Source: a virus. From it: a stretch of 64,000 nt of DNA. The stretch is from IMG/VR virus record IMGVR_UViG_3300025483_000873; one strand, given 5' to 3'. The number at the start of each line of letters is the position of its first letter. Position 1 is the first letter of the stretch. A program made the position numbers and the translations under genes. Below, piece after piece: positions 1 to 64,000 of this stretch. The notes beneath the pieces are model-generated. The model was not told where the DNA came from. It did not search any database and saw only the letters and a program-made list of their open reading frames with translations.

Positions 1-2
1 AT

Positions 3-158
3 CTTGATATTGCTGGGGTTGACTTATTATTTCACGATGACGGATATAGAATCTGTGAAGCAAATTCTGCTCCAGGATTCAAAGGATTTGAAGAATCATT
101 AGGAATTAATATTCCTCAGAAAGTTTTTGATTATGCCAGTTTGAGGACAAATTCTTGA
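3..158 (+). CDS. rimK: 3' end (partial) of RimK-family ATP-grasp ligase
   Basis: Manual translation LDIAGVDLLFHDDGYRICEANSAPGFKGFEESLGINIPQKVFDYASLRTNS* matches the RimK/LysX C-terminal GVDLL...EVNSxPG..G.E...G.NI pattern; not in the ORF track; 5' part is outside the window. Confidence 0.75.
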   Translation, partial: LDIAGVDLLFHDDGYRICEANSAPGFKGFEESLGINIPQKVFDYASLRTNS

Positions 159-182
159 CCACCTCCTATAATATGATATAAT
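155..182 (+). promoter_or_regulatory. sigma70-type promoter
   Basis: TTGACC-16 bp-TATAAT with TGn extended -10; implies the ORF start is downstream (ATG 208). Confidence 0.6.
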
Positions 183-207
183 GGGGGTCTTAAAGACCCC
201 TTTTTTC

Positions 208-801
208 ATGCTTTATAGTGATATATTTCTCTTTCCTATTAAGTTGGGAGAAACAATAGATGAAGAGTTCTCCTACAAAAATGATTTGATTGAATGGATC
301 ATAAAGTATAAAAAAAATGATGTTAATAACAATGTTAAAGTAAGTAACCGTGGTGGGTATCAAACAAGGGGAAACTTTTATAAAGAACCTGGAGCGGAAG
401 GATTTGATCCATTCATGGACAAAATTTGGAAACAAATTTGTGAAACAATCGAAAACTATTCTGAAGGAATAATGTTGAACGATTATTTAAATACTAATAC
501 ATTAAACCTTGTAAATATTTGGATCAATGTTAATGGACCAGGAGCATTTAATCATGTGCATCAGCATCCAGGATCAGTACTATCCGGTGTTTTTTGGGTA
601 AAATCTTCTGAAAAAAGTGGATTTCTCAACATGATGGATCCTCTTGAAATGAATACATATTGTCTTGGTCCTAACATGGCTCACTTCAAACCGATTGAAG
701 GAAAAATGATAGTGTTTCCCTCTTGTCTTCCTCATAACGTAGACCCTAACGATGATGGAGAGACTAGAATATCCATCTCATTCAACCTTGACTTTGGGTA
801 G
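208..801 (+). CDS. 2OG-Fe(II) oxygenase (TIGR02466-like)
   Basis: NIWINVNGPGAFNHVHQHPGSVLSGVFWV ... FPSCLPHNV ... RISISFN motifs; ORF track start 181. Confidence 0.85.
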   Translation: MLYSDIFLFPIKLGETIDEEFSYKNDLIEWIIKYKKNDVNNNVKVSNRGGYQTRGNFYKEPGAEGFDPFMDKIWKQICETIENYSEGIMLNDYLNTNTLNLVNIWINVNGPGAFNHVHQHPGSVLSGVFWVKSSEKSGFLNMMDPLEMNTYCLGPNMAHFKPIEGKMIVFPSCLPHNVDPNDDGETRISISFNLDFG

Positions 802-816
802 GGTCTCTGCTATACT
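788..816 (+). promoter_or_regulatory. sigma70-type early promoter
   Basis: TTGACT-17 bp-TATACT upstream of glutaredoxin ATG 839. Confidence 0.75.
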
Positions 817-838
817 GTATAAGAAATCAGAAAACGAC

Positions 839-1090
839 ATGGACATTATCATGTACAGCATCCCTGGATGCGACTACTGTTCTCACGCCAAAGAACTTTT
901 CAGAAGATCCGAGGTTGAGTATACTCAATACATTGTTGGTAGAGATTTAACAAAATCAGAACTTCTTAAAAAATATCCGTTAGCACATGGATATCCGTAC
1001 ATTATTATTGACGGTGAACCTATTGTTGGTGGGTTAGTTGCTACTGCAAAACTTTTTGTTGAAAAAGGATTAATCAAATCGAAGAAATGA
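839..1090 (+). CDS. nrdC: glutaredoxin (NrdC-like)
   Basis: MDIIMYSIPGCDYC...YPYIIIDGEPIVGG; CxxC and cis-Pro motifs. Confidence 0.9.
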   Translation: MDIIMYSIPGCDYCSHAKELFRRSEVEYTQYIVGRDLTKSELLKKYPLAHGYPYIIIDGEPIVGGLVATAKLFVEKGLIKSKK

Positions 1091-1251
1091 AAGATGGCGA
1101 CCTACAAATAAATAAAGGTGTGGAGTTAATGCTTCGTAGGAGGACGAAAGATAATCCAGATAGCAAAGGACTTAAAGTTCATAAAACATTCTCTCTTGGC
1201 AGTAAACTAATACGATTTAAGTTTGAATTTACTTGGGAGAGTACAACTTAA
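1087..1251 (+). CDS. small hypothetical protein (54 aa)
   Basis: ATGA overlap with grx stop; MKDGDLQINKGVELMLRRRT...; not in the ORF track. Confidence 0.65.
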   Translation: MKDGDLQINKGVELMLRRRTKDNPDSKGLKVHKTFSLGSKLIRFKFEFTWESTT

Positions 1252-1263
1252 AAGGAGAGCGCC

Positions 1264-1497
1264 ATGTCAGTAGCAGTAATTATTACATTCTCAACAATTC
1301 TAATGTTATTATTTTTGATTGTTGGAGGACTGATTGGATGGACGGCAAACGATTTCTTGTATACCTTTATGACTACACGAGCGAATCTTCCTAGCCATCC
1401 CGAAATGTATGATGGAGACGGGCAGTATATAAATGAAGAACTTTTTGCTGTAAAATTTGTTGATGAGGAGGACCCCGAACAGGATGATTATTATTGA
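1264..1497 (+). CDS. small membrane protein
   Basis: AGGAG SD, N-terminal hydrophobic helix, acidic tail. Confidence 0.7.
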   Translation: MSVAVIITFSTILMLLFLIVGGLIGWTANDFLYTFMTTRANLPSHPEMYDGDGQYINEELFAVKFVDEEDPEQDDYY

Positions 1498-2350
1498 TAT
1501 GAATCAGGTTATGATTAGTAACCTGATGGCACAAATTAAACGTGATGTTCTTGACGAAAGACTTGTAAGACATATGGTTTTAACCAGTCTTTCGTCTTAT
1601 GAGAAACAATACACGGAAGAATATGGTGAAGTAGTTCTTGCGTATGACAGTAGACATTACTGGCGTAAGGATGTCTTTCCTTACTACAAACAAAACCGTA
1701 AAAAAGACAGACAAAAATCTGGTCATGACTGGGGTAGCATCTTTGAGGTTTTGAATAAGATTAGAGATGAGATCAAAAAATACTTTCCATATAAAGTGAT
1801 TGAAGTGCATGGAGCAGAAGCAGATGATGTAATCGCTACTCTATGCAGAAATAAAAAATCTGAAGATAAGGTTCTTATTTTATCCGGAGATAAAGACTTC
1901 ATTCAGTTGCAAAAGTATCCTGGTATCAAACAGTTTAATCCTATTACAAAAAGACCAGTTGCTAATGATGATCCACAAAAGTATATCAAAGAACATATAC
2001 TTCGTGGGGACAAATCAGATGGTATTCCTAACTTCTTATCAGCAGATGATACTTTTGTAACAGGAGTTCGACAAAAACCAATCAGTCAAAAGAAAATGGC
2101 AAAATGGGTTGACCAATCGCCAAACGAGTTCTGTCTTGATACTCAACAACTTTTTAATTATCATAGGAATAGAAGACTTATTGACTTTGATTATGTGCCT
2201 GAAGAAATTGAGGACAAAATTATGGATCAATATAACTCTATAAATATTTCTGAAAAGAAAGTACCTTTAGATTATTTCAAAGAACATCAGTTAAATGAAC
2301 TGATGCAAGAATTTTTCTTTCGTCGTTTATCGCCATTCCAAACAAAATGA
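1484..2350 (+). CDS. rnh: T4-like RNase H / 5'-3' flap nuclease
   Basis: MIIIDMNQ, YKQNRK, EADDVIA, SGDKDF, GDKSDGIPN motifs. Confidence 0.95.
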   Translation: MIIIDMNQVMISNLMAQIKRDVLDERLVRHMVLTSLSSYEKQYTEEYGEVVLAYDSRHYWRKDVFPYYKQNRKKDRQKSGHDWGSIFEVLNKIRDEIKKYFPYKVIEVHGAEADDVIATLCRNKKSEDKVLILSGDKDFIQLQKYPGIKQFNPITKRPVANDDPQKYIKEHILRGDKSDGIPNFLSADDTFVTGVRQKPISQKKMAKWVDQSPNEFCLDTQQLFNYHRNRRLIDFDYVPEEIEDKIMDQYNSINISEKKVPLDYFKEHQLNELMQEFFFRRLSPFQTK

Positions 2351-2781
2351 AAATGTTAATCAGTGAAGTGCTCCAAAAAGTGAGTAATGCAAAGACTAAA
2401 GCAGCAAAGATAAAAATCTTGTTGGAAAATAATACTAATGCCTTGCGCTCTTTACTCATCATCAACTTTGATGAGAGTGTAGAGTCTCTTATTCCTGAAG
2501 GACCAGTGCCATACAACCCGAACGATGCCCCAGAGGGCACCGAGCACACCTTACTGGAGAAAGAGTACAGGAAACTCTATCTGTTCTTCAAGGGCGGTAG
2601 CAGTTCCCTCAAGCAGTCGCAGAGAGAGAATCTGTTCATCCAGATGCTTGAAGGATTATCGGAATCAGAAGCAGAACTTCTTGTGCTGGCAAAAGATAAA
2701 GCACTGAACAAAAAGTATCGTATCACCCGAGCTTGTGTTGAAGAAGCATTTCCTGCTATTGAATGGGGGAATAGATCTTAA
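2347..2781 (+). CDS. conserved cyanophage hypothetical protein
   Basis: 144-aa ORF translationally coupled to rnh. Confidence 0.75.
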   Translation: MKMLISEVLQKVSNAKTKAAKIKILLENNTNALRSLLIINFDESVESLIPEGPVPYNPNDAPEGTEHTLLEKEYRKLYLFFKGGSSSLKQSQRENLFIQMLEGLSESEAELLVLAKDKALNKKYRITRACVEEAFPAIEWGNRS

Positions 2782-3047
2782 TGGCAAAGAGTGTTAACAT
2801 ACTCCAACAAGATTGTGATCCAACACTTGCTCAAGACAAGTCGCTACCTTACACAGCTTATCTGGTGGAGTATGTCCAAGAGGGACTGACAAAATTTGAT
2901 ATTGCTACTTGCAATAAAGTAGTAGACCTTTTTGATTATTATTACGATAATTATAAAAAAGATTTTATTAACTTTACTCAATCAGAAGGTAGAATCAATC
3001 CCAAACTGTACGGATATGTATCCAAAGCAGAAACCAAATCTAAATGA
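2781..3047 (+). CDS. hypothetical protein
   Basis: TAATG coupling; 88 aa. Confidence 0.7.
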   Translation: MAKSVNILQQDCDPTLAQDKSLPYTAYLVEYVQEGLTKFDIATCNKVVDLFDYYYDNYKKDFINFTQSEGRINPKLYGYVSKAETKSK

Positions 3048-3076
3048 TTGACACATCTAAATAGTTATGGTATACT
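3048..3076 (+). promoter_or_regulatory. sigma70 early promoter with embedded late-promoter core CTAAATA (3057-3063)
   Basis: TTGACA-17 bp-TATACT immediately upstream of the riboswitch-like element. Confidence 0.85.
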
Positions 3077-3084
3077 AATACCAT

Positions 3085-3125
3085 CGTTCATCCGAGAGAT
3101 CGGACGCAAGTAAGTCGCGGAACGG
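3085..3125 (+). ncRNA. glutamine-II (Downstream-peptide)-like riboswitch aptamer, copy 1
   Basis: P1 CGTTC/GAACG, linker A, hairpin TCCGA-GAGA-TCGGA, CGCA, GGAACGG; lies upstream of a YRG-motif peptide, the known context of this motif. Confidence 0.75.
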
Positions 3126-3128
3126 AGC

Positions 3129-3309
3129 CGTTCATCCTATGTTAGAAATATTATTCTATTCAACACTCACCTGCCAACAAGCTGATACAATCATGCTTAA
3201 GATGAAAGCAAATGAGAATATCTCAAATGCTTTTAAGGTAGAGTTGATAGAGACCGTTAAGGAATCTACACCTGAGTGTATATGGGACGCACACGACTGA
3301 AGGAACGGG
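3129..3309 (+). ncRNA. glutamine-II-like aptamer, copy 2, split by an ORF in the P2 loop
   Basis: 5' half CGTTCATCCT (3129-3138); 3' half GGGACGCA-CACGACTGA-AGGAACGGG (3284-3309). Confidence 0.55.
3139..3300 (+). CDS. 53-aa hypothetical protein nested in aptamer 2
   Basis: MLEILFYSTLTCQQADTIMLKMKANENISNAFKVELIETVKESTPECIWDAHD*; GGAG at 3124-3127; not in the ORF track. Confidence 0.7.
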   Translation: MLEILFYSTLTCQQADTIMLKMKANENISNAFKVELIETVKESTPECIWDAHD

Positions 3310-3344
3310 GATTAAAACCCTCTATTACTTTAGGAGTAACTACA

Positions 3345-3512
3345 ATGAACACACTGCAAATGATCAAGAAGCAGATCAACAAGGCATCTGCACTTCACGA
3401 CGCACAAGTTCTTCACACTGCATACCGTGGTGTTGAGTACAATACACGTTGTGTCGAGTCGAAAGAAACACACGGTACATTCTGTTATCGTGGTAAAACA
3501 TACAGTAAGTGA
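3345..3512 (+). CDS. DUF4278-like 'downstream peptide'
   Basis: AGGAG SD; two YRG motifs (TAYRGVEY, FCYRGKTY). Confidence 0.8.
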   Translation: MNTLQMIKKQINKASALHDAQVLHTAYRGVEYNTRCVESKETHGTFCYRGKTYSK

Positions 3513-3529
3513 TCTACTTGTAAATAATC

Positions 3530-3555
3530 AGAGGGGTTGCACCCCCTCTTTTTTT
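3530..3555 (+). terminator. Rho-independent terminator
   Basis: AGAGGGG/CCCCTCT stem followed by a T run. Confidence 0.85.
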
Positions 3556-3607
3556 ATGCTAAAATACTAAAGGTATACAAAAGAATAAAAATGTGTTATA
3601 ATAACTT

Positions 3608-3847
3608 ATGAAAAGATCTAGACTTATTAAAAAAGCACTTACTAGAGCAGTCAAGAGCGGAGAAGATATTAACAATCTTGTTGGTATCTATACAGATCAA
3701 CTTCTAAAGGAAGCACTACAAAAACAAACTATCAAGAGAAAAGGATTTGGTTATGAGCGTAAGACTGATTTCAGTGACCCCAGAAGCAGAGAAGATGATG
3801 GGGTACGTAGCGAGAGTCAGCAACCCGAACAACCAGGAGAATCCTAA
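3608..3847 (+). CDS. hypothetical protein overlapping the thyX start
   Basis: 79-aa ORF. Confidence 0.55.
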   Translation: MKRSRLIKKALTRAVKSGEDINNLVGIYTDQLLKEALQKQTIKRKGFGYERKTDFSDPRSREDDGVRSESQQPEQPGES

Positions 3848-4388
3848 AGTCTCTGGTCTGCTTAAATACTGTGTCAATCATCAACACTGGTCTGTTTTTG
3901 AGCAAGCATTCATGACTCTTGAGATCGAGACTACCAGGGGACTGGCAGCTCAAATTTTGAGACATAGATCATTCACATATCAAGAGTTCTCTCAAAGGTA
4001 TGCTGATAGTTCTATGTTGGCAGAAACTATTCCACTTCCAGAACTTCGTAGGCAAGACACAAAGAATCGTCAAAACTCTATTGATAATGTTGACCCGTTT
4101 ATCCGTCAAGAGTTTCAGATCAAAATGCAGAAGCACTTTGAAGAAGGAATGAAACTCTATCAAGAGATGCTTGGGTATGGTATCGCAAAGGAGTGTGCTC
4201 GTTTTGTGCTTCCCCTTGCCGTACCCACAAAATTATACATGAGTGGCTCATGTCGCTCATGGATCCATTATATCCAACTGCGTTCTGCTAATGGCACACA
4301 GAAAGAGCATATGGATATCGCTAATGAATGTAAGCAAGTTTTTATTGAACAATTTCCAACCGTATCAGAGGCATTAGAATGGCAATGA
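3753..4388 (+). CDS. thyX: flavin-dependent thymidylate synthase
   Basis: RHRSFTYQEFSQRY signature; HWSVFEQA; EcARfvLP. Confidence 0.97.
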   Translation: MSVRLISVTPEAEKMMGYVARVSNPNNQENPKVSGLLKYCVNHQHWSVFEQAFMTLEIETTRGLAAQILRHRSFTYQEFSQRYADSSMLAETIPLPELRRQDTKNRQNSIDNVDPFIRQEFQIKMQKHFEEGMKLYQEMLGYGIAKECARFVLPLAVPTKLYMSGSCRSWIHYIQLRSANGTQKEHMDIANECKQVFIEQFPTVSEALEWQ

Positions 4389-4600
4389 ATGAACCAATCA
4401 CAGTAGATGATTACAAAAATGTATCCGAAGAGTTCTTTGGTAAATATAACTACGTTGTAGAACGTATGGGACCAGGACCTAATAAAGCAGAAGATGTTTT
4501 GAAAGTCATGGAAGCATTAAGCGCACAAGTTATTAAAGAACGAGTTAAAAATAAAATCGGTCCATTCGGATTCAATAAAAAGACCCAAGAGGAAGAATAA
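4385..4600 (+). CDS. hypothetical protein
   Basis: Coupled ORF between thyX and the next gene. Confidence 0.7.
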   Translation: MNEPITVDDYKNVSEEFFGKYNYVVERMGPGPNKAEDVLKVMEALSAQVIKERVKNKIGPFGFNKKTQEEE

Positions 4601-4839
4601 TGCCTACATATCCTGTTAAACATAAAGAGACTGGAGAGACTAAAGAACTCTCTATGTCCATGATCGAGTATTCAAAGTGGCGAGAAGAAAATCCCGAGTG
4701 GGATAAAGACTGGTCAGCAGGATGTGCTTCTGCCCAAGAAGTCGGTGAATGGAAACATAAGATGAGTAAGACTCATCCTGGATGGAACGATATCATGACT
4801 CGTGCATCTAAAGTCCGTGGTTCAACTATTGAGTGGTAA
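4600..4839 (+). CDS. conserved cyanophage hypothetical protein
   Basis: MPTYPVKHKETGE... immediately upstream of phoH. Confidence 0.75.
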   Translation: MPTYPVKHKETGETKELSMSMIEYSKWREENPEWDKDWSAGCASAQEVGEWKHKMSKTHPGWNDIMTRASKVRGSTIEW

Positions 4840-4841
4840 CT

Positions 4842-5594
4842 ATGCCAAGATCTAGAAAGCGTAATCAACCTGACATCAATGGTATGTCAAACAAACAGAT
4901 GAAGAGGAAGAAACCTATTGATTCTTCTTATCTGTTACCTGTAGAACCTCTAACAGATAATCAAAAGATTATGTTTGAGGAGTATGATAAAGGACAAAAC
5001 ATCTTTGCTTATGGATGTGCTGGTACAGGCAAAACATTTGTTGCTTTGTATCTAGCTCTTCGTGATGTATTGCATGAGTATACACCATATGATAAGGTGT
5101 ATATCGTTAGATCATTAGTTGCTACAAGGGAGATTGGTTTTCTTCCTGGTACACATGAAGATAAAGCATCTCTTTACCAGATTCCATACAAGAATATGGT
5201 AAAATACATGTTCGAGATGCCTGATGATGCATCATTCGAGATGTTGTATGAGAATCTGAAAGCACAAGAGACAGTATCGTTCTGGTCCACATCATTCTTG
5301 CGCGGTACTACACTTGATAATGCTATTGTTATTATCGATGAGTGTCAGAACCTCAACTTCCACGAACTTGATTCAATCATGACACGTTGTGGTCAAGATA
5401 CAAAGATCATGTTCTGTGGTGATGCAAGACAGTCTGACTTGCAGAAATCTAATGAGCGTACAGGTATCATTGACTTCCAAAAAATCCTTGAGAACATGAA
5501 AGAGTTCTCTATGGTTGAGTATGGTATTGAAGATATTGTTCGTTCGGGTCTCGTTAAGTCTTACTTGATTAGTAAACTTAACCTGGGTCTGTGA
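4842..5594 (+). CDS. phoH: PhoH-like ATPase
   Basis: GCAGTGKT, GFLPG, LRGTT, IIDECQN, GDARQSDL. Confidence 0.95.
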   Translation: MPRSRKRNQPDINGMSNKQMKRKKPIDSSYLLPVEPLTDNQKIMFEEYDKGQNIFAYGCAGTGKTFVALYLALRDVLHEYTPYDKVYIVRSLVATREIGFLPGTHEDKASLYQIPYKNMVKYMFEMPDDASFEMLYENLKAQETVSFWSTSFLRGTTLDNAIVIIDECQNLNFHELDSIMTRCGQDTKIMFCGDARQSDLQKSNERTGIIDFQKILENMKEFSMVEYGIEDIVRSGLVKSYLISKLNLGL

Positions 5595-6286
5595 TGCATA
5601 TCTTTAATCATGTAGATGGTATCATACCGATTGAAATGAACGCAGAGATGATTGATGGTAAACGTTACTACCTTACCCCAACCGGTGGGCAGTACCCATC
5701 AATCACTACTGTGATCAGTAACAATTCTGCAAAGCAAGCAGGTCTTGCCAAGTGGAGAGCAAGAGTCGGTAAAGAAGCAGCACAAGCAAAGACTTCTCGT
5801 GCTGCTGGTAGAGGTACACGATATCATAAACTCGTTGAAGACTACATCAACAACGAACTTGATACAAAAAAGTACAAAGATATGCCACTGCCGTGGACAA
5901 TGTTCCACTCTTCTCGTAAAGAACTAGATAATATAAATAGGGTATACTTACAAGAGGCAGCGTTATACTCTGATTATTTACAAATTGCAGGACGAGTGGA
6001 CTGCATTGCAGAGTATAAAGGGGAACTGGCTATCATCGACTTTAAGACAGCAGCAGAACCAAAAAGAGAACGATATCTTTACGATTACTACGTGCAAGAA
6101 TGTGGATACGCATGTATGTTGCGTGAAGTGTACGGGTTGACTGTAAAGAAATTAGTGACGATTGTTGCTTGTGAGAATGGTGACACTCAAGTAAGTGTTG
6201 TTCCACCAAAAAAAGAATATCTTTTATCATTGCAAGCATATATCAAGGAGTACCAAGAAAAACATGCTAGAAAAACTGGAGGATAA
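5594..6286 (+). CDS. PD-(D/E)xK exonuclease
   Basis: YPSITTV, RGTRYHKLVE, IAGRVDCIAE, IIDFKT, YYVQECGY. Confidence 0.9.
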   Translation: MHIFNHVDGIIPIEMNAEMIDGKRYYLTPTGGQYPSITTVISNNSAKQAGLAKWRARVGKEAAQAKTSRAAGRGTRYHKLVEDYINNELDTKKYKDMPLPWTMFHSSRKELDNINRVYLQEAALYSDYLQIAGRVDCIAEYKGELAIIDFKTAAEPKRERYLYDYYVQECGYACMLREVYGLTVKKLVTIVACENGDTQVSVVPPKKEYLLSLQAYIKEYQEKHARKTGG

Positions 6287-6509
6287 ATTTATGACAACTG
6301 CGAAATTCTCGCAGGATGTTGAAAAAATTGCATACGAAAACAATATGAATTATATTGATGCGATTGTTCATTACTGTGAAACAAATGAGATTGAAATAGA
6401 ATCAGTATCTAAACTGATTAGCAAACCTCTAAAAGAAAAGTTAAAGTACGACGCACAAAAACTAAACTACATCAAGAAAACTAGTAGAGCTAAACTATTG
6501 TTGGTATGA
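6264..6509 (+). CDS. gp33: late-promoter transcription co-activator gp33
   Basis: KFSQDVEK...YIDAIVHYCE.NEIE.E.VSKLISKPLKEKL. Confidence 0.9.
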   Translation: MLEKLEDKFMTTAKFSQDVEKIAYENNMNYIDAIVHYCETNEIEIESVSKLISKPLKEKLKYDAQKLNYIKKTSRAKLLLV

Positions 6510-6853
6510 GTGACTTCTTTACATCTGAAATGGTCCAGGGAGACCTACAAGAACTTGCAAAACTGCAAGAGTATTGCATGAAATCGATGGTGGTATTCCC
6601 TGCACTGTCTCCTGAAAAGAAGATGGAATACTTCAACGTGCTCCAAGAGATGATCGAAAAGCAGAAGGTTTTCTACGCCCGACTCAAGTTGAGTGGACCA
6701 GATAACCAAGAGGCACAAGACATGGCAGACAGCATTAAGCAGGCTGCTATGATGTATGGTGCCAGCGAACATGAGGACGCGAACGTGATCTTTGATGATC
6801 TCATCAGCAAAGTTGAGATGATGAAGAAAACATTAGAGGCAGAAGGGTCTTGA
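6506..6853 (+). CDS. conserved cyanophage hypothetical protein (DUF1825-like)
   Basis: MSDFFTSEMVQGDL...EKQKVFYARLKLS; located between gp33 and gp32. Confidence 0.7.
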   Translation: MSDFFTSEMVQGDLQELAKLQEYCMKSMVVFPALSPEKKMEYFNVLQEMIEKQKVFYARLKLSGPDNQEAQDMADSIKQAAMMYGASEHEDANVIFDDLISKVEMMKKTLEAEGS

Positions 6854-6878
6854 CCCTGCCTTCTGCCTGTGCTATAAT
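6850..6878 (+). promoter_or_regulatory. sigma70 promoter of gp32
   Basis: TTGACC-17 bp-TATAAT with TGn. Confidence 0.8.
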
Positions 6879-6929
6879 AACAACGTGATCGAGGGGTCGC
6901 ACAAACCAAATCCAAATCCGAAAAATCCA

Positions 6930-7820
6930 ATGTCTTTTGCAGATCTAAAGCGTAAGTCCCAGACCAACTTTGACTTCCTTCAAAAGGAACTCACTAAATC
7001 CAGCACTGCCTCTGGTGGTGCCGATGAACGTCTCTGGAAGCCCGAACTTGACGCTAGCGGTAACGGTTATGCAGTATTGCGTTTCCTTCCCGCTCCTGAA
7101 GGGGAAACCCTTCCCTGGGCAAAACTATACCGTCACGCCTTCCAAGGACCAGGCGGTTGGTTGATTGAAAACTGTCTCACTACTAATGGTGATCAGTGTC
7201 CCGTCTGTGCTCACAATAACAAGTTGTGGAACAGTGGGGTTGAGAGTGACAAAGATGTTGCTCGTAAACAGAAGCGTAAACTGGAATACTATTCCAACGT
7301 TCTGGTTGTGAGTGACCCCAAGCACCCTGAAAATGAAGGTAAAGTATTTCTTTATAAGTATGGCAAGAAGATCCATGATAAGATCATCGGTGCTATGCAA
7401 CCTGAATTCCAAGACGAATCTCCTGTAAATGTATTTGACTTTTGGGAAGGTGCTAACTTCAAGCTGAAGATCCGTACCATTGCTGGTTACTGGAACTATG
7501 ATGCTTCGGAGTTCACTGCACCTGCTGCACTCTCTACTGATGATGACGAGATGGAATCATTGTGGAAGCAAGCATACAGTCTGGAAGCATTCACTGCTTC
7601 TAGCGAGTTCAAAGAGTATGGAGCTATTGAGAACCGTTTGAATGCTGTGCTTGGTCTTTCGACTCCTCGTGCAGTAGCACAAGAACAACAGGAAGAAGAG
7701 TTTGAACCAGTTGCTACCACTACTATTGGTAGTAATGATTTCAACTCACCAGATATCACCGCATCATCTACTGATGATGACGATGCTCTATCTTACTTCC
7801 AAAAACTTGCTGAAGAATGA
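6930..7820 (+). CDS. gp32: single-stranded DNA-binding protein gp32
   Basis: MSFADLK, GNGYAVLRFLP, ENC...CPVC Zn site, YGKKI, GANFKLK, acidic tail. Confidence 0.97.
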   Translation: MSFADLKRKSQTNFDFLQKELTKSSTASGGADERLWKPELDASGNGYAVLRFLPAPEGETLPWAKLYRHAFQGPGGWLIENCLTTNGDQCPVCAHNNKLWNSGVESDKDVARKQKRKLEYYSNVLVVSDPKHPENEGKVFLYKYGKKIHDKIIGAMQPEFQDESPVNVFDFWEGANFKLKIRTIAGYWNYDASEFTAPAALSTDDDEMESLWKQAYSLEAFTASSEFKEYGAIENRLNAVLGLSTPRAVAQEQQEEEFEPVATTTIGSNDFNSPDITASSTDDDDALSYFQKLAEE

Positions 7821-7827
7821 TACAGCG

Positions 7828-7853
7828 AAGGGGGTCTATGACCCCCTTTTTTT
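7828..7853. terminator. terminator between convergent gp32 and gp53
   Basis: AAGGGGGTC-TAT-GACCCCCTT followed by a T run. Confidence 0.85.
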
Positions 7854-8532
7854 ATACCCCTGTTTTCTTCAGACGTTTTGAAATAAAATCTGATGATTGT
7901 TTATAGTTATTTTCTTTTCTAAATTCAGATACAAACTGTGTAAGGTATCTTGATTTTAATAAGTAGATTTCTCTGTGACTATTATTTAAATCTTCTTCAT
8001 GATCAAACGCACTCACTGGATATGATATTGATGAACCAGGAACGGTTACAGTATTAGTTCCATCCCAATAGTTGAAAGATTTATTATAAAAAGATTCATC
8101 TACTTTTAAACCCGCTTCCAACACAATAACAGGTACTTTTCTGGGCGTAGCATCACCAGTTAATGATTGATTAGTTTTTACTTCTCTGGTCTTGTAATAT
8201 AGTGGAGCATAAGGATTCTCATACTTCTTTTCGCAGTACTTTTGCAGAGCATAAGATGATATCGGCCAGTCAAATAGTGGATTAATAATATTGTTGGTAA
8301 GTATCACAACCCAGTCGTAGAATGGTGTGTCGTAAATAGCATTAGCGATAGTTGCTGGAGTTTCTCCATCTTCTACTGCATACTTGTTGTAGTAAACAGA
8401 AGAACTAAACATCTCCGGAACTATTTCATATCTTCTGAAGAAATTCTTTGCAGTTACAAAGTCTGAACTTGTAAAAGGATATCCGATAGGTTTAGTATCG
8501 TATTCTATGTTAGGAATGAGATTAAAGTACAT
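7852..8532 (-). CDS. gp53: baseplate wedge subunit gp53
   Basis: YAVEDGETPATIANAIYDTPFYDWVVILTNNIINPLFDWP. Confidence 0.9.
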   Translation of the reverse strand: MYFNLIPNIEYDTKPIGYPFTSSDFVTAKNFFRRYEIVPEMFSSSVYYNKYAVEDGETPATIANAIYDTPFYDWVVILTNNIINPLFDWPISSYALQKYCEKKYENPYAPLYYKTREVKTNQSLTGDATPRKVPVIVLEAGLKVDESFYNKSFNYWDGTNTVTVPGSSISYPVSAFDHEEDLNNSHREIYLLKSRYLTQFVSEFRKENNYKQSSDFISKRLKKTGV

Positions 8533-9548
8533 TAGAAAGACGCTGCTCCAATAGTGATATCTTCTGCAAACAGCATCTTCAACTCTTTAAAGTTGATTGT
8601 TATGTTAGTAGCAACTGGTGCTCCCCCGTCATATGATGCCCATGAACCATCAGGTGTATAGTTAATCGATACATTACTGATAGCACAAGGTTTAAACTGT
8701 GATACATATGGATTTACTGAATCACCTGTCATAAAAGTTACCCGTACTACATTTGGGACATTAATAAAAGCACCACCCCCAAATGATGGAAGCATATTCT
8801 TTTTAAAGGTGTTGCAAATAGCACGAATTTCTGCTGATTCCCCCGGACTAGACGCAAACATTTTATAAGTCAATGAGAATGTTCTCATCTCTGGAGCTTG
8901 ATACATCATTTCTACATTAGGATTCACAATCGTACCACCAATTCCTCCTAATGCTTGGTTGAGAGTCACTCCAGAACCTAATGCCTTGTTAGCATTATTT
9001 ACGATGAAGTCTGCTGCTCCTTTTCTAGCAGAGTCGCTAAAGTCGGTAAAAGCGTCTCCTATATTGAAGTCTCCGCCTGCTATTTTCATTAAACGACCAG
9101 CAAGAAACCCAAAACCAGCACCAGACCAGTTTGCACCGTATTCTGACTGAACATCTTCTGGCATATACATTATAATATTCTTGCCAGATTTGTCTCCTAA
9201 AACATTACTGCTGTCACTAAAATCTATAGAGTCTGAATATTCCTCTGCGTTACCTCCCGCACCTCCAGTTTGAAACGGTGGTTTATATTTAAAGAATTCA
9301 AATGTAACGTAGTCAGTGTCAGATGTTATTTGTGCTCCACCATTTGGATATCTATAGGTAGTACCTTGTGCTATTTTCGACGTATTTATTGCACCAAAAC
9401 TAGAGGGTTTAACTTTTATAACATTCCCCGCTTTTTCTTGCCTATCTGCTTCTTCCTGTAGAAGTTTTTTACCCTCTGGCGTATTATTAAATTCTTTTTG
9501 AAGCTCGGCGTTCTTTTTATTATCTGGATCCCACGTTCCTAATGCCAT
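8532..9548 (-). CDS. gp48: baseplate tail-tube cap gp48
   Basis: LYMPE-like segment, NPNVEMMYQAPEMRTFSLTYKM, KPCAISNVSINYTPDG. Confidence 0.9.
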   Translation of the reverse strand: MALGTWDPDNKKNAELQKEFNNTPEGKKLLQEEADRQEKAGNVIKVKPSSFGAINTSKIAQGTTYRYPNGGAQITSDTDYVTFEFFKYKPPFQTGGAGGNAEEYSDSIDFSDSSNVLGDKSGKNIIMYMPEDVQSEYGANWSGAGFGFLAGRLMKIAGGDFNIGDAFTDFSDSARKGAADFIVNNANKALGSGVTLNQALGGIGGTIVNPNVEMMYQAPEMRTFSLTYKMFASSPGESAEIRAICNTFKKNMLPSFGGGAFINVPNVVRVTFMTGDSVNPYVSQFKPCAISNVSINYTPDGSWASYDGGAPVATNITINFKELKMLFAEDITIGAASF

Positions 9549-10219
9549 TACGTCACCATCTCCTTATCTGATTGTTTACCATAACCTTTGATGATACGTT
9601 TTGCTTTGATACGATCCTGATCTTTTTTAGAAATTTCATCCCATACAGATTCTTTATCGTATGCAATGTTACCGGATCCTTTTGTAATAACGAAGTCTTC
9701 AACAGGTAAGAAGATAGATGTCTCCCACTCATCTATAGCAAGATCCAAGAAAGGACTTTTACAATGTGTCTTTATATATTTATGTATGATTATCTTGGGT
9801 AGGTCAATGAATCCACGTTCTAGTTTCTGAATTACTTTAACTCTTGCTTTGGGTCTTAAGTAATGTAAATTAGCACCATAAAATTCATTGCCAAAGTCTT
9901 TTATTACATAGACTAATGGAAACTTATCGTAGTATGGTAGACTCTTTGTTTTTGCTTCGTACTCAAACAAATATAAGTGACCATCTCTTACTGTGGTCCG
10001 TAAAATATTTTCATCTTGTTGAGTATCATATCGATCACGTTTTTCGATTTCTAATACTCTTGGTGGTTCTGTTTTATATGTAGATGAAAGTGACTTTACC
10101 TTGTCCCTATACCAGGACACGGATTTTTTTTCTCCATTCGTTGCATCACTAACTTTTTCAAAGATAGTTTTATATGTATTAGAAGTTCCTCCGAACCCTT
10201 TACTTTTTGTTTTTGCCAT
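9548..10219 (-). CDS. gp2: DNA end protector gp2-like
   Basis: LYLFEYEAKTKSLPYYDKFPLV...GANLHYL. Confidence 0.8.
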   Translation of the reverse strand: MAKTKSKGFGGTSNTYKTIFEKVSDATNGEKKSVSWYRDKVKSLSSTYKTEPPRVLEIEKRDRYDTQQDENILRTTVRDGHLYLFEYEAKTKSLPYYDKFPLVYVIKDFGNEFYGANLHYLRPKARVKVIQKLERGFIDLPKIIIHKYIKTHCKSPFLDLAIDEWETSIFLPVEDFVITKGSGNIAYDKESVWDEISKKDQDRIKAKRIIKGYGKQSDKEMVT

Positions 10220-10664
10220 TAGATCTTCCTACTCCTAAATGATCTTCGGTAAGGATTAAAAATTTCATCTGTCTATCCTCACAAAAGTCTTCAGCAGCGT
10301 CCCATTTGGCACGGTTCTTCATAAATGTAAAGACTTCTTTTTTCCAAGCGACAGTTTTGCGTTTGGGTTTTTCATTAGGTGGTTGTGTTTGCTTTTTAGG
10401 TTTCACTTCAATAATATACTTTTGATATTTACCACTCCTGTCTTTTACTTTGATGTAAAAGTCTGGATAATATCTATGTACTCTTCCGTCAGTAGGACAC
10501 TTATAAGGAATGATTATTTCCTCACTACCCCACTCGATGATGCTACCATTATGATCACAGAAGAACATAAATTTACGCTCCCATAGCGAGCGGTAAATTA
10601 TTCTGGTTGGATTTCCTTTGTACTTCCGTGGGTTAGTTGGCTTATAAATGCCTGAATATGCCAT
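10200..10664 (-). CDS. gp4: head completion nuclease gp4
   Basis: YRSLWERKFM..CD...W.SEE..IPY...HRYYPDF...IEVKP. Confidence 0.92.
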   Translation of the reverse strand: MAYSGIYKPTNPRKYKGNPTRIIYRSLWERKFMFFCDHNGSIIEWGSEEIIIPYKCPTDGRVHRYYPDFYIKVKDRSGKYQKYIIEVKPKKQTQPPNEKPKRKTVAWKKEVFTFMKNRAKWDAAEDFCEDRQMKFLILTEDHLGVGRSNGKNKK

Positions 10665-10665
10665 G

Positions 10666-10698
10666 CTAAATATAGATGGACCAACTATTTTTATTTAG
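10666..10698. promoter_or_regulatory. pair of late promoters, CTAAATA on + (10666-10672) and on - (10692-10698)
   Basis: T4-type late promoter cores between gp4 and gp54. Confidence 0.7.
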
Positions 10699-10699
10699 C

Positions 10700-11377
10700 G
10701 TGTCATTAGATACTTTCATACAGGCTATTGCTAAACGTGGGGGAATGTCTTTCTCCAATGGATATGATGTTGAGTTCTATGATTTCTCAACGCGATTATC
10801 AAATAATCTTGGAGATTTCATTGGCGCAGGTGGAACTGGAGATGAAACCAAAGCGGCGGGATTAGTTCAGATGCTTTGTGATGAAGCACAACTTCCTAAT
10901 GTACAGGCAGCCGTAGGACAGTTGAGTGGTAGAGTTATGGGAGAAAGTCAGATTAGTTATCCATATGCCAGATTTTACAGTGATTTGTCACTCACATGGA
11001 TGTGTGATGCTGAAATGATACCACTCAAATTTCTTAATACATGGCACTCTTTTATTTTCAATGGAAACAATTCTTCTCAAGATGGTCCTAAACCATCTGC
11101 TGCAGGATTGAAAAATATCAAGCAAGCAACTCCAAATGAGTTTAATAGGGCGATTAGATTGAACTATCCCGTAGAGTATATGTGTAAGTTGAGAATTAGT
11201 AAGACTGAAAAGGGAGCTGGTGCTCCTAATGAGAGATCAGCAGTATCCTATATTATGGAGAATATTTATCCTTATTCTATTGATTCTATTCCTTTATCTT
11301 ATGGTACTTCCCAGATCACGAAGGTAACCGCTAACTTCTACTATCAAAAACATACTGTTGTACACAGTAGGGTATAG
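10700..11377 (+). CDS. gp54: baseplate-tail tube initiator (gp54-like)
   Basis: LCDEAQLP...YPYARFYSDLSLTW...PYSIDSIPLSYG..ITKVTANFYY; GTG start preferred over ATG 10676. Confidence 0.7.
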   Translation: MSLDTFIQAIAKRGGMSFSNGYDVEFYDFSTRLSNNLGDFIGAGGTGDETKAAGLVQMLCDEAQLPNVQAAVGQLSGRVMGESQISYPYARFYSDLSLTWMCDAEMIPLKFLNTWHSFIFNGNNSSQDGPKPSAAGLKNIKQATPNEFNRAIRLNYPVEYMCKLRISKTEKGAGAPNERSAVSYIMENIYPYSIDSIPLSYGTSQITKVTANFYYQKHTVVHSRV

Positions 11378-11456
11378 TAAATGAGGCAAATTTGACTTTT
11401 CAGTTACAAAAAAGTCGAAAAAAAATCGCCACCAAAAATTGACTCAAAAAGTCGAA

Positions 11457-11467
11457 CTAAATAAATA
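11457..11467 (+). promoter_or_regulatory. late promoter
   Basis: CTAAATAAATA upstream of gp26. Confidence 0.75.
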
Positions 11468-11489
11468 TACGATTTGAACTCACATATCA

Positions 11490-12203
11490 ATGGCATTACC
11501 AAAACTTGGCGTACCTACGTATGAACTTACGTTGCCTTCTACCGGGAAAACTGTAAAATATAGACCATTTCTCGTTAAAGAAGAAAAAGTACTACTTTTA
11601 GCATTAGAATCTGATAATGAAAAAGAAGTAATTACTGCTGTAAAGAACACACTGCGAGCATGTGTATTATCTAGAGTAAAAGTTGATCAACTACCATCAT
11701 TCGATCTGGAGTACCTATTTCTTAAGATTCGTGCTGCTGCTGTCGGTGAAGTTATCGAGATGACGGTAACTTGTAATGATGATAACGAAACTCAAGCAAA
11801 AGCATCAATCAATATTGATGAGGTTGAAGTGAAGAAAGATGATGAGCATAGTAGAAAGATTATGCTTACAGACGATATGGGGATTATGCTCAATTATCCA
11901 AGTATGGATAGATTTATTGAATCGCAGTTTCTCAACAAAGATTTAGATCCAGAGCATATTTTCAACTTTATTGCTGAACATATTGAGCAAATTTTTGATG
12001 GTGAAGATGTATATGATTCTACAACTACCACAAAGAAAGAGTTTCGTGAGTTTGTTGAGGGGTTGACTAGCAGACAGTTTGAAGAAATTCAAAAGTTCTA
12101 TGAGACTATGCCTCGCTTGACACACACATTTAGTGTGACCAATCCTAACACTGGTAATGAATGTGAGTATACTATTGAGGGATTGCAAAGTTTTTTCGCA
12201 TAG
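11490..12203 (+). CDS. gp26: baseplate hub subunit gp26
   Basis: MALPKL..PTYELTLPSTGK.VKYRPFLVKEEK...DLEYLFLKIRA...IEGLQSFF. Confidence 0.92.
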   Translation: MALPKLGVPTYELTLPSTGKTVKYRPFLVKEEKVLLLALESDNEKEVITAVKNTLRACVLSRVKVDQLPSFDLEYLFLKIRAAAVGEVIEMTVTCNDDNETQAKASINIDEVEVKKDDEHSRKIMLTDDMGIMLNYPSMDRFIESQFLNKDLDPEHIFNFIAEHIEQIFDGEDVYDSTTTTKKEFREFVEGLTSRQFEEIQKFYETMPRLTHTFSVTNPNTGNECEYTIEGLQSFFA

Positions 12204-12220
12204 CAGTCTTCCAGAATAGT

Positions 12221-12388
12221 TTGGAGGGCTATTACAAGACTAACTTTGCTTTGATGCAGTACCATAAATACTCTTTGACGGAGATTGAACACCTCATACC
12301 GTGGGAAAGAGAAGTTTATACTGCTCTTCTAATTCAACATATTCAAGAGGAAAAGAAAAAAGCAGAGGAAGCAAAGACTCGTAGATGA
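12221..12388 (+). CDS. gp51: short gp51-like baseplate hub assembly ORF (possibly made as a frameshift fusion with gp26)
   Basis: LEGYYKTNFALMQYHKYSLTEIEHLIPWEREVY; not in the ORF track; no clear SD/ATG start. Confidence 0.8.
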   Translation: MEGYYKTNFALMQYHKYSLTEIEHLIPWEREVYTALLIQHIQEEKKKAEEAKTRR

Positions 12389-15381
12389 ACTTCAACACCC
12401 CAGCACCAAAAGATATCGTAAGATGGTATAGGAAAGGTGTGCCTGGTGGCGGACAGAAGGATCGCATCTTTGATAGATTAAAAGCAAAGTTAACTGGCGG
12501 CACGGATGATAGTGGCACCAGTTATTTTTCTATGTTGGAGAAGAAACTCTCCGATAAAGATGCTGATATAATTATTAAGAATATGAAGACGGATATCGAT
12601 GGATATCCTATGCTTGAGACTGGTAGTACCAGTGGTGAGGATCAGAGAAGATATCAAGAATGGATTGTTGAGAGATATTTAAAAACAGCTGGTACAGAAG
12701 GATTTACTGATACATCTGTTGCTGCTCCTGATGATGAAGAAGAACAGAAAGAAGAGGTAGTAGAAGAAGAAGCAGAAGAGATTGTAGAGGAAGCAGAAGA
12801 AGAAGTAAAAGAGAACATTGAAGAAGCAGTTGAGGTAGTAGACGAAGTAATAGAAGAAGCAGATGTATCGGAAGAAACTGGCGATATATCAGACATTACC
12901 GATATTTTACCGCAATCATTTATCGATGCAGTAAATCAACAACAAGGAACAGATTATCAAAAGACAAAGAAATCTACTGGGGTATCAAACACCAAGATTT
13001 TATCAACACTTGTCGGATCATTACAAAAAATCCAAGGACAACTTGGTAGTATTGACAATGAACTGAAAAAGCAGAATGCTCTTATTGGTGCTGCGTTAGG
13101 GACCACTGTAAGCAATCTTAATCAGATTGAGACCAGTCATGATGGTCTTAATGATAGATTTGATGGTATTCTGGAAGCATTTGAAGCACAGACCGCATTA
13201 AAGAAAAAAGAACTTGATGATGCAGAAACTGCTGCTGCTATTGATGAACAAGACGATGTTCTTGATGCTGCAGGAACAGAGGGTATAGGTGGTAAAAAAG
13301 GTAAAAAAGGTAAAGAGGAAGGAGGATTATCAAAATATGTTGGTAGAATTGCCAAATGGTTATGGAAAAAGTTTGCTCCAAAATGGTTAAGGTCTCGTCT
13401 TCGTCTATTAAGGATGAAGTTTGGACCGAAAAATCTTAAGCGTAGAGCAGGTAACTTTTTAAATAGTCAGAAAAAAAGAGCGGGTGACTTTTTAGGTAAT
13501 CAAAAAGATAGATTTGGCGATGCTATCAATCGCAAGAAATCTGAAATTGGTGCCAAAATAGGGCAAGCAAAAGGAAAACTTGGTGATGCTATTACTGGCG
13601 CAAAAACTGGCGCAAAAAAACTTCTATCCGGTATAAAAGGTCAAATATCATCAAAAGCCAATTTTTTAAAAGGCAAAGGTGATGACTTATTAAAAGGTGG
13701 CAAAAATCTTGGTCAACGTGCCTTAAACAGTGGTAAAGGTTTAGTTGATAATGTAGGTAAATTTATGGCAAGCAAGGGTGCCAGAATTGGTGCCAAAGTT
13801 GGTGTTGCTACTGGTAAATATGGTGGTAGGATGATTCCTGCTGCTGGTATTGCTATTAGTGCTGCTGACGCTGTAGATCGTACAAAAAAAGGTGATAAAG
13901 TAGGTGCTTGGTTAGCAGGTCTTGGTGCTGCGTCTGGCACTGGTGCTGTTGTGACAGCTCCTGCTGCATTAAGTGGTGTTGGCGTTGCTGCTCCTGCTGC
14001 ATTTGAGGCAACTTCTGCTGTAGCAGATACAGCACTGTTAATATATGATATCTTTAATGCAGTTACTGATAGAGAGTTTGAGCAAGGCGGATTAACTAAA
14101 CCTGGACTGGCGATGTTGCATGGTACTGAAGCAATTATTCCTAAAGATGTCGCAGATACTAACTTATTGAGTCCTGTTGGTGGAGCATTGATTGGAGCAT
14201 CTGCTAACTTCTTGACACAAGCAGGACCAGCAGCATCTTTAGTTGCTCCTATGTTTAAGCAATCTGCTAACGCATTGACAAAGTTCTTTGATGTGCCTAC
14301 AACACTCGCACAGACAAATGTTGGTGGATCATTTGCTGGTATTGATACCACGATAAAAAATGTAAAGAAAAAATCAGAAGAAGAAAATAATGAAGACCCT
14401 GATGAGTTTGGACCCGAAGGTGGAACAGTAGAAGAAAAAATGCTCGATAAAATGAAGGGTGGGGTGACCGGATTCTTTGGTGGTATGCTAAAGTTATTTG
14501 GCATAAGAATGCCACCCGAAGTTGACGTTAATGATGATGATGGTAATGGTGGTAAATTTGGAGGAAATGGTAAGTTTATTCAGGGCAACTCTGGAGCGTC
14601 TGGTGGCATACATTATCATATTGGTCCTGGTAGTTATCAAGATGGAAATATTACCTCTTCAGCTGGTAATGCTGATGCAAGAGCAGTAGCAGAAAAAGTA
14701 GTTAAGCATTTCCAAGGTAAAAAGAGTATCTACATTGGTAGATTGGGGTACACTGTTAAAGAATCTGATACCCCAGCGATTATCAAAGAGAAAGTAAAAC
14801 GAGGACAGGAGGTACATAGTTCTGGTCGTGGGTCACAAGGTGGTATTGACTTGCAGATTGGTGGTGCATACTACCCTGGAGCAAAAGTTCCTTTCCCATT
14901 AAAAACTGAAGGTCTTAAGTATCGTACTGGAGGTTTTGGTGTAACTGCCAAAGTTTCTGGTTCAAATGCATTTGTAGCACATGGACTGTATGATGAAAAT
15001 GGTAAGCAAGCACCACAAGAAAGAACCAAAATGTATGGTGAAGGTGGTGATACTCCATCAGTACCAACAGAGATTATTGTTGGTGATAGAGGAAAAGAAA
15101 AGGTTATGAAAAACCTGGTTGCTTCTTTTAAACCAGTGTCTGATCTGCTTGATGCGTATAACGCATCAACTTCGACTGATGAGTTGATTGCTGCAACTAG
15201 AGCATATGCTCCTGAAGTTCTTATGTATGATGATGAAGAGGGTGGGATGGGACAACAGATTATTGTGGTAAATAATACACCACCTATGGCACCGATGCCT
15301 ATGGGTGGTGGTACTATAGTAACAAGAAAACCTACTACATCAGCATCAAAAACTTTACTGATGCAAAAACTATTTGCTTGA
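12385..15381 (+). CDS. tape-measure/gp29-like tail protein 1 with degenerate M23-peptidase-like segment
   Basis: 998 aa, low-complexity helical, follows gp26/51; H...GGIDL...GGFG...VAHGL segment near the C-terminus. Confidence 0.6.
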   Translation: MNFNTPAPKDIVRWYRKGVPGGGQKDRIFDRLKAKLTGGTDDSGTSYFSMLEKKLSDKDADIIIKNMKTDIDGYPMLETGSTSGEDQRRYQEWIVERYLKTAGTEGFTDTSVAAPDDEEEQKEEVVEEEAEEIVEEAEEEVKENIEEAVEVVDEVIEEADVSEETGDISDITDILPQSFIDAVNQQQGTDYQKTKKSTGVSNTKILSTLVGSLQKIQGQLGSIDNELKKQNALIGAALGTTVSNLNQIETSHDGLNDRFDGILEAFEAQTALKKKELDDAETAAAIDEQDDVLDAAGTEGIGGKKGKKGKEEGGLSKYVGRIAKWLWKKFAPKWLRSRLRLLRMKFGPKNLKRRAGNFLNSQKKRAGDFLGNQKDRFGDAINRKKSEIGAKIGQAKGKLGDAITGAKTGAKKLLSGIKGQISSKANFLKGKGDDLLKGGKNLGQRALNSGKGLVDNVGKFMASKGARIGAKVGVATGKYGGRMIPAAGIAISAADAVDRTKKGDKVGAWLAGLGAASGTGAVVTAPAALSGVGVAAPAAFEATSAVADTALLIYDIFNAVTDREFEQGGLTKPGLAMLHGTEAIIPKDVADTNLLSPVGGALIGASANFLTQAGPAASLVAPMFKQSANALTKFFDVPTTLAQTNVGGSFAGIDTTIKNVKKKSEEENNEDPDEFGPEGGTVEEKMLDKMKGGVTGFFGGMLKLFGIRMPPEVDVNDDDGNGGKFGGNGKFIQGNSGASGGIHYHIGPGSYQDGNITSSAGNADARAVAEKVVKHFQGKKSIYIGRLGYTVKESDTPAIIKEKVKRGQEVHSSGRGSQGGIDLQIGGAYYPGAKVPFPLKTEGLKYRTGGFGVTAKVSGSNAFVAHGLYDENGKQAPQERTKMYGEGGDTPSVPTEIIVGDRGKEKVMKNLVASFKPVSDLLDAYNASTSTDELIAATRAYAPEVLMYDDEEGGMGQQIIVVNNTPPMAPMPMGGGTIVTRKPTTSASKTLLMQKLFA

Positions 15382-15383
15382 AA

Positions 15384-15390
15384 ATAAATA
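15384..15390 (+). promoter_or_regulatory. late promoter
   Basis: ATAAATA in the intergenic gap. Confidence 0.6.
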
Positions 15391-15410
15391 AAGGCATAGA
15401 GGCATAACTA

Positions 15411-17957
15411 ATGGCAGCAGGAACAGAAGGCTTTAACGACACTTCTCAACCAGGAAAGGACCACATGGGGGCAATGATCTCCAAGGTTATTGCTGCGCGT
15501 AAATTTGCCAGACAAGAGAGAGAAGCAGCAGAAGAAAAGGCAAAGAAAGCAGGATATGATAGTTTAGATGAACTTGGTGTAGAAAAAGGATTCTTTTTCA
15601 AGGCAGCACTGAAGAGTAAGTTCGGTGGATCATACATCAGTGGTAAGAAGCAAGACATTCAACAGACAGTTGATCGTGTCAAACTGCTGAAGAATCCCAA
15701 GGCACAGTTCTGGAACTTTGTAGACAATAGAGGCGCTGACGGTAAAGAGATAAAGAAACTGTCTGAAGTTGAAAGATTTCGAGAACAGTTTGATAACTAT
15801 GCATTTGTAAGTGCCAAGAGAGCTCCTGAAAAGGTAGAATCATCCGAAGAGATGATACCTGATACGGCAGAAGAAACTGCATCATCAGCATCAGGAACTG
15901 GTAAGAGTAGAGTATCACGAGAAGATATTCTTACTGCAGTAAGTGCCATTGCATCATCACTTGAACAGACTGCACAGTCTATCAATAATACACTTGGCGA
16001 GACAAAGAATATTGCTAGTGACGTACAGGCAATCAAGACTGATGTTATTGCTCAATTGAGTGAAAGAACTGATACTATTGAAGCAAAGTTAGATGCTATT
16101 GCTGCTGCTATTAATGCACAGACAGAGTTACAAAAGAAAACTGCTGATGATAAACAAGGTGCTCAAAAAATGAGTGGTGGAGCAGCAGTTAAAAATGCTG
16201 CTGATAGTAGTGACTTTGATGATCTCTCGACTCCTGAAGATGAAGGTGAAGAATCAGATTTAGATACAGATAATATAGCAGATACACCTAGTCAAGAACC
16301 TGCTGCTGACGACCCCAACAAACCGCCAGAAGCAGAGACTGGCGGTATTATTTCTGGTCCTGATAGTGGTTATCTTGCCAAGTTACATGGCGATGAGATG
16401 GTTATTCCATTAGATAATAACTATACTCAAGGCGAACCAAGTGCGATGGATGGTAAGGTACGACCTGTACCGGAAACTCCTGCTATAAAATCTCCTGCTG
16501 TGGCACCTAAAAAGCAATCATTTGAGCAGGGAACATCTAACCTTGGTAGTAAGGTAGGATTTACTGATTTAAATCTTGGTATGGCATCGAAATCTAGTAG
16601 TGGTTCTGATGCTATGGCACAACCATTAATGGATGCAATGTCACTGCCTATGATGGTTGCTGGTGGTACAGTACTATCATCTGTTACCAACCTAATGAAT
16701 CAACTGGGACCAGAGAGTGATTCTTTTGCGGGTGAAATTGCCAAGGTAGCAAGACCTATCGCTGATGTATTTGGGTTGCCTAATAGTCTTGCTAATAAAG
16801 TAACAGGACAAAAGAGTAGTAAGGGCGATTCTGATATTAAAAAGAAAGATGATAAGAAAAAAGGATTCTTTAGTAACTTATTTGAAAAGTTGAAGAAAGT
16901 TTCTGGTGCCGGTGGTGGTGGCGGCGGCGGTGGCGGTGGCGGTGGATCTACTACTGGTGGTGGCGGCAGTGGTGGTAGTGCCTCTCAAAAGGAAGTGGCC
17001 GATGTGATGGGAGCAGAGTTTGAAAAACAAGGATTATCTGAAGAAGGTGCAAAACTTGCCTTGGCAGAAATAGGACGAGAGAATAGTTTAAGTAGATCTC
17101 TTATTCTTGGTACTCATGATGATGGCGGCAAGACTGCATATGGTGCTGTTAGTTGGCAAGGCGGTCGGGAAAAAGTATTGTTGGATGAGTTAAAAGCAAG
17201 GGGGATTGATCCAACAGTAGCAGGACTTGCTGGTAGTGGAGACGAAGGTCTTCGTGCAAATGCTGCTGCTATGGTAAAAGAAATTGCTGCCAGAGGTCAT
17301 ACAGAACTGTTAGATTTACTTAAGAAACCAAACCTCACCGATGCAGAAAAAGATAAGGTAAGACAACTATTTAAAGATGAATACTTTGTTTATAGCAAAA
17401 GTGTTCCATTACAAAGAAGTAGAGACTGGTATGAAACTGTTAGTAGGATGAGTCAAACTCCCCCATCAAGTACAGAAGACGGTATCATAGATTCTACAGA
17501 TTCTCCGGAATCTATGATACCTACAGATTCACAATTAATTACCCAGAACTTCGGAGCAAAGACAGGAGATAGAATACACTTTATGCATAATGGCAAAATG
17601 CATAATGCATATAAAACTACTAAAGGTTTTGCGTTGTTTTACCATAAGATGCCTATTGATACAAGCAATGGTAAAAATGCTGCTGTAGTTAAATCTTTTA
17701 TTAAAGAAGGTAAAAAACGATCAGGAATTAGTTCTCCAACTTCATCAGAAACACCTGGTCAGACACAAGCAGCACTACAGAAACCAGATAAAAATACTGG
17801 TGGGTCGGGTGCAACTCAAGTTGCTATGTTAAATACTTCTGCGGGGCAGCAACAATCTGCAGGCACGGATAAACCTCCAACACCAGAACAAACTGTTGTT
17901 AAAGAGGGTCACACTAATGATTTAACATCCATGTTTGCATCACCACTAGTAGGATAA
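15411..17957 (+). CDS. tape-measure/gp29-like tail protein 2 with tail-lysozyme-like domain
   Basis: 848 aa; GLSEEGAKLALAEIGRENS...YGAVSWQGGR resembles the phage tail lysozyme family; paralogous to the upstream gene. Confidence 0.6.
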   Translation: MAAGTEGFNDTSQPGKDHMGAMISKVIAARKFARQEREAAEEKAKKAGYDSLDELGVEKGFFFKAALKSKFGGSYISGKKQDIQQTVDRVKLLKNPKAQFWNFVDNRGADGKEIKKLSEVERFREQFDNYAFVSAKRAPEKVESSEEMIPDTAEETASSASGTGKSRVSREDILTAVSAIASSLEQTAQSINNTLGETKNIASDVQAIKTDVIAQLSERTDTIEAKLDAIAAAINAQTELQKKTADDKQGAQKMSGGAAVKNAADSSDFDDLSTPEDEGEESDLDTDNIADTPSQEPAADDPNKPPEAETGGIISGPDSGYLAKLHGDEMVIPLDNNYTQGEPSAMDGKVRPVPETPAIKSPAVAPKKQSFEQGTSNLGSKVGFTDLNLGMASKSSSGSDAMAQPLMDAMSLPMMVAGGTVLSSVTNLMNQLGPESDSFAGEIAKVARPIADVFGLPNSLANKVTGQKSSKGDSDIKKKDDKKKGFFSNLFEKLKKVSGAGGGGGGGGGGGGSTTGGGGSGGSASQKEVADVMGAEFEKQGLSEEGAKLALAEIGRENSLSRSLILGTHDDGGKTAYGAVSWQGGREKVLLDELKARGIDPTVAGLAGSGDEGLRANAAAMVKEIAARGHTELLDLLKKPNLTDAEKDKVRQLFKDEYFVYSKSVPLQRSRDWYETVSRMSQTPPSSTEDGIIDSTDSPESMIPTDSQLITQNFGAKTGDRIHFMHNGKMHNAYKTTKGFALFYHKMPIDTSNGKNAAVVKSFIKEGKKRSGISSPTSSETPGQTQAALQKPDKNTGGSGATQVAMLNTSAGQQQSAGTDKPPTPEQTVVKEGHTNDLTSMFASPLVG

Positions 17958-17958
17958 T

Positions 17959-19371
17959 ATGGCACAAGAAGATTTACAATATGCTTCCAGTTTTAAACCA
18001 AAGAAAGTAACTATTACTTCTGTCAGTGGTGATGAGAAAGTCATCACCGATTTAGTGCAGAACTTTTATTACTTTGAGAATATCACAATGCCTACTCTTG
18101 AGGCTATTGCTGTTATTTCTGACTCTGGTGGAAACCTGATTGCAAGTCTTCCTATTCAGGGGTATGAAGATATCGAGATCATTCTTGAAGGACAAGATGA
18201 AGAAGAGATTGTATATAACTTTAAGGTGTATCGAGTCTTTGATAGATTCAGTGCGGATAGAGTACAAGTATACAAACTTGGTATGATATCTAAAGAGGCA
18301 TTGATTAACGAGACAATCAGATTACCTAAACTATTGACAGGTAAACCTGATGCTATTGTTAGTAGTTTGTTGAAAGAAAACTTATCTACAGAGAAAGAAA
18401 TTAAGACAGATCCGACACTATTTAAAGTTAGATTTCATCCAGGAAAGAAGACTCCTTTTTCAATCATTAACGGACTGTTACAAAAAACAGTAGCACAAGA
18501 TGCAAATAATAGTAGTACTGCATCAGGCGGTGGTGCTGGTGGTGGAACGGATGGACAAGGTGGTGTTGCTGACATAAACTCTGGTTCTTACGGTAAGATG
18601 AGTGGCAGTGCCGGATACTTATTCTATGAGAACTATGATGGATATAATTTTAACTCTATTGATAGATTAAACTCTCTTGAGAAAAATCCTCCAGTTATAC
18701 AACTCTATCAAGAGAATAATGAACTTGGACAATCTAAATTAAATAAGATTTTATCTATTGATTTTAAACAAGAGATTGATATGCTCACCAAGTTGAGAAT
18801 GGGAACATTCTCTTCCGTAGTATGTTTCTATAACTACAGCACAGGTTCTTATGAAGAGTTTGCATTTTCATTAAAAGATTCGTTTAAAGATCAGAGTCAT
18901 CTTGGTTCTCAATCTGGTTTGTTGAAAGGTCAATCTGATTTAGCATCTAAACCAACAAGAATCATGTCAGCATTGATTGATCATGAAACTTGGTTTAATG
19001 AAAAAGAAATCGCATCTCCAGAGAAAAAAGATGGTGGTAGTAATGCTGCCGAGTTCCCTGACTGGCAGAAGAGTTATATTTCCCAGTCTATTTCTCGGAT
19101 GAATAGTATTAATAATCAAGAAGCAAAGATTACTATTCCATTGCATCCTGAACTCAAGGTAGGACAAACAGTTGAGATTTTTATTCCTAATATGATTGCC
19201 ACACCTGACAGAAAAGAAGAACCATATGATCCAGAACATAGTGGTGTGTATCTGATTTCTAAACTGAATCACGCTTATGATTTCAAGAATATTAAAGGTA
19301 ATACCCATCTTACGTTGATTCGTGATTCTTATGGTCGAAGAGATGAAGATTCAAAGGCAGAAACTGCCTAA
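17959..19371 (+). CDS. baseplate hub protein (gp27-like)
   Basis: Position before gp5; YLFYENYDGYNF.S.D.L and SG.YLI.KL.H.Y motifs typical of hub proteins. Confidence 0.65.
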   Translation: MAQEDLQYASSFKPKKVTITSVSGDEKVITDLVQNFYYFENITMPTLEAIAVISDSGGNLIASLPIQGYEDIEIILEGQDEEEIVYNFKVYRVFDRFSADRVQVYKLGMISKEALINETIRLPKLLTGKPDAIVSSLLKENLSTEKEIKTDPTLFKVRFHPGKKTPFSIINGLLQKTVAQDANNSSTASGGGAGGGTDGQGGVADINSGSYGKMSGSAGYLFYENYDGYNFNSIDRLNSLEKNPPVIQLYQENNELGQSKLNKILSIDFKQEIDMLTKLRMGTFSSVVCFYNYSTGSYEEFAFSLKDSFKDQSHLGSQSGLLKGQSDLASKPTRIMSALIDHETWFNEKEIASPEKKDGGSNAAEFPDWQKSYISQSISRMNSINNQEAKITIPLHPELKVGQTVEIFIPNMIATPDRKEEPYDPEHSGVYLISKLNHAYDFKNIKGNTHLTLIRDSYGRRDEDSKAETA

Positions 19372-19377
19372 TAAATA
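19371..19377 (+). promoter_or_regulatory. late promoter
   Basis: ATAAATA upstream of gp5. Confidence 0.65.
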
Positions 19378-19397
19378 ATACGTAACTGCTGTTTGAT

Positions 19398-22300
19398 ATG
19401 GATCCCGTATTATCATCATTAATGCAGACTCATCAGGTTGGTGAAGATGGATTTCATTGGTGGATTGGTCAGGTTGAAACATCTAATACTGATGACCCAA
19501 AAGAGTCTGGAAGGTATCGTGTTAGAATTATAGGACATAACCTAAAGGACGCTACTCCTACCAAGGATTTGCCTTGGGCACAAGTAATGTTACCAGTTAC
19601 GACACCATTTAGTGACGGTGGCGTTACGGGTGCGACCGTAGAACTACGTGCAGGTAACTGGGTAACTGGATTCTTCCTTGATAATGATAAGCAAAAGCCA
19701 ATCATTATGGGATCGATTGGTCACACTGCTGGTGCGACTGAAGTAAAACTTGATGAACCACAAGACTCTGGTGAAGGTAAAGGATTAGTTACCTATACAG
19801 ATCCAAAAACTAAATCACAGGCACATCGTTCACAAGATAGACAAGGTGGTGTAGACGAAGAAACTGGTGGTAATACAGATGGTGGTGAACCTGATGCTGC
19901 TCGTGCTAATCTAGAGGATGGTGCTCCCGCTATCATCGCTGCATTACGTGGTAAGCACAGTGAAGCAAACCCTATTGGAATGAAGACTTGTGTTACCCTT
20001 GCTAACCCTACTTGCGGTACGGAGAGTAACTTCGGCAAGCAACTGACTAACATCGTGGGTGATATGTTGGCAGCAAACCAGGCATCTGGTGGTCAACTTG
20101 GAAGTTTTTATGTCAGTAAAGTAAATGGATTCTTGTATGATAAAGTAGCGATTGCTCGTTATCATATTGGTAGAGTTACAAGACTTGTAAGAAGTCTTGT
20201 CGGTAGGATTCAGTCAGAAATCATTAGAAAAATTCGTGAAGGTATTGAATTTTTAGTTAAAGCAGCACTGGGTCTCAACGTACCAGAAGAGCAGAAAGAA
20301 AAAGTACCTGTAGATCCAAAATCAGATTTTGATACCGTTAGACCTAAAGGTAATGTCTTAAAAAGAATCAAGAAAGTACTTGATCAAATCTTACAAGCAT
20401 TAGGTTGTGCTATTGAAGATTTAATTGATAAGTTGGTAAGTTGGTTGACTGACTTGCTGTTTGATTTTATTATGGAGATTTTCTCTCCAGCAGCATGTGC
20501 GATCAAGAATATGATTGATGGTATTCTTAATCAGATCCTGTCGTTGATTGATGGATTGATAGCACAAGTTCTGGGACCTATACAACAAATTTTATCTCTT
20601 ATTGGGGGTTCTGTTGACCTAGTATCATCAGCAATCCAAAAGGTAATGTCTTTCCTCGGCATCAACTGCAGTGGACCGAGTTCAAAGTGTTCTGGTAGCA
20701 CAAAAGAATGTAATGATTGTGGCACTGATGATGATGATGAAGATTTCCTTGATAACCTATTGAAAGATATTGAAGCAGGTGATACCGGAGAGCGTTTGGA
20801 TTGTCCGGAATCTTTAGATTATTTGGATCCGGAACCAACTAAAGTTATTTTTGTTGGTGGTGTTCCTACTTGGAATCCTCCGGAGATTCCTACCGGTGGT
20901 TCTAAACCACCTGGAAATCAATTCCCTGGCGAAGAGACTCCTGATAACTTCTTCCCGTCAACAGCAGACGATCCTTCAAATGATCCTAATATCATTCCGC
21001 AGTTTCCTGATGATGATGATGATGACTTCTTCCCTGACGGACCTGGCACGGTGCCAGATGGTACTTTTCCTGATGATGATGACGCTAATGATATAGTTGG
21101 TGAAGATGGTGAACCTGATCTGCCAAGAGATGCTGGTGGCACCCCATATTACACTGTAGTAGCTGACCCAACGTTTGTTACTGAAAGTGATATCATCACG
21201 TATACTGTTAGAACATCTAACGTACCTATTGGTACTATTCTTAAGTATAGATTGTCTGGCGATACTATTGTTCCTGAATATATTGTTGGTGAGTCTTTAA
21301 CTGGAGATTTTGTTATCAACGAAATTGAAACTGTCACTGAAGATGTTGTTGATGATGATGGTAATCTTGTACCAGTAGAAATCCCTCTTGGTATTGGTGT
21401 AATAACAGTACAACTTGCTGCGGATGATGTGTTGACATCTACCTATCAAGAAATGTTCTTCACTGTCATTGATGCCTCTGATGTAGATACTGATGCTGTT
21501 GCACAAGTTACTATTACTTATGATGCATATGGTTTAATCAATCCATTCTACAATCCAAATACAGTACCTACAGAGACTGTTTCTGTAGTATCAGACAAAG
21601 AACTATATTATGAAGGTGAAGATATTGTTTACACTATCACGTCAGAAAATATTCCTGATGGCACGGTGTTAGAATATATTCTGTATGGAGACATCTCTCC
21701 AGATGATATTGTTCAAGATTCTACATCCGGTTCATTTGTTATCAGAGATAATGCTTCTAAAGTTACAGTTGGTATTATTGAAGATCTTCAAGAAGAATTT
21801 GACGAGAAGGTGTACTTCAAAGTAGTAGGTTACGATGCGTTCACTGATGCAACTATTGTAGGAACTGCTGTTGTTGATGATGGTACATCAACAGAAGAAG
21901 TCCGAGTTGAGTTAACGAAACCAACAGTATATCCTCCTATTACTGATGATAGTGGCGGTATTATTAGTATTCCCGTCAAGGATGCTGGCGATTCTTATTT
22001 AGAAGCACCAAAAGTTATTATTAGTTCTGGAAATGGTTTTGGTGCAACTGCTATTGCACTATTAGATACTAGAGGATATGTATCAGAGATTAGAGTTACT
22101 AGAAAAGGACTTGGGTACAAAGTAAACACTCCTAAATCTAATGGACTAGAATGTATCATTGACTCATTTACTTTGATTGCTCCTGGCATTAGATATAGTA
22201 AAACTCCAACCGTATACATAAATGGTGAGGAAGGAATTGCTCAAGCAATTATTGATCCGAGAGGATATGTGATTAGTATACAGATCCTTGACAGAACTGT

Positions 22301-22451
22301 AAAATACACAGAAGCGCCCAAAGTAAAAATTATTGGTGGTGGCGGAAGTGGAGCAGTTGCTCTACCGAATATGGTGTGTCTTGATCCTGATGACCTCACT
22401 ACAGTAGGATCTGTTAAGATTGGAACCGGTAAATATATTGATTGCCCATAA
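19398..22451 (+). CDS. gp5: gp5-like baseplate hub, N-terminal OB-fold part with long accessory domains
   Basis: VGEDGFHWWIGQVE...GRYRVRIIG...LPWAQVMLP...V.GFFLD...QKPIIMGSI. Confidence 0.88.
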   Translation: MDPVLSSLMQTHQVGEDGFHWWIGQVETSNTDDPKESGRYRVRIIGHNLKDATPTKDLPWAQVMLPVTTPFSDGGVTGATVELRAGNWVTGFFLDNDKQKPIIMGSIGHTAGATEVKLDEPQDSGEGKGLVTYTDPKTKSQAHRSQDRQGGVDEETGGNTDGGEPDAARANLEDGAPAIIAALRGKHSEANPIGMKTCVTLANPTCGTESNFGKQLTNIVGDMLAANQASGGQLGSFYVSKVNGFLYDKVAIARYHIGRVTRLVRSLVGRIQSEIIRKIREGIEFLVKAALGLNVPEEQKEKVPVDPKSDFDTVRPKGNVLKRIKKVLDQILQALGCAIEDLIDKLVSWLTDLLFDFIMEIFSPAACAIKNMIDGILNQILSLIDGLIAQVLGPIQQILSLIGGSVDLVSSAIQKVMSFLGINCSGPSSKCSGSTKECNDCGTDDDDEDFLDNLLKDIEAGDTGERLDCPESLDYLDPEPTKVIFVGGVPTWNPPEIPTGGSKPPGNQFPGEETPDNFFPSTADDPSNDPNIIPQFPDDDDDDFFPDGPGTVPDGTFPDDDDANDIVGEDGEPDLPRDAGGTPYYTVVADPTFVTESDIITYTVRTSNVPIGTILKYRLSGDTIVPEYIVGESLTGDFVINEIETVTEDVVDDDGNLVPVEIPLGIGVITVQLAADDVLTSTYQEMFFTVIDASDVDTDAVAQVTITYDAYGLINPFYNPNTVPTETVSVVSDKELYYEGEDIVYTITSENIPDGTVLEYILYGDISPDDIVQDSTSGSFVIRDNASKVTVGIIEDLQEEFDEKVYFKVVGYDAFTDATIVGTAVVDDGTSTEEVRVELTKPTVYPPITDDSGGIISIPVKDAGDSYLEAPKVIISSGNGFGATAIALLDTRGYVSEIRVTRKGLGYKVNTPKSNGLECIIDSFTLIAPGIRYSKTPTVYINGEEGIAQAIIDPRGYVISIQILDRTVKYTEAPKVKIIGGGGSGAVALPNMVCLDPDDLTTVGSVKIGTGKYIDCP

Positions 22452-23569
22452 TGAGTAACGTACACAATAAAACAGATACTGTTAAACCATCCGCTGGTGC
22501 TGCTGGTGTTGCTGCCGAGGGTGGTGCTGCAGAACCTCAAGCAAGGAAGGATACTGCAGATACAGAACAGTTTTGTGCAGTAAAACCAACAGTGCATTGG
22601 GTTTCCAATGGTTGGACTTGTATGGATTGGGAAGGTGATGACAACACTCCTGGTGGATACACTGTTACCAATGGTCAGAGTGCTTTGTTCTTTGATGAAA
22701 CCGGTAATATGGTATTCACCACAGGACTTCCCTCTCAAGCAGGTTGTGGTGGTAAACTGATATTCAGTAGTGCAGGACAAATGCACAACGTATCAGGACC
22801 AATCTCTATTCAGTCTAAAGGTCCAAAAGATGCTACAAGGTCTGCTGATAGCAGTAGTAGAGGTGAATCTACTAAAGAATCTCATGCGTATTCTGTTTAT
22901 GCAGAGGGAAAGGTTGCTATTGAAGCACAGGGAGAATCTTGTGACTTAAAAGGTGATAACATCACTATTAATGCTCTTAAAACATTAACACTTAAAGCAG
23001 GAGAAGCAGTTAACATCGAAGTTGGTGATGGTAACGGTAAGATGAGCATCTTCACGGGTGACTACAATCTTAATACATCATTCAACAACAAAACTATTGG
23101 TAGTGCTGACTACACTGATGGTGCTGGCGAAAAAACACTGAATACTACGCAACCAGGATCAGTTGAAGCTACCAATAGTATTGGAACTATCAACCGTACT
23201 ATTAAGGGTAACTATTATCTTGGTGTGGCGGGTCACTACAACCTTCAGGCACTTTCTAATATCAACTTAAAGTCAACTACAGGTGGATATGGTTTATCGA
23301 CCACTGGCAGTCACTATCTTTTTGCAGGAGGAACAAAGACGGAAGAGATTGCTGGTATTGTTCCTGCTATTGGAGACAAACCACCTGTTGTAGGTGCATG
23401 TTGGGACTTAAAACTAGGACCAGGCAAGCAATCATTCTCGGCAAAGATGGCAAGCGGTGTTCAAATTCTTTCTACTCTTGGTGTGAACAAGATTACTATG
23501 GCGGGGGTAACATCCGCAACGTTTGCTGGTACACTTACTGTAAAAGCGATTACGATTTTCTTGAATTGA
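22451..23569 (+). CDS. gp5 C-terminal beta-helix/needle protein
   Basis: TAATG coupling to gp5-N; beta-strand repeats; ends ...LTVKAITIFLN like gp5/VgrG spikes. Confidence 0.7.
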   Translation: MSNVHNKTDTVKPSAGAAGVAAEGGAAEPQARKDTADTEQFCAVKPTVHWVSNGWTCMDWEGDDNTPGGYTVTNGQSALFFDETGNMVFTTGLPSQAGCGGKLIFSSAGQMHNVSGPISIQSKGPKDATRSADSSSRGESTKESHAYSVYAEGKVAIEAQGESCDLKGDNITINALKTLTLKAGEAVNIEVGDGNGKMSIFTGDYNLNTSFNNKTIGSADYTDGAGEKTLNTTQPGSVEATNSIGTINRTIKGNYYLGVAGHYNLQALSNINLKSTTGGYGLSTTGSHYLFAGGTKTEEIAGIVPAIGDKPPVVGACWDLKLGPGKQSFSAKMASGVQILSTLGVNKITMAGVTSATFAGTLTVKAITIFLN

Positions 23570-23652
23570 ATACATAAATACCGAAAAAAAATCGCCTGTA
23601 AAAAATAGCAGAAAAAGTCGCTCTAAATAACAGTGGTGGAACGGATTCTTTA

Positions 23653-23967
23653 ATGTTATCTACGCAATATAGACTACGACTGGAATTTATTTGTAAATGT
23701 ATCTCAAACAATGAAGATGTAAAACTAGATGATATGATCTGGGCGCAGAAACTTGCCAAAGCAAATACATCTGCTAATGAGATGTTAAAAATGGCAAGAC
23801 GCCAAGCATCCCAAAACATTGAAGAGGGTAGCACAGACGATTTTCTGAATAGGATGGGTTTAGGAGATCCCGATCCATCCAACCACAAAAAGGGATTTAC
23901 TGATGCTGATGATATGCTAGAATGGTTCCAGCAAGATAAACCTGATGACTGGAGGCAAAGGGATTAA
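23653..23967 (+). CDS. conserved cyanophage hypothetical protein
   Basis: MLSTQYRLRLEFICKCI...; preceded by CTAAATA (23623-23629). Confidence 0.75.
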   Translation: MLSTQYRLRLEFICKCISNNEDVKLDDMIWAQKLAKANTSANEMLKMARRQASQNIEEGSTDDFLNRMGLGDPDPSNHKKGFTDADDMLEWFQQDKPDDWRQRD

Positions 23968-24368
23968 TGCCAAGCGAATTTGATTACGTTGAAGCACCTG
24001 TTGATGGTGAAGTTGATAAATGGGGATTTACGATCAAACCCTCTATCAGCGATAATGAGTTAATACGCAGATGTTTAAGGAATGCTCCTTGTGGTTGCGA
24101 CAAGAAGCAAGTTGAACGCTTGATTAAAGAATATCATGACTAAAAAACAATATAAACAATTACTGCTGGATCACTTCACAGAGCAGTTGGATAAATTGAC
24201 AGCAAAAGAACTCAAGGAACTTGCTGCGAGACACACATGACGGATTATGTCTGTATCGCGACATGGGATCCTATTTTTGATATGATGCGCTATCATTGGG
24301 TACACAAGTCCGAAAAGGATCCTGTGCAATTCGTAAAAAATCTCAACCCAGAGCAAGAAGTGCTATGA
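23967..24368 (+). other. three tiny coupled ORFs (23967-24143, 24136-24240, 24237-24368)
   Basis: Manual translation; TAATG/ATGA-type overlaps. Confidence 0.6.
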
Positions 24369-24658
24369 GACAACTGTTCCTAGTTCCCACTGGTGATGAT
24401 AGATGTATCACTCATGATGGACATGTTCAAATGGGTAGCTTCAATCACTCGGTAGAGAAGCATCTTGAGTTATGTCCTGAACAAGATTGGCAAGTAACAT
24501 ACTGGATGCCTGATCCTCTGGGGTTGCGATACAAGAGAGCAAACTTCCAGCACACTATGAAAGCAAACGAAGGTTCTGCTAGAACTGATAATGCTGGTGA
24601 TAGTCGCCCTAGGGATTTCCCAGACCAGGCGATAAATCGATTGGAGAGAACATTATGA
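24365..24658 (+). CDS. hypothetical protein
   Basis: MRQLFLVPTGDDRCITHDGHVQMG...; ATGA coupling. Confidence 0.7.
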   Translation: MRQLFLVPTGDDRCITHDGHVQMGSFNHSVEKHLELCPEQDWQVTYWMPDPLGLRYKRANFQHTMKANEGSARTDNAGDSRPRDFPDQAINRLERTL

Positions 24659-24888
24659 ATGAATTTAAGATCACTCCTCAAACATATATTGATATGAATA
24701 AGGAGTTTGAAGAAGAAGGTACAGCATTCACAATCGCTGTTCCTACACAGGAAGCGATTGATAAGCATCGAAGTGCTATTCCTATTCCCCAACCAGTGAG
24801 ACATACTGTTGACATGGTTGCTGAAATGTGGGCAGAGCATAATAGAATAGAAGAAGAACGCAAACTACAACTAGAACTTGATTTATGA
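24655..24888 (+). CDS. hypothetical protein
   Basis: Coupled ORF, 77 aa. Confidence 0.65.
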   Translation: MNEFKITPQTYIDMNKEFEEEGTAFTIAVPTQEAIDKHRSAIPIPQPVRHTVDMVAEMWAEHNRIEEERKLQLELDL

Positions 24889-25088
24889 AAGACTTCAATA
24901 CTCCAGGGTCCAATAAAAGTTGGATGGATGAAGGTTTTAAAAAATATATTGTAGAATGGCAACTCGAAAATGTTCGTAACGTGTTAAATGGGACATTAGA
25001 AAAGAAAATCCTTGTAAATAGCAAGGGAGAAGTATCCAAACAAATTGTTATCAACTACACCGAAAATGAAGACATCAGTAATTTATAG
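24885..25088 (+). CDS. hypothetical protein
   Basis: Coupled ORF, 67 aa. Confidence 0.65.
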   Translation: MKDFNTPGSNKSWMDEGFKKYIVEWQLENVRNVLNGTLEKKILVNSKGEVSKQIVINYTENEDISNL

Positions 25089-25311
25089 TAACGGAAATCA
25101 AGAGTGTGAGCGTATTGCAATGCTTTTGAGATCTCTTGGTGGTGAATTTCACGAATATGTTTTAGATTTTGATTTTGATGATCATCAATTTAGAATGGAA
25201 TTTGGTCCAGATGCAACATATCCACAGGTTGCAATAGGCAACTTTCACGTAGGTAATATGCATGATACACTGGAATATCTAAAAAATATGGGTCTGCTCG
25301 ACGAAAGTTGA
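25066..25311 (+). CDS. glutaredoxin-like protein without CxxC
   Basis: VIYSNGNQECER...FG.DATYPQV.IG..HVG thioredoxin-fold pattern. Confidence 0.7.
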   Translation: MKTSVIYSNGNQECERIAMLLRSLGGEFHEYVLDFDFDDHQFRMEFGPDATYPQVAIGNFHVGNMHDTLEYLKNMGLLDES

Positions 25312-25336
25312 CAGATCAGGGCACATACGTTATAAT
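25308..25336 (+). promoter_or_regulatory. consensus sigma70 promoter for tRNA-Leu
   Basis: TTGACA-17 bp-TATAAT. Confidence 0.9.
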
Positions 25337-25349
25337 ATGAGGGTCCCAA

Positions 25350-25433
25350 GGGGCGGTGGCGGAATCGGTAGACGCACCAGACTTAAAATCTGTTGAGCAT
25401 ATGCTCGTGAGAGTTCAAGTCTCTCTCGCCCCA
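25350..25433 (+). tRNA. trnL: tRNA-Leu(TAA)
   Basis: Acceptor GGGGCGG/TCGCCCC, D-loop GGTAGAC, anticodon loop CT-TAA-AA, long variable arm, GTTCAAG T-loop; no encoded CCA. Confidence 0.95.
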
Positions 25434-25442
25434 TGTCCATTA

Positions 25443-25449
25443 CTAAATA
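25443..25449 (+). promoter_or_regulatory. late promoter
   Basis: CTAAATA. Confidence 0.55.
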
Positions 25450-25456
25450 ATCCGTA

Positions 25457-25735
25457 GTGGAAAAAGTCATGAAATACGAACTTTCCCAATGTTATTGTTT
25501 CTTTATGGGACAAGTGGTAAGAATGTATTTCATACAAGGTATTCCATATACCTTTGATGAACTACCGCAAATCATTCAAGATCACCCATCAGTACAAACC
25601 GAAGCATTGCAAGGTTGTGATTGGGATGATGAAGAATTATATAAGTGGTCTTCATATCTTGCTGAAGAGGAGTGTCATCCTCTAATGTTTGATATTGAAG
25701 TTAATGATCCTGAACTATTACCCAAAGATGATTGA
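25457..25735 (+). CDS. conserved cyanophage hypothetical protein
   Basis: VRMYFIQGIPYTFDELP...EECHP. Confidence 0.7.
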   Translation: MEKVMKYELSQCYCFFMGQVVRMYFIQGIPYTFDELPQIIQDHPSVQTEALQGCDWDDEELYKWSSYLAEEECHPLMFDIEVNDPELLPKDD

Positions 25736-26252
25736 TATATTTAATGAATGGTTTGAGGGAACGTGGGAAAATAAAGTTCAGGCATTTTCATATCCTTCAA
25801 AGTTTGCTATGGTCCGTCTGGTCCATAAAAAAATCCAGGGTACAGAATCAATGTACTATGGTGAGCAAGCATATAACTATTCGGTAGACTCACCTTATCG
25901 TCAATTTATTGTAGAAGCAATAGAAGACAATGGGTCAATACGAATAAAAAACTATGATTTTGATAAAAACTTCCATCTGGGGTTTAAAAATTTAGAATCT
26001 CGTCCTGAAGGGTTGACTCATAAAGAGTTTTGTGATATAATGTTTACATTCGACGGTGATTCATTCCAAGGTTCACTCCAAGGATGTAGTTGTTACGTCG
26101 AATGGCAAGATCAAGTAACCTATATCAAAAATGATATCTTTCTATCGAAAGAACAATATAATGTAGTTGATAGAGGTTATTTGGTGGATACCGACAAACA
26201 AGTTTGGGGTGGCAAACACGGTCACTTCAAATTTTTAAAGACGCCCCTGTAG
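25728..26252 (+). CDS. cpeT: CpeT/CpcT-like phycobiliprotein lyase
   Basis: F.G.W.NK.QAFS.P...YGEQAY.Y....PYRQ...FQG...GC.C...DRG...WG. Confidence 0.85.
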   Translation: MIDIFNEWFEGTWENKVQAFSYPSKFAMVRLVHKKIQGTESMYYGEQAYNYSVDSPYRQFIVEAIEDNGSIRIKNYDFDKNFHLGFKNLESRPEGLTHKEFCDIMFTFDGDSFQGSLQGCSCYVEWQDQVTYIKNDIFLSKEQYNVVDRGYLVDTDKQVWGGKHGHFKFLKTPL

Positions 26253-26314
26253 CTCAGCGGTAGAGCAGTGCTTTTGTAAAGCAAAGGTCATCAGTTCAAA
26301 TCTGTTCGGGGGCT
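26243..26314 (+). tRNA. trnT: tRNA-Thr(TGT)
   Basis: Acceptor GCCCCTG/CGGGGGC, GCTC/GAGC D-arm, loop TT-TGT-AA, GTTCAAATC. Confidence 0.92.
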
Positions 26315-26335
26315 CTCGATCCTCTATTTAAAATA

Positions 26336-26857
26336 ATGAAATATCAAATTTTTGACAACTATATGCCTGCAGGTTGGCATTCCGAACTGTGTGAGATGGT
26401 TATCAAAAATCCAATGTTTCAATGGTTTGATAGTACCGTTTTAGAAAAAGAATCTGCGGTTGAAGATAAGTATAATCAACATTTTGTGCATATCTTATAT
26501 AAAGAAATGCAAGTTAAGAGTTATGCTTTTGAGTTCTTTGAACCATTGTTTAAAAAACTCAAGGTCGATATGATCTATAGATCTCAACTTAACATGACAT
26601 TATGTACTCCAAAAATACGTGAATATGGTTACCATATTGACAATTATATTGATAATGATTATATGAAATACTGTAAGACAGCAGTATATTATATCAATAC
26701 ATGTGATGGATATACTGGATTTGAAAGTGGTGAGAAAGTTAATAGTGTTGGTAATCGCTTGGTATCATTTCCCAGTGATTTGAGGCATACAAGTACAACA
26801 ACTACTGATACTAGATCGAGATATGTAATTAATATTAATTACTTTGGTGGCGTGTAG
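26336..26857 (+). CDS. 2OG-Fe(II) oxygenase-like protein
   Basis: GYHID...TAVYYINTCDGYT.F...NRLVSFP...H...RYVININY. Confidence 0.8.
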   Translation: MKYQIFDNYMPAGWHSELCEMVIKNPMFQWFDSTVLEKESAVEDKYNQHFVHILYKEMQVKSYAFEFFEPLFKKLKVDMIYRSQLNMTLCTPKIREYGYHIDNYIDNDYMKYCKTAVYYINTCDGYTGFESGEKVNSVGNRLVSFPSDLRHTSTTTTDTRSRYVININYFGGV

Positions 26858-26919
26858 CACAATGGCAGTGCGAGGAGCTGTTAACTCCTAGGTTGCAAGT
26901 TCGAGTCTTGCCACGCCAG
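26848..26919 (+). tRNA. trnN: tRNA-Asn(GTT)
   Basis: Acceptor TGGCGTG/CACGCCA, AGGAG/CTCCT stem with CT-GTT-AA loop, GTTCGAG. Confidence 0.93.
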
Positions 26920-26960
26920 TTGGCGATTATCGTCAAATCAAAACCCCTTCCGTGTGCTTG

Positions 26961-26986
26961 AAACCTCCCTCACAAGGGGAGGTTTT
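26961..26986 (+). terminator. Rho-independent terminator
   Basis: AAACCTCCC/GGGAGGTTT stem plus T run. Confidence 0.75.
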
Positions 26987-26990
26987 ATTG

Positions 26991-26998
26991 TATAAATA
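26991..26998 (+). promoter_or_regulatory. late promoter
   Basis: TATAAATA (T4 late consensus) upstream of the giant structural gene. Confidence 0.85.
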
Positions 26999-27036
26999 AT
27001 CCAAGAAGAAATAGTCCTAGAAGGAACGGGTTAATT

Positions 27037-30000
27037 ATGCCTCTTACAAGACTTGATAATCTTTACTCAAGTAAAACGGGTAAGTATCTATATGTATCGC
27101 CAGATGACTTTAACGCGACTGATGAGTTAGACAATAGAGGTAACTCCCCCTTACGTCCGTTTAAGACGATCCAGAGAGCATTTATTGAGGTATCACGTTA
27201 CTCTTACCTGCCTGGTAAGGATAATGATAGGTTTGACCAGTTCAGTGTAATGCTGATGCCTGGTAATCACTTTATTGATAACCGTCCTGGTCTTGTAGAT
27301 GCAGCAACCCCAGTATCACGTAATTTTGACGCTGGTAACCTGATTGAGGCCAATACACAAGAAATTATTGACCGTGCTGCTGCTGAAATTGCTGTTCAGC
27401 ACCCCGATTTTTACTATCCTGGTGATAATCAAACTGATGATGGATCTAGATATGCTGATTCATATCGTCTGATTCAGTTAAACAGACAAGAAATTATTGA
27501 CAATGCATATGCTGTAGTAGCAGCAAATCCTCCTGTTCCTGCACCTCCTGATCTTGAGAACAAGTGTAAGATTGACATTGGACGCTTCATCGACGCTGTT
27601 TCTCTTGATGTAGCACAGGCTGGTGGTAACGTATATACCCGTAAACTTCTTCAAAATTACTTCAATGAAGCAGGAACTGCTTGGATTGATGATAGTTTAG
27701 AAGGTGAAGTAACAGAGTCTATTGCTGCATTTGAGTCGGCAAGAGACAATATGCTTCTTGCTATCACCAACCAACTGACTGTAAAAGATCTTACTATCAC
27801 TGCTGATCCTGCAACTGGTGATAACGAAGATCCTGCTTCCTGTGCAGATGTTCAGACTTTTATCAATAATTTGACCACAGTTGTCACAACTGTACTGTCT
27901 GCTGAAAATCTATCAAATCTTCCTGCAGAAACAGTATCTGATCACGAAACTGCTGGTGAGACCAAGTGTAAGCGCGACCTTGGATATGTTGTAGAAGCTG
28001 TCATTGCTGACATTCGTAACGGTGGTAATGCTAATACTATTTCTGCTACCAAAAATTATTTCGACCGTGATGGTAATCCTGTTGCTGACGGATTAGTTGG
28101 GGAAATTACTGAATCAGTAACTTCCTTCAACAAAGCAAGAGACATGATGAAACTTGCTGTAACTAACTCGCTGTATGAGAAGGATCTTACTATATCTCCA
28201 GGTCCTGCAATTGCAGGTCAGGCAACGCCGACTATTGAATACAACGCATCAGGCAATATCGCTACCTGCGTTGATGTTCAGTCATCCATCACAACACTTG
28301 TTGCTATTCTCACTGATACCCTCACTGCAGGTACGCTTACAGGTCTCGCTGCAGTTCAGGTTACTGGTACTGTGCCTGTATTTGATTACAACAGAGCACT
28401 GGAAGAATGGCAGGATGATTCGATTCTTGATCTTTCCAATCCAGACAACGTTCTCTACAAGTTTAACTCCACGACTGGTGGCACTATCGTTCCCAGAGGT
28501 TGTTCGCTGATTGGTTATGACCTTCGACGCACGATTGTAAGACCTCTGTTTGTTCCTGATCCCGTAGATGGTGCTTATGGAAGAACTTCTATCTTTAACT
28601 TGACCGGTGGTTGTTATCTGTGGCAGTTCACTATCAAGGATGGTGATCTTTCCGAGAACTCTCCTTTGTATGATCAGGCAGATCGTGTTGGTAAGGTATA
28701 CAACAATCCATCCGATTTCTCTTCATTAGCGATTCCCGAGTATTCGCACCATAAGATCACTATCATGACTTATGCGGATAATGCTGAACTCGATCGTTAT
28801 TACGAGAAAGTTGGTAGAGCATTCGCACAGTTCCAACCCACCATCGATGATGGCGATTTAGAAGCACTGGTACAAGAGAATAGGATTGTTGGTCCTCTAT
28901 CTGATACCAGAACAATCGAGAGTATCGAGATTGTAGACATTGCTCCTGGATCTTCTGCTCGAATTACTGTATCCACAAAGATTGACCACGGATATTTTAG
29001 GGGTCAGTACATCGCTGTTATCAATAGCGGATTATCAGAGAATGTCAACGGTACATTCAAGGTTGACACAGTTGATCAGGATAATCCCAAAGTATTCTCC
29101 TATACTATTCCCATCAATGCTGCTGGTCTGGGATTAGTTTCTGGTACAACATACACAGCTGCTAATGGTCTTGGCACTAACGGTGTTATCCAAGCAGAAA
29201 TTGACTCGGTTGAGTCTGCATCACCATATGTCTTTAACTGCTCCATCAGATCCACCTGGGGGCAGTGTGGTATGTGGGCGGATGGATCCAAGGCAACTGG
29301 ATTCAAGTCGATGGTTGTTGCACAGTACACGGGTGTTTCGCTCCAGAAAGATGACAGAGCGTTCATTCGTTACGATAGATTTACTAACACTTGGAATCAA
29401 GCAGCACTCACTGATGCATTTGCTACCATTCCTTATCACACTAAAGGTGATGCATACTGGAAGGATGATTGGAGAAACTTCCACATTCGTGCAACGGATG
29501 ACTCTTTCATTCAGTGCGTCTCGGTCTTCGCTGTTGGTTTCCACGATCACTTCCTGATGGAAAGTGGTGGTGACATGTCTATCACCAACTCGAACTCCAA
29601 CTTCGGTAATACATCACTTCACGCAATTGGTTTCAAAGGATTCTCCTTCAACCAAGATAAAGGTGGTTATATTGATGCTATCATTCCTCCAAAAGTTGTT
29701 AATACTTCTGCCACAGCAATTGTTAAGCAGCAATATTATACGATTGATATTGAAGCATCTAACGATCAAGGTAATAATACTAGTCTGTATCTTGCCGGAG
29801 ACACTAATCAAGATCCTGCAAACAGACCTGCAGCTACTATTGGTGGATATCGTATTGGTGCCAAAACTGGAGATAGATTATATGTTAAACTGCCTTCTGG
29901 TGGCGTAGGTGGTAAGCAAACTTATTCTGCTGAACTATCTCCGAGTGGATTCCAGACATTTACTACATCACTCTCTACGTTAACTCCCGCAGGACTTAAC

Positions 30001-33000
30001 ATCAATCTTGATGTTGATGGTGATGGTAATGACGATTTTAATTACGCACAAGATGCGGCAAATCAAATTGAAAGGAATAGAGTATGGTTACAGCAAGAGA
30101 CCTATGGTCATATTACTGCCAAGTATCCTGCACTATTAACTAATCCTAATATCACGATTGGTAAGTGTGAAAGAGACATCGGATACTTTGTTGATGCAAC
30201 TGTCAAGGACTTGCGTCTTGGTGGTAACATCAATACAATTCTTGCTGCCGAAGGTTATCTAGTTGGTGGTCAGTTAGACTTCATCGACAACGAACTGACT
30301 GAAACTTTAGAAGCATATGATTACCTGAAGCGCCTGATGATCGGCGCAATGCGTAACTTCAACTTCTTGATTAAAAATTGTACAACAACCGATGGTAGTG
30401 CAACTGTTGTAGTTGGAGATACTTCAGGTCTTGTTCCTGGTATGAGAGTTATTGAATATGATCAAGACGATTATACAAATGGTCTTCTTGATGACGGAGC
30501 GGTTTCGCTTCCTGACAACATTAACGTTAATACTGCTATCATTGGCGAGATTGTAAACTCAACTACAATCACATTGGTAGATCAGGCAACAGGTGTAGCA
30601 TATAATGCAGTTGGAACAACTAATACTGCATGGTTGTATTTTGAGAATCTTTCCCAATATGCTCAAACATTCCAGTATGCCAATAATGATATTACCCAGG
30701 ATACAAATTATCCAGAGTGTGCCAACATTGCTACAGCAATTGAAGGATACTTTGATAATGTTAACCTGGTTTTGTCTGGTAACGGTAGTCAAGCAGTAAG
30801 AGTAGAAGCACCTATCGAGTCTCGCTCTTTAACTGGACGTGCAACTTTATTTTCTATTAATACGGGTGGATTACAATCTGATCCCCATGGATTACAAACT
30901 GGTACACCGGTAAGACTTGTTCCAAGAGCATTGACAGTTGACACTGATAAGCGTCTCGTTAGATTGCCTCGTGGATTTGAAACCAATAGACCTTACTATG
31001 TAATCGCTCCTGGTAGAGATACATATCCATATTCATTCAATAATACTAGTGAGTTTGATACAACTGCTGGAACAGGTTTATTACTTGCTGCCACTAAAGA
31101 AAACGCAGCTGCTGGTATTTACATCTACTCGCCAGAAACTGAAGCAATTGATCCTGGAGTAGAGATTGTTCTACAGCAGTATGTTCTTGACGAGTCATAT
31201 GACTTGCATCGCTATGTCACTAATGTGAGTGGAATTTATCTTGAGACAGATATTCCTCACATCTTTGATGTTCCCCTACCTAACGTACCCGCACAAACTA
31301 TTTTCTTCAGAACTTCTTCTGATGCTAACTCACTACTTCCTGATATTGCTGGTGGTGGACCAGTAGAAACCGATGTTTACTACTATCCTCGTTATGTAAC
31401 CAAGACGAAGTTCTCGGTTCATACATCTCAAGCAGATGCACAAGCGGGTGTAAACGCAGTTATCTTTACTGCTAACAGTGGTAGTGACTTCCTTGTATAT
31501 GGAGATAAGAAAACATCTCCAATGAAGTTTGATGCTTCTAACTTCAACAGATGGTATCTTAACGTTATCGATGAATCTTCGGGTGGTCAAAATCAAAACG
31601 GTATTCTTACAAGATTCCATGATCCTGATTTTGTTGATGGAACCGGTAATCTATTCACCCCAGATACATGGTATGAGAGATATTCTGATGATAGAAACGA
31701 ACTCGATAGAATCTATCGTTTGCGTTATGTTGTTCCACAATATCTTGATAACGTCCGTGAACCTCTTAATGGTTATGTTATTAAGACTAGAACTGATGAT
31801 AGAAGAAGACTTCGCCCACAAAAGTTAACTCTGGAACCATATAGCAGTGGAGCTCCTGCTGTAGCACAATTCTTCAACCCATCACAACCTACAGAACAAC
31901 TTGGTGCTTCTTTAGCAGATTTGGATACTGCTGGTATTGATATCGGTTCTCCCGAGGATCTATATGATCCATATGAAAATCCTCTTCAGATTGAGTTTCA
32001 ATCAAAGATTGCAACTACCATTCAAAGTGCAAGAACTGTCACGAATGATCTTGGCGAAAGCAGATTAGAATTAACTGTATTTGATCATACTATTACTAAT
32101 CAGAGTTTAAAGAACGAAATCTTTACTATTATTGAAATTTCTCCTCCTCAAGGTGCTGGTATTGAAGAAGATTTATTCAATAGTGATGATGACAACTACG
32201 TAACGTGGAGTGGTTATTGCACTGGTTCTGCATATGTTCATGCATATTTCCCAGCAGCTATTGAAGCAACAGCATTTGTTATTCTTAAGAATGTCACTGG
32301 CAAACTTGATTTCAACACTGCTGGTGCGGGATACGTTGGCAATACTGTTACAACATTCACACAATCGAATGGAACTTTCTGGGAATTATTAGGTGAACCT
32401 GATAGTTGGAATAACATAACTCCTTATCGAGGAGCATCTAGATCTAGTAGAGATAACTTCCTCTATAGAATTGAGGGAGCAAATCTTTATACAGTTGTTC
32501 CTGGTGATAGAGTAACAACTCCTGGCGGTGATACTTATACAGTATCAAATATTTCTGATGTTCCTGAAATTGAAGATAGTTTCTATATTTTTGACGTTGA
32601 ACAGATTCAAGAAGTTATTCCTGCACAACAGGATGGTATCTACTATCTAACCGCTGTCCGTGGTAACATCTCTCCATATCCAACTGGTGCTGGTGTTGGT
32701 GATAACTTTAGAAACTATAAGTTCTCTCAACCAATCTCCAATCTGTATCCATTAGATTACAAGAATGATCCACTGTGGTTCCAGGTTCAAGATAACGGAA
32801 CCAGAGATACATCCATTGTTGATCCTCCTGCATCATCAGCTGCGGCAGATAACTATGTTCATGGTCTTGTAACACTTAATGATTACAAGTATAGTGAGAC
32901 AAAAGAATCAGTTTCAGATCTTCTTGCTACTGATCCACTTCTTTCCTATCAATTTACGAACACTACATCAAATGTTGATGGAAATATTGTTGATAACAGA

Positions 33001-36000
33001 TTAAGAGCACAAGAAGGTAACGCTTCTATCGGTTCAGAAAACAGAAAGATCCCCATCAATGGTGACTCTGTATATCCTCTAGATGGTAGATACTATGTTG
33101 AGTTGCGTCGTCCATCGATTGCAAGATCTGGTAACCACACGTTTGAATATCTTGGTTTCGGTCCTGGTAACTACTCAACTGGTTTCCCACTTCGTCAGGA
33201 AGTGGTCCTAACTGACAAACAGGACTTCTATGCTCAAGCGAAGCGTGAAGACGGCGGTATTGTCTTCTACACGGGTCTAAACTCTAACGGTGACCTCTAT
33301 ATTGGTAATCGTAAGATCAACGCTATCACAGGCGAAGAGACGTTCCTTGAGCAGGCAGTTCTAGGTGATAGCGGTGATGATAGTGATACTATTGGAGCAC
33401 TTGTCACTACATTCGACACTGCAGTTACATTTAATGACAAAGTAACAGTTGAAGGAGATTTGTTCCTCAACAACCCAGTAACAATTAATGTTGACCCATT
33501 CGAGGGAGATTCACTTCGCATCCTATCATTGGTTGGTGCTGGTGATGACCCAACTCTTGATAGATCTTCTTTCAGAGACAATAAAGACGGCGACATTGTT
33601 CTAACCAAGAACGAAGTTAAAGCAGGTGTATTTAAACTTAATCCTCGCGGTAATGTAGGTGCTCAAGGTCAGGTTTACAGCATCAGAACACATTATACTG
33701 GTGGTACTCCTTCTAATGTAACACCAAATAATACTGGTTTAGTTGCTAATGGCGGTTCTGCTTGGTATACCTTACAGAATATCACTTATGGTTCTTCTAT
33801 CGTTCCTAATGCTGGTGATATCATTTACAAAGGTGAAGAGGTTGGTTATTCTGGATCTTTAGGTTGGATTTACTCTAACTTCTATACAGAGATTGCTGAC
33901 GCTCAAATCTTTACTATTACTACTGACAATTCTACTGCTGTTACAATTCAGTGGTCTGTTGGTATTAGCAACCAAGACCTGAAGGTTAAAGTTGGTGAGA
34001 AACTTCGTATTTCTTCTTTCAGTAACAACTTCTTTGACGGAACTTGGAATGTAATTGGCGCAGTAGATGCAGAAAATACATGTCAGATTAGACTCTTTAA
34101 CGAGATCGCTGCAAATGTATACAACTGGGTTGATGAAGGTCCTGGTGCGAAGATTGAAATTTCCGAATCTATCTGGAAAGAAACTGGTGTACTTGGGGCA
34201 GAAGCATTACGTACATACACTAATATCCCTGGTGACTATAAGTTAGGAGTCAATACAGTTGGCAGAACTAATCAAGAAGCATCATTGACCGCTAATGTAT
34301 CTTCTGATTCAGATCCTCGTGCTAACTTGGATGTTGTTGGTAATGCGTTCATCAGTGGTAAGAATTTAGTAACATATGATGCTCTTGGTGCAGTTTCCGC
34401 TAATAACTATCTGGGCGAACCTTCTAACAATAAGGTATACTTCCCACTTACTAATGCATTCTTGGTTGGTGGTGATAGTTCTGATGGAGATGACTTCGCA
34501 ACATTACGTGTTTCTACAACAGATCTCGCGGTTGTTGATCAATCCGCTACTTATAGAGTAGGTGGTCGCGTTGGTGTTAACACCAGCATCGGATTAGATC
34601 CTTCAACTGAACTCGATAAGAACTTCGTTGTTATCGGTGATTCCAGATTTACTGGAAACGTGCAGATTCAAGATGACTTGAGTGTGGATGGTGGAGATCT
34701 TAACTCTACTGCAGAATCATTCCAGTTCTTAACAAATAATGTTGATTTCTTCGTCGGTTTAAATCAAGCAGAGTCGATTATTCTTGGTAACTCTACTACA
34801 TCTTCACAATCGATTAGCCTTGGTGATTCAGTCAGTAGTTCATCAACTCAAACTGTTAGAATTGGTTCTAATGCAGGATCAACTAACCTTAAAATTCATG
34901 AAAGATCGCAGAATGCGGTAGTTGATATTGCTACAGTTGAGGATGATGTTACTAGTAACTGTGATGTCAGACTTGGTGGTGCAGCACCTAACCTTGCTTC
35001 CACCACATATATTGGTACATATCAGACTAAACTTGCTGGCACACTTGAAGTTGCTGCTTTTGCTGGCACATCTTCTGCTCGTATCTTTACTCCTGCAGCA
35101 ACACTTAATATCGGTGATGGTCAGTCAACAACTGCAGTAAAACTTGGAGTTAACGCTTCCCAAGTTACTATTGCATCGTTGGGTGGTAAGACTACTATTA
35201 GAAACTCTCTTGATGTTCTTGCAACTGCCACTGTTTTTGGTAACCTTAAACTTGATGGTGGATTGAGTGCTGGTATTGTCGAACTTGAAAGAGCAAGATT
35301 CGCGACTAGCCCATCCGATCACATTGTTGGTTCACTGGAAAATCCAAATGTTACATTCCTTAAGTTCTCACAAACAGGAAAAGTAATTGATACTGCTGGT
35401 GTTGGTCTTTGGGGTGGTCCTGCTTTCTTACTTGGTGGCGGTCAGATTGCTGCTATTGATAACATCAATCCTACTCAAAGTGCAACTTGGGTTGCTAACA
35501 CCACATATTCTTTCATCGAAGCAACTGGTGGAACTGGCCAAGGTGGATTGTTCACTATTCAAGTATTGAGTGATGGTACTGCCGTTGTTGAATTAGTATC
35601 TCCTGGTTCTGGTTATAGCAACAATGATCTTCTTACTATTCCTGCTGCTGTTTTAGGTAATCCAGCTGGCGATGATTTAACTTTCCAGGTTTCTGGAGTT
35701 AATGCTGCTGGTAATCTTTACAACTTACCGATCACTCAACCATCTGTTAGTGATTTCCAGATTGGTGATTTGCTTCTGATTGATAGAGCAGATCCCCTAT
35801 CTCCTGATAGTATTGATGGCACTGGTGCTACCTTACCAAAGGATCAATCACAAACGGAAATTGTTCAGGTTGTTGGACTAACTAACATCACCAACCCGAA
35901 TGATCCTAGTGGTTTCCGTATCTCGGTTTCTCGTGCTGACTCTGGCACAACAGCAAGAACGGATCACCCTGATGGTTGTGTAATCAATAAGTTAGATAAG

Positions 36001-37482
36001 CAAACAAATGCTTCATTTATTACTGGATTTGACTTCGATTACAACGGTGAATTAGATCCTGTATCAAGTGTACTCATTACTGATGCACAAGTTCAGAAGA
36101 TTGTTTCTGACGGTACTGACATTGTTACTATTCATTGGCAGAGTGAAACAAACTCTACATTGAATATTGATTATGGTGAGTTTATCAGAATCTCTGGCAC
36201 AAACATAAGTGAACTGAATGGTGATTGGCCTGTACAATCAAGCATTGTTGCTAATGATAGTACGGTAGAAGTTAGACTTTCTAATACACTTGCTGCTGCA
36301 GAATATCTCTGGTCTGATCAATCTGATGATGCAGAAGTTAGACTGCAGAGTGCATCTGGTCTTCTTGCTGATACTGCTAATGTTCGTATTGGTATTTCTG
36401 AATTCGGTGGAGTTTTAACAACTAGTGATTACTTACTTCTTTCTAATAGTGAGATTGTTAAAGTTGTTGAACTGGTATCTACAGACATTCAATCATTCAT
36501 TGTTACTGACGGTGGTACACCAGAGTCTGTTAACTTCAAGATCGAATCTACAACCGGTAATACATTCGGTAGTGGAGATCTTAACTTTGGTCAAGGATTT
36601 AATAAGTTAGTTGTTGATGGTCCTACAGGTAATACTGCTATTGCGGGAACACTTACTACCGAGAACACACTTACGATCAACGGTTCTACAATCGAAGGTC
36701 AGCAGTTCTTTACAATCACCAACGGTGGTCCTTCTTACCTATCTGATGGAACAACGGTTGCAGTTCCATTCAGAAAAACATTCGAGATTGATACTGCAAC
36801 AGGTGATTTAACCTTGAATGGTGGTAACTTCAATATCTATGGTGTTGATGGAACTACACCGAGACTTACCTTTGATAATTCTTCTGGAGACTTTACCACA
36901 TATGGTTCATTCTCTGCTTTAGGAACAGGAACAAGTACATTTGGCGGATCATTAGCAATTGCTGGTGATGTTACGATCAATGGTGGCGACCTAACTATTA
37001 ACTCTGGAGGAAACCAATCCTTCGCTATTCGTGCTGATAAAGCGATTACACTTGGTGGAATTACTAACTACTTCTCACCCACAGGTGGTCGAAGATGGGA
37101 TTATTCCGATTCCTTTGAAGTTGTTGCAGAAGCAAACGTAAATTACTTCCTAAACGTAAGTCAGAACACTGTTGTTAAACTTCCTGAAAATGCCCAATTG
37201 GGCGACATGATTAGGATTATAGATATTGGTGGTATCTTGACTTATAACTTATCACTTGTTGTTAGAGCACCAAGTGATGTTAGAGTTCAGAATTCTGCTG
37301 ATAACACAGGATCTATAATGCTTTCTGGTAACTCCGCAAGTCTTTCTGGATATAATGGTGGTGAACTTATTGTTCAAACACCTTATGCAGGATTTGCTCT
37401 TGTGTATGCAGGATCATCTGATGCGGATGGCAACACTGCTGTTTCTACCTCCAAAGTTGGTTGGTATCTAATCGAAGTATAA
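27037..37482 (+). CDS. giant virion structural protein (3481 aa; tail/baseplate-associated)
   Basis: Late promoter; YVSPDDFNATD...PFKTIQRA N-terminus typical of cyanophage structural proteins; C-terminal LP..A.LGD.IRIID...FALVY resembles T4 gp9/gp10-type domains. Confidence 0.8.
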   Translation: MPLTRLDNLYSSKTGKYLYVSPDDFNATDELDNRGNSPLRPFKTIQRAFIEVSRYSYLPGKDNDRFDQFSVMLMPGNHFIDNRPGLVDAATPVSRNFDAGNLIEANTQEIIDRAAAEIAVQHPDFYYPGDNQTDDGSRYADSYRLIQLNRQEIIDNAYAVVAANPPVPAPPDLENKCKIDIGRFIDAVSLDVAQAGGNVYTRKLLQNYFNEAGTAWIDDSLEGEVTESIAAFESARDNMLLAITNQLTVKDLTITADPATGDNEDPASCADVQTFINNLTTVVTTVLSAENLSNLPAETVSDHETAGETKCKRDLGYVVEAVIADIRNGGNANTISATKNYFDRDGNPVADGLVGEITESVTSFNKARDMMKLAVTNSLYEKDLTISPGPAIAGQATPTIEYNASGNIATCVDVQSSITTLVAILTDTLTAGTLTGLAAVQVTGTVPVFDYNRALEEWQDDSILDLSNPDNVLYKFNSTTGGTIVPRGCSLIGYDLRRTIVRPLFVPDPVDGAYGRTSIFNLTGGCYLWQFTIKDGDLSENSPLYDQADRVGKVYNNPSDFSSLAIPEYSHHKITIMTYADNAELDRYYEKVGRAFAQFQPTIDDGDLEALVQENRIVGPLSDTRTIESIEIVDIAPGSSARITVSTKIDHGYFRGQYIAVINSGLSENVNGTFKVDTVDQDNPKVFSYTIPINAAGLGLVSGTTYTAANGLGTNGVIQAEIDSVESASPYVFNCSIRSTWGQCGMWADGSKATGFKSMVVAQYTGVSLQKDDRAFIRYDRFTNTWNQAALTDAFATIPYHTKGDAYWKDDWRNFHIRATDDSFIQCVSVFAVGFHDHFLMESGGDMSITNSNSNFGNTSLHAIGFKGFSFNQDKGGYIDAIIPPKVVNTSATAIVKQQYYTIDIEASNDQGNNTSLYLAGDTNQDPANRPAATIGGYRIGAKTGDRLYVKLPSGGVGGKQTYSAELSPSGFQTFTTSLSTLTPAGLNINLDVDGDGNDDFNYAQDAANQIERNRVWLQQETYGHITAKYPALLTNPNITIGKCERDIGYFVDATVKDLRLGGNINTILAAEGYLVGGQLDFIDNELTETLEAYDYLKRLMIGAMRNFNFLIKNCTTTDGSATVVVGDTSGLVPGMRVIEYDQDDYTNGLLDDGAVSLPDNINVNTAIIGEIVNSTTITLVDQATGVAYNAVGTTNTAWLYFENLSQYAQTFQYANNDITQDTNYPECANIATAIEGYFDNVNLVLSGNGSQAVRVEAPIESRSLTGRATLFSINTGGLQSDPHGLQTGTPVRLVPRALTVDTDKRLVRLPRGFETNRPYYVIAPGRDTYPYSFNNTSEFDTTAGTGLLLAATKENAAAGIYIYSPETEAIDPGVEIVLQQYVLDESYDLHRYVTNVSGIYLETDIPHIFDVPLPNVPAQTIFFRTSSDANSLLPDIAGGGPVETDVYYYPRYVTKTKFSVHTSQADAQAGVNAVIFTANSGSDFLVYGDKKTSPMKFDASNFNRWYLNVIDESSGGQNQNGILTRFHDPDFVDGTGNLFTPDTWYERYSDDRNELDRIYRLRYVVPQYLDNVREPLNGYVIKTRTDDRRRLRPQKLTLEPYSSGAPAVAQFFNPSQPTEQLGASLADLDTAGIDIGSPEDLYDPYENPLQIEFQSKIATTIQSARTVTNDLGESRLELTVFDHTITNQSLKNEIFTIIEISPPQGAGIEEDLFNSDDDNYVTWSGYCTGSAYVHAYFPAAIEATAFVILKNVTGKLDFNTAGAGYVGNTVTTFTQSNGTFWELLGEPDSWNNITPYRGASRSSRDNFLYRIEGANLYTVVPGDRVTTPGGDTYTVSNISDVPEIEDSFYIFDVEQIQEVIPAQQDGIYYLTAVRGNISPYPTGAGVGDNFRNYKFSQPISNLYPLDYKNDPLWFQVQDNGTRDTSIVDPPASSAAADNYVHGLVTLNDYKYSETKESVSDLLATDPLLSYQFTNTTSNVDGNIVDNRLRAQEGNASIGSENRKIPINGDSVYPLDGRYYVELRRPSIARSGNHTFEYLGFGPGNYSTGFPLRQEVVLTDKQDFYAQAKREDGGIVFYTGLNSNGDLYIGNRKINAITGEETFLEQAVLGDSGDDSDTIGALVTTFDTAVTFNDKVTVEGDLFLNNPVTINVDPFEGDSLRILSLVGAGDDPTLDRSSFRDNKDGDIVLTKNEVKAGVFKLNPRGNVGAQGQVYSIRTHYTGGTPSNVTPNNTGLVANGGSAWYTLQNITYGSSIVPNAGDIIYKGEEVGYSGSLGWIYSNFYTEIADAQIFTITTDNSTAVTIQWSVGISNQDLKVKVGEKLRISSFSNNFFDGTWNVIGAVDAENTCQIRLFNEIAANVYNWVDEGPGAKIEISESIWKETGVLGAEALRTYTNIPGDYKLGVNTVGRTNQEASLTANVSSDSDPRANLDVVGNAFISGKNLVTYDALGAVSANNYLGEPSNNKVYFPLTNAFLVGGDSSDGDDFATLRVSTTDLAVVDQSATYRVGGRVGVNTSIGLDPSTELDKNFVVIGDSRFTGNVQIQDDLSVDGGDLNSTAESFQFLTNNVDFFVGLNQAESIILGNSTTSSQSISLGDSVSSSSTQTVRIGSNAGSTNLKIHERSQNAVVDIATVEDDVTSNCDVRLGGAAPNLASTTYIGTYQTKLAGTLEVAAFAGTSSARIFTPAATLNIGDGQSTTAVKLGVNASQVTIASLGGKTTIRNSLDVLATATVFGNLKLDGGLSAGIVELERARFATSPSDHIVGSLENPNVTFLKFSQTGKVIDTAGVGLWGGPAFLLGGGQIAAIDNINPTQSATWVANTTYSFIEATGGTGQGGLFTIQVLSDGTAVVELVSPGSGYSNNDLLTIPAAVLGNPAGDDLTFQVSGVNAAGNLYNLPITQPSVSDFQIGDLLLIDRADPLSPDSIDGTGATLPKDQSQTEIVQVVGLTNITNPNDPSGFRISVSRADSGTTARTDHPDGCVINKLDKQTNASFITGFDFDYNGELDPVSSVLITDAQVQKIVSDGTDIVTIHWQSETNSTLNIDYGEFIRISGTNISELNGDWPVQSSIVANDSTVEVRLSNTLAAAEYLWSDQSDDAEVRLQSASGLLADTANVRIGISEFGGVLTTSDYLLLSNSEIVKVVELVSTDIQSFIVTDGGTPESVNFKIESTTGNTFGSGDLNFGQGFNKLVVDGPTGNTAIAGTLTTENTLTINGSTIEGQQFFTITNGGPSYLSDGTTVAVPFRKTFEIDTATGDLTLNGGNFNIYGVDGTTPRLTFDNSSGDFTTYGSFSALGTGTSTFGGSLAIAGDVTINGGDLTINSGGNQSFAIRADKAITLGGITNYFSPTGGRRWDYSDSFEVVAEANVNYFLNVSQNTVVKLPENAQLGDMIRIIDIGGILTYNLSLVVRAPSDVRVQNSADNTGSIMLSGNSASLSGYNGGELIVQTPYAGFALVYAGSSDADGNTAVSTSKVGWYLIEV

Positions 37483-37486
37483 AAAA

Positions 37487-38935
37487 ATGCCTTTCTATCA
37501 AGAAACTAAAACTGCAAGAGGTGCTGCTATTGGCACCATTATGCCATGGACTGGGGGATTGACATCAATCCCCTCTGGATGGATTATTTGTGATGGTCAG
37601 AGTATCTCTGCTAATGATTTTCCGTTATTAGCACAAGCAATTGGAGACACTTATAATGCTGGCAACAGCGATTTTGATGGTAATTTTCCTGGTTATGTGG
37701 GTAACATTAAAATGCCTAATCTCAATGGTAAAACATTGATTGATATGGAATCATCATATTTTGCCGAGTTTAGTGCTGGCGGTACTGGTCGTCTTGCGGA
37801 TGTAGATCCAAAAGCATTGATCTTAATGGACCCTATCATCGGAACAAATGAAGATGCTGGAGTAACTACTATTTTTACTGATGTTTTTGTTGATTTAGTT
37901 TTTAATATTAATAATGATGACAGATCTGGATATGCAGGTAGAATACAAGGAAATACAAAAATTGATGGGGAAGGATTTGTAACTATTTACCCTGGACCAA
38001 GAAAGTTAGGTAGAGCGCATATTAAGAGACATACTCATTTAGGATCTTTAGAAACTATTGATAGTCGTAATAATGCGAAACCTGGACAAGGAGTAGTTCC
38101 TTATGATCCAGTTTATTACACTCTTTTTGCTCAAGGTACTGATAACGATGGACAATCGTCCGATAGTGACGATCCCGTCAGTGGTGATGAAGCGAAGGGA
38201 GTGGCGTTTTACTTTGGTTGGTCTGACGACGAAGGTTGGCAAAATGATTCCCCAGCTGGGACGGGCAACGGAACCTCAAACGTCTCTATAACACCTGCTG
38301 GAACCTCTAACATATATGGTGGTATCGTAGCTGGTAGATTGACGACTGCTGGAACGACCGGTGCAAACACCCCTGCACCACAAGATGCTAATGTTGTTGA
38401 TACATGGACTTTACTATGGCCCACTGGCAATGATATTCCTAGTGGTTTTGGTGAAGGTCAACCTGGTAAAACGCTTGGAAAAGCACATTCAGAGCAACCG
38501 CCTATTAATATGAAACCAGCGTTTTTATCTAGAACTCCCCTAACTGAAGAATTTATTAGTGTTGATGGGTATTCTAAATATATTTCGGGCAATGTTCCTG
38601 CGGGTATAGGAGGAAATACTGTTGGCATTCCTGAAGGATTTACAAATTATTATACAACATCTGACAATACCGTTGGTGATACACTTGTGAGTAATCCTGG
38701 ACTTGGTTTTACTGAACTAAATGAATCTCCTGGTGCTCCGATTGTTGCACATACTCATGACGAGTTTGATGTAGCATTTGATAGTAGTAGAATGAGACCT
38801 CAAAGCAACTTAACTGCAAGTGTTAACATGCCAAATGCTACCCTTGATAATGTGGCAAATCGAAATGCATTACAAATTGATTTTAATATTCAACAACCAA
38901 GAGTAACTTCAATATACATTATCAGGGCATACTAA
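37487..38935 (+). CDS. tail-collar domain fibre protein (gp12-like)
   Basis: IGTIMPW.G....P.GWIICDG...FP.L...IG.TY...MPNL; HTH motifs. Confidence 0.85.
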   Translation: MPFYQETKTARGAAIGTIMPWTGGLTSIPSGWIICDGQSISANDFPLLAQAIGDTYNAGNSDFDGNFPGYVGNIKMPNLNGKTLIDMESSYFAEFSAGGTGRLADVDPKALILMDPIIGTNEDAGVTTIFTDVFVDLVFNINNDDRSGYAGRIQGNTKIDGEGFVTIYPGPRKLGRAHIKRHTHLGSLETIDSRNNAKPGQGVVPYDPVYYTLFAQGTDNDGQSSDSDDPVSGDEAKGVAFYFGWSDDEGWQNDSPAGTGNGTSNVSITPAGTSNIYGGIVAGRLTTAGTTGANTPAPQDANVVDTWTLLWPTGNDIPSGFGEGQPGKTLGKAHSEQPPINMKPAFLSRTPLTEEFISVDGYSKYISGNVPAGIGGNTVGIPEGFTNYYTTSDNTVGDTLVSNPGLGFTELNESPGAPIVAHTHDEFDVAFDSSRMRPQSNLTASVNMPNATLDNVANRNALQIDFNIQQPRVTSIYIIRAY

Positions 38936-38936
38936 A

Positions 38937-39836
38937 ATGGTAACGAGAACTAGTAACTATACTCACAACAAATCTAACTGGGGCGGAATTCCCGGAACCA
39001 TTCAAATGCATACCGTTCATGGTTTGGGATTTAACAATGATCCAACTACTGCAATATTTAAAAATACTATGCCTGGGGGATTTTTAAAATGTGATGGAAC
39101 AGTAAAAAATGCAAAAGATTTTTACTTACTGTCACAAATTTTGGGAGTAGGAGATGATTCTAGATTCAAAAAACCTTCGACTAATGTGAGAAATCCTGAT
39201 ATTGCAACAAATGATCTTGGTCAGTTTCAACTTCCCGATTTAGGATCAAAAGTAATTATTGGTAGTAGAGGATCTGGAGAGTATTTTTCTACAACTTTGG
39301 AAGATGATGCTGGTGTTAGTAAAGTCGGTGTTGAAGTAGAACCTCTCACCAATATTGGAGATAGAGCAACAGTAAACTATATCGGAAATATGGTAATCTC
39401 CTCTGATATTGCTAACTTTAATGGAACTCCTAGGTTTAATATTCCTAGAAATACCAGTGCAACCACTCTTTCTATTGATGAATTTCAAGGTCATTATCAT
39501 AATGCTGGTGGCGGCGGTGGATTTACAGTTTTAAATAAAACAGTTACTCATGCTACTGGTGGTGACGGTAAAGGACCTAGAGCTAACACCGCAAATGCTT
39601 CTGCGGGAAATAGTCTAGAAGAAACTTCTTTAAATGTTCCTACAGGTGAACCGGGACACGATCACACAATTACAAGACCCTATACATATACTAGTGATTT
39701 TACATATACGTATAACAATATTGATGTTCCTCTAGATGATATGGAATCTTATGTAGATGTGGATGTTGAAAATTTAAATGTATTAAATCAAGTTGTTACA
39801 CCATTTATTTTAGTTCATTATATTATCAAATTTTAG
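38937..39836 (+). CDS. tail-collar domain protein
   Basis: GFLKCDG...L..ILG...FQLPDL; HYH, HDH; ends PFILVHYIIKF. Confidence 0.85.
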   Translation: MVTRTSNYTHNKSNWGGIPGTIQMHTVHGLGFNNDPTTAIFKNTMPGGFLKCDGTVKNAKDFYLLSQILGVGDDSRFKKPSTNVRNPDIATNDLGQFQLPDLGSKVIIGSRGSGEYFSTTLEDDAGVSKVGVEVEPLTNIGDRATVNYIGNMVISSDIANFNGTPRFNIPRNTSATTLSIDEFQGHYHNAGGGGGFTVLNKTVTHATGGDGKGPRANTANASAGNSLEETSLNVPTGEPGHDHTITRPYTYTSDFTYTYNNIDVPLDDMESYVDVDVENLNVLNQVVTPFILVHYIIKF

Positions 39837-39848
39837 CGGTAATATTTT

Positions 39849-41438
39849 ATGGGAAGCTATTCTATAGGTAGGTCTAGCAGTGGTAATATTCAAGTACCAA
39901 CAGATGTAAAGACCATGACTTATATCACTGTAGCTGGTGGTGGCGGTGGTGGTTACCCTAACATTCCAGTTTTCAGTGGAAACTTTACTGCTCCACAAGC
40001 AGGTGGATATACTTGTGCCGGTGGAGTTATATCTTATGGTGGTGGAGCAGGTAGTTTATACAGTCCTGGATATGGTGGTAGTGGTAACTGGCGTAGTGGT
40101 CAATCAGGTAGATTCGGTGGTGGTCCGTGGAATAGAGCTGCCTCTGGATATTCGAGTTATGGATCTGGTGGATCTGGTCAGTGGAGAGGAGCATCTAGTT
40201 CATATGGTGGAGGAGGCGGTGGTGCATCTTGCTGTACAAAATCTAGAGGAACTAGTGGTGCTATAGCAGGACAAAATGTTTATGTTCGTATAGGATACGG
40301 AGGAACACAAGGAGGAAGTGGTAACTGTAGATATGGTGCTTCTGGAGGATTTTTTGGGTGTGTTTGTACATATGATGCACCGTTACCATCAATCAGTGCT
40401 AATCCTGGTGCTTTTCGATTAAATGGAACTGATGGAAATAATGCTCAAACAACGTTATCTTGGACGGTTGGTGGTGGAGATTCTGATTCTGAAGTATTAG
40501 AAAGACTGCGAAATGGCGCTGTTGTTGAATCATATGGACAAGTAAATAGGACTAATAACTCGTTTGTCGTTGCTCCTACAGAAACTAGTGAATTTAGATT
40601 AACCGCTTCAAACCCTGCATATAGTAGGTCAGATACAGTTCTTGTTAACGTATACATAGAACCGGTAATAACATTATCAGCATCTGCTGGTGATCAGGAC
40701 CCAGAATCCGACCCACCAACTTACACTATAGTACAAGGAAACAGTACTATATTGTCTTGGACTGTAGTTGGTGATGCTAACTCGCTCCTTATTGAACCTG
40801 GTGTTGGTTCTTCTGCTCTTAATAGTCAAGCGGTAGTATCTCCAACCATAACGACAACATATACTGCTACTGCTTCAGGATTAGGAGGAACTGGTTCTTC
40901 TGAATTACTAGTAACAGTTTTGCAACCATCAACTATCAGTGTAAGTGGTCCTCTTAATATATTGTATGGAGAAAATGTACCAATAACTATTACCGCTACA
41001 AATTCTGATGGTGGTATTAGTTACATTGCTGAATATCTATATCTAGATGGAACTAACGAGTTTAAACCTTCTGTAGCAATACCTAATACTACTGGAGATG
41101 AAGTAGAAGTAGATCTATATAATATTCCTATTGAATATAATGATTTTGGTCCATTTAAAGTGCGACTAGTGTTTACTGTAGATGGATATGGTAGTTTGGC
41201 AGCAACTGATACTATTGAAGTTCCTGTCATTATCGACCAACTGCCTGATGCCATTGACATTCCAGAAACTGATGATACTTTTAAGAATGAAGAACCTGTT
41301 GTAACACCTGATGTTGAAGTTACGACAGATCAAATTGTTATTGATGATATTGATATACCTGTTGAAGTTAAAGCAGATTATCCAATACAGATTGAGATTG
41401 ATGACAGCGGAACATTCATTAATGTGAGGGAAATCTAA
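39849..41438 (+). CDS. tail/virion protein, array paralog 1 (Gly-rich N-terminus + Ig-like repeats + conserved C-terminus)
   Basis: Shared LSW...GDA...I.PG.G...VSPT.TTTYT and IDQ.PD.I.IPE.DD...IDIPVE.K C-terminal blocks. Confidence 0.75.
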   Translation: MGSYSIGRSSSGNIQVPTDVKTMTYITVAGGGGGGYPNIPVFSGNFTAPQAGGYTCAGGVISYGGGAGSLYSPGYGGSGNWRSGQSGRFGGGPWNRAASGYSSYGSGGSGQWRGASSSYGGGGGGASCCTKSRGTSGAIAGQNVYVRIGYGGTQGGSGNCRYGASGGFFGCVCTYDAPLPSISANPGAFRLNGTDGNNAQTTLSWTVGGGDSDSEVLERLRNGAVVESYGQVNRTNNSFVVAPTETSEFRLTASNPAYSRSDTVLVNVYIEPVITLSASAGDQDPESDPPTYTIVQGNSTILSWTVVGDANSLLIEPGVGSSALNSQAVVSPTITTTYTATASGLGGTGSSELLVTVLQPSTISVSGPLNILYGENVPITITATNSDGGISYIAEYLYLDGTNEFKPSVAIPNTTGDEVEVDLYNIPIEYNDFGPFKVRLVFTVDGYGSLAATDTIEVPVIIDQLPDAIDIPETDDTFKNEEPVVTPDVEVTTDQIVIDDIDIPVEVKADYPIQIEIDDSGTFINVREI

Positions 41439-43129
41439 TGCCAAGTTATTCGGGAAGGGGATCTGGACAGAGAACTATTCAAATACCAGCAGGATCTACG
41501 AATGTAAGATTTAGTATAGGAGCTGCATCAGGTGGTGGATCAGCATCTACTACATGGAATCATTCTCGTGGTGGTTTTGGTAGATCTGGTGATTTTAGAT
41601 TAACTAGTCGTGACTATACATATAATCTGACGTTTTACATGGGTCGAGAAGGATCAAAAGGACAAGGACCAGCTAACCCTGGTGGATCTGGTGGTTATTC
41701 TCCGCTAGCAAGTGGTGGTAATGGTTACCGTTCTGGTGGCGGTGGAGGTGGAGCATCAGGAGTATATGACGGTGGATTGAACAGATATACTGTCATTGTT
41801 GGTGGTGGTGGCGGCGCTGGTAGATTTGATAACAATACTGGTTATGGTGGATATTATACTGCTGGTCGTGGTATTGGTGGTGGAGGTACAACAAGTGGAA
41901 TAGGTGGAAGAAATGGTGGGAATGCTCCTGCAGGTCACCGTGGTGGTGGTGGTGGAGGATCTTCTACTGGCGGTGCCGGTGGGTTAGGTGGTGCAACAAC
42001 CACCAATGGATATGCTGGTATTGGAGGAAATTCTGCTTGGTATAGCAATGGAAGTTATTATCAATGGACTTATAATAGTGGATATAGTAATTATGGTGAC
42101 GGATTCTATACGTTGTCGTTTGATTATGCTAAACCAAATATTCAGTATTTTACAATTAGTCCTGATCAAATTGTTCGAGGCGGCAGTGCTCAACTAACAT
42201 ATCAAATTACTGGTTATGTAACTACTGTTTCTTTGACTGATTTTGGTGGCAATCAACCACAAAATCAGTCACCTCCTGGCATCACAATACAACCTGTTAA
42301 TGATAGAACATATACATTAAGTGCATTTGGACCTGGAGGAACTACTTCACAATCCATAAGTGTTGATGTTCTTATTCCACCAATCCCTACTCTTACAACA
42401 ACTGCTACTGATAATACAATAATACAAGGGCAATCTACCTTTTTAGAATATACTATTACTGGAGATGTTTCTTTAGCACAAATTTCTCCTGGCATTGGTC
42501 CTATTAATATTCAGTCAACTCCAATCCAAATATCTCCAACTACAACTACGACATATACAATAACTGCTTCTCATCCATTAGCAGGTCAAGGTTCCGATCA
42601 AGTTACTGTTACTGTTATTACACCTCCTGTAATAACATTAACGTATCCTTTATCTGTTGATTATGGTGAAAATATTAATCTCAATGTACAATCCGAAAAT
42701 GCTACCACATCTCTACAATTATTAGTAAGATATTATTACGCTGACAATACATATACTGACTATGAACTTGTGGAAGATCTTCCTATTGCAGATGTAGTTG
42801 ATCGAGATGTGATACACACACCAACTTATAATAATCTTGGACCTACTATTATAGAATATAAATTATATGCTATAGGTGAGGGTTCATTGACTGCGGAAGA
42901 TATTGAACAAGTATCAATCAACATTGACAGAATGCCTGATGCCATTGACATTCCAGAAACTGATGATACTTTTAAGAATGAAGAACCTGTTGTAACACCT
43001 GATGTTGAAGTTACTAGTCAGCGACTTCTTGTTGATGATATTGATATACCTGTTGAAGTTAAAGCAGATTATCCAATACAGCTTGAGATTGATGATAGTG
43101 GAATCTACGTAGATATCAGGGAGATTTAG
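41438..43129 (+). CDS. array paralog 2 (Gly-rich N-terminus)
   Basis: Same C-terminal blocks; 82-nt exact identity with paralog 1. Confidence 0.75.
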   Translation: MPSYSGRGSGQRTIQIPAGSTNVRFSIGAASGGGSASTTWNHSRGGFGRSGDFRLTSRDYTYNLTFYMGREGSKGQGPANPGGSGGYSPLASGGNGYRSGGGGGGASGVYDGGLNRYTVIVGGGGGAGRFDNNTGYGGYYTAGRGIGGGGTTSGIGGRNGGNAPAGHRGGGGGGSSTGGAGGLGGATTTNGYAGIGGNSAWYSNGSYYQWTYNSGYSNYGDGFYTLSFDYAKPNIQYFTISPDQIVRGGSAQLTYQITGYVTTVSLTDFGGNQPQNQSPPGITIQPVNDRTYTLSAFGPGGTTSQSISVDVLIPPIPTLTTTATDNTIIQGQSTFLEYTITGDVSLAQISPGIGPINIQSTPIQISPTTTTTYTITASHPLAGQGSDQVTVTVITPPVITLTYPLSVDYGENINLNVQSENATTSLQLLVRYYYADNTYTDYELVEDLPIADVVDRDVIHTPTYNNLGPTIIEYKLYAIGEGSLTAEDIEQVSINIDRMPDAIDIPETDDTFKNEEPVVTPDVEVTSQRLLVDDIDIPVEVKADYPIQLEIDDSGIYVDIREI

Positions 43130-43131
43130 AT

Positions 43132-44682
43132 ATGGGAACTTCCGGTAATTTACATACATTCGATTCTTTTTACGCTACTTTCAATCCTGGTTATTTTAGA
43201 GCGGATACTTTCTATACTTCAAACCCTGGCGGCGAACAAATCACTGCATATAGTGCTGTATCCACTGGTGTTTGGAATCTTTTTATGTCTGGCAGCGTTC
43301 CTGGAATCGTTGGGGCTGTTGCACCTGTATATCGATATTGGAATCCAACTCAATATAATCACTTTTACAAAACTAATTCCAGCACTCCTTCTGGTTATGT
43401 TTATGAAGGTATTATTGGTCATGCATATACTAGTCCTGGAGCATATCGTGTACCAGTTTATAGATTTTATAATGCTCAACTGGTAGATCATAAGTTTAAG
43501 ACCAGTTCTTCTGCGCCATCGGGATACAGCTTTGCAGGTGTTGCGTGGTATTCTCCTGTATTTGTATATGGTTGTAAAGACTCTAGTGCTAATAATTTTA
43601 ACCCATATGCAAATCAGGTCAGCACAGGATGTACATATAATGTCTATGGATGCACTGATAGTCGTGCTAGTAACTACAATCCAAGGGCTAATGTTAATAG
43701 TGGATGTTCCTATCCTACTCCCAGTATTAGTTTCACAATATCACCATCATCTATTATTCAAGGACAAAATGCTACATTATCTTGGTCTATTAGTAATGCT
43801 ACTAGTAGATCATTAAGTGGTGTAGGTGCTATTGCTGCTAGTGGTTCTACTATTGTATCTCCTAATGATGATACGACATATACTATAAGCGCATCTTATT
43901 ATGGCATCACTAGTAATACTAGTACTAAAACTTTAGTAGTTTATATCCCCCCAAATGTTACGTTATCACTAGCTTCGCAATCTATTAATTTGGGTCAGTC
44001 TACTATATTGTCTTGGACTACTACTGGTGACGCCTCAACTAATAACATACAACCTGGAATTGGTTCTGCTAATTTAGTATCCCAGGTAACAGTTTCTCCA
44101 ACTGTAACTACAACATATACCGCAACTGTGTCTGGTTTGGGGGGAACCGATAGTGATGAGATTACCTTGACTGTATTTCCTCCACCAGAAGTAAAATTAG
44201 ATGGTCCAATAAGAGTTACTTATGGAGAGAATGTTGTGTTAACACATGAGCAAGAAAGAGCTATTGATACATATGAGTTGCAGATTTTACTAACTGATTT
44301 GGATGGTGATATGACTACTGAACTCGTTGATTTAGGAGCGTCTGCGTTGGGCAATGGCACATATATTCATAATGTTCCGTATAATAGCAGAGGACCATCG
44401 TCTATACTATATACTCTATATGCTGTTGGGCCCGGCAATTTGTCAGATTCGGACTCTATTGAAGTTAATATTGATATTGATCAAATGCCATTTAACATTG
44501 AAATACCAGAATCTGATGGCAAGATTAAAAGCGAAGCACCCATTATCTCCCCAGATGCTGAAGTTACTAGTGAGCAAATCCTTATCGATGATATTGATAT
44601 ACCGGTAGCAATCAAAGCAGATGCTCCTATTCAGGTAGAAATAGGCGACAGTGGTGTGTATGTAGATGTGGAGCAACTATAA
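43132..44682 (+). CDS. array paralog 3 (PVYR-repeat and GCxD-repeat N-terminus)
   Basis: PVYRYWN...HFY, PVYRFYN; GCKDSSANNFNP, GCTDSRASNYNP; shared C-terminus. Confidence 0.75.
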   Translation: MGTSGNLHTFDSFYATFNPGYFRADTFYTSNPGGEQITAYSAVSTGVWNLFMSGSVPGIVGAVAPVYRYWNPTQYNHFYKTNSSTPSGYVYEGIIGHAYTSPGAYRVPVYRFYNAQLVDHKFKTSSSAPSGYSFAGVAWYSPVFVYGCKDSSANNFNPYANQVSTGCTYNVYGCTDSRASNYNPRANVNSGCSYPTPSISFTISPSSIIQGQNATLSWSISNATSRSLSGVGAIAASGSTIVSPNDDTTYTISASYYGITSNTSTKTLVVYIPPNVTLSLASQSINLGQSTILSWTTTGDASTNNIQPGIGSANLVSQVTVSPTVTTTYTATVSGLGGTDSDEITLTVFPPPEVKLDGPIRVTYGENVVLTHEQERAIDTYELQILLTDLDGDMTTELVDLGASALGNGTYIHNVPYNSRGPSSILYTLYAVGPGNLSDSDSIEVNIDIDQMPFNIEIPESDGKIKSEAPIISPDAEVTSEQILIDDIDIPVAIKADAPIQVEIGDSGVYVDVEQL

Positions 44683-46058
44683 TGCCTTATCGCTATAGTC
44701 ATTACAATCGTTACGGAAATATATATATTTGTGATAGGGGACAACTATGGTGGCCTGGTGGCGGTGGTGATTTTAATGACCCCGTTCGCAATCAAGTTAC
44801 ATCTGCATATTATAGTTTGTTTGGTAGATATGGAGAACAGAGTGGTGTAGAAAGATACGTAGGTACGTGGGTATATCACCCTACTAGAGGTGGTTTTAGT
44901 AGTATCTACCAAATGGTCCGAGCTGGTGGTGACAGGAATCAGGGTGGAAGTGGTGAACTACAGAATGTTCAATCTCAAGGAAGGCATACAAATTTAGGAC
45001 TCGGGGCTAACTGTCCTTTTCCTGGGTGTACAGATAGTCAGGCTAGCAACTATAATCCTAGTGCAACATTTAATGATGGTTCATGTACTTACTATCCACC
45101 AACAGTATCTTTAAGCATTAGTCCATCATCTATTATTCGAGGACAAAATGCCACAGTTAGTTGGAGCACATCTAGAAGTACATCTAGATATATTAATATA
45201 TTTGGATCAGTAGGTACATCAGGATCTAGAACAGTTTCTCCCAATAGTACAACAACGTATATACTAACTGCAAGTGGGCTAGGCGGTACTCGTGCAGTCG
45301 CAAAAACATTAACAGTTTATATTCCTCCTATTGTTACGTTAAGTCTTAACAACAGCACTATCGTTTTAGGACAATCTGCAATATTAAGTTGGAATACTAC
45401 TGGCGATGCTTCAACGGTAAACGTACAACCTGGCATCGGTCCCAGTAATATAGTATCCCAGGTAACAGTTTCTCCAACTGTAACTACAACATATACTGCT
45501 ACTGCTTCTGGTGTTGGTGGAGTTGATAGTGATCAGATTACACTGACTGTATTTCCTCCACCAGAAGTAAATTTAAATGGTCCAATAAGAGTTACTTATG
45601 GAGAGAATGTTGTGTTAACACATGAGCAAGAAAGAGCTACGATTGCATATGAGTTGCAGATTGCAATGACAGATTTGGATGGTAATATTACTAATGACCT
45701 CGTTGATTTGGGAGCATCTGCGTCTGCCGATGGCACATATATTCATAATGTTCCATATAACAATAGAGGACCATCGTCTATTGCATATATTTTATATGCA
45801 ATTGGACCTGGTAATTTAACCGATTCTGAATCGATTACAGTCAATGTTGATATTGATCAAATGCCATTTAACATTGAAATACCAGAATCTGATGACAAGA
45901 TTAAAAACGAAACCCCTATTATCTCTCCAGATGTTGAAGTTACTACGGAAAAAATTGTGATTGATGATGTTGATATACCTGTTGAAGTTAAAGCAGATTA
46001 TCCTATTCAAGTTGATCTTAATCAATCTGATAATTGGACGAATATAAGAGAGATCTAA
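44682..46058 (+). CDS. array paralog 4 (helical N-terminus + GCTD repeat)
   Basis: AYYSLFGRYGEQSGVERYV; GCTDSQASNYNP; shared C-terminus. Confidence 0.75.
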   Translation: MPYRYSHYNRYGNIYICDRGQLWWPGGGGDFNDPVRNQVTSAYYSLFGRYGEQSGVERYVGTWVYHPTRGGFSSIYQMVRAGGDRNQGGSGELQNVQSQGRHTNLGLGANCPFPGCTDSQASNYNPSATFNDGSCTYYPPTVSLSISPSSIIRGQNATVSWSTSRSTSRYINIFGSVGTSGSRTVSPNSTTTYILTASGLGGTRAVAKTLTVYIPPIVTLSLNNSTIVLGQSAILSWNTTGDASTVNVQPGIGPSNIVSQVTVSPTVTTTYTATASGVGGVDSDQITLTVFPPPEVNLNGPIRVTYGENVVLTHEQERATIAYELQIAMTDLDGNITNDLVDLGASASADGTYIHNVPYNNRGPSSIAYILYAIGPGNLTDSESITVNVDIDQMPFNIEIPESDDKIKNETPIISPDVEVTTEKIVIDDVDIPVEVKADYPIQVDLNQSDNWTNIREI

Positions 46059-46059
46059 A

Positions 46060-47757
46060 ATGGCAGACTTTCAGCAAACATTTAACAGCAACGGATCAGT
46101 ACAAATTCCAAGTTATGCGATTAATGTTCGTGTTGATATTGCTGGATCTCGCGGTGGCGGGGGTGGCAACGATGCTGGTGCCAATGCTGGACAAGGTGGT
46201 GGTGGAAGAAGAGCAACTATTTCTTTTCCTAATTATACTGCTAGAACATTAAATTTTTATATCGGAAGACAAGGAGGCACCGGAAGAACCGGATCCAATG
46301 CCGGTGGTGGTAGTGCAGGTAGTTCAAACGCTGCTCGCGGTGGTATAGGTGGAAATTCTGCTAATAATGGATATTCTGGTGCTGGTGGTGGCGGTGGTGG
46401 TGCCAGTGGTATTTACGATTCTTTAAAAAATGGATGGGTTGTTATTGTAGGCGGCGGTGGTGGCGGTGGAGGCGCTTCGTTGAATCGCAGTGGTGGTACT
46501 GGCGGTGCTGGTAGAGGACTGTCTGGCAATCCAAACAATCGCAGTGTTGGTAGCAATGGTCAAAAAAATACTAGTCAACCATCAGGTCGTCCTGATGGCG
46601 GCGGTGGTGGTGGCGGCGGTGGTGGATGCGGCGGTGGTAGTGGTGGTTCATTTGGCATTGATAACAATCGCGGCGGCGGTGGTGGTCAGGGTGGTCGATC
46701 TGGTTATGATAGTAGTTATTGTAGTCTTAATAACAATACAATAAATTATGGTAATGGATTCGCAATTGTTTATTATGACATCTCAAATCCTACAATTGAC
46801 AGTTTTTCGTTAAGTCCGACAGCATTTATACGTGGGCAATGTACTACATTGTCTTGGTCATCTACAAATGCGACGAGTGCTAGCATTAATCAAGGTATTG
46901 GAGCAGTTAGTGTAGATGGAAGCACTGTAAGTTGTCCTACTAATACTACTACTTACACTTTAATTGTTTCTAGGAGTGGTCGTTCAACAACTAGAACTGT
47001 AACTGCTACAGTTTATATTCCTCCTATTGTTACGTTAAGTCTTAACAACAGCACTATCGTTTTAGGACAATCTGCAATATTAAGTTGGAATACTACTGGT
47101 GACGCCTCAACTAATAATATACAACCCGGAATTGGTTCTAGTAATTTAGTATCCCAGGTAACAGTTTCTCCAACTGTAACTACTACGTATACTGCAACTG
47201 TGTCTGGTTTAGGTGGAACTGATACTGATCAGATTACATTAACCGTATTGCAACCACCAGAAGTTGATTTAATAGTTCCTTTAAATGTTAGTTATGGAAA
47301 TAGTTTAGAGTTGGGGTATACATCAATTAATGCTACGACATCACTAAAGATAGTGCCATATTACTACTCGTTAGATGGTGTAGAAACTATAGGTGCGGAT
47401 GTGGTATTACCAACAGGTGATAATGTTAGCGGTACTATTACACACACTCCTGTATGGGATAATCGTGGACCTGCAAGAATCGAGTACAAGTTACTTGCAG
47501 AGGGAGCTGGTTCATTAACAGATGAAGATGTTAAAATAGTTCCTGCTATAATAGATCAACTTCCAGATTCTATTACAGTACCAGAATCGGATGATACTTT
47601 TAAGAATGAAGAACCTATTGTAACTCCTAACATAGAATTAACAACAGAAGAACTATTAGTCACTGATATTGATATCCCTGTAGAAATCAAATCTGATTAT
47701 CCTATTCAGGTAGAGATTGACAATAATGGTGTGTGGATTGACGTAGAGAACATATAA
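46060..47757 (+). CDS. array paralog 5 (Gly-rich N-terminus)
   Basis: 92-nt exact identity with paralog 4; shared C-terminus. Confidence 0.75.
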   Translation: MADFQQTFNSNGSVQIPSYAINVRVDIAGSRGGGGGNDAGANAGQGGGGRRATISFPNYTARTLNFYIGRQGGTGRTGSNAGGGSAGSSNAARGGIGGNSANNGYSGAGGGGGGASGIYDSLKNGWVVIVGGGGGGGGASLNRSGGTGGAGRGLSGNPNNRSVGSNGQKNTSQPSGRPDGGGGGGGGGGCGGGSGGSFGIDNNRGGGGGQGGRSGYDSSYCSLNNNTINYGNGFAIVYYDISNPTIDSFSLSPTAFIRGQCTTLSWSSTNATSASINQGIGAVSVDGSTVSCPTNTTTYTLIVSRSGRSTTRTVTATVYIPPIVTLSLNNSTIVLGQSAILSWNTTGDASTNNIQPGIGSSNLVSQVTVSPTVTTTYTATVSGLGGTDTDQITLTVLQPPEVDLIVPLNVSYGNSLELGYTSINATTSLKIVPYYYSLDGVETIGADVVLPTGDNVSGTITHTPVWDNRGPARIEYKLLAEGAGSLTDEDVKIVPAIIDQLPDSITVPESDDTFKNEEPIVTPNIELTTEELLVTDIDIPVEIKSDYPIQVEIDNNGVWIDVENI

Positions 47758-47767
47758 ACCATTGCCC

Positions 47768-47774
47768 CTAAATA
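47768..47774 (+). promoter_or_regulatory. late promoter
   Basis: CTAAATA. Confidence 0.65.
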
Positions 47775-47817
47775 AGATTAGGATAATCCATTACGTGGAA
47801 AGCAGTAACTTTAGTCC

Positions 47818-50800
47818 ATGACATATTCTTTTTCTAATACACCAGTATATGTAAGCGAAGGACAAACAGTTCGCTTTAAATTTAAAGCACCCTCACAGTG
47901 GAACACTACTCAAAGTGTAACTATTCAGATTGGTGAGCAAACAACGGTCTGGTATATCACTACGATACCAGAAGATTTTGCTCCTGATCCATATCCATTT
48001 CAGACTCTTGATGATGCAGATGCAGGTATCATGTATGTCTATGGAGATGGAAGTAGACCCGGAGAAAGCATTCTCACTATTGTTGGTTTAACTACGTCTA
48101 CAGAAGCAAGCGTTACTGTTACTGGATCTGCTCCTGCATTATCCGAAAACTTCTCTATCAGATATAAGAAAGTATCAGATGGAGAAACAGAATTTAGTGA
48201 TTGGCAGCTGCCTAATCCAGGAGCACTTACTGTAAAGAATACAGATCAAATCCAAACTAGGTTAAAATCTAATTCTATTCCTGGATTATCGTCATATGTT
48301 GATCTTACTATTGGAGCAAGGTCAGAACGTTGGACTATTAATGCGAAAGTAACACCTCCTAATGTTCCTGTACCATTTCCAGACTTCGATGATCTTACTA
48401 ATCAACCATTAAATACGGCTGTTTATAGTAATATTATACAAGTTCAGGGATTAAATGATACTGCAATAATTGCATCAACAAACTCTAATTTATACGTAGG
48501 AGTATCTGATACTAATACATTTTTCACTGATACAAATGGTTATGAGATTTTAAGTAATACTGTTTTTGAATTAGTATCCGACGTTCCTGCACCAACAATT
48601 AATAACGGTCAATATTTGCAGTTGTATATTGTAACTGAAAATACTGCAGGTGCTGTGTCGTCAAATCCACTATCTATTGGTGATGGGGCAAGTGGATCTA
48701 TCTGGAGTGTAAGCAATGGAAATTTCCCATCAACTACACCAAAAGATTTCAGTTTTGTTAATCAAACTGATGTATTAGAAGATGCACTAATTGCCTCTGC
48801 TCCAGCACCAGATCCTAATGATACTCCAGGATCCATTAGCGAATTAGGTACAAATGTAGAAGTTGATGTTGTGTTGGTAAGCAGTACTTCTTCTAATGAT
48901 TCTGGTGGAGATGAACCAAGAATTAAGATTCAGTATGCAGAGGGAGGTGAGAGTTCTATCGGATTGTTCCCAACAAAAGTAAACAATGGGGATAGGATTG
49001 TACTATACAATAGGTCTTCGGGAACATTTTCAACTTCTTTAACGCCATCAGTAGTAACAACTACTATTAAAGTCGGTCAGAGAGTTCTTGATCCTTGGAG
49101 TATTACTACTAATTCTGGACCAGATACTGATGCTGTATTTTCAATACCTACCAATCTTGTTAATCAAGTTCCTAATACAGAAGTATTAAGTAGTATTGTC
49201 AGTGTTTCGGGTATCAATAGACCAATAACCATCAATGCAACAAATGGTGGTCTTATTTCTATTGACTTTGCTACTCCAGTTGCTGGCCCGGTTACATTTG
49301 ATCCTACTATTCATACTTCGTTCCGTGTCTTTATTACTACCGGTAGTGGATTATCCGATTCAAAGCAAACAACAGTTAGTATTGGTACTGGATCACCAAA
49401 TCAATTTATTTGGCAAGTAAGTAACTATGCTGTTGCTCCACCACCACCAGATCTCAAAGGTGCGTGGTATAGTAAGAAAGGTGCTTATGTTGATAGCAAC
49501 GGTGATATTAAAGAAAGTAAGGAAGATGGTCATGCTATTGGTACTATTATAACTATTCTCAAGCAACCTAATGGTACTTATGGTCTATTAGATGGTAGTA
49601 GATCATCACGATATCCAGGATATTATGAGTGTGCGGGACAAACATTAGATAAAGATGATTATCCATTCTTATTTGATGTCATTGGTTATGATTATGGTGG
49701 TGCTGGTAGTAGTTTTAAGTTACCAGATTACAGAAATAGAAAACTTTCGGGAACTGGTGTAGTTGATGGAAATAGAGCATCATCAGCATTTCTTCCTATT
49801 GATGGCGGTAGTAGTATATACGAACCAGGCGGAACTGGTGGTTGGTGGTATGTTGATGATGTTGATGTTGCTGGAGATAATCCATATGAAATCATTGTAT
49901 CTGATGATACTAATGATACAACAGGAATTGAGAGTAACTTCTTCTCTATTGGTACAGTAAAAACAGTATTTGCACAAGATCTTACTCAAGATGTTGACTT
50001 TACTGTTGCTGCTAGCAGTAGTGTAACTGCTCTAGTTGGACCACTTTTAGATACTTCGGTTAATGTTCCTATTCATAGTCATTTATATGTCGCTGCAATT
50101 TCTGATGGAATAACTGGAGATCCTCTAATCCAATGGGACACTAGAGGATCATCTAAATTAGACAGTCACACCGTTTCTGGTGGAGGTATTGGTCAGGGGC
50201 AGCTGTCCATCGAAGATGATGCTCCGGACGCATATAACCCCACAACAATTGCAAATGCTTGGATCTCTAGATTGAACAGTATTGGCGAAAGTCAACAGTT
50301 TGAAGCTGAATGGAATCAAATCGCCAATCAACCTGATTTAATAACTTTAGTTACGGAGATGATTCAATCACTTAACCCAAATAATATCGATGCTAGTGAC
50401 AGAGCTGCTTTAGTAATTTCGGCAAATACCTGGTGGCCATCACCATATTCTGTTGTTTCTGATGATTACATGGAGATCGCTACAGGTCTATTAAACAGAT
50501 TCTATGACACCGATGGGGAGGCTGGAACTGGTAGTCGTGACGTTGCATGTGTTTTTGATACTAATCAGTATTTTACAAGAATAGACCCTTATTCTCCACC
50601 TATTCTTGATGGTGACGACGGAAGTATACAAACTCATGCTCATTTAATTACGACTCAACCAGTTCTTGATCCAAGCGAAGATTATACATACGGAAATACG
50701 TCAGGTGCTGGCAATGGTAAAGAAGGTTTAGGATCAGCGCAGACTACACTTAACATCACATTTAATCAGAGTGATGTTGGCATGGAATTAAATCCTGGAT

Positions 50801-50919
50801 TATTTACTCTAAATACATCAGTTAAGAAACCTATTCCTGACGTAGTATTTTCTCCTAACAGGACAGTGCCACTAGCACCAGAGTTTCATAAAGCAAAGTA
50901 TATTATTAAAGCATTCTAG
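47818..50919 (+). CDS. tail fibre protein with internal tail-collar domain
   Basis: IGTIITI...GYYECAGQ...YP.LF.VIG.DYGG...FKLPD; HSH, HAH; ends AKYIIKAF. Confidence 0.8.
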   Translation: MTYSFSNTPVYVSEGQTVRFKFKAPSQWNTTQSVTIQIGEQTTVWYITTIPEDFAPDPYPFQTLDDADAGIMYVYGDGSRPGESILTIVGLTTSTEASVTVTGSAPALSENFSIRYKKVSDGETEFSDWQLPNPGALTVKNTDQIQTRLKSNSIPGLSSYVDLTIGARSERWTINAKVTPPNVPVPFPDFDDLTNQPLNTAVYSNIIQVQGLNDTAIIASTNSNLYVGVSDTNTFFTDTNGYEILSNTVFELVSDVPAPTINNGQYLQLYIVTENTAGAVSSNPLSIGDGASGSIWSVSNGNFPSTTPKDFSFVNQTDVLEDALIASAPAPDPNDTPGSISELGTNVEVDVVLVSSTSSNDSGGDEPRIKIQYAEGGESSIGLFPTKVNNGDRIVLYNRSSGTFSTSLTPSVVTTTIKVGQRVLDPWSITTNSGPDTDAVFSIPTNLVNQVPNTEVLSSIVSVSGINRPITINATNGGLISIDFATPVAGPVTFDPTIHTSFRVFITTGSGLSDSKQTTVSIGTGSPNQFIWQVSNYAVAPPPPDLKGAWYSKKGAYVDSNGDIKESKEDGHAIGTIITILKQPNGTYGLLDGSRSSRYPGYYECAGQTLDKDDYPFLFDVIGYDYGGAGSSFKLPDYRNRKLSGTGVVDGNRASSAFLPIDGGSSIYEPGGTGGWWYVDDVDVAGDNPYEIIVSDDTNDTTGIESNFFSIGTVKTVFAQDLTQDVDFTVAASSSVTALVGPLLDTSVNVPIHSHLYVAAISDGITGDPLIQWDTRGSSKLDSHTVSGGGIGQGQLSIEDDAPDAYNPTTIANAWISRLNSIGESQQFEAEWNQIANQPDLITLVTEMIQSLNPNNIDASDRAALVISANTWWPSPYSVVSDDYMEIATGLLNRFYDTDGEAGTGSRDVACVFDTNQYFTRIDPYSPPILDGDDGSIQTHAHLITTQPVLDPSEDYTYGNTSGAGNGKEGLGSAQTTLNITFNQSDVGMELNPGLFTLNTSVKKPIPDVVFSPNRTVPLAPEFHKAKYIIKAF

Positions 50920-50923
50920 ATTT

Positions 50924-51586
50924 ATGTCAACTAATGAACTTGCGCCTTATAGGCCACTTGAATTGATGTTAGATTCTAATCTGACATCATCAGATTTTGA
51001 AGATTTTATTGGAGTATGGAAAGGATTTGTTCCCAAAGCATTCTGTGATCAACTTATTAAGTATGGTAATGATGTTTTAGATGATACAGTAGCTCATAGT
51101 ATTGGTACAGGAGCTCTTGATATTATGGATGGATCGAGCGGATATAATGGAAAACAAAATCGTCATGATAGGGCATTTATGCTAAACTATCATAGTAGCA
51201 AGTGGGGCACTCAAGTAAATCAGTTTTTAAAATCGTGTGCTCTTCATTATGTTGAAGAGTATTCTCAACTAAAGAAAGTTGGGTTAGTATCAAATGATAT
51301 CAAATTTCAACGTACACCTCCTGGCGGTGGATATCACTTGTGGCATTATGAAAATGCATCATCATCGTATTCTCATAGAGAACTTACATGGATGATTTAT
51401 CTAAATGACATAGAAGATGGGGGAGAAACGGAGTTTCAATATCAACTGCGTAGGATTAAACCTACCACTGGGACAGTAGTTATATTCCCTGCGGGAATGA
51501 CACATGTGCATAAAGGCAATTTAGTTATGGGTGAGCAGAATAAATACATAGTAACAGGTTGGTATATCAAATCGGGGTCAACTTAA
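50924..51586 (+). CDS. 2OG-Fe(II) oxygenase (prolyl-hydroxylase-like)
   Basis: GGGYHLWHYE...WMIYLND..DGGETEF...FPAG.TH.HKG...KYI. Confidence 0.9.
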   Translation: MSTNELAPYRPLELMLDSNLTSSDFEDFIGVWKGFVPKAFCDQLIKYGNDVLDDTVAHSIGTGALDIMDGSSGYNGKQNRHDRAFMLNYHSSKWGTQVNQFLKSCALHYVEEYSQLKKVGLVSNDIKFQRTPPGGGYHLWHYENASSSYSHRELTWMIYLNDIEDGGETEFQYQLRRIKPTTGTVVIFPAGMTHVHKGNLVMGEQNKYIVTGWYIKSGST

Positions 51587-52530
51587 TGGCGGAATACGTA
51601 GATAAGACATGTAAACTAGAGGTAGATTTTCTCAACTGTATGGTTTTGGATATGTCTAATGTTATCACTTTAGATGACGGAACCAAGATCCCTAATTCTG
51701 CCAAAAAATACGATAAAGAGATGTTAACTAGATTTTTAGAATCTCTAGATGTATTTTGGCATGATGAAAAAGATCAACTTGAATATCTTTCATTTTTTAA
51801 TGACAATACTTTATTTTGCCAAAGAAAAAAATACAAATATGATTTTGCAAATGCACAACAAGTGTATTCAACTTATACATTCACTGGATTTACTGAAGAG
51901 CAAGTCTCTGATTTATATGATAAAGTTCTATCTTTCCTTGATGCACACAATGTTGTAAAGGAACTTAAAGTTAATAAGTATGTAACCAAAGTTGATGAAA
52001 ATATCCTCTTTTTTGAGAAAACATATCTAAAAAGAATTTCAGAAAAGAATGCTATTCTAGCAGCAACTGATTGGCGTATTCTTCCTGATGTTGTTGATTC
52101 TTATCCTGGTGAAAAAGATAGATGGATTTCATATCGTCAAAAAGTTAGATCTTTAGTAATTCCATCTCTTGATGAACATCCATCTCCTTTAGATTTCTTC
52201 AAAGCCATCAAAACGTTAAGATGGCCTATTGATCCCAAAAACTTTAAAGATTTATATCCTGATGGTGTAGATGTTGATGGCAACGTGGTAGAATACTTGG
52301 CAACGGATAATCAATGGGTAGAAAGAGATACTGATTCATCAAGAGATTTGATTGAGTCTAGACTATCAAATATCATTGCAATGCGACAGGATTACGCTAA
52401 ATCAGAAAGGACAACAACTACTGCTGTTAAAGAAATGATGAAACTACTACGCATTGAAGATTTTATCGAAGGCGGCATTGATTACAATAAGATTTACACC
52501 ACAGAGGAATTAAATGATATGGCAGAGTGA
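51586..52530 (+). CDS. tail-fibre assembly chaperone-like protein
   Basis: KNAILAATDWRILPD...W.SYRQKVRSL...WP resembles phage tail assembly chaperones. Confidence 0.65.
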   Translation: MAEYVDKTCKLEVDFLNCMVLDMSNVITLDDGTKIPNSAKKYDKEMLTRFLESLDVFWHDEKDQLEYLSFFNDNTLFCQRKKYKYDFANAQQVYSTYTFTGFTEEQVSDLYDKVLSFLDAHNVVKELKVNKYVTKVDENILFFEKTYLKRISEKNAILAATDWRILPDVVDSYPGEKDRWISYRQKVRSLVIPSLDEHPSPLDFFKAIKTLRWPIDPKNFKDLYPDGVDVDGNVVEYLATDNQWVERDTDSSRDLIESRLSNIIAMRQDYAKSERTTTTAVKEMMKLLRIEDFIEGGIDYNKIYTTEELNDMAE

Positions 52531-53149
52531 TCTACTATCTCCAGATATTGTAGAATATATTACATCATACTATAAAGATAATAACTTCCAGAGTGGTAAT
52601 ATCAGTAATCCTGATGCATCTGTAAAACAGAGTTTGATGATGAAGTGGACTGATCCTTATAATAGATTAGTTAATGGTGTATGGTCCGAAATAAAGAAAA
52701 AGGATAACTTCACCAAGATATACTTAATCAAGCAAATGTCCCAGTTATACTTTCTATGGTATAAGCAGGGACATTTTTATAACTGGCATATGGATGAATA
52801 TCCTTGTGGTGGTGTAAATGCTGATATGAGTATGACTATCTTCTTAAATGATGACTATGAAGGTGGTGAACTAGTAATCAAAGTGGGTAATATAGAGACA
52901 ACTCATAAACCAAAGGCAGGAACTGTTATTTTGTATAATGCAGGGTTAATGCATAAGATAAACCCGGTAACCAAAGGAGATAGGAAAGTAATTGTTGGTT
53001 GGATAGAATCTGATGTGCAAGATAGTTTTATGCGTTCTCATCTTATAGAATATTCTGAAGTTATGGATTCTATGGATGCTGATAATCCACACCTGGTGCA
53101 GTTAGAACAGTTGAGATTGAATTTGATTAGACAATATGAAAACCGTTAA
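52514..53149 (+). CDS. PKHD/PiuC-type 2OG-Fe(II) hydroxylase
   Basis: YNWHMD...SMTIFLNDDYEGGEL...H..NPVTKG.RKVIVGWIES.V. Confidence 0.88.
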   Translation: MIWQSDLLSPDIVEYITSYYKDNNFQSGNISNPDASVKQSLMMKWTDPYNRLVNGVWSEIKKKDNFTKIYLIKQMSQLYFLWYKQGHFYNWHMDEYPCGGVNADMSMTIFLNDDYEGGELVIKVGNIETTHKPKAGTVILYNAGLMHKINPVTKGDRKVIVGWIESDVQDSFMRSHLIEYSEVMDSMDADNPHLVQLEQLRLNLIRQYENR

Positions 53150-53681
53150 TGAACTATTGAGTGATAATCTGGTAGTATATGATCATATGTTTGATCAAGA
53201 TACTTTTATTAAGATCATCAATATACTGCAAGAACCTAAATGGGAGTTCGGGCATACATCATATCATCCCAGTGACCCTAACCATAAACGGTGTTACAAG
53301 TTTTGGAAGAGGGATTTGAGTGATAATCTGTTCTTCACTGATTATCTTCTAAATAAGATACAGGAAAAGACGCAACAGTCTTTTACTCTCGAATATGTTT
53401 ATGCCAACGGACATACTTATGGTTTAGATGGCATCTTTCATCAAGATTGTTATGATGAATATGGAAGAACATTTTTGTTATGTGCAAACTCTCAATGGGC
53501 AAATGAATGGGGAGGGGGAACACAGTTTTATACTGATACTACCGAACTTCGCACCGTAATGTTTCAACCTAACAGAGGAATGTTATTTCCTGGTGTTGTA
53601 TATCATTCCGCAGCACCAACAACACGTTTATTCAATGATCTTCGTATTACTGTCGCCTGGAAACTAACAAAGAATGAATAA
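53136..53681 (+). CDS. 2OG-Fe(II) oxygenase
   Basis: YANGHTYG.DG.FHQD...W..EWGGGT.F...PNR..LFPG..YH...RITVAWKL. Confidence 0.88.
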   Translation: MKTVNELLSDNLVVYDHMFDQDTFIKIINILQEPKWEFGHTSYHPSDPNHKRCYKFWKRDLSDNLFFTDYLLNKIQEKTQQSFTLEYVYANGHTYGLDGIFHQDCYDEYGRTFLLCANSQWANEWGGGTQFYTDTTELRTVMFQPNRGMLFPGVVYHSAAPTTRLFNDLRITVAWKLTKNE

Positions 53682-54021
53682 CACAGAATATCAAATTTAT
53701 GACTTGCAGACATTTATTGGTAGATACGCTGCATTAGCAGGTAAACCTCTAATTTTCTTTCGAGTATATGGATGGAACAATAGCACTGATGTAGATGCTA
53801 TTAACTCGTCTATTGAATTATATACAGGTATGCTTCCTTTAGATTTTACTACTCTTTTCAGAGATAGTGAATATCTAGTTGTGGAAATGGAATCTATTTT
53901 AGAAGCAGAGAAGTTTCTTTTAGATAATTTCCCATTAACACAGGAAGGAACTCCTAAAGAACAGTATATTTTCTATGCTTTATATAATGATCAGGGTCAA
54001 GTTATTATGGATAACGAATGA
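53674..54021 (+). CDS. hypothetical protein
   Basis: Coupled ORF, 115 aa. Confidence 0.7.
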   Translation: MNNTEYQIYDLQTFIGRYAALAGKPLIFFRVYGWNNSTDVDAINSSIELYTGMLPLDFTTLFRDSEYLVVEMESILEAEKFLLDNFPLTQEGTPKEQYIFYALYNDQGQVIMDNE

Positions 54022-54962
54022 TATTCTCCGATAACTATACAGAACACGAAAGATATAGTTTGATCAGCGGCGAACGTTTATCTGACTATTCTATAATGCC
54101 GTGGTTATACACATCGTTGGTTGATAGTCAATACAAACCTGTCATTCCAGTGTCAGTAAAAAATGCTCTCAATAGAGTGTTTGAATATGATTACCTCATT
54201 GCTGATGTGAATTCGATTATGGACGAGATTAAACATCTCGGTGTATATTCAGTTGATGATCAAATACAGTCATATAATAGTATTTTGATGCTTCAGTACG
54301 CTACAGTTAAAAAGTACTTAAGAGATTTCAAGATAAAAACATCAACTTTGGAAATGACTGATATCTATCAGAAGATGAATGATGTTATTCTAGAAAAGCA
54401 TGATGATCACACTTCGATTATTGGTGCTGAACATAGTTTACAGGGAGATATAACTGGGTTATCGTTTCAGAGTAGAAACTATGATGTATCATCATACAAT
54501 AATCCGTTACTTGAGAAAGTTGTTAGACACTCAAAACTGATGCCAAACTATTGTAAGGGCATTTTAACAATCAGACAAAATGATGAAGTATCTTTTTACT
54601 CTTCATTTGTTTATCCAAGATACATAACTGAAATGCCTAATGAGGACTTTCATAAAAATATATTAAAATCTGCTAGTCCGATCTATAAAAAGAAAGTTTC
54701 TAATAGATTGGCAACTAGAAATCATATTGGTGCGTATTTGGCTAATAATATTCTTACGATTGAGCAAGTCGATGTGATAAACTCGTTAGAAGCGGTAACT
54801 GATACTCGCAAAGAGTTGAGATTGCAGGTAGAGCATGTATTCAAAGGATCGGAACTGATCGATGTCATTCTCAATGTGGTAAAGTACAATGAGTTTGAGA
54901 ATACTAGTGGTGAAAAGATGTGGTATATTACATATGATGAAAATGGGAATCCAATTTGGTGA
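54018..54962 (+). CDS. hypothetical protein
   Basis: Coupled ORF, 314 aa. Confidence 0.75.
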   Translation: MIFSDNYTEHERYSLISGERLSDYSIMPWLYTSLVDSQYKPVIPVSVKNALNRVFEYDYLIADVNSIMDEIKHLGVYSVDDQIQSYNSILMLQYATVKKYLRDFKIKTSTLEMTDIYQKMNDVILEKHDDHTSIIGAEHSLQGDITGLSFQSRNYDVSSYNNPLLEKVVRHSKLMPNYCKGILTIRQNDEVSFYSSFVYPRYITEMPNEDFHKNILKSASPIYKKKVSNRLATRNHIGAYLANNILTIEQVDVINSLEAVTDTRKELRLQVEHVFKGSELIDVILNVVKYNEFENTSGEKMWYITYDENGNPIW

Positions 54963-55040
54963 GTCAGTCAGCAAACTGTCACAGCACTCTTGACGGGGTG
55001 CTTTTTTTGTGTCATACTGTATTCATATCAGACGTACAGC
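54959..55040 (+). repeat. early promoter/stem-loop element (PeSL-like), copy 1, including terminator and sigma70 promoter
   Basis: ...AAACTGTCAC; AGCAC/GTGCT hairpin + T run; TTGACG-17 bp-CATACT (54990-55018). Confidence 0.7.
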
Positions 55041-56291
55041 ATGCAACTCCGTCCCCATCAGACCCGCGCTCTCGCTGCTATGCAGCGTAACAAGTTCGGG
55101 CAGATCATTGTCCCCACTGGCGGTGGTAAGACCATGATCATGATCAAAGACCTTGCGGATCGCTTTGCTAATGCAGAGCGTCCTATGACTATTGCTGTTG
55201 TTGCTCCGCGTATTCTCCTCGCTACACAACTGTGTGAGGAGTTTTTTGCTGATGCTGGTATCAATCGCCCTGATGTAGTTCCTGCTCACATTCATAGTGG
55301 CGAGACAGTACACTTTCATACTACCAAGGTAGATCGTATCGGTCTCTTCAATGATATGTGTGATGCTATGCAAGCACATCGTATCTTCTTCACCACATAC
55401 AACTCCTTGCGTCGTCTTAATGAGGCTGGTATTGAGTTTGATGTAGCATACTTTGATGAAGCACACAATGCTACCAAGAAGAACTTCTTCGAGGAAGTAG
55501 GTAACTGCAACGCCAAGCGTTATTACTATTTCACTGCAACACCAAAGCATACACGTTCTCCATATGCTAATGGTATGAACAACTATGTGGTGTTCGGTGA
55601 CATCATTGAACAGTGTCCTGCTCCTGAACTGATTAACAACGGTTCTATTCTTCCTCCTACTGTTGATGCCTATGAGGTTGACTTCGAGCGTCAGAAGGGC
55701 GTACAAGCGTGTGAGGGCGACCGTGAGACCCTGGTGGGTATACTTGATAAACTGAACGATACAACAGCACACAAGATCCTTGTGGCAGCACCTAACAGTC
55801 GTATCATGTATAATCTTCTCACCAAGACTGATATCATCGATCAGTGTAAGGATCGTGGGTTTGAAGTGATGCATATCACCAGCAAGTATGGTGCTTATGT
55901 CAACACACTCAAGGTCAATCGTGAGCAGTTCTTTCACCAGTTTGACCAGTGGGGTCGTGACCCTAACAAAAAGTTCATCATCTTCCACTATTCTATTCTG
56001 TCTGAAGGTATCAACGTTCACGGTCTCACCCAGACTATCTTCCTTCGCAATCTGAATGTGATTGAGATGGCACAGACTATTGGTCGTGTCATCCGTGTTA
56101 ATCGTGATGATGCTGCTGATATGGAAACCGGCAAACTTACTCCTGGTGCGTGTCAGATGTATCGTAAGACTACAGGATTCGTAACTGTACCTGTGTTCAA
56201 AAACTACGGTGTAAATACTATTAAGCGGTTGCAGAATTTGGTGGATACTATTTTCGTCAAAGGATTGCCTGCTATTCACGTTACTGATTGA
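55041..56291 (+). CDS. superfamily 2 (DEAD/DEAH, restriction-type ResIII-like) helicase
   Basis: MQLRPHQ, VPTGGGKT, FDEAH, FTATP, ILSEGINV, QTIGRVIR. Confidence 0.92.
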   Translation: MQLRPHQTRALAAMQRNKFGQIIVPTGGGKTMIMIKDLADRFANAERPMTIAVVAPRILLATQLCEEFFADAGINRPDVVPAHIHSGETVHFHTTKVDRIGLFNDMCDAMQAHRIFFTTYNSLRRLNEAGIEFDVAYFDEAHNATKKNFFEEVGNCNAKRYYYFTATPKHTRSPYANGMNNYVVFGDIIEQCPAPELINNGSILPPTVDAYEVDFERQKGVQACEGDRETLVGILDKLNDTTAHKILVAAPNSRIMYNLLTKTDIIDQCKDRGFEVMHITSKYGAYVNTLKVNREQFFHQFDQWGRDPNKKFIIFHYSILSEGINVHGLTQTIFLRNLNVIEMAQTIGRVIRVNRDDAADMETGKLTPGACQMYRKTTGFVTVPVFKNYGVNTIKRLQNLVDTIFVKGLPAIHVTD

Positions 56292-56295
56292 TATA

Positions 56296-56472
56296 ATGTA
56301 TGAATCACTAAATTGTTTTGAGGAAGCACTCAAACACTTTGGAACAAGAGTAGAGATGATCACTGCCATGGAGATGGCAAAGAAGATATCACCTGAAGAT
56401 GCCTATCAGCTGATTAAGGATGAACTCAAAGCAGTTAAACTATGTCGTAAACAATTCAAAAAGGATAGTTGA
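56296..56472 (+). CDS. small hypothetical protein
   Basis: MYESLNCFEEALKHFGTRVEMI...; manual translation. Confidence 0.65.
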   Translation: MYESLNCFEEALKHFGTRVEMITAMEMAKKISPEDAYQLIKDELKAVKLCRKQFKKDS

Positions 56473-56475
56473 ATC

Positions 56476-56706
56476 ATGTCACAACCACGTCAACGCGACC
56501 CACAAGATCCACTCTATGATGCTAATGATAAGTGGAATGAATACAAGGTAGACTTCCATGCTAATGAAGAACACTCATCTGATGAGTGGGATCCAAAGAC
56601 AGAAGGTAAGATTGCTGACCCACAGAACAGACATCAAGATAAAGTTCTAGATAAATTCTGTGATGACCACCCTGGTTCACCTATGTGTAAGGTATTCGAT
56701 GAGTAA
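56476..56706 (+). CDS. cp12: CP12-like protein (C-terminal Cys pair only)
   Basis: Ends FCDDHPGSPMCKVFDE, matching the CP12 C-x2-P-x4-C-x2-Y/FD terminal motif. Confidence 0.6.
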   Translation: MSQPRQRDPQDPLYDANDKWNEYKVDFHANEEHSSDEWDPKTEGKIADPQNRHQDKVLDKFCDDHPGSPMCKVFDE

Positions 56707-56914
56707 AAAACAGAAACGAAACGATGCTCTTGGGTTATTCTACGAGAGTGTACTTAAAGCAGATCACAATCTACGTGACTGTGCTCATAATCAGGAATGT
56801 TATCACGAACTGATGGAGTGGAGAGATGAGGTTTTAGAATACTTAAACCTCCGACGCAAAGAAGAGTTCAATCAAAACATATCAAAACCCACACCCTGGA
56901 GAGCAAGTGACTGA
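56699..56914 (+). CDS. hypothetical protein
   Basis: LFYESVLKADHNLRDCAHNQEC. Confidence 0.65.
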   Translation: MSKKQKRNDALGLFYESVLKADHNLRDCAHNQECYHELMEWRDEVLEYLNLRRKEEFNQNISKPTPWRASD

Positions 56915-57155
56915 AGAAGTAACAGAGGTTATTGTACCTAAAGGTGCAGAACTCATCGATGAATGTTTCTACGTCTGGGAAACCAGGTATGGATTATATT
57001 CTACGATGACAAAGGAAGGTCGTCAGATGATGACTGGTGCTACTAAAGATGCTGTCACTGTTATGACACGCTGGCATCTTAAGTGTGAGCAAGAGGGTAC
57101 ATTACATTTGTATACGAGAGTGGTTGGAAGTGCCATCGTCAGTGGTAAACTGTAG
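56907..57155 (+). CDS. hypothetical protein
   Basis: 82-aa ORF, GTG start. Confidence 0.65.
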   Translation: MTEEVTEVIVPKGAELIDECFYVWETRYGLYSTMTKEGRQMMTGATKDAVTVMTRWHLKCEQEGTLHLYTRVVGSAIVSGKL

Positions 57156-57175
57156 AGTATGTGAGCACATGTGAT

Positions 57176-57688
57176 ATGAACATCTTTGTCACCAATGAAT
57201 ATCCAGCCGAGAGTGCCGTATGTTTACCTGACAAGCACATTGTCAAGATGCCGTTAGAATGCTGTCAAATGCTTGCTATCGTAGCATCAGACAAGTGGGG
57301 TCAGGGTTATGGTACTCTACCCAAGGCAGATGGCACACCATACAAAACAGAGAAGGGAGCATTCAGGAATCATCCTTGTACTATATGGGCAAGGGAAACT
57401 ATCGACAATGCGTGGTGGTTAATCAAGCATGGTATGAATCTATGTGATGAGTACACATTACGATACGATAAGCAACATTCGTGCTATAATACTTTAGTTC
57501 ATGCATATTATCTCTTTCCGAAGGGCAGTGTGAATAGTGTCACTCCATTCGTCAGAGCAATGCCTGACGAGTTCAAGTTTGACGATAGTATAGATACATT
57601 TACAGCATACAAAATGTATATTGCATCTAAACCGTGGGTAAAAGATAACTACCTACGTATGCCACAACGTAAACCACACTGGATCTAA
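57176..57688 (+). CDS. pyrimidine-dimer DNA glycosylase (DenV-like family) protein
   Basis: MNIF.......SA..L.DKH.VKM.LE..QML...HPCT.W...Y..RY.K.H. Confidence 0.75.
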   Translation: MNIFVTNEYPAESAVCLPDKHIVKMPLECCQMLAIVASDKWGQGYGTLPKADGTPYKTEKGAFRNHPCTIWARETIDNAWWLIKHGMNLCDEYTLRYDKQHSCYNTLVHAYYLFPKGSVNSVTPFVRAMPDEFKFDDSIDTFTAYKMYIASKPWVKDNYLRMPQRKPHWI

Positions 57689-57689
57689 T

Positions 57690-57875
57690 ATGAAAGATGC
57701 TATTACAGACTTCTGGACTACTCCTGATAAACAAAGATACATTGTTCCTGTCGATGATGAGGGTATACTTACATTCCCCGATGAATTGATGGATGCATTG
57801 GATTGGCATGCCGGAGATATGTTGGAATGGATTGACAATAACGACGGATCATTTTCATTAAAGAAACAAAACTAA
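57690..57875 (+). CDS. AbrB/MazE-like swapped-hairpin DNA-binding protein
   Basis: VDDEGILTFPDELMDALDWHAGDMLEW...GSFSLKK. Confidence 0.7.
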   Translation: MKDAITDFWTTPDKQRYIVPVDDEGILTFPDELMDALDWHAGDMLEWIDNNDGSFSLKKQN

Positions 57876-58096
57876 TGGCACTATCAAAATCAGTCAACGA
57901 CTCGCTAGAGGATGCAGAAGCAAGTCTACGCAATGCATTAGCATATGCTGCGAGACAAGAGAAACCATTCATTTGTAGCGGTATTGCTGAACTTATGGGT
58001 AAGATTGAGTCAATGAAGACTATGGATAGTTTATTTGACAAGCTGGAGAGTAGACAAGAGGGAGATAGTGGTACTTGGGGACCACTCATTGATTAA
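57875..58096 (+). CDS. hypothetical protein
   Basis: TAATG coupling; 73 aa. Confidence 0.65.
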   Translation: MALSKSVNDSLEDAEASLRNALAYAARQEKPFICSGIAELMGKIESMKTMDSLFDKLESRQEGDSGTWGPLID

Positions 58097-58115
58097 ATAG
58101 TAAATAAAGAATCTA

Positions 58116-58298
58116 ATGGGACTAACCAAACGACAAGCAGTGTGGATTTGTCGGCGCATGATAAAGATCTGGCATAAAGACATGCGCGGAGATATGTCAG
58201 CAAAGCAAGAATACTGGGAGTATTTCCTTGACATTATGGCAGATTCAGGGTATATTGATCGTAATGACCGCGAAACCTGGACATGTCCATTCAAGTAA
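58116..58298 (+). CDS. hypothetical protein
   Basis: 60-aa ORF. Confidence 0.6.
   Translation: MGLTKRQAVWICRRMIKIWHKDMRGDMSAKQEYWEYFLDIMADSGYIDRNDRETWTCPFK
58228..58256 (+). promoter_or_regulatory. sigma70 promoter inside a coding sequence
   Basis: TTGACA-17 bp-TATATT. Confidence 0.65.
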
Positions 58299-59533
58299 CA
58301 CTGACTGATAGTGAGTTGTTCATGCTTACATGCTCACTACAGTATCTCGAACGCACCGCACAAATGCGTATTGAGGAAGAAATGGGTGCAATCGCGCCAC
58401 TATACAATAAACTGGCGTCATTGCGAGAAAATAGGACAGTTGATGATCTGTCCACTCCACGACACGGGGGCGATATGGATGCGCTATGATTACAAAGTAA
58501 TCGAGAGATGCGCCAATGACCACCAAGTTCAAGATCACTATCACGTCTGATAGTGGTAAATTCGTACAAGAGCACATTGTGTCGCGCAACGTAGCAGATA
58601 CAATGTGCTCCTACATCAACAACAATGGTACATTTAACGATGTCAAAACAGTCACAGTTGAACAAAATGTTTGAAGATGCTGACAATGAGGACAGTTTGG
58701 ACGCCGCATTTGTTGCAGCAATCGAAGAACGCGCTAAACTACTGGAGGTTACCGTAGATTATTACATGGAAGAATTCATGTAATACTACATAATCACGTA
58801 GACCTTACTTTTCTACTATGACTGACATAGAAACTTCAATGGTTAATGAGATGAAAGCTCTCATTAAAGATCAAAACGAAATGATTTGTGTCCAAGATGC
58901 TTACATTGAAGAGTTGAAACAGCAAATGTCCGACATGCACGATAGATACTATGACTGCTGATATTATACATGACCTGGAATCACATTTAGATAGTGGTCA
59001 TGTGTGGAAAGTTGAACTCGAACAACAATGGCAAGATGAACAAGCAGAACCACCTAATGGTGTGTATAATGTTGAAACATATCTCATCGCACCTGATAGA
59101 GATCTAGCACAGTACATTGCTCACAAATTGTACCCTGACACTGACTTCCTCATCATTAATGATCAACCAATCACCAGACAAAGTTACACCAAACGATGAA
59201 CCAATGTTACCTGTAGGCACCCAAGTAGAATTTGATGGGATGTTGGGATTTGTAAAATTTGTAGATCCAACGGGCGAATGTATGACTATTTGCACCAAGG
59301 TATTTCCCGATGAACCAGTAAGAAATGTATGTCGGGTGATATACAAGCACCAATTTGACGACGTAAAACTTGTAATCGGAAACAACACACACAACTGATT
59401 TATTATGAACGAAATTAACTTTGACAACTGGGCTGACGATCCTGCAATCCGTGATGCTATCCTACGAGAGGCATCGCAGGAGATCCTATGGGACAGTGAG
59501 GAAACTGTACCACCAGAACTGGACGACTTCTGA
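58283..59533 (+). other. run of tiny early ORFs (58283-58489, 58516-58674, 58640-58783, 58818-58961, 58951-59199, 59204-59398, 59405-59533)
   Basis: Contiguous + strand ORFs of 42-82 aa with little intergenic space. Confidence 0.6.
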
Positions 59534-59548
59534 CTACAGACTATACTG

Positions 59549-59809
59549 ATGCTATCAACACCAGAACAAATGCTGATCGACACTCAACTGCTCTCCGTCA
59601 TCGAGTCCCTTCAGGATGCCCTGCAAGTGGGCGAGAACGCTACTGACAGTGATTCCCCTGTAGACTCTGATGGAAACGCTCTGAAGCACTTTCTAGACGA
59701 CTCTCCTGCTCCTTCATACGCATATGCATATGGATGGACTTCTTCTAGCATCAAATCTGCGGTATTTTCACTCGAAACTATTCGTACTCAACTGACTAAT
59801 GCGACTTGA
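59549..59809 (+). CDS. hypothetical protein
   Basis: 86-aa ORF. Confidence 0.6.
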   Translation: MLSTPEQMLIDTQLLSVIESLQDALQVGENATDSDSPVDSDGNALKHFLDDSPAPSYAYAYGWTSSSIKSAVFSLETIRTQLTNAT

Positions 59810-60011
59810 TAGTAAAGCAAGAGTGTTAGGTAGTGTTGGTGTCATCACTGCGTATTTTTGTGTCTTGCACGTTAATATATTACTTGGGGTGATCATTAAC
59901 CTCATATCTGACACCATCAGTATTCCATACTTCATCCGAACAAAGTCTTGGGATGTAGTCATCGCATTATCATTCCTGTTAGTCATCAGTCTCACCAAAC
60001 TTGCATCATGA
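59799..60011 (+). CDS. small membrane protein
   Basis: Three hydrophobic segments. Confidence 0.65.
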   Translation: MRLDSKARVLGSVGVITAYFCVLHVNILLGVIINLISDTISIPYFIRTKSWDVVIALSFLLVISLTKLAS

Positions 60012-60211
60012 ACACATACACAAAAGAAGAAATCATCAATGCATTAGTTCACGAGTGGGACTATCTTTGTCACGATGATCCTGATCCTGATGATGATACA
60101 CCTGAAGAGTATCGTCTGAAGTTAGAATGTTATTCATTGGAAGATTTGATAGCAGAAACATCAACTGGTGAAGGTTACACACTCGATGAGTTCATGGAGA
60201 ACCACGGGTGA
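60008..60211 (+). CDS. hypothetical protein
   Basis: MNTYTKEEIINALVHEWDYLCHDD; ATGA coupling. Confidence 0.65.
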   Translation: MNTYTKEEIINALVHEWDYLCHDDPDPDDDTPEEYRLKLECYSLEDLIAETSTGEGYTLDEFMENHG

Positions 60212-60292
60212 CAGTTTAAGAACTGTATACCATTCCCCCATGGGGAGTGGTTTTCGTGTATATTAGTAGAGTCAAAGCAATCCGAGCAACCC
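60208..60292 (+). repeat. early promoter/stem-loop element (PeSL-like), copy 2
   Basis: ACAGTT-taag-AACTGT inverted repeat; CCATTCCCC/GGGGAGTGG hairpin; GTGTATATTAGTAGAGTCAAAG. Confidence 0.75.
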
Positions 60293-60475
60293 ATGACTAC
60301 CTTCGACTTTGAAACCGAGTATCACTGGGGTGCTCTCATGGTCAAACTTGTTCCTATGTTTTGCATGGATGTTTACAGAGCATCTGATGATGAGTTGGTA
60401 TGGGTCTATGATGTGAGCAAACCCAAAGATGGTTATCATGTGCCTGCTCGCAATCTTTCCACTTATTCTTATTGA
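60293..60475 (+). CDS. hypothetical protein
   Basis: First ORF after the repeat element. Confidence 0.65.
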   Translation: MTTFDFETEYHWGALMVKLVPMFCMDVYRASDDELVWVYDVSKPKDGYHVPARNLSTYSY

Positions 60476-60477
60476 TT

Positions 60478-61014
60478 ATGACTAGATTCAATGGCGGTAT
60501 TCAAAACGGCACTGTAGCTACTGATGCTCGTGCTCGTAAACTTGATGATCAATGCCAACAACTAAAAAGAGAAATCTTCAAGGAGTTGAAACATGCTTAT
60601 CCTCAACTGAAGATGCAAGCAAAACTGCGTCAGGATCAAATACCTGGTGGGATTGGTGCTTGTGCTCCTGATGGTGGTGCATGGTTCTTCAATGATGTGC
60701 TGATTGCAGTGTTTGAAGGTAAGAAACAGCAGAATCGAGGTAATGCTATCGAGCGTTGGTTTAAGAATAACTTTGTCTGCCGCACTATCAATCCTGATGT
60801 ATCTTATGTGACGTTCTGCACTGGTGAAGGTGCATACGATAACGGACAAATTGGCAAAGCACTTAACATTGCTCACCTGGATGGTTTCGGCCGGTACAAC
60901 CCTGGCAAGAATAGTGCATTTATGAGCATTGATTGCTTTAAGAAAGAATTTCTTCGTTATACTATGATCGAAGTGATTTGTGAACGTATCAACACTATGT
61001 TTCCTGACGGTTGA
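60478..61014 (+). CDS. EcoRI-like PD-(D/E)xK endonuclease
   Basis: APDGG...FEGKKQ...GNAIERWFKN parallels EcoRI PDGG...EAKHQG...GNAIERSHKN. Confidence 0.75.
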   Translation: MTRFNGGIQNGTVATDARARKLDDQCQQLKREIFKELKHAYPQLKMQAKLRQDQIPGGIGACAPDGGAWFFNDVLIAVFEGKKQQNRGNAIERWFKNNFVCRTINPDVSYVTFCTGEGAYDNGQIGKALNIAHLDGFGRYNPGKNSAFMSIDCFKKEFLRYTMIEVICERINTMFPDG

Positions 61015-61039
61015 CAACTAATCAAACTAGTTGTATAAT
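61011..61039 (+). promoter_or_regulatory. consensus sigma70 promoter containing an inverted repeat
   Basis: TTGACA-17 bp-TATAAT; ACAACTA (61014-61020) / TAGTTGT (61028-61034). Confidence 0.85.
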
Positions 61040-61118
61040 TAAAACACGTTGACTATAACACCCCAAGGCATTCGTGTCAGGTCAACGACAAAAAATAAAG
61101 GGGATTTTGGTAAAATCT

Positions 61119-62153
61119 ATGTACGATTCAAGTAAGGACAATCTCATTCCTTTAACTGAGATAGCAGACAATCTTGGTATCAAAGTCAGAAAGCATGACT
61201 TTGATGACTGGATTGAAGAAACTTTAACACCTGATTGTGTTATCGAAGATGGCACAAGGGGTTATCTTTGTGTGTATGGAATCAAAGTCAAATATCTTTA
61301 CTCTGATAGAGAGTATCAGAGATTGATGAATGGATCCATGATTAAGAAAGCAGGAAAGTTTGATGGTAGATTGTGCCGCCCTTTGTTTGTTTTTAGACGA
61401 CCTGATGGTAAATTTGCTGTTGCAGATGGTCAACATACAGGATCCATTGGTTATCTTTACACAAATCAGGGTAGTGAGTTAGTATTACCTTGCCAAGTTA
61501 TTTTTCATCCTGAGGATAGAAATCTAGAAGACTGTGTTGCCTTTGAAGCAAAGTTTTTTGAAGACCTTAACAAGAATCGCACCAACGTTGGTGCTATCGA
61601 AACTTTGCGATCTGGCATTGCTTACGGTAATAAGGAGTCTATGGAAAAGGAGCAGAAACTTGTTACTATGGGAGTGCATATTGAACAGATTGGTGATACT
61701 AGTGGATATGAAGTTTCTGGTCTTACTCGTATTCTTGAGGGATATGATGTTGGTGATAACTCTAAGTATGCAAAGAAGGCAATTGATACTTATGCCGACC
61801 TGATTGAGGATCAAAATTCACCTAACTGGTCAGAATCTCCTCTGTTGGGATCTCTCGTTGCAGGACTTGCGCGGGTTTGGTATCTCAGAGACAACCTGGG
61901 TAAAGGTGACAAAGGTTATGTTGTTCACAAGTATTTGACTGAACGACTGAAGAAAACCTCTCCAAAGATTCTAACAGAGGGTACATCTGGAAACTCGCAA
62001 TCACACTTGATTGCTGTTAGAATCATCACTAAAATCAATACTCTTATTGAAGAAGATGTGTTGACAAAGAGAGATGGAACTCCTCTGAAACATCAAATTT
62101 CTGAGGGAGAACTTAAGGACTCTGATATTACTGACCCAACAAAGACTAAATGA
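61119..62153 (+). CDS. ParB-like / DGQH-motif protein
   Basis: PLFVFRRPDGKFAVADGQHT...EAKFF..LN. Confidence 0.7.
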   Translation: MYDSSKDNLIPLTEIADNLGIKVRKHDFDDWIEETLTPDCVIEDGTRGYLCVYGIKVKYLYSDREYQRLMNGSMIKKAGKFDGRLCRPLFVFRRPDGKFAVADGQHTGSIGYLYTNQGSELVLPCQVIFHPEDRNLEDCVAFEAKFFEDLNKNRTNVGAIETLRSGIAYGNKESMEKEQKLVTMGVHIEQIGDTSGYEVSGLTRILEGYDVGDNSKYAKKAIDTYADLIEDQNSPNWSESPLLGSLVAGLARVWYLRDNLGKGDKGYVVHKYLTERLKKTSPKILTEGTSGNSQSHLIAVRIITKINTLIEEDVLTKRDGTPLKHQISEGELKDSDITDPTKTK

Positions 62154-63004
62154 AACCTCTCTTTATATGGGCAGGTGGTAAAACAAAGGTGCTAAAACAT
62201 TATGCACCTTTTATGCCATCATCCTTTGAAACTTACTACGAACCATTCTTTGGTGGTGGTGCTATGTTTGTCCATGTGATGAACAGATACCGACCAAAGA
62301 ATGCTGTGATCAATGACATCAACCCCAGCGTGATGAACATTTATCGTAGCATTCGTGATGACTACGATGCATTCACCTCACGTCTAGATGCACTTGAAGC
62401 AGTATATCTTCCCAAGACCAAGGAAGATAGGAAGAAGTATTACATGGATGTGAGGCATCAACATGCCTATGATTATGAGAGTTGGGATACAACATATGAG
62501 GCAGCAACATTATACTTCTTGATGAAGACTGGGTTCAATGGTATATGGCAGATCAACAAGAATACCAACGGTAGGTACGGAACTCCTGCTGGATTGCTGA
62601 ACCAGAAGGATAAAGTATATGATCGTGATGTGCTCAACTGGTGGCATAATACTCTTCAAGTTGTTGATATCAAGACTGGTGATTGGAAGACTGTAGTTGA
62701 TACTGATCCTAATGGTTTCTTCTTCTTTGATCCACCCTATCGTGATAGTTTTGCTGATTATGGCAATGCATTTGGTGAGGATGCCCTATTGGACCTGATC
62801 GACTTTGCCGATGCACAAAAAAGAGTTTTTGTTGCCAACCGTGCTGATGATGACTGGTTTGAGGGTAAATCAAAGTCTTTATCAGTTCATTACTTCAACA
62901 TAACATACACTGCGGGTCGTAGAAAGAAAACAGAGGACGGATATGCTGCTAAAAAAGCAAGAGAAATCCTACTACACAAGACAGACCGTGTGACACTAGT
63001 CTAA
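62150..63004 (+). CDS. dam: Dam-family N6-adenine DNA methyltransferase
   Basis: WAGGK, YYEPFFGGGA, INDIN, GFNG, FFDPPY. Confidence 0.93.
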   Translation: MKPLFIWAGGKTKVLKHYAPFMPSSFETYYEPFFGGGAMFVHVMNRYRPKNAVINDINPSVMNIYRSIRDDYDAFTSRLDALEAVYLPKTKEDRKKYYMDVRHQHAYDYESWDTTYEAATLYFLMKTGFNGIWQINKNTNGRYGTPAGLLNQKDKVYDRDVLNWWHNTLQVVDIKTGDWKTVVDTDPNGFFFFDPPYRDSFADYGNAFGEDALLDLIDFADAQKRVFVANRADDDWFEGKSKSLSVHYFNITYTAGRRKKTEDGYAAKKAREILLHKTDRVTLV

Positions 63005-63071
63005 ACTGTCCACTATTGTGGCACAGCACCCCAAAACCGTGTATTATAAGAGAGTCAAAGGAACCACACCA
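62988..63071 (+). repeat. early promoter/stem-loop element (PeSL-like), copy 3
   Basis: GTGTGACAC...AAACTGTCCAC; GTGTATTATAAGAGAGTCAAAG nearly matches copy 2. Confidence 0.75.
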
Positions 63072-63236
63072 ATGCTCGTCTCTGAATACTACAAGGTCAG
63101 TGCTGTCACTCCTGAAGATGGTGAAGTATCTTATGAGACTCTTGATCAGCAGTTCGCACGTAGCCTACATTCTGAATTGCTCTGCCGTCAACTGAATAAG
63201 GACGGTACTCATAGTGTCACAGTCAGTAAGGGCTAA
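63072..63236 (+). CDS. hypothetical protein
   Basis: MLVSEYYKVSAVTPEDGEV... Confidence 0.6.
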   Translation: MLVSEYYKVSAVTPEDGEVSYETLDQQFARSLHSELLCRQLNKDGTHSVTVSKG

Positions 63237-63278
63237 CGCTCTCCATACGCTATACTATATTCATCAGCAAGACACCCC

Positions 63279-63530
63279 ATGACAGTCACCGCAGTCAAGC
63301 ACTCCTTCTACAAGGTTGAGATCGACACCATCGATGCTCCCCAGCAACCGATCATCTATTTCCGCAAGTGTGGCAAGTGTACCACGGCAAAGGGCATGGA
63401 TCGTCAGCACAATCGTATGGTGAGTGAGACTATTGAGCAGTGGCGTCCATTCTCACATCAGATCCGTCGCTACACCATCTCTCGTGTGCCAGCTGACGTA
63501 GTGGTCGGTGGTGAGATCCGCAACGCCTAA
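63279..63530 (+). CDS. hypothetical protein
   Basis: 83 aa; own TATACT element. Confidence 0.7.
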   Translation: MTVTAVKHSFYKVEIDTIDAPQQPIIYFRKCGKCTTAKGMDRQHNRMVSETIEQWRPFSHQIRRYTISRVPADVVVGGEIRNA

Positions 63531-63570
63531 TCTGCCCTATACTAAACACATCAGCAACCAACCCACTCAA

Positions 63571-63825
63571 ATGCAACTCACCACACTCGTCACCACAGTT
63601 GATTTCTTCCCTGAGGCATTCATCGCTGAAGAGTCTGGCACTGTTGTCAAGCGTTTCCAGAAGCGTGTCACCTTCAACTCCAACGGTCTCAAGTCTTATA
63701 GCACTGTCACAGCACTCACAGCACGTCACGAGTGGTCTGAGCGTATCGCTAACGGTGCTACCGTCACTGGTTACAACGTAGATCAAATGCCTCGCTCCGA
63801 GTATGCTCCAATGGCAGTAGGTTGA
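63571..63825 (+). CDS. hypothetical protein
   Basis: MQLTTLVTTVDFFPEAFIAE...; own TATACT element. Confidence 0.7.
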   Translation: MQLTTLVTTVDFFPEAFIAEESGTVVKRFQKRVTFNSNGLKSYSTVTALTARHEWSERIANGATVTGYNVDQMPRSEYAPMAVG

Positions 63826-63849
63826 TCCGAATTCTTTTCTTTCATCATC

Positions 63850-64000
63850 ATGCTTTTCGATCTCCCAGTTTACAAGAAACAACTCCCACAAATCTGGATG
63901 GAAGATGGTAAGTTCATCATCGAATCAGACTCGTTTCGTTATGTCATTGAAGATGACCTGAAACTATTGTTCAAGTTATGTCGCCGTTTCAAATCTCAAG
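63850..64000 (+). CDS. hypothetical protein (partial, runs off the window)
   Basis: MLFDLPVYKKQLPQIWMEDGKF... Confidence 0.55.
   Translation, partial: MLFDLPVYKKQLPQIWMEDGKFIIESDSFRYVIEDDLKLLFKLCRRFKSQ

Follow-up and report, generated by a model that had tools for sequence, protein, structure and literature searches.

A probable restriction-modification pair with an exchangeable ParB-like gene in a T4-like marine cyanophage

The locus described here lies in a 64,000-nucleotide stretch of viral DNA (the window) and probably encodes a phage-borne type II restriction-modification (R-M) pair, accompanied by an optional ParB-like accessory. The source virus is a T4-like marine cyanomyovirus, and its nearest isolate is S-RIM2, at about 83% nucleotide identity. 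The genes of the pair, an EcoRI-like nuclease and a D12/Dam-family methylase, are adjacent, co-oriented and co-inherited. No earlier description of a cyanophage R-M pair was found in the literature.

Layout of the locus

Four genes lie on the plus strand where a sequence-only reading of the same DNA had placed them. The first, orf60 (60293..60475, phrog_12800), encodes a small protein and its stop codon adjoins the nuclease start; homologues of orf60 are found 5' of the nuclease in 10 related loci. The nuclease gene (60478..61014, phrog_2400) occupies an ORF of 60472-61014, and translation from ATG 60478 gives 178 aa, the identical form of which is metagenomic protein P0001. The ParB-like gene (61119..62153, phrog_2558) follows. 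Its longest ORF, 61074-62153, opens at GTG 61074; because the PHROG and homologue alignments open at residue 16, the real start is likely ATG 61119, giving 344 aa. The methylase gene (62150..63004, 284 aa) overlaps the ParB-like stop codon at its start, confirming the ATGA coupling proposed earlier. Downstream of the second flanking repeat lies orf72 (63018/63072-63236).

Compact EcoRI-like nuclease

The nuclease has a compact PD-(D/E)XK fold of the EcoRI type, and both fold and motifs agree with its earlier identification as EcoRI-like. EcoRI is the top, outlying structural match (Foldseek E 2e-5), and the VIA alignment to it covers 155 aa with Z 12.8, 3.0 A rmsd and 18% identity; the next tier of matches stands at about Z 8, with MunI at Z 7.5. 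The PDGG, E-G-K and GNAIER motifs named in the sequence-only reading are present, at P66-D67, E82-G83-K84 and G90-NAIER95 in the numbering of the 180-aa ORF, and are invariant in nuclease alignments. In an alignment of 40 sequences with identities as low as 27%, P66, D67, G68, G69, E82, K84, Q86, G90, N91, A92, I93 and R95 are invariant and E94 is nearly so. The family is largely viral and comprises 269 clusters; of the 150 cluster representatives listed among these 269, most contain the motif string. In EcoRI, residues A142, N141 and R145 read AATT (PMC4081073). The invariance of this base-reading segment implies that the phage nuclease would recognise a specific sequence.

The window nuclease has no match to the Pfam EcoRI family (PF02963); 6 of 29 relatives gave weak matches, with a best E of 0.035, and PF02963 is among the precomputed tags of one homologue cluster. 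Comparison with PDB chains by single sequence, profile and motif segment returned nothing relevant, and no match was obtained in PADLOC or NCBIfam. In the ESM Atlas, viral MunI-family clusters lie near the nuclease family, which serves as a lead only. When 185,579 species genomes were scanned for the GNAIERW pattern, one match came up, on a short MAG contig, so no link could be made from the family to MluCI or another characterised AATT enzyme. The record of phage S-CREM2 names a homologue of the nuclease 'EcoRI', and the S-CREM2 paper is silent on it.

Dam-type methylase with altered site-reading residues

The methylase matches TIGR00571 (136.9 bits against a cut-off of 114.85) and PF02086, carries the motifs EPFFGGGA and FFFFDPPY, with their FGGG and DPPY cores, and has DpnM as its best solved relative (E 1.6e-26). 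Its description as a Dam methylase stands as to family and to D12 class, that of an N6-adenine DNA methylase; the GATC-reading residues R124 and K9 are missing. Residues Y119, N120, L122 and P134 of E. coli Dam (EcoDam) are retained as F, N, I and P, whereas R124 is changed to Q, K9 to I and R137/Y138 to L/L. In the window protein, Q134 stands at the R124 position and I6 at that of K9, and all 3 contacts to the outer G:C pairs are altered. The same pattern, with the central A-T readers kept and the G:C readers altered, is found in all methylases linked to the nuclease: Q at the R124 position is invariant (61/61), and the K9 position holds I, M or V. The canonical Dam of phage S-IOM18 retains K and R. 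In Dam, R124 reads the guanine of the fourth base pair, and K9 and Y138 read the first (PMC4417163). Because the G:C-reading residues R124 and K9 are changed, the linked methylases are probably not GATC enzymes. The methylase belongs to a separate clade that travels with the EcoRI-like nuclease.

Pairing of nuclease and methylase

Of 75 informative IMG/VR loci, 65 have a D12/Dam-family methylase downstream of the nuclease, usually abutting it. It lies directly after the nuclease in 46 loci, after a gap of less than 300 nt in 4 and behind an insert in 15, and none is nearby in 10. The pairing is kept as nuclease identity falls from 81% to 34%, and the stop codon often overlaps the start codon of the next gene; it also holds for nucleases of just 34-47% identity. 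Among isolates, 64 records contain the methylase clade (E<1e-40), and every one of them is among the 65 that bear the nuclease. In one complete IMG/VR genome both genes are present, 18 kb apart. Ten loci with an intact nuclease have no D12 methylase within 1-5 kb, and 2 incomplete contigs of 74-112 kb with the nuclease have none anywhere on them. Co-occurrence of all 3 genes had been proposed as a check of the earlier reading; the nuclease and methylase do stay paired, whereas the ParB-like gene varies independently.

For the recognition site of the pair, AATT is put forward purely by residue analogy: it may be the site of the methylase, matching the AATT-reading motif of the nuclease. Sites for GAATTC (8) and GATC (303, observed/expected 0.76) are present in the 64-kb window, as had been noted, and there are 255 AATT sites (observed/expected 0.62). 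Because many palindromes are depleted in the genome, such counts have no diagnostic value, and the depletion of AATT does not stand out among palindromes.

Flanking repeats

The region begins with a terminator-like hairpin and T-run (60229..60251, plus strand; 10-pair stem with 6 GC pairs), which ends the upstream transcription unit. Repeat copy A (GTGTATATTA..AGAGTCAAAG; 60252..60281, plus strand; 41 of 48.8 bits) follows just 5' of orf60, and copy B (63035..63064, plus strand; 42 bits) lies 5' of orf72. Although a first test, by local alignment against shuffles, did not beat the shuffles, it was superseded by a count of the 22-nt core, which occurs exactly twice in 64 kb against 0.01 expected, and by recurrence in relatives. 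The element recurs 5' of genes in related phages, including about 40 nt 5' of orf60 or the nuclease in L004-L006, L009, L011, L012 and L017-L019, and in relatives, too, the terminator-like hairpin precedes it. The flanking repeat is a general intergenic terminator-plus-leader element. A mobile cassette bounded by these repeats had been suggested; the repeats are real, but they are not the cassette ends. The window and related locus L004 are 98-99% identical over the two repeat copies, and the breakpoints fall elsewhere, one within the 3' half of the nuclease gene and one where the ParB-like gene meets Dam.

Promoter, leader and exchangeable insert

The ParB-like gene is preceded by a predicted sigma-70 promoter of full consensus (61011..61039, plus strand; TTGACA-17-TATAAT, 12/12), which agrees with the earlier view that it is separately promoted. 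The nuclease stop codon falls inside the -35 box, and a partial palindrome, ACAACTA/TAGTTGT, lies within the spacer. The promoter is kept ahead of every inserted gene class; the palindrome is just partly kept. An operator role for the palindrome was considered and rejected, as it is inconsistent among loci with the same ParB-like allele group. Between promoter and ParB-like start lies a conserved leader hairpin (61047..61087, plus strand) with outer stem CGUUGAC/GUCAACG, an inner 4-bp stem and a UUCG/UCCG loop; across 7 sequences, 3 of its 12 pairs show compensatory changes. An Rfam search of 59500-63600 gave no matches.

Near-identical phages have, replace or lack the insert, and 3 unrelated gene classes, often with a 61-aa ORF, are found behind the one conserved promoter. 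Such a pattern would suit a selfish or arms-race cargo, in which the ParB-like gene and the alternative inserts form a promoter-bearing moron or homing-like cassette that lands between nuclease and methylase and serves some purpose other than R-M, such as anti-defence. The shape of the breakpoints also fits: the right one is abrupt and falls where Dam begins, and along the 3' half of the nuclease gene divergence climbs gradually, a profile like that of co-conversion tracts. On the other hand, no recognisable homing-endonuclease domain was found, and relatives of the ParB-like gene lie upstream of methylases of several other classes elsewhere, a recurrence that random landing would not predict. 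The cargo explanation is considered unlikely.

ParB-like gene and its relation to the pair

The middle gene had been called ParB-like, and structure matching bears this out. The top Foldseek matches are all ParB, Noc, KorB or Srx (ParB/Noc probabilities 0.97-0.98, E about 0.01), and VIA over residues 47-155 gives modest values for PadC (Z 7.9), Srx (Z 7.4) and Atu1540 (Z 7.0); the helical C-terminal domain has no clear structural match. The motif RRPDGKFAVADGQHT (DGQHT) is present. The window protein is DUF6551-like: it scores 21.4 bits against DUF6551 (PF20188), below the cut-off of 26.8, which a homologue 42% identical to it (L016) passes with 35.7 bits, and both belong to PHROG 2558. No DndB or DGQHR family match was found in Pfam, NCBIfam or PADLOC, with no match of any kind in the latter 2, and the motif ends in T, not R.

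An integrated three-component system, as proposed in the sequence-only reading, would have the ParB-like protein sense NTP or DNA and gate the nuclease or methylase, with loci lacking it being degenerate or using a factor encoded elsewhere. Several features speak for this. Besides the overlap of the ParB-like stop with the Dam start, the gene is found inside 2 R-M-like modules that are unrelated to each other. One combines the EcoRI-like nuclease and Q-type Dam; the other, in S-IOM18, S-M1 and L113, is a parallel trio of a candidate MvaI/BcnI-like nuclease (phrog_15364), ParB-like gene and canonical Dam. The second insert class (phrog_5778) has a comparable motif, GGNHT, in the same place; this likeness is confined to G-[GQN]-H-T, and profile-profile comparison with the DUF6551-like class was not significant (probability 0.4%). 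Binding of CTP or ATP is known for other phage DUF6551 proteins and requires the arginine of Box II, the P-motif (PMC12704722). That position is T in the window and T or E in relatives (DGQH-T/E), which makes the suggested NTP gating doubtful.

Further evidence against the three-component scheme comes from distribution. The ParB-like gene sits between nuclease and methylase in just 9 of 65 paired loci, is absent from the 46+4 of 65 in which the 2 genes lie together, and is missing from S-BM1 and at least 5 S-RIM2 isolates, otherwise near-identical viable phages; in other S-RIM2 isolates it is replaced. Its alleles are exchanged independently of nuclease and methylase: in phages with flanks of 95-100% identity the gene itself can share only 35%, and nearly the same Dam (98% aa identity) adjoins alleles this far apart. 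A predicted ParB-like-Dam complex scored 0.00, a value counting neither for nor against binding. Many ParB-like relatives adjoin non-DNA genes, for example those for a 2OG oxygenase or peptide deformylase. An obligatory third part is at odds with these distributions, and the three-component scheme is quite improbable. The gene does tend to adjoin methylases. It tracks methylases, not nucleases, and the downstream neighbour of one distant relative (L131) is a ParB_N and MT-A70 fusion.

Very improbable, lastly, is that a low-specificity phage DNA-processing or host-takeover nuclease and an orphan anti-restriction Dam are merely neighbours, since, although T4-type phages encode host-DNA nucleases, orphan Dam is common in cyanophages (annotation T4-GC_161 in S-BM1) and some loci have the nuclease alone, adjacency survives down to the most distant nucleases, often with overlapping codons, the changed-specificity methylase subtype occurs among isolates just with the nuclease, and the base-reading GNAIER is invariant.

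Proposed mode of action and significance

In the preferred reading of an R-M pair, a minimal EcoRI/MunI-type nuclease, keeping the catalytic PD...ExK and GNAIER head without the DNA-wrapping arms of EcoRI, would be transcribed together with the D12-class N6-adenine methylase, whose gene it abuts or overlaps in most relatives. Both enzymes would share a site that contains AATT and, in the simplest case, consists of these four bases. Phage DNA would arrive methylated and the methylation would then be maintained; unmethylated DNA, from the host chromosome or a co-infecting phage, would be cut into small pieces, with its nucleotides recycled or competitors excluded. The ParB-like gene would stand outside this core, as one of at least 3 alternative genes arriving behind the same consensus sigma-70 promoter. 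We tentatively suggest that its product could be a DNA-bound methylation helper, its cassette also giving the methylase its own strong early promoter. Against such a helper stand the missing Box II arginine and the swap of alleles beside a near-constant Dam, which argues against a specific protein-protein interface. A wider proposal, made with little confidence, is that DUF6551 ParB-fold proteins may be a fast-evolving, exchangeable third component of viral R-M modules, a DNA-loading or self/non-self factor directing the neighbouring methylase, and so the restriction outcome, onto phage DNA. They would have been recruited independently by at least 2 cyanophage R-M types, one joining the EcoRI-like nuclease to a methylase probably for AATT, the other the MutH/MvaI-like candidate nuclease to a GATC Dam.

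T4 marks its own DNA by modified cytosine. If the preferred reading is true, a phage R-M pair with a 4-bp site would provide a simple self/host DNA distinction for the T4-like cyanophage lineages that carry it, and also a weapon against co-infecting phages. The nuclease family, at about 65% of EcoRI length, would be a naturally minimised EcoRI, suited to asking with how small a scaffold AATT can be recognised, and might supply a new small restriction enzyme. The methylase is a naturally occurring test case for an Arg-to-Gln switch at the key guanine contact of Dam. The S-RIM2 isolates, with the ParB-like gene, another insert or nothing at one site, form a near-isogenic series for the role of methylase-adjoining phage ParB-fold proteins, a question remaining after the 2025 fold survey.

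Comparison with known systems

The nuclease shares with EcoRI, RsrI and MunI (PF02963, PF11407) the alpha-class PD-(D/E)XK fold, at the Z scores given above, and with the EcoRI family the motif order PDGG, E-x-K-x-Q and GNAIER-x-x-KN, of which the GNAIER segment is the AATT reader in EcoRI. Unlike EcoRI (277 aa), it has a much shorter C-terminal part and just 6 residues between the catalytic Lys and GNAIER; what is absent corresponds to the EcoRI inner arm (EcoRI numbering). The family also differs in lying below Pfam thresholds, in being essentially viral or metagenomic and in having a D12/alpha-class partner methylase instead of the EcoRI-methylase type. Like the GATC enzymes Dam, DpnM and T4 Dam (TIGR00571), the methylase has FxGxG, DPPY, the beta-hairpin, the intercalating aromatic and the N, L/I and P contacts to the central pairs. 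It is unlike them in a 2-residue insertion in the hairpin and in the substitutions at R124, K9 and R137/Y138.

Viral R-M systems with 4-bp m6A sites are carried by chlorovirus PBCV-1 (PMC7248222). R.CviAI/M.CviAI (GATC) and R.CviAII/M.CviAII (CATG) resemble the proposed pair in giving a lytic virus a complete system (PMC7248222); the bacterial host, the T4-like phage and the nuclease family are different. With phage ParB-CTPase fold proteins and ParB-methylase fusions (PMC12704722), the ParB-like protein shares the ParB/Srx N-terminal fold, the DGQH motif and methylase linkage, but it is encoded by a separate gene, has T or E for the Box II arginine, and is optional and hypervariable. The DGQH motif is also shared with DndB/DGQHR regulators, whereas a DndB HMM match is lacking. 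The PeSL cassettes of T4, reportedly described by Arbiol et al. in 2010, are said to be promoter-early stem-loops flanking genes of hyperplastic regions. The flanking repeat differs from them in having no sigma-70 match and no recombination junction seen at its copies; it is similar in joining a stem-loop to a conserved downstream leader and in recurring between early-region genes in related phages.

Locus Organization and Leader RNA

The phage of this window is a T4-like cyanomyovirus of the Kyanoviridae. Synechococcus phage S-RIM2 aligns with 71% of the 2.8-kb region at ~83% nucleotide identity and has the same gene order: nuclease, ParB-like gene, Dam, and then helicase. The locus comprises two transcription units. 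A terminator-like hairpin (60229-60251) is followed by the first copy of a conserved element (60252-60281), by orf60 (60293-60475), whose stop codon abuts the nuclease start, and by the nuclease gene (ATG 60478 to 61014, 178 aa). A sigma-70 promoter with a 12/12 match (61011-61039), whose -35 box holds the nuclease stop codon, is separated by a leader of ~80 nt from the ParB-like gene (stop at 62153). The methylase gene (62150-63004) shares an ATGA overlap with that stop, and the conserved element is found again at 63035-63064, ahead of the next small gene. A DenV-type pyrimidine-dimer glycosylase (57161-57688; PF03013, E 5e-16) is encoded 3 kb upstream; its S-CREM2 homologue sits between nuclease and methylase.

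The ParB-like leader RNA contains a conserved hairpin (61047-61087), the inner stem of which is capped by UUCG/UCCG and includes 3 compensatory pairs. Homologous hairpins were found in six related loci (L001, L008, L021, L027, L048, L089). The CCCC run in the loop could pair with the downstream AAAGGGG Shine-Dalgarno-like run. Because the GTG start annotated in S-RIM2 falls inside this hairpin, translation probably begins at the downstream ATG (61119).

Flanking Repeats

The sequence-only reading took the repeats as the boundaries of a three-gene cassette, and this is contradicted by relatives. In the 64-kb window the 22-nt repeat core occurs in exactly two copies, both scoring 41-42 of 48.8 bits with the PWM. 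In related phages, the core and its preceding hairpin recur upstream of many small genes, with five copies in 10 kb of L009 and others in L007, L018, and L043. Such recurrence argues for punctuation of transcription units, not for a cassette end. The ~75-nt element consists of a terminator-like hairpin, GTGTATATTA, AGAGTCAAAGGAA, and a start codon, and no sigma-70 -35 match was found in it. It punctuates early-region genes of this phage clade, is reminiscent of the PeSL cassettes of T4, and may be a promoter specific to the phage or a shuffling cassette of the PeSL type.

A Minimal EcoRI-Fold Nuclease

The nuclease falls in PHROG 2400, annotated 'unknown'; it matched nothing in Pfam, and sequence search of the PDB found nothing. 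An AlphaFold model (29 homologues in the alignment, pLDDT 81) retrieved five EcoRI entries by Foldseek at E 2e-5. With VIA, the model matched EcoRI at Z 12.8 over 155 residues (3.0 A), followed by a tier near Z 8, with MunI at Z 7.5. As judged from the model, EcoRI is the clear best structural match.

The nuclease motifs picked out earlier from the sequence proved real and invariant: P66-D67-G-G, E82-G-K84-K-Q, and G90-N-A-I-E-R95-W-x-K-N (180-aa ORF numbering). An exhaustive profile search gave 269 clusters at 50% identity, mostly of 160-200 aa, and the same motif string is kept in most of the 150 listed. In EcoRI, residues A142, N141, and R145 of the GNAIER segment read the inner AATT (PMC4081073). 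PDB titles of the E144D and R145K mutants agree with this residue numbering. The spacing from the catalytic Lys to GNAIER is only six residues in the phage protein, so that a segment is missing, which we take to be the EcoRI inner arm; the protein amounts to a minimal EcoRI. Most of its family is viral. Its Atlas neighbours are viral, with MunI-family clusters among them (a lead only), and among 185,579 species genomes scanned for the motif pattern, one short MAG contig was confirmed.

Conserved Pairing of Nuclease and Methylase

A total of 77 IMG/VR loci encoding a nuclease relative were fetched, 75 of them informative. In 46 of the 75, the start of a D12 methylase is only a few bases from the nuclease stop, and the two often overlap; the gap is ~280 nt in 4, the ParB-like gene intervenes in 9, and another insert of 0.9-1.4 kb in 6. 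In the other 10, no D12 methylase was found within 1-5 kb. Adjacency persists at nuclease identities from 81% down to 34%. Among isolate genomes, 65 records carry the nuclease, with S-RIM2 isolates, S-BM1, and S-CREM2 among the matches listed, and 64 records, all S-RIM2 or S-BM1, carry the window-type methylase clade (E<1e-40). In S-CREM2 the nuclease is annotated 'EcoRI' and a divergent methylase lies two genes away. In a complete 190-kb IMG/VR genome (G004), the nuclease is 18 kb from a Dam-family methylase with Q at the EcoDam R124 position (Q-type Dam). This adjacency and co-occurrence in both IMG/VR loci and isolates point to a restriction-modification pair, of which such gene pairing is the signature.

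Intact nuclease homologues lack an adjacent methylase in L041-L045 and L049-L053; that of L043 adjoins a 2OG-Fe(II) oxygenase. G004 (L051, L082, L083) has, next to a clamp-loader-like gene, a further D12 methylase distinct from the first. In S-CREM2, the gene immediately upstream of the nuclease homologue encodes an 869-aa virion protein, gp12 (L002:1296-3905); its annotation as 'CRISPR-associated endonuclease Cas9/Csn1' looks doubtful.

Methylase and Its Possible Recognition Site

The methylase passes TIGR00571 and PF02086, and its best solved relative is DpnM. In EcoDam, R124 reads the guanine of the fourth base pair, with discrimination there lost in R124A, and K9 and Y138 read the first base pair (PMC4417163). 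Alignment to E. coli Dam from MG1655 showed that the central-pair apparatus is retained (Y119 to F, N120, L122 to I, P134), with the changes R124 to Q, K9 to I, and R137/Y138 to L/L, and a hairpin two residues longer. In each of the 61 nuclease-linked methylases, R124 is replaced by Q, and the K9 position is occupied by I, M, or V and only rarely by K; the S-IOM18 canonical Dam retains both K and R. As judged from these residues, the window's Dam-family enzyme is probably not GATC-specific. Replacement of a guanine-reading Arg by Gln is a classic route to adenine reading, and AATT has adenine at exactly the position read by R124. From this Gln and the AATT-reading head of the nuclease, we would give AATT, or a site containing it, about an even chance of being the recognition sequence. 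Site counts in the window are not decisive for AATT.

The Swappable Middle Gene

The ParB-like protein (PHROG 2558) falls slightly short of the DUF6551 threshold, which a homologue 42% identical to it exceeds. Its model (pLDDT 85) contains a ParB/Srx N-domain, the top Foldseek matches all being ParB, Noc, KorB, or Srx (VIA Z 7-8 for residues 47-155); the helical C-domain had no clear structural match by Foldseek or VIA. Other phage DUF6551 proteins bind CTP or ATP, and the ParB-fold proteins tested require the Box II arginine to bind NTP (PMC12704722). Here this arginine is replaced by T or E.

The gene is optional: most paired loci lack it, as do S-BM1 and the S-RIM2 isolates of 174.2 kb, and in four S-RIM2 isolates it is replaced by an unrelated 308-aa gene (PHROG 5778). 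Within S-RIM2, the three natural states are exemplified by HQ317290 (ParB-like gene), KX349229 (PHROG 5778 insert), and KX349240 (no insert). Inserts of this class (303-324 aa) occupy the same nuclease-methylase junction in L006 (3228-4163), L010, L013, L014, L039, and KX349229 (40471-41397, equal to L143:972-1898). Their YKIIGGNHTSEI motif resembles the DGQHT segment of the ParB-like protein, but profile comparison of the two was not significant. L015 carries a third insert class, PHROG 33124. All insert classes are preceded by one promoter, TTGACAACTGA...TATAAT, which is often carried by the 3' end of a 61-aa ORF absent from the window. This ORF (MHQTVLRINKKSW...VWHE; L004:5555-5740), conserved in many loci, separates the nuclease from the inserted gene, and its terminal V-D-N-stop codons constitute the -35 box. 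It also occurs in L006, L013-L016, L021, and L048, and is missing in S-RIM2 as well.

Between L004 and the window, both flanks are 95-100% identical, whereas the ParB-like alleles share 35%. Over the 3' half of the nuclease gene (window 60400-61005), nucleotide identity declines gradually from ~95% to 59%, then recovers sharply to 100% where Dam starts. Such an asymmetric pattern resembles the outcome of recombination or co-conversion around a swapped cassette.

A profile search covering 61 loci showed that the ParB-like gene tracks with methylases. A Q-type Dam follows close relatives in 9 loci, a canonical Dam follows in 6 (likewise in S-IOM18 and S-M1), and a small methylase-like protein with weak Pfam evidence in 5; MT-A70 methylases follow two distant relatives, one being fused to ParB_N. 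The remaining relatives have unrelated genes downstream. S-IOM18 (L084:2806-5414), S-M1 (L085), and L113 (2667-5171) combine the ParB-like gene and a canonical Dam (K9 and R124 kept) with a PHROG 15364 protein of 199-210 aa in the same early-region neighbourhood. This candidate nuclease contains the motif D..GELK and gave two weak, independent MvaI/BcnI matches (E 0.04 and 0.088). The isolates have the order ParB-Dam-nuclease, L113 the order nuclease-ParB-Dam. This second trio may be another restriction-modification type sharing the ParB-like accessory gene, and may be a MutH/Sau3AI-like GATC system.

Proposed Function and Known Systems

The pairing is conserved, the specificity residues are changed, and the middle gene is swappable. 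It can be proposed that the phage would mark its own DNA at AATT-type sites and that the nuclease would cut host or competitor DNA lacking the mark. From the middle cassette, the methylase would gain a strong early promoter; this cassette would also encode a DNA-binding ParB-fold factor, which probably assists methylation or plays an arms-race role. A literature search found no description of this nuclease-methylase pair in cyanophages. Virus-encoded restriction-modification systems with 4-bp m6A specificity are known from the chloroviruses (PMC7248222).
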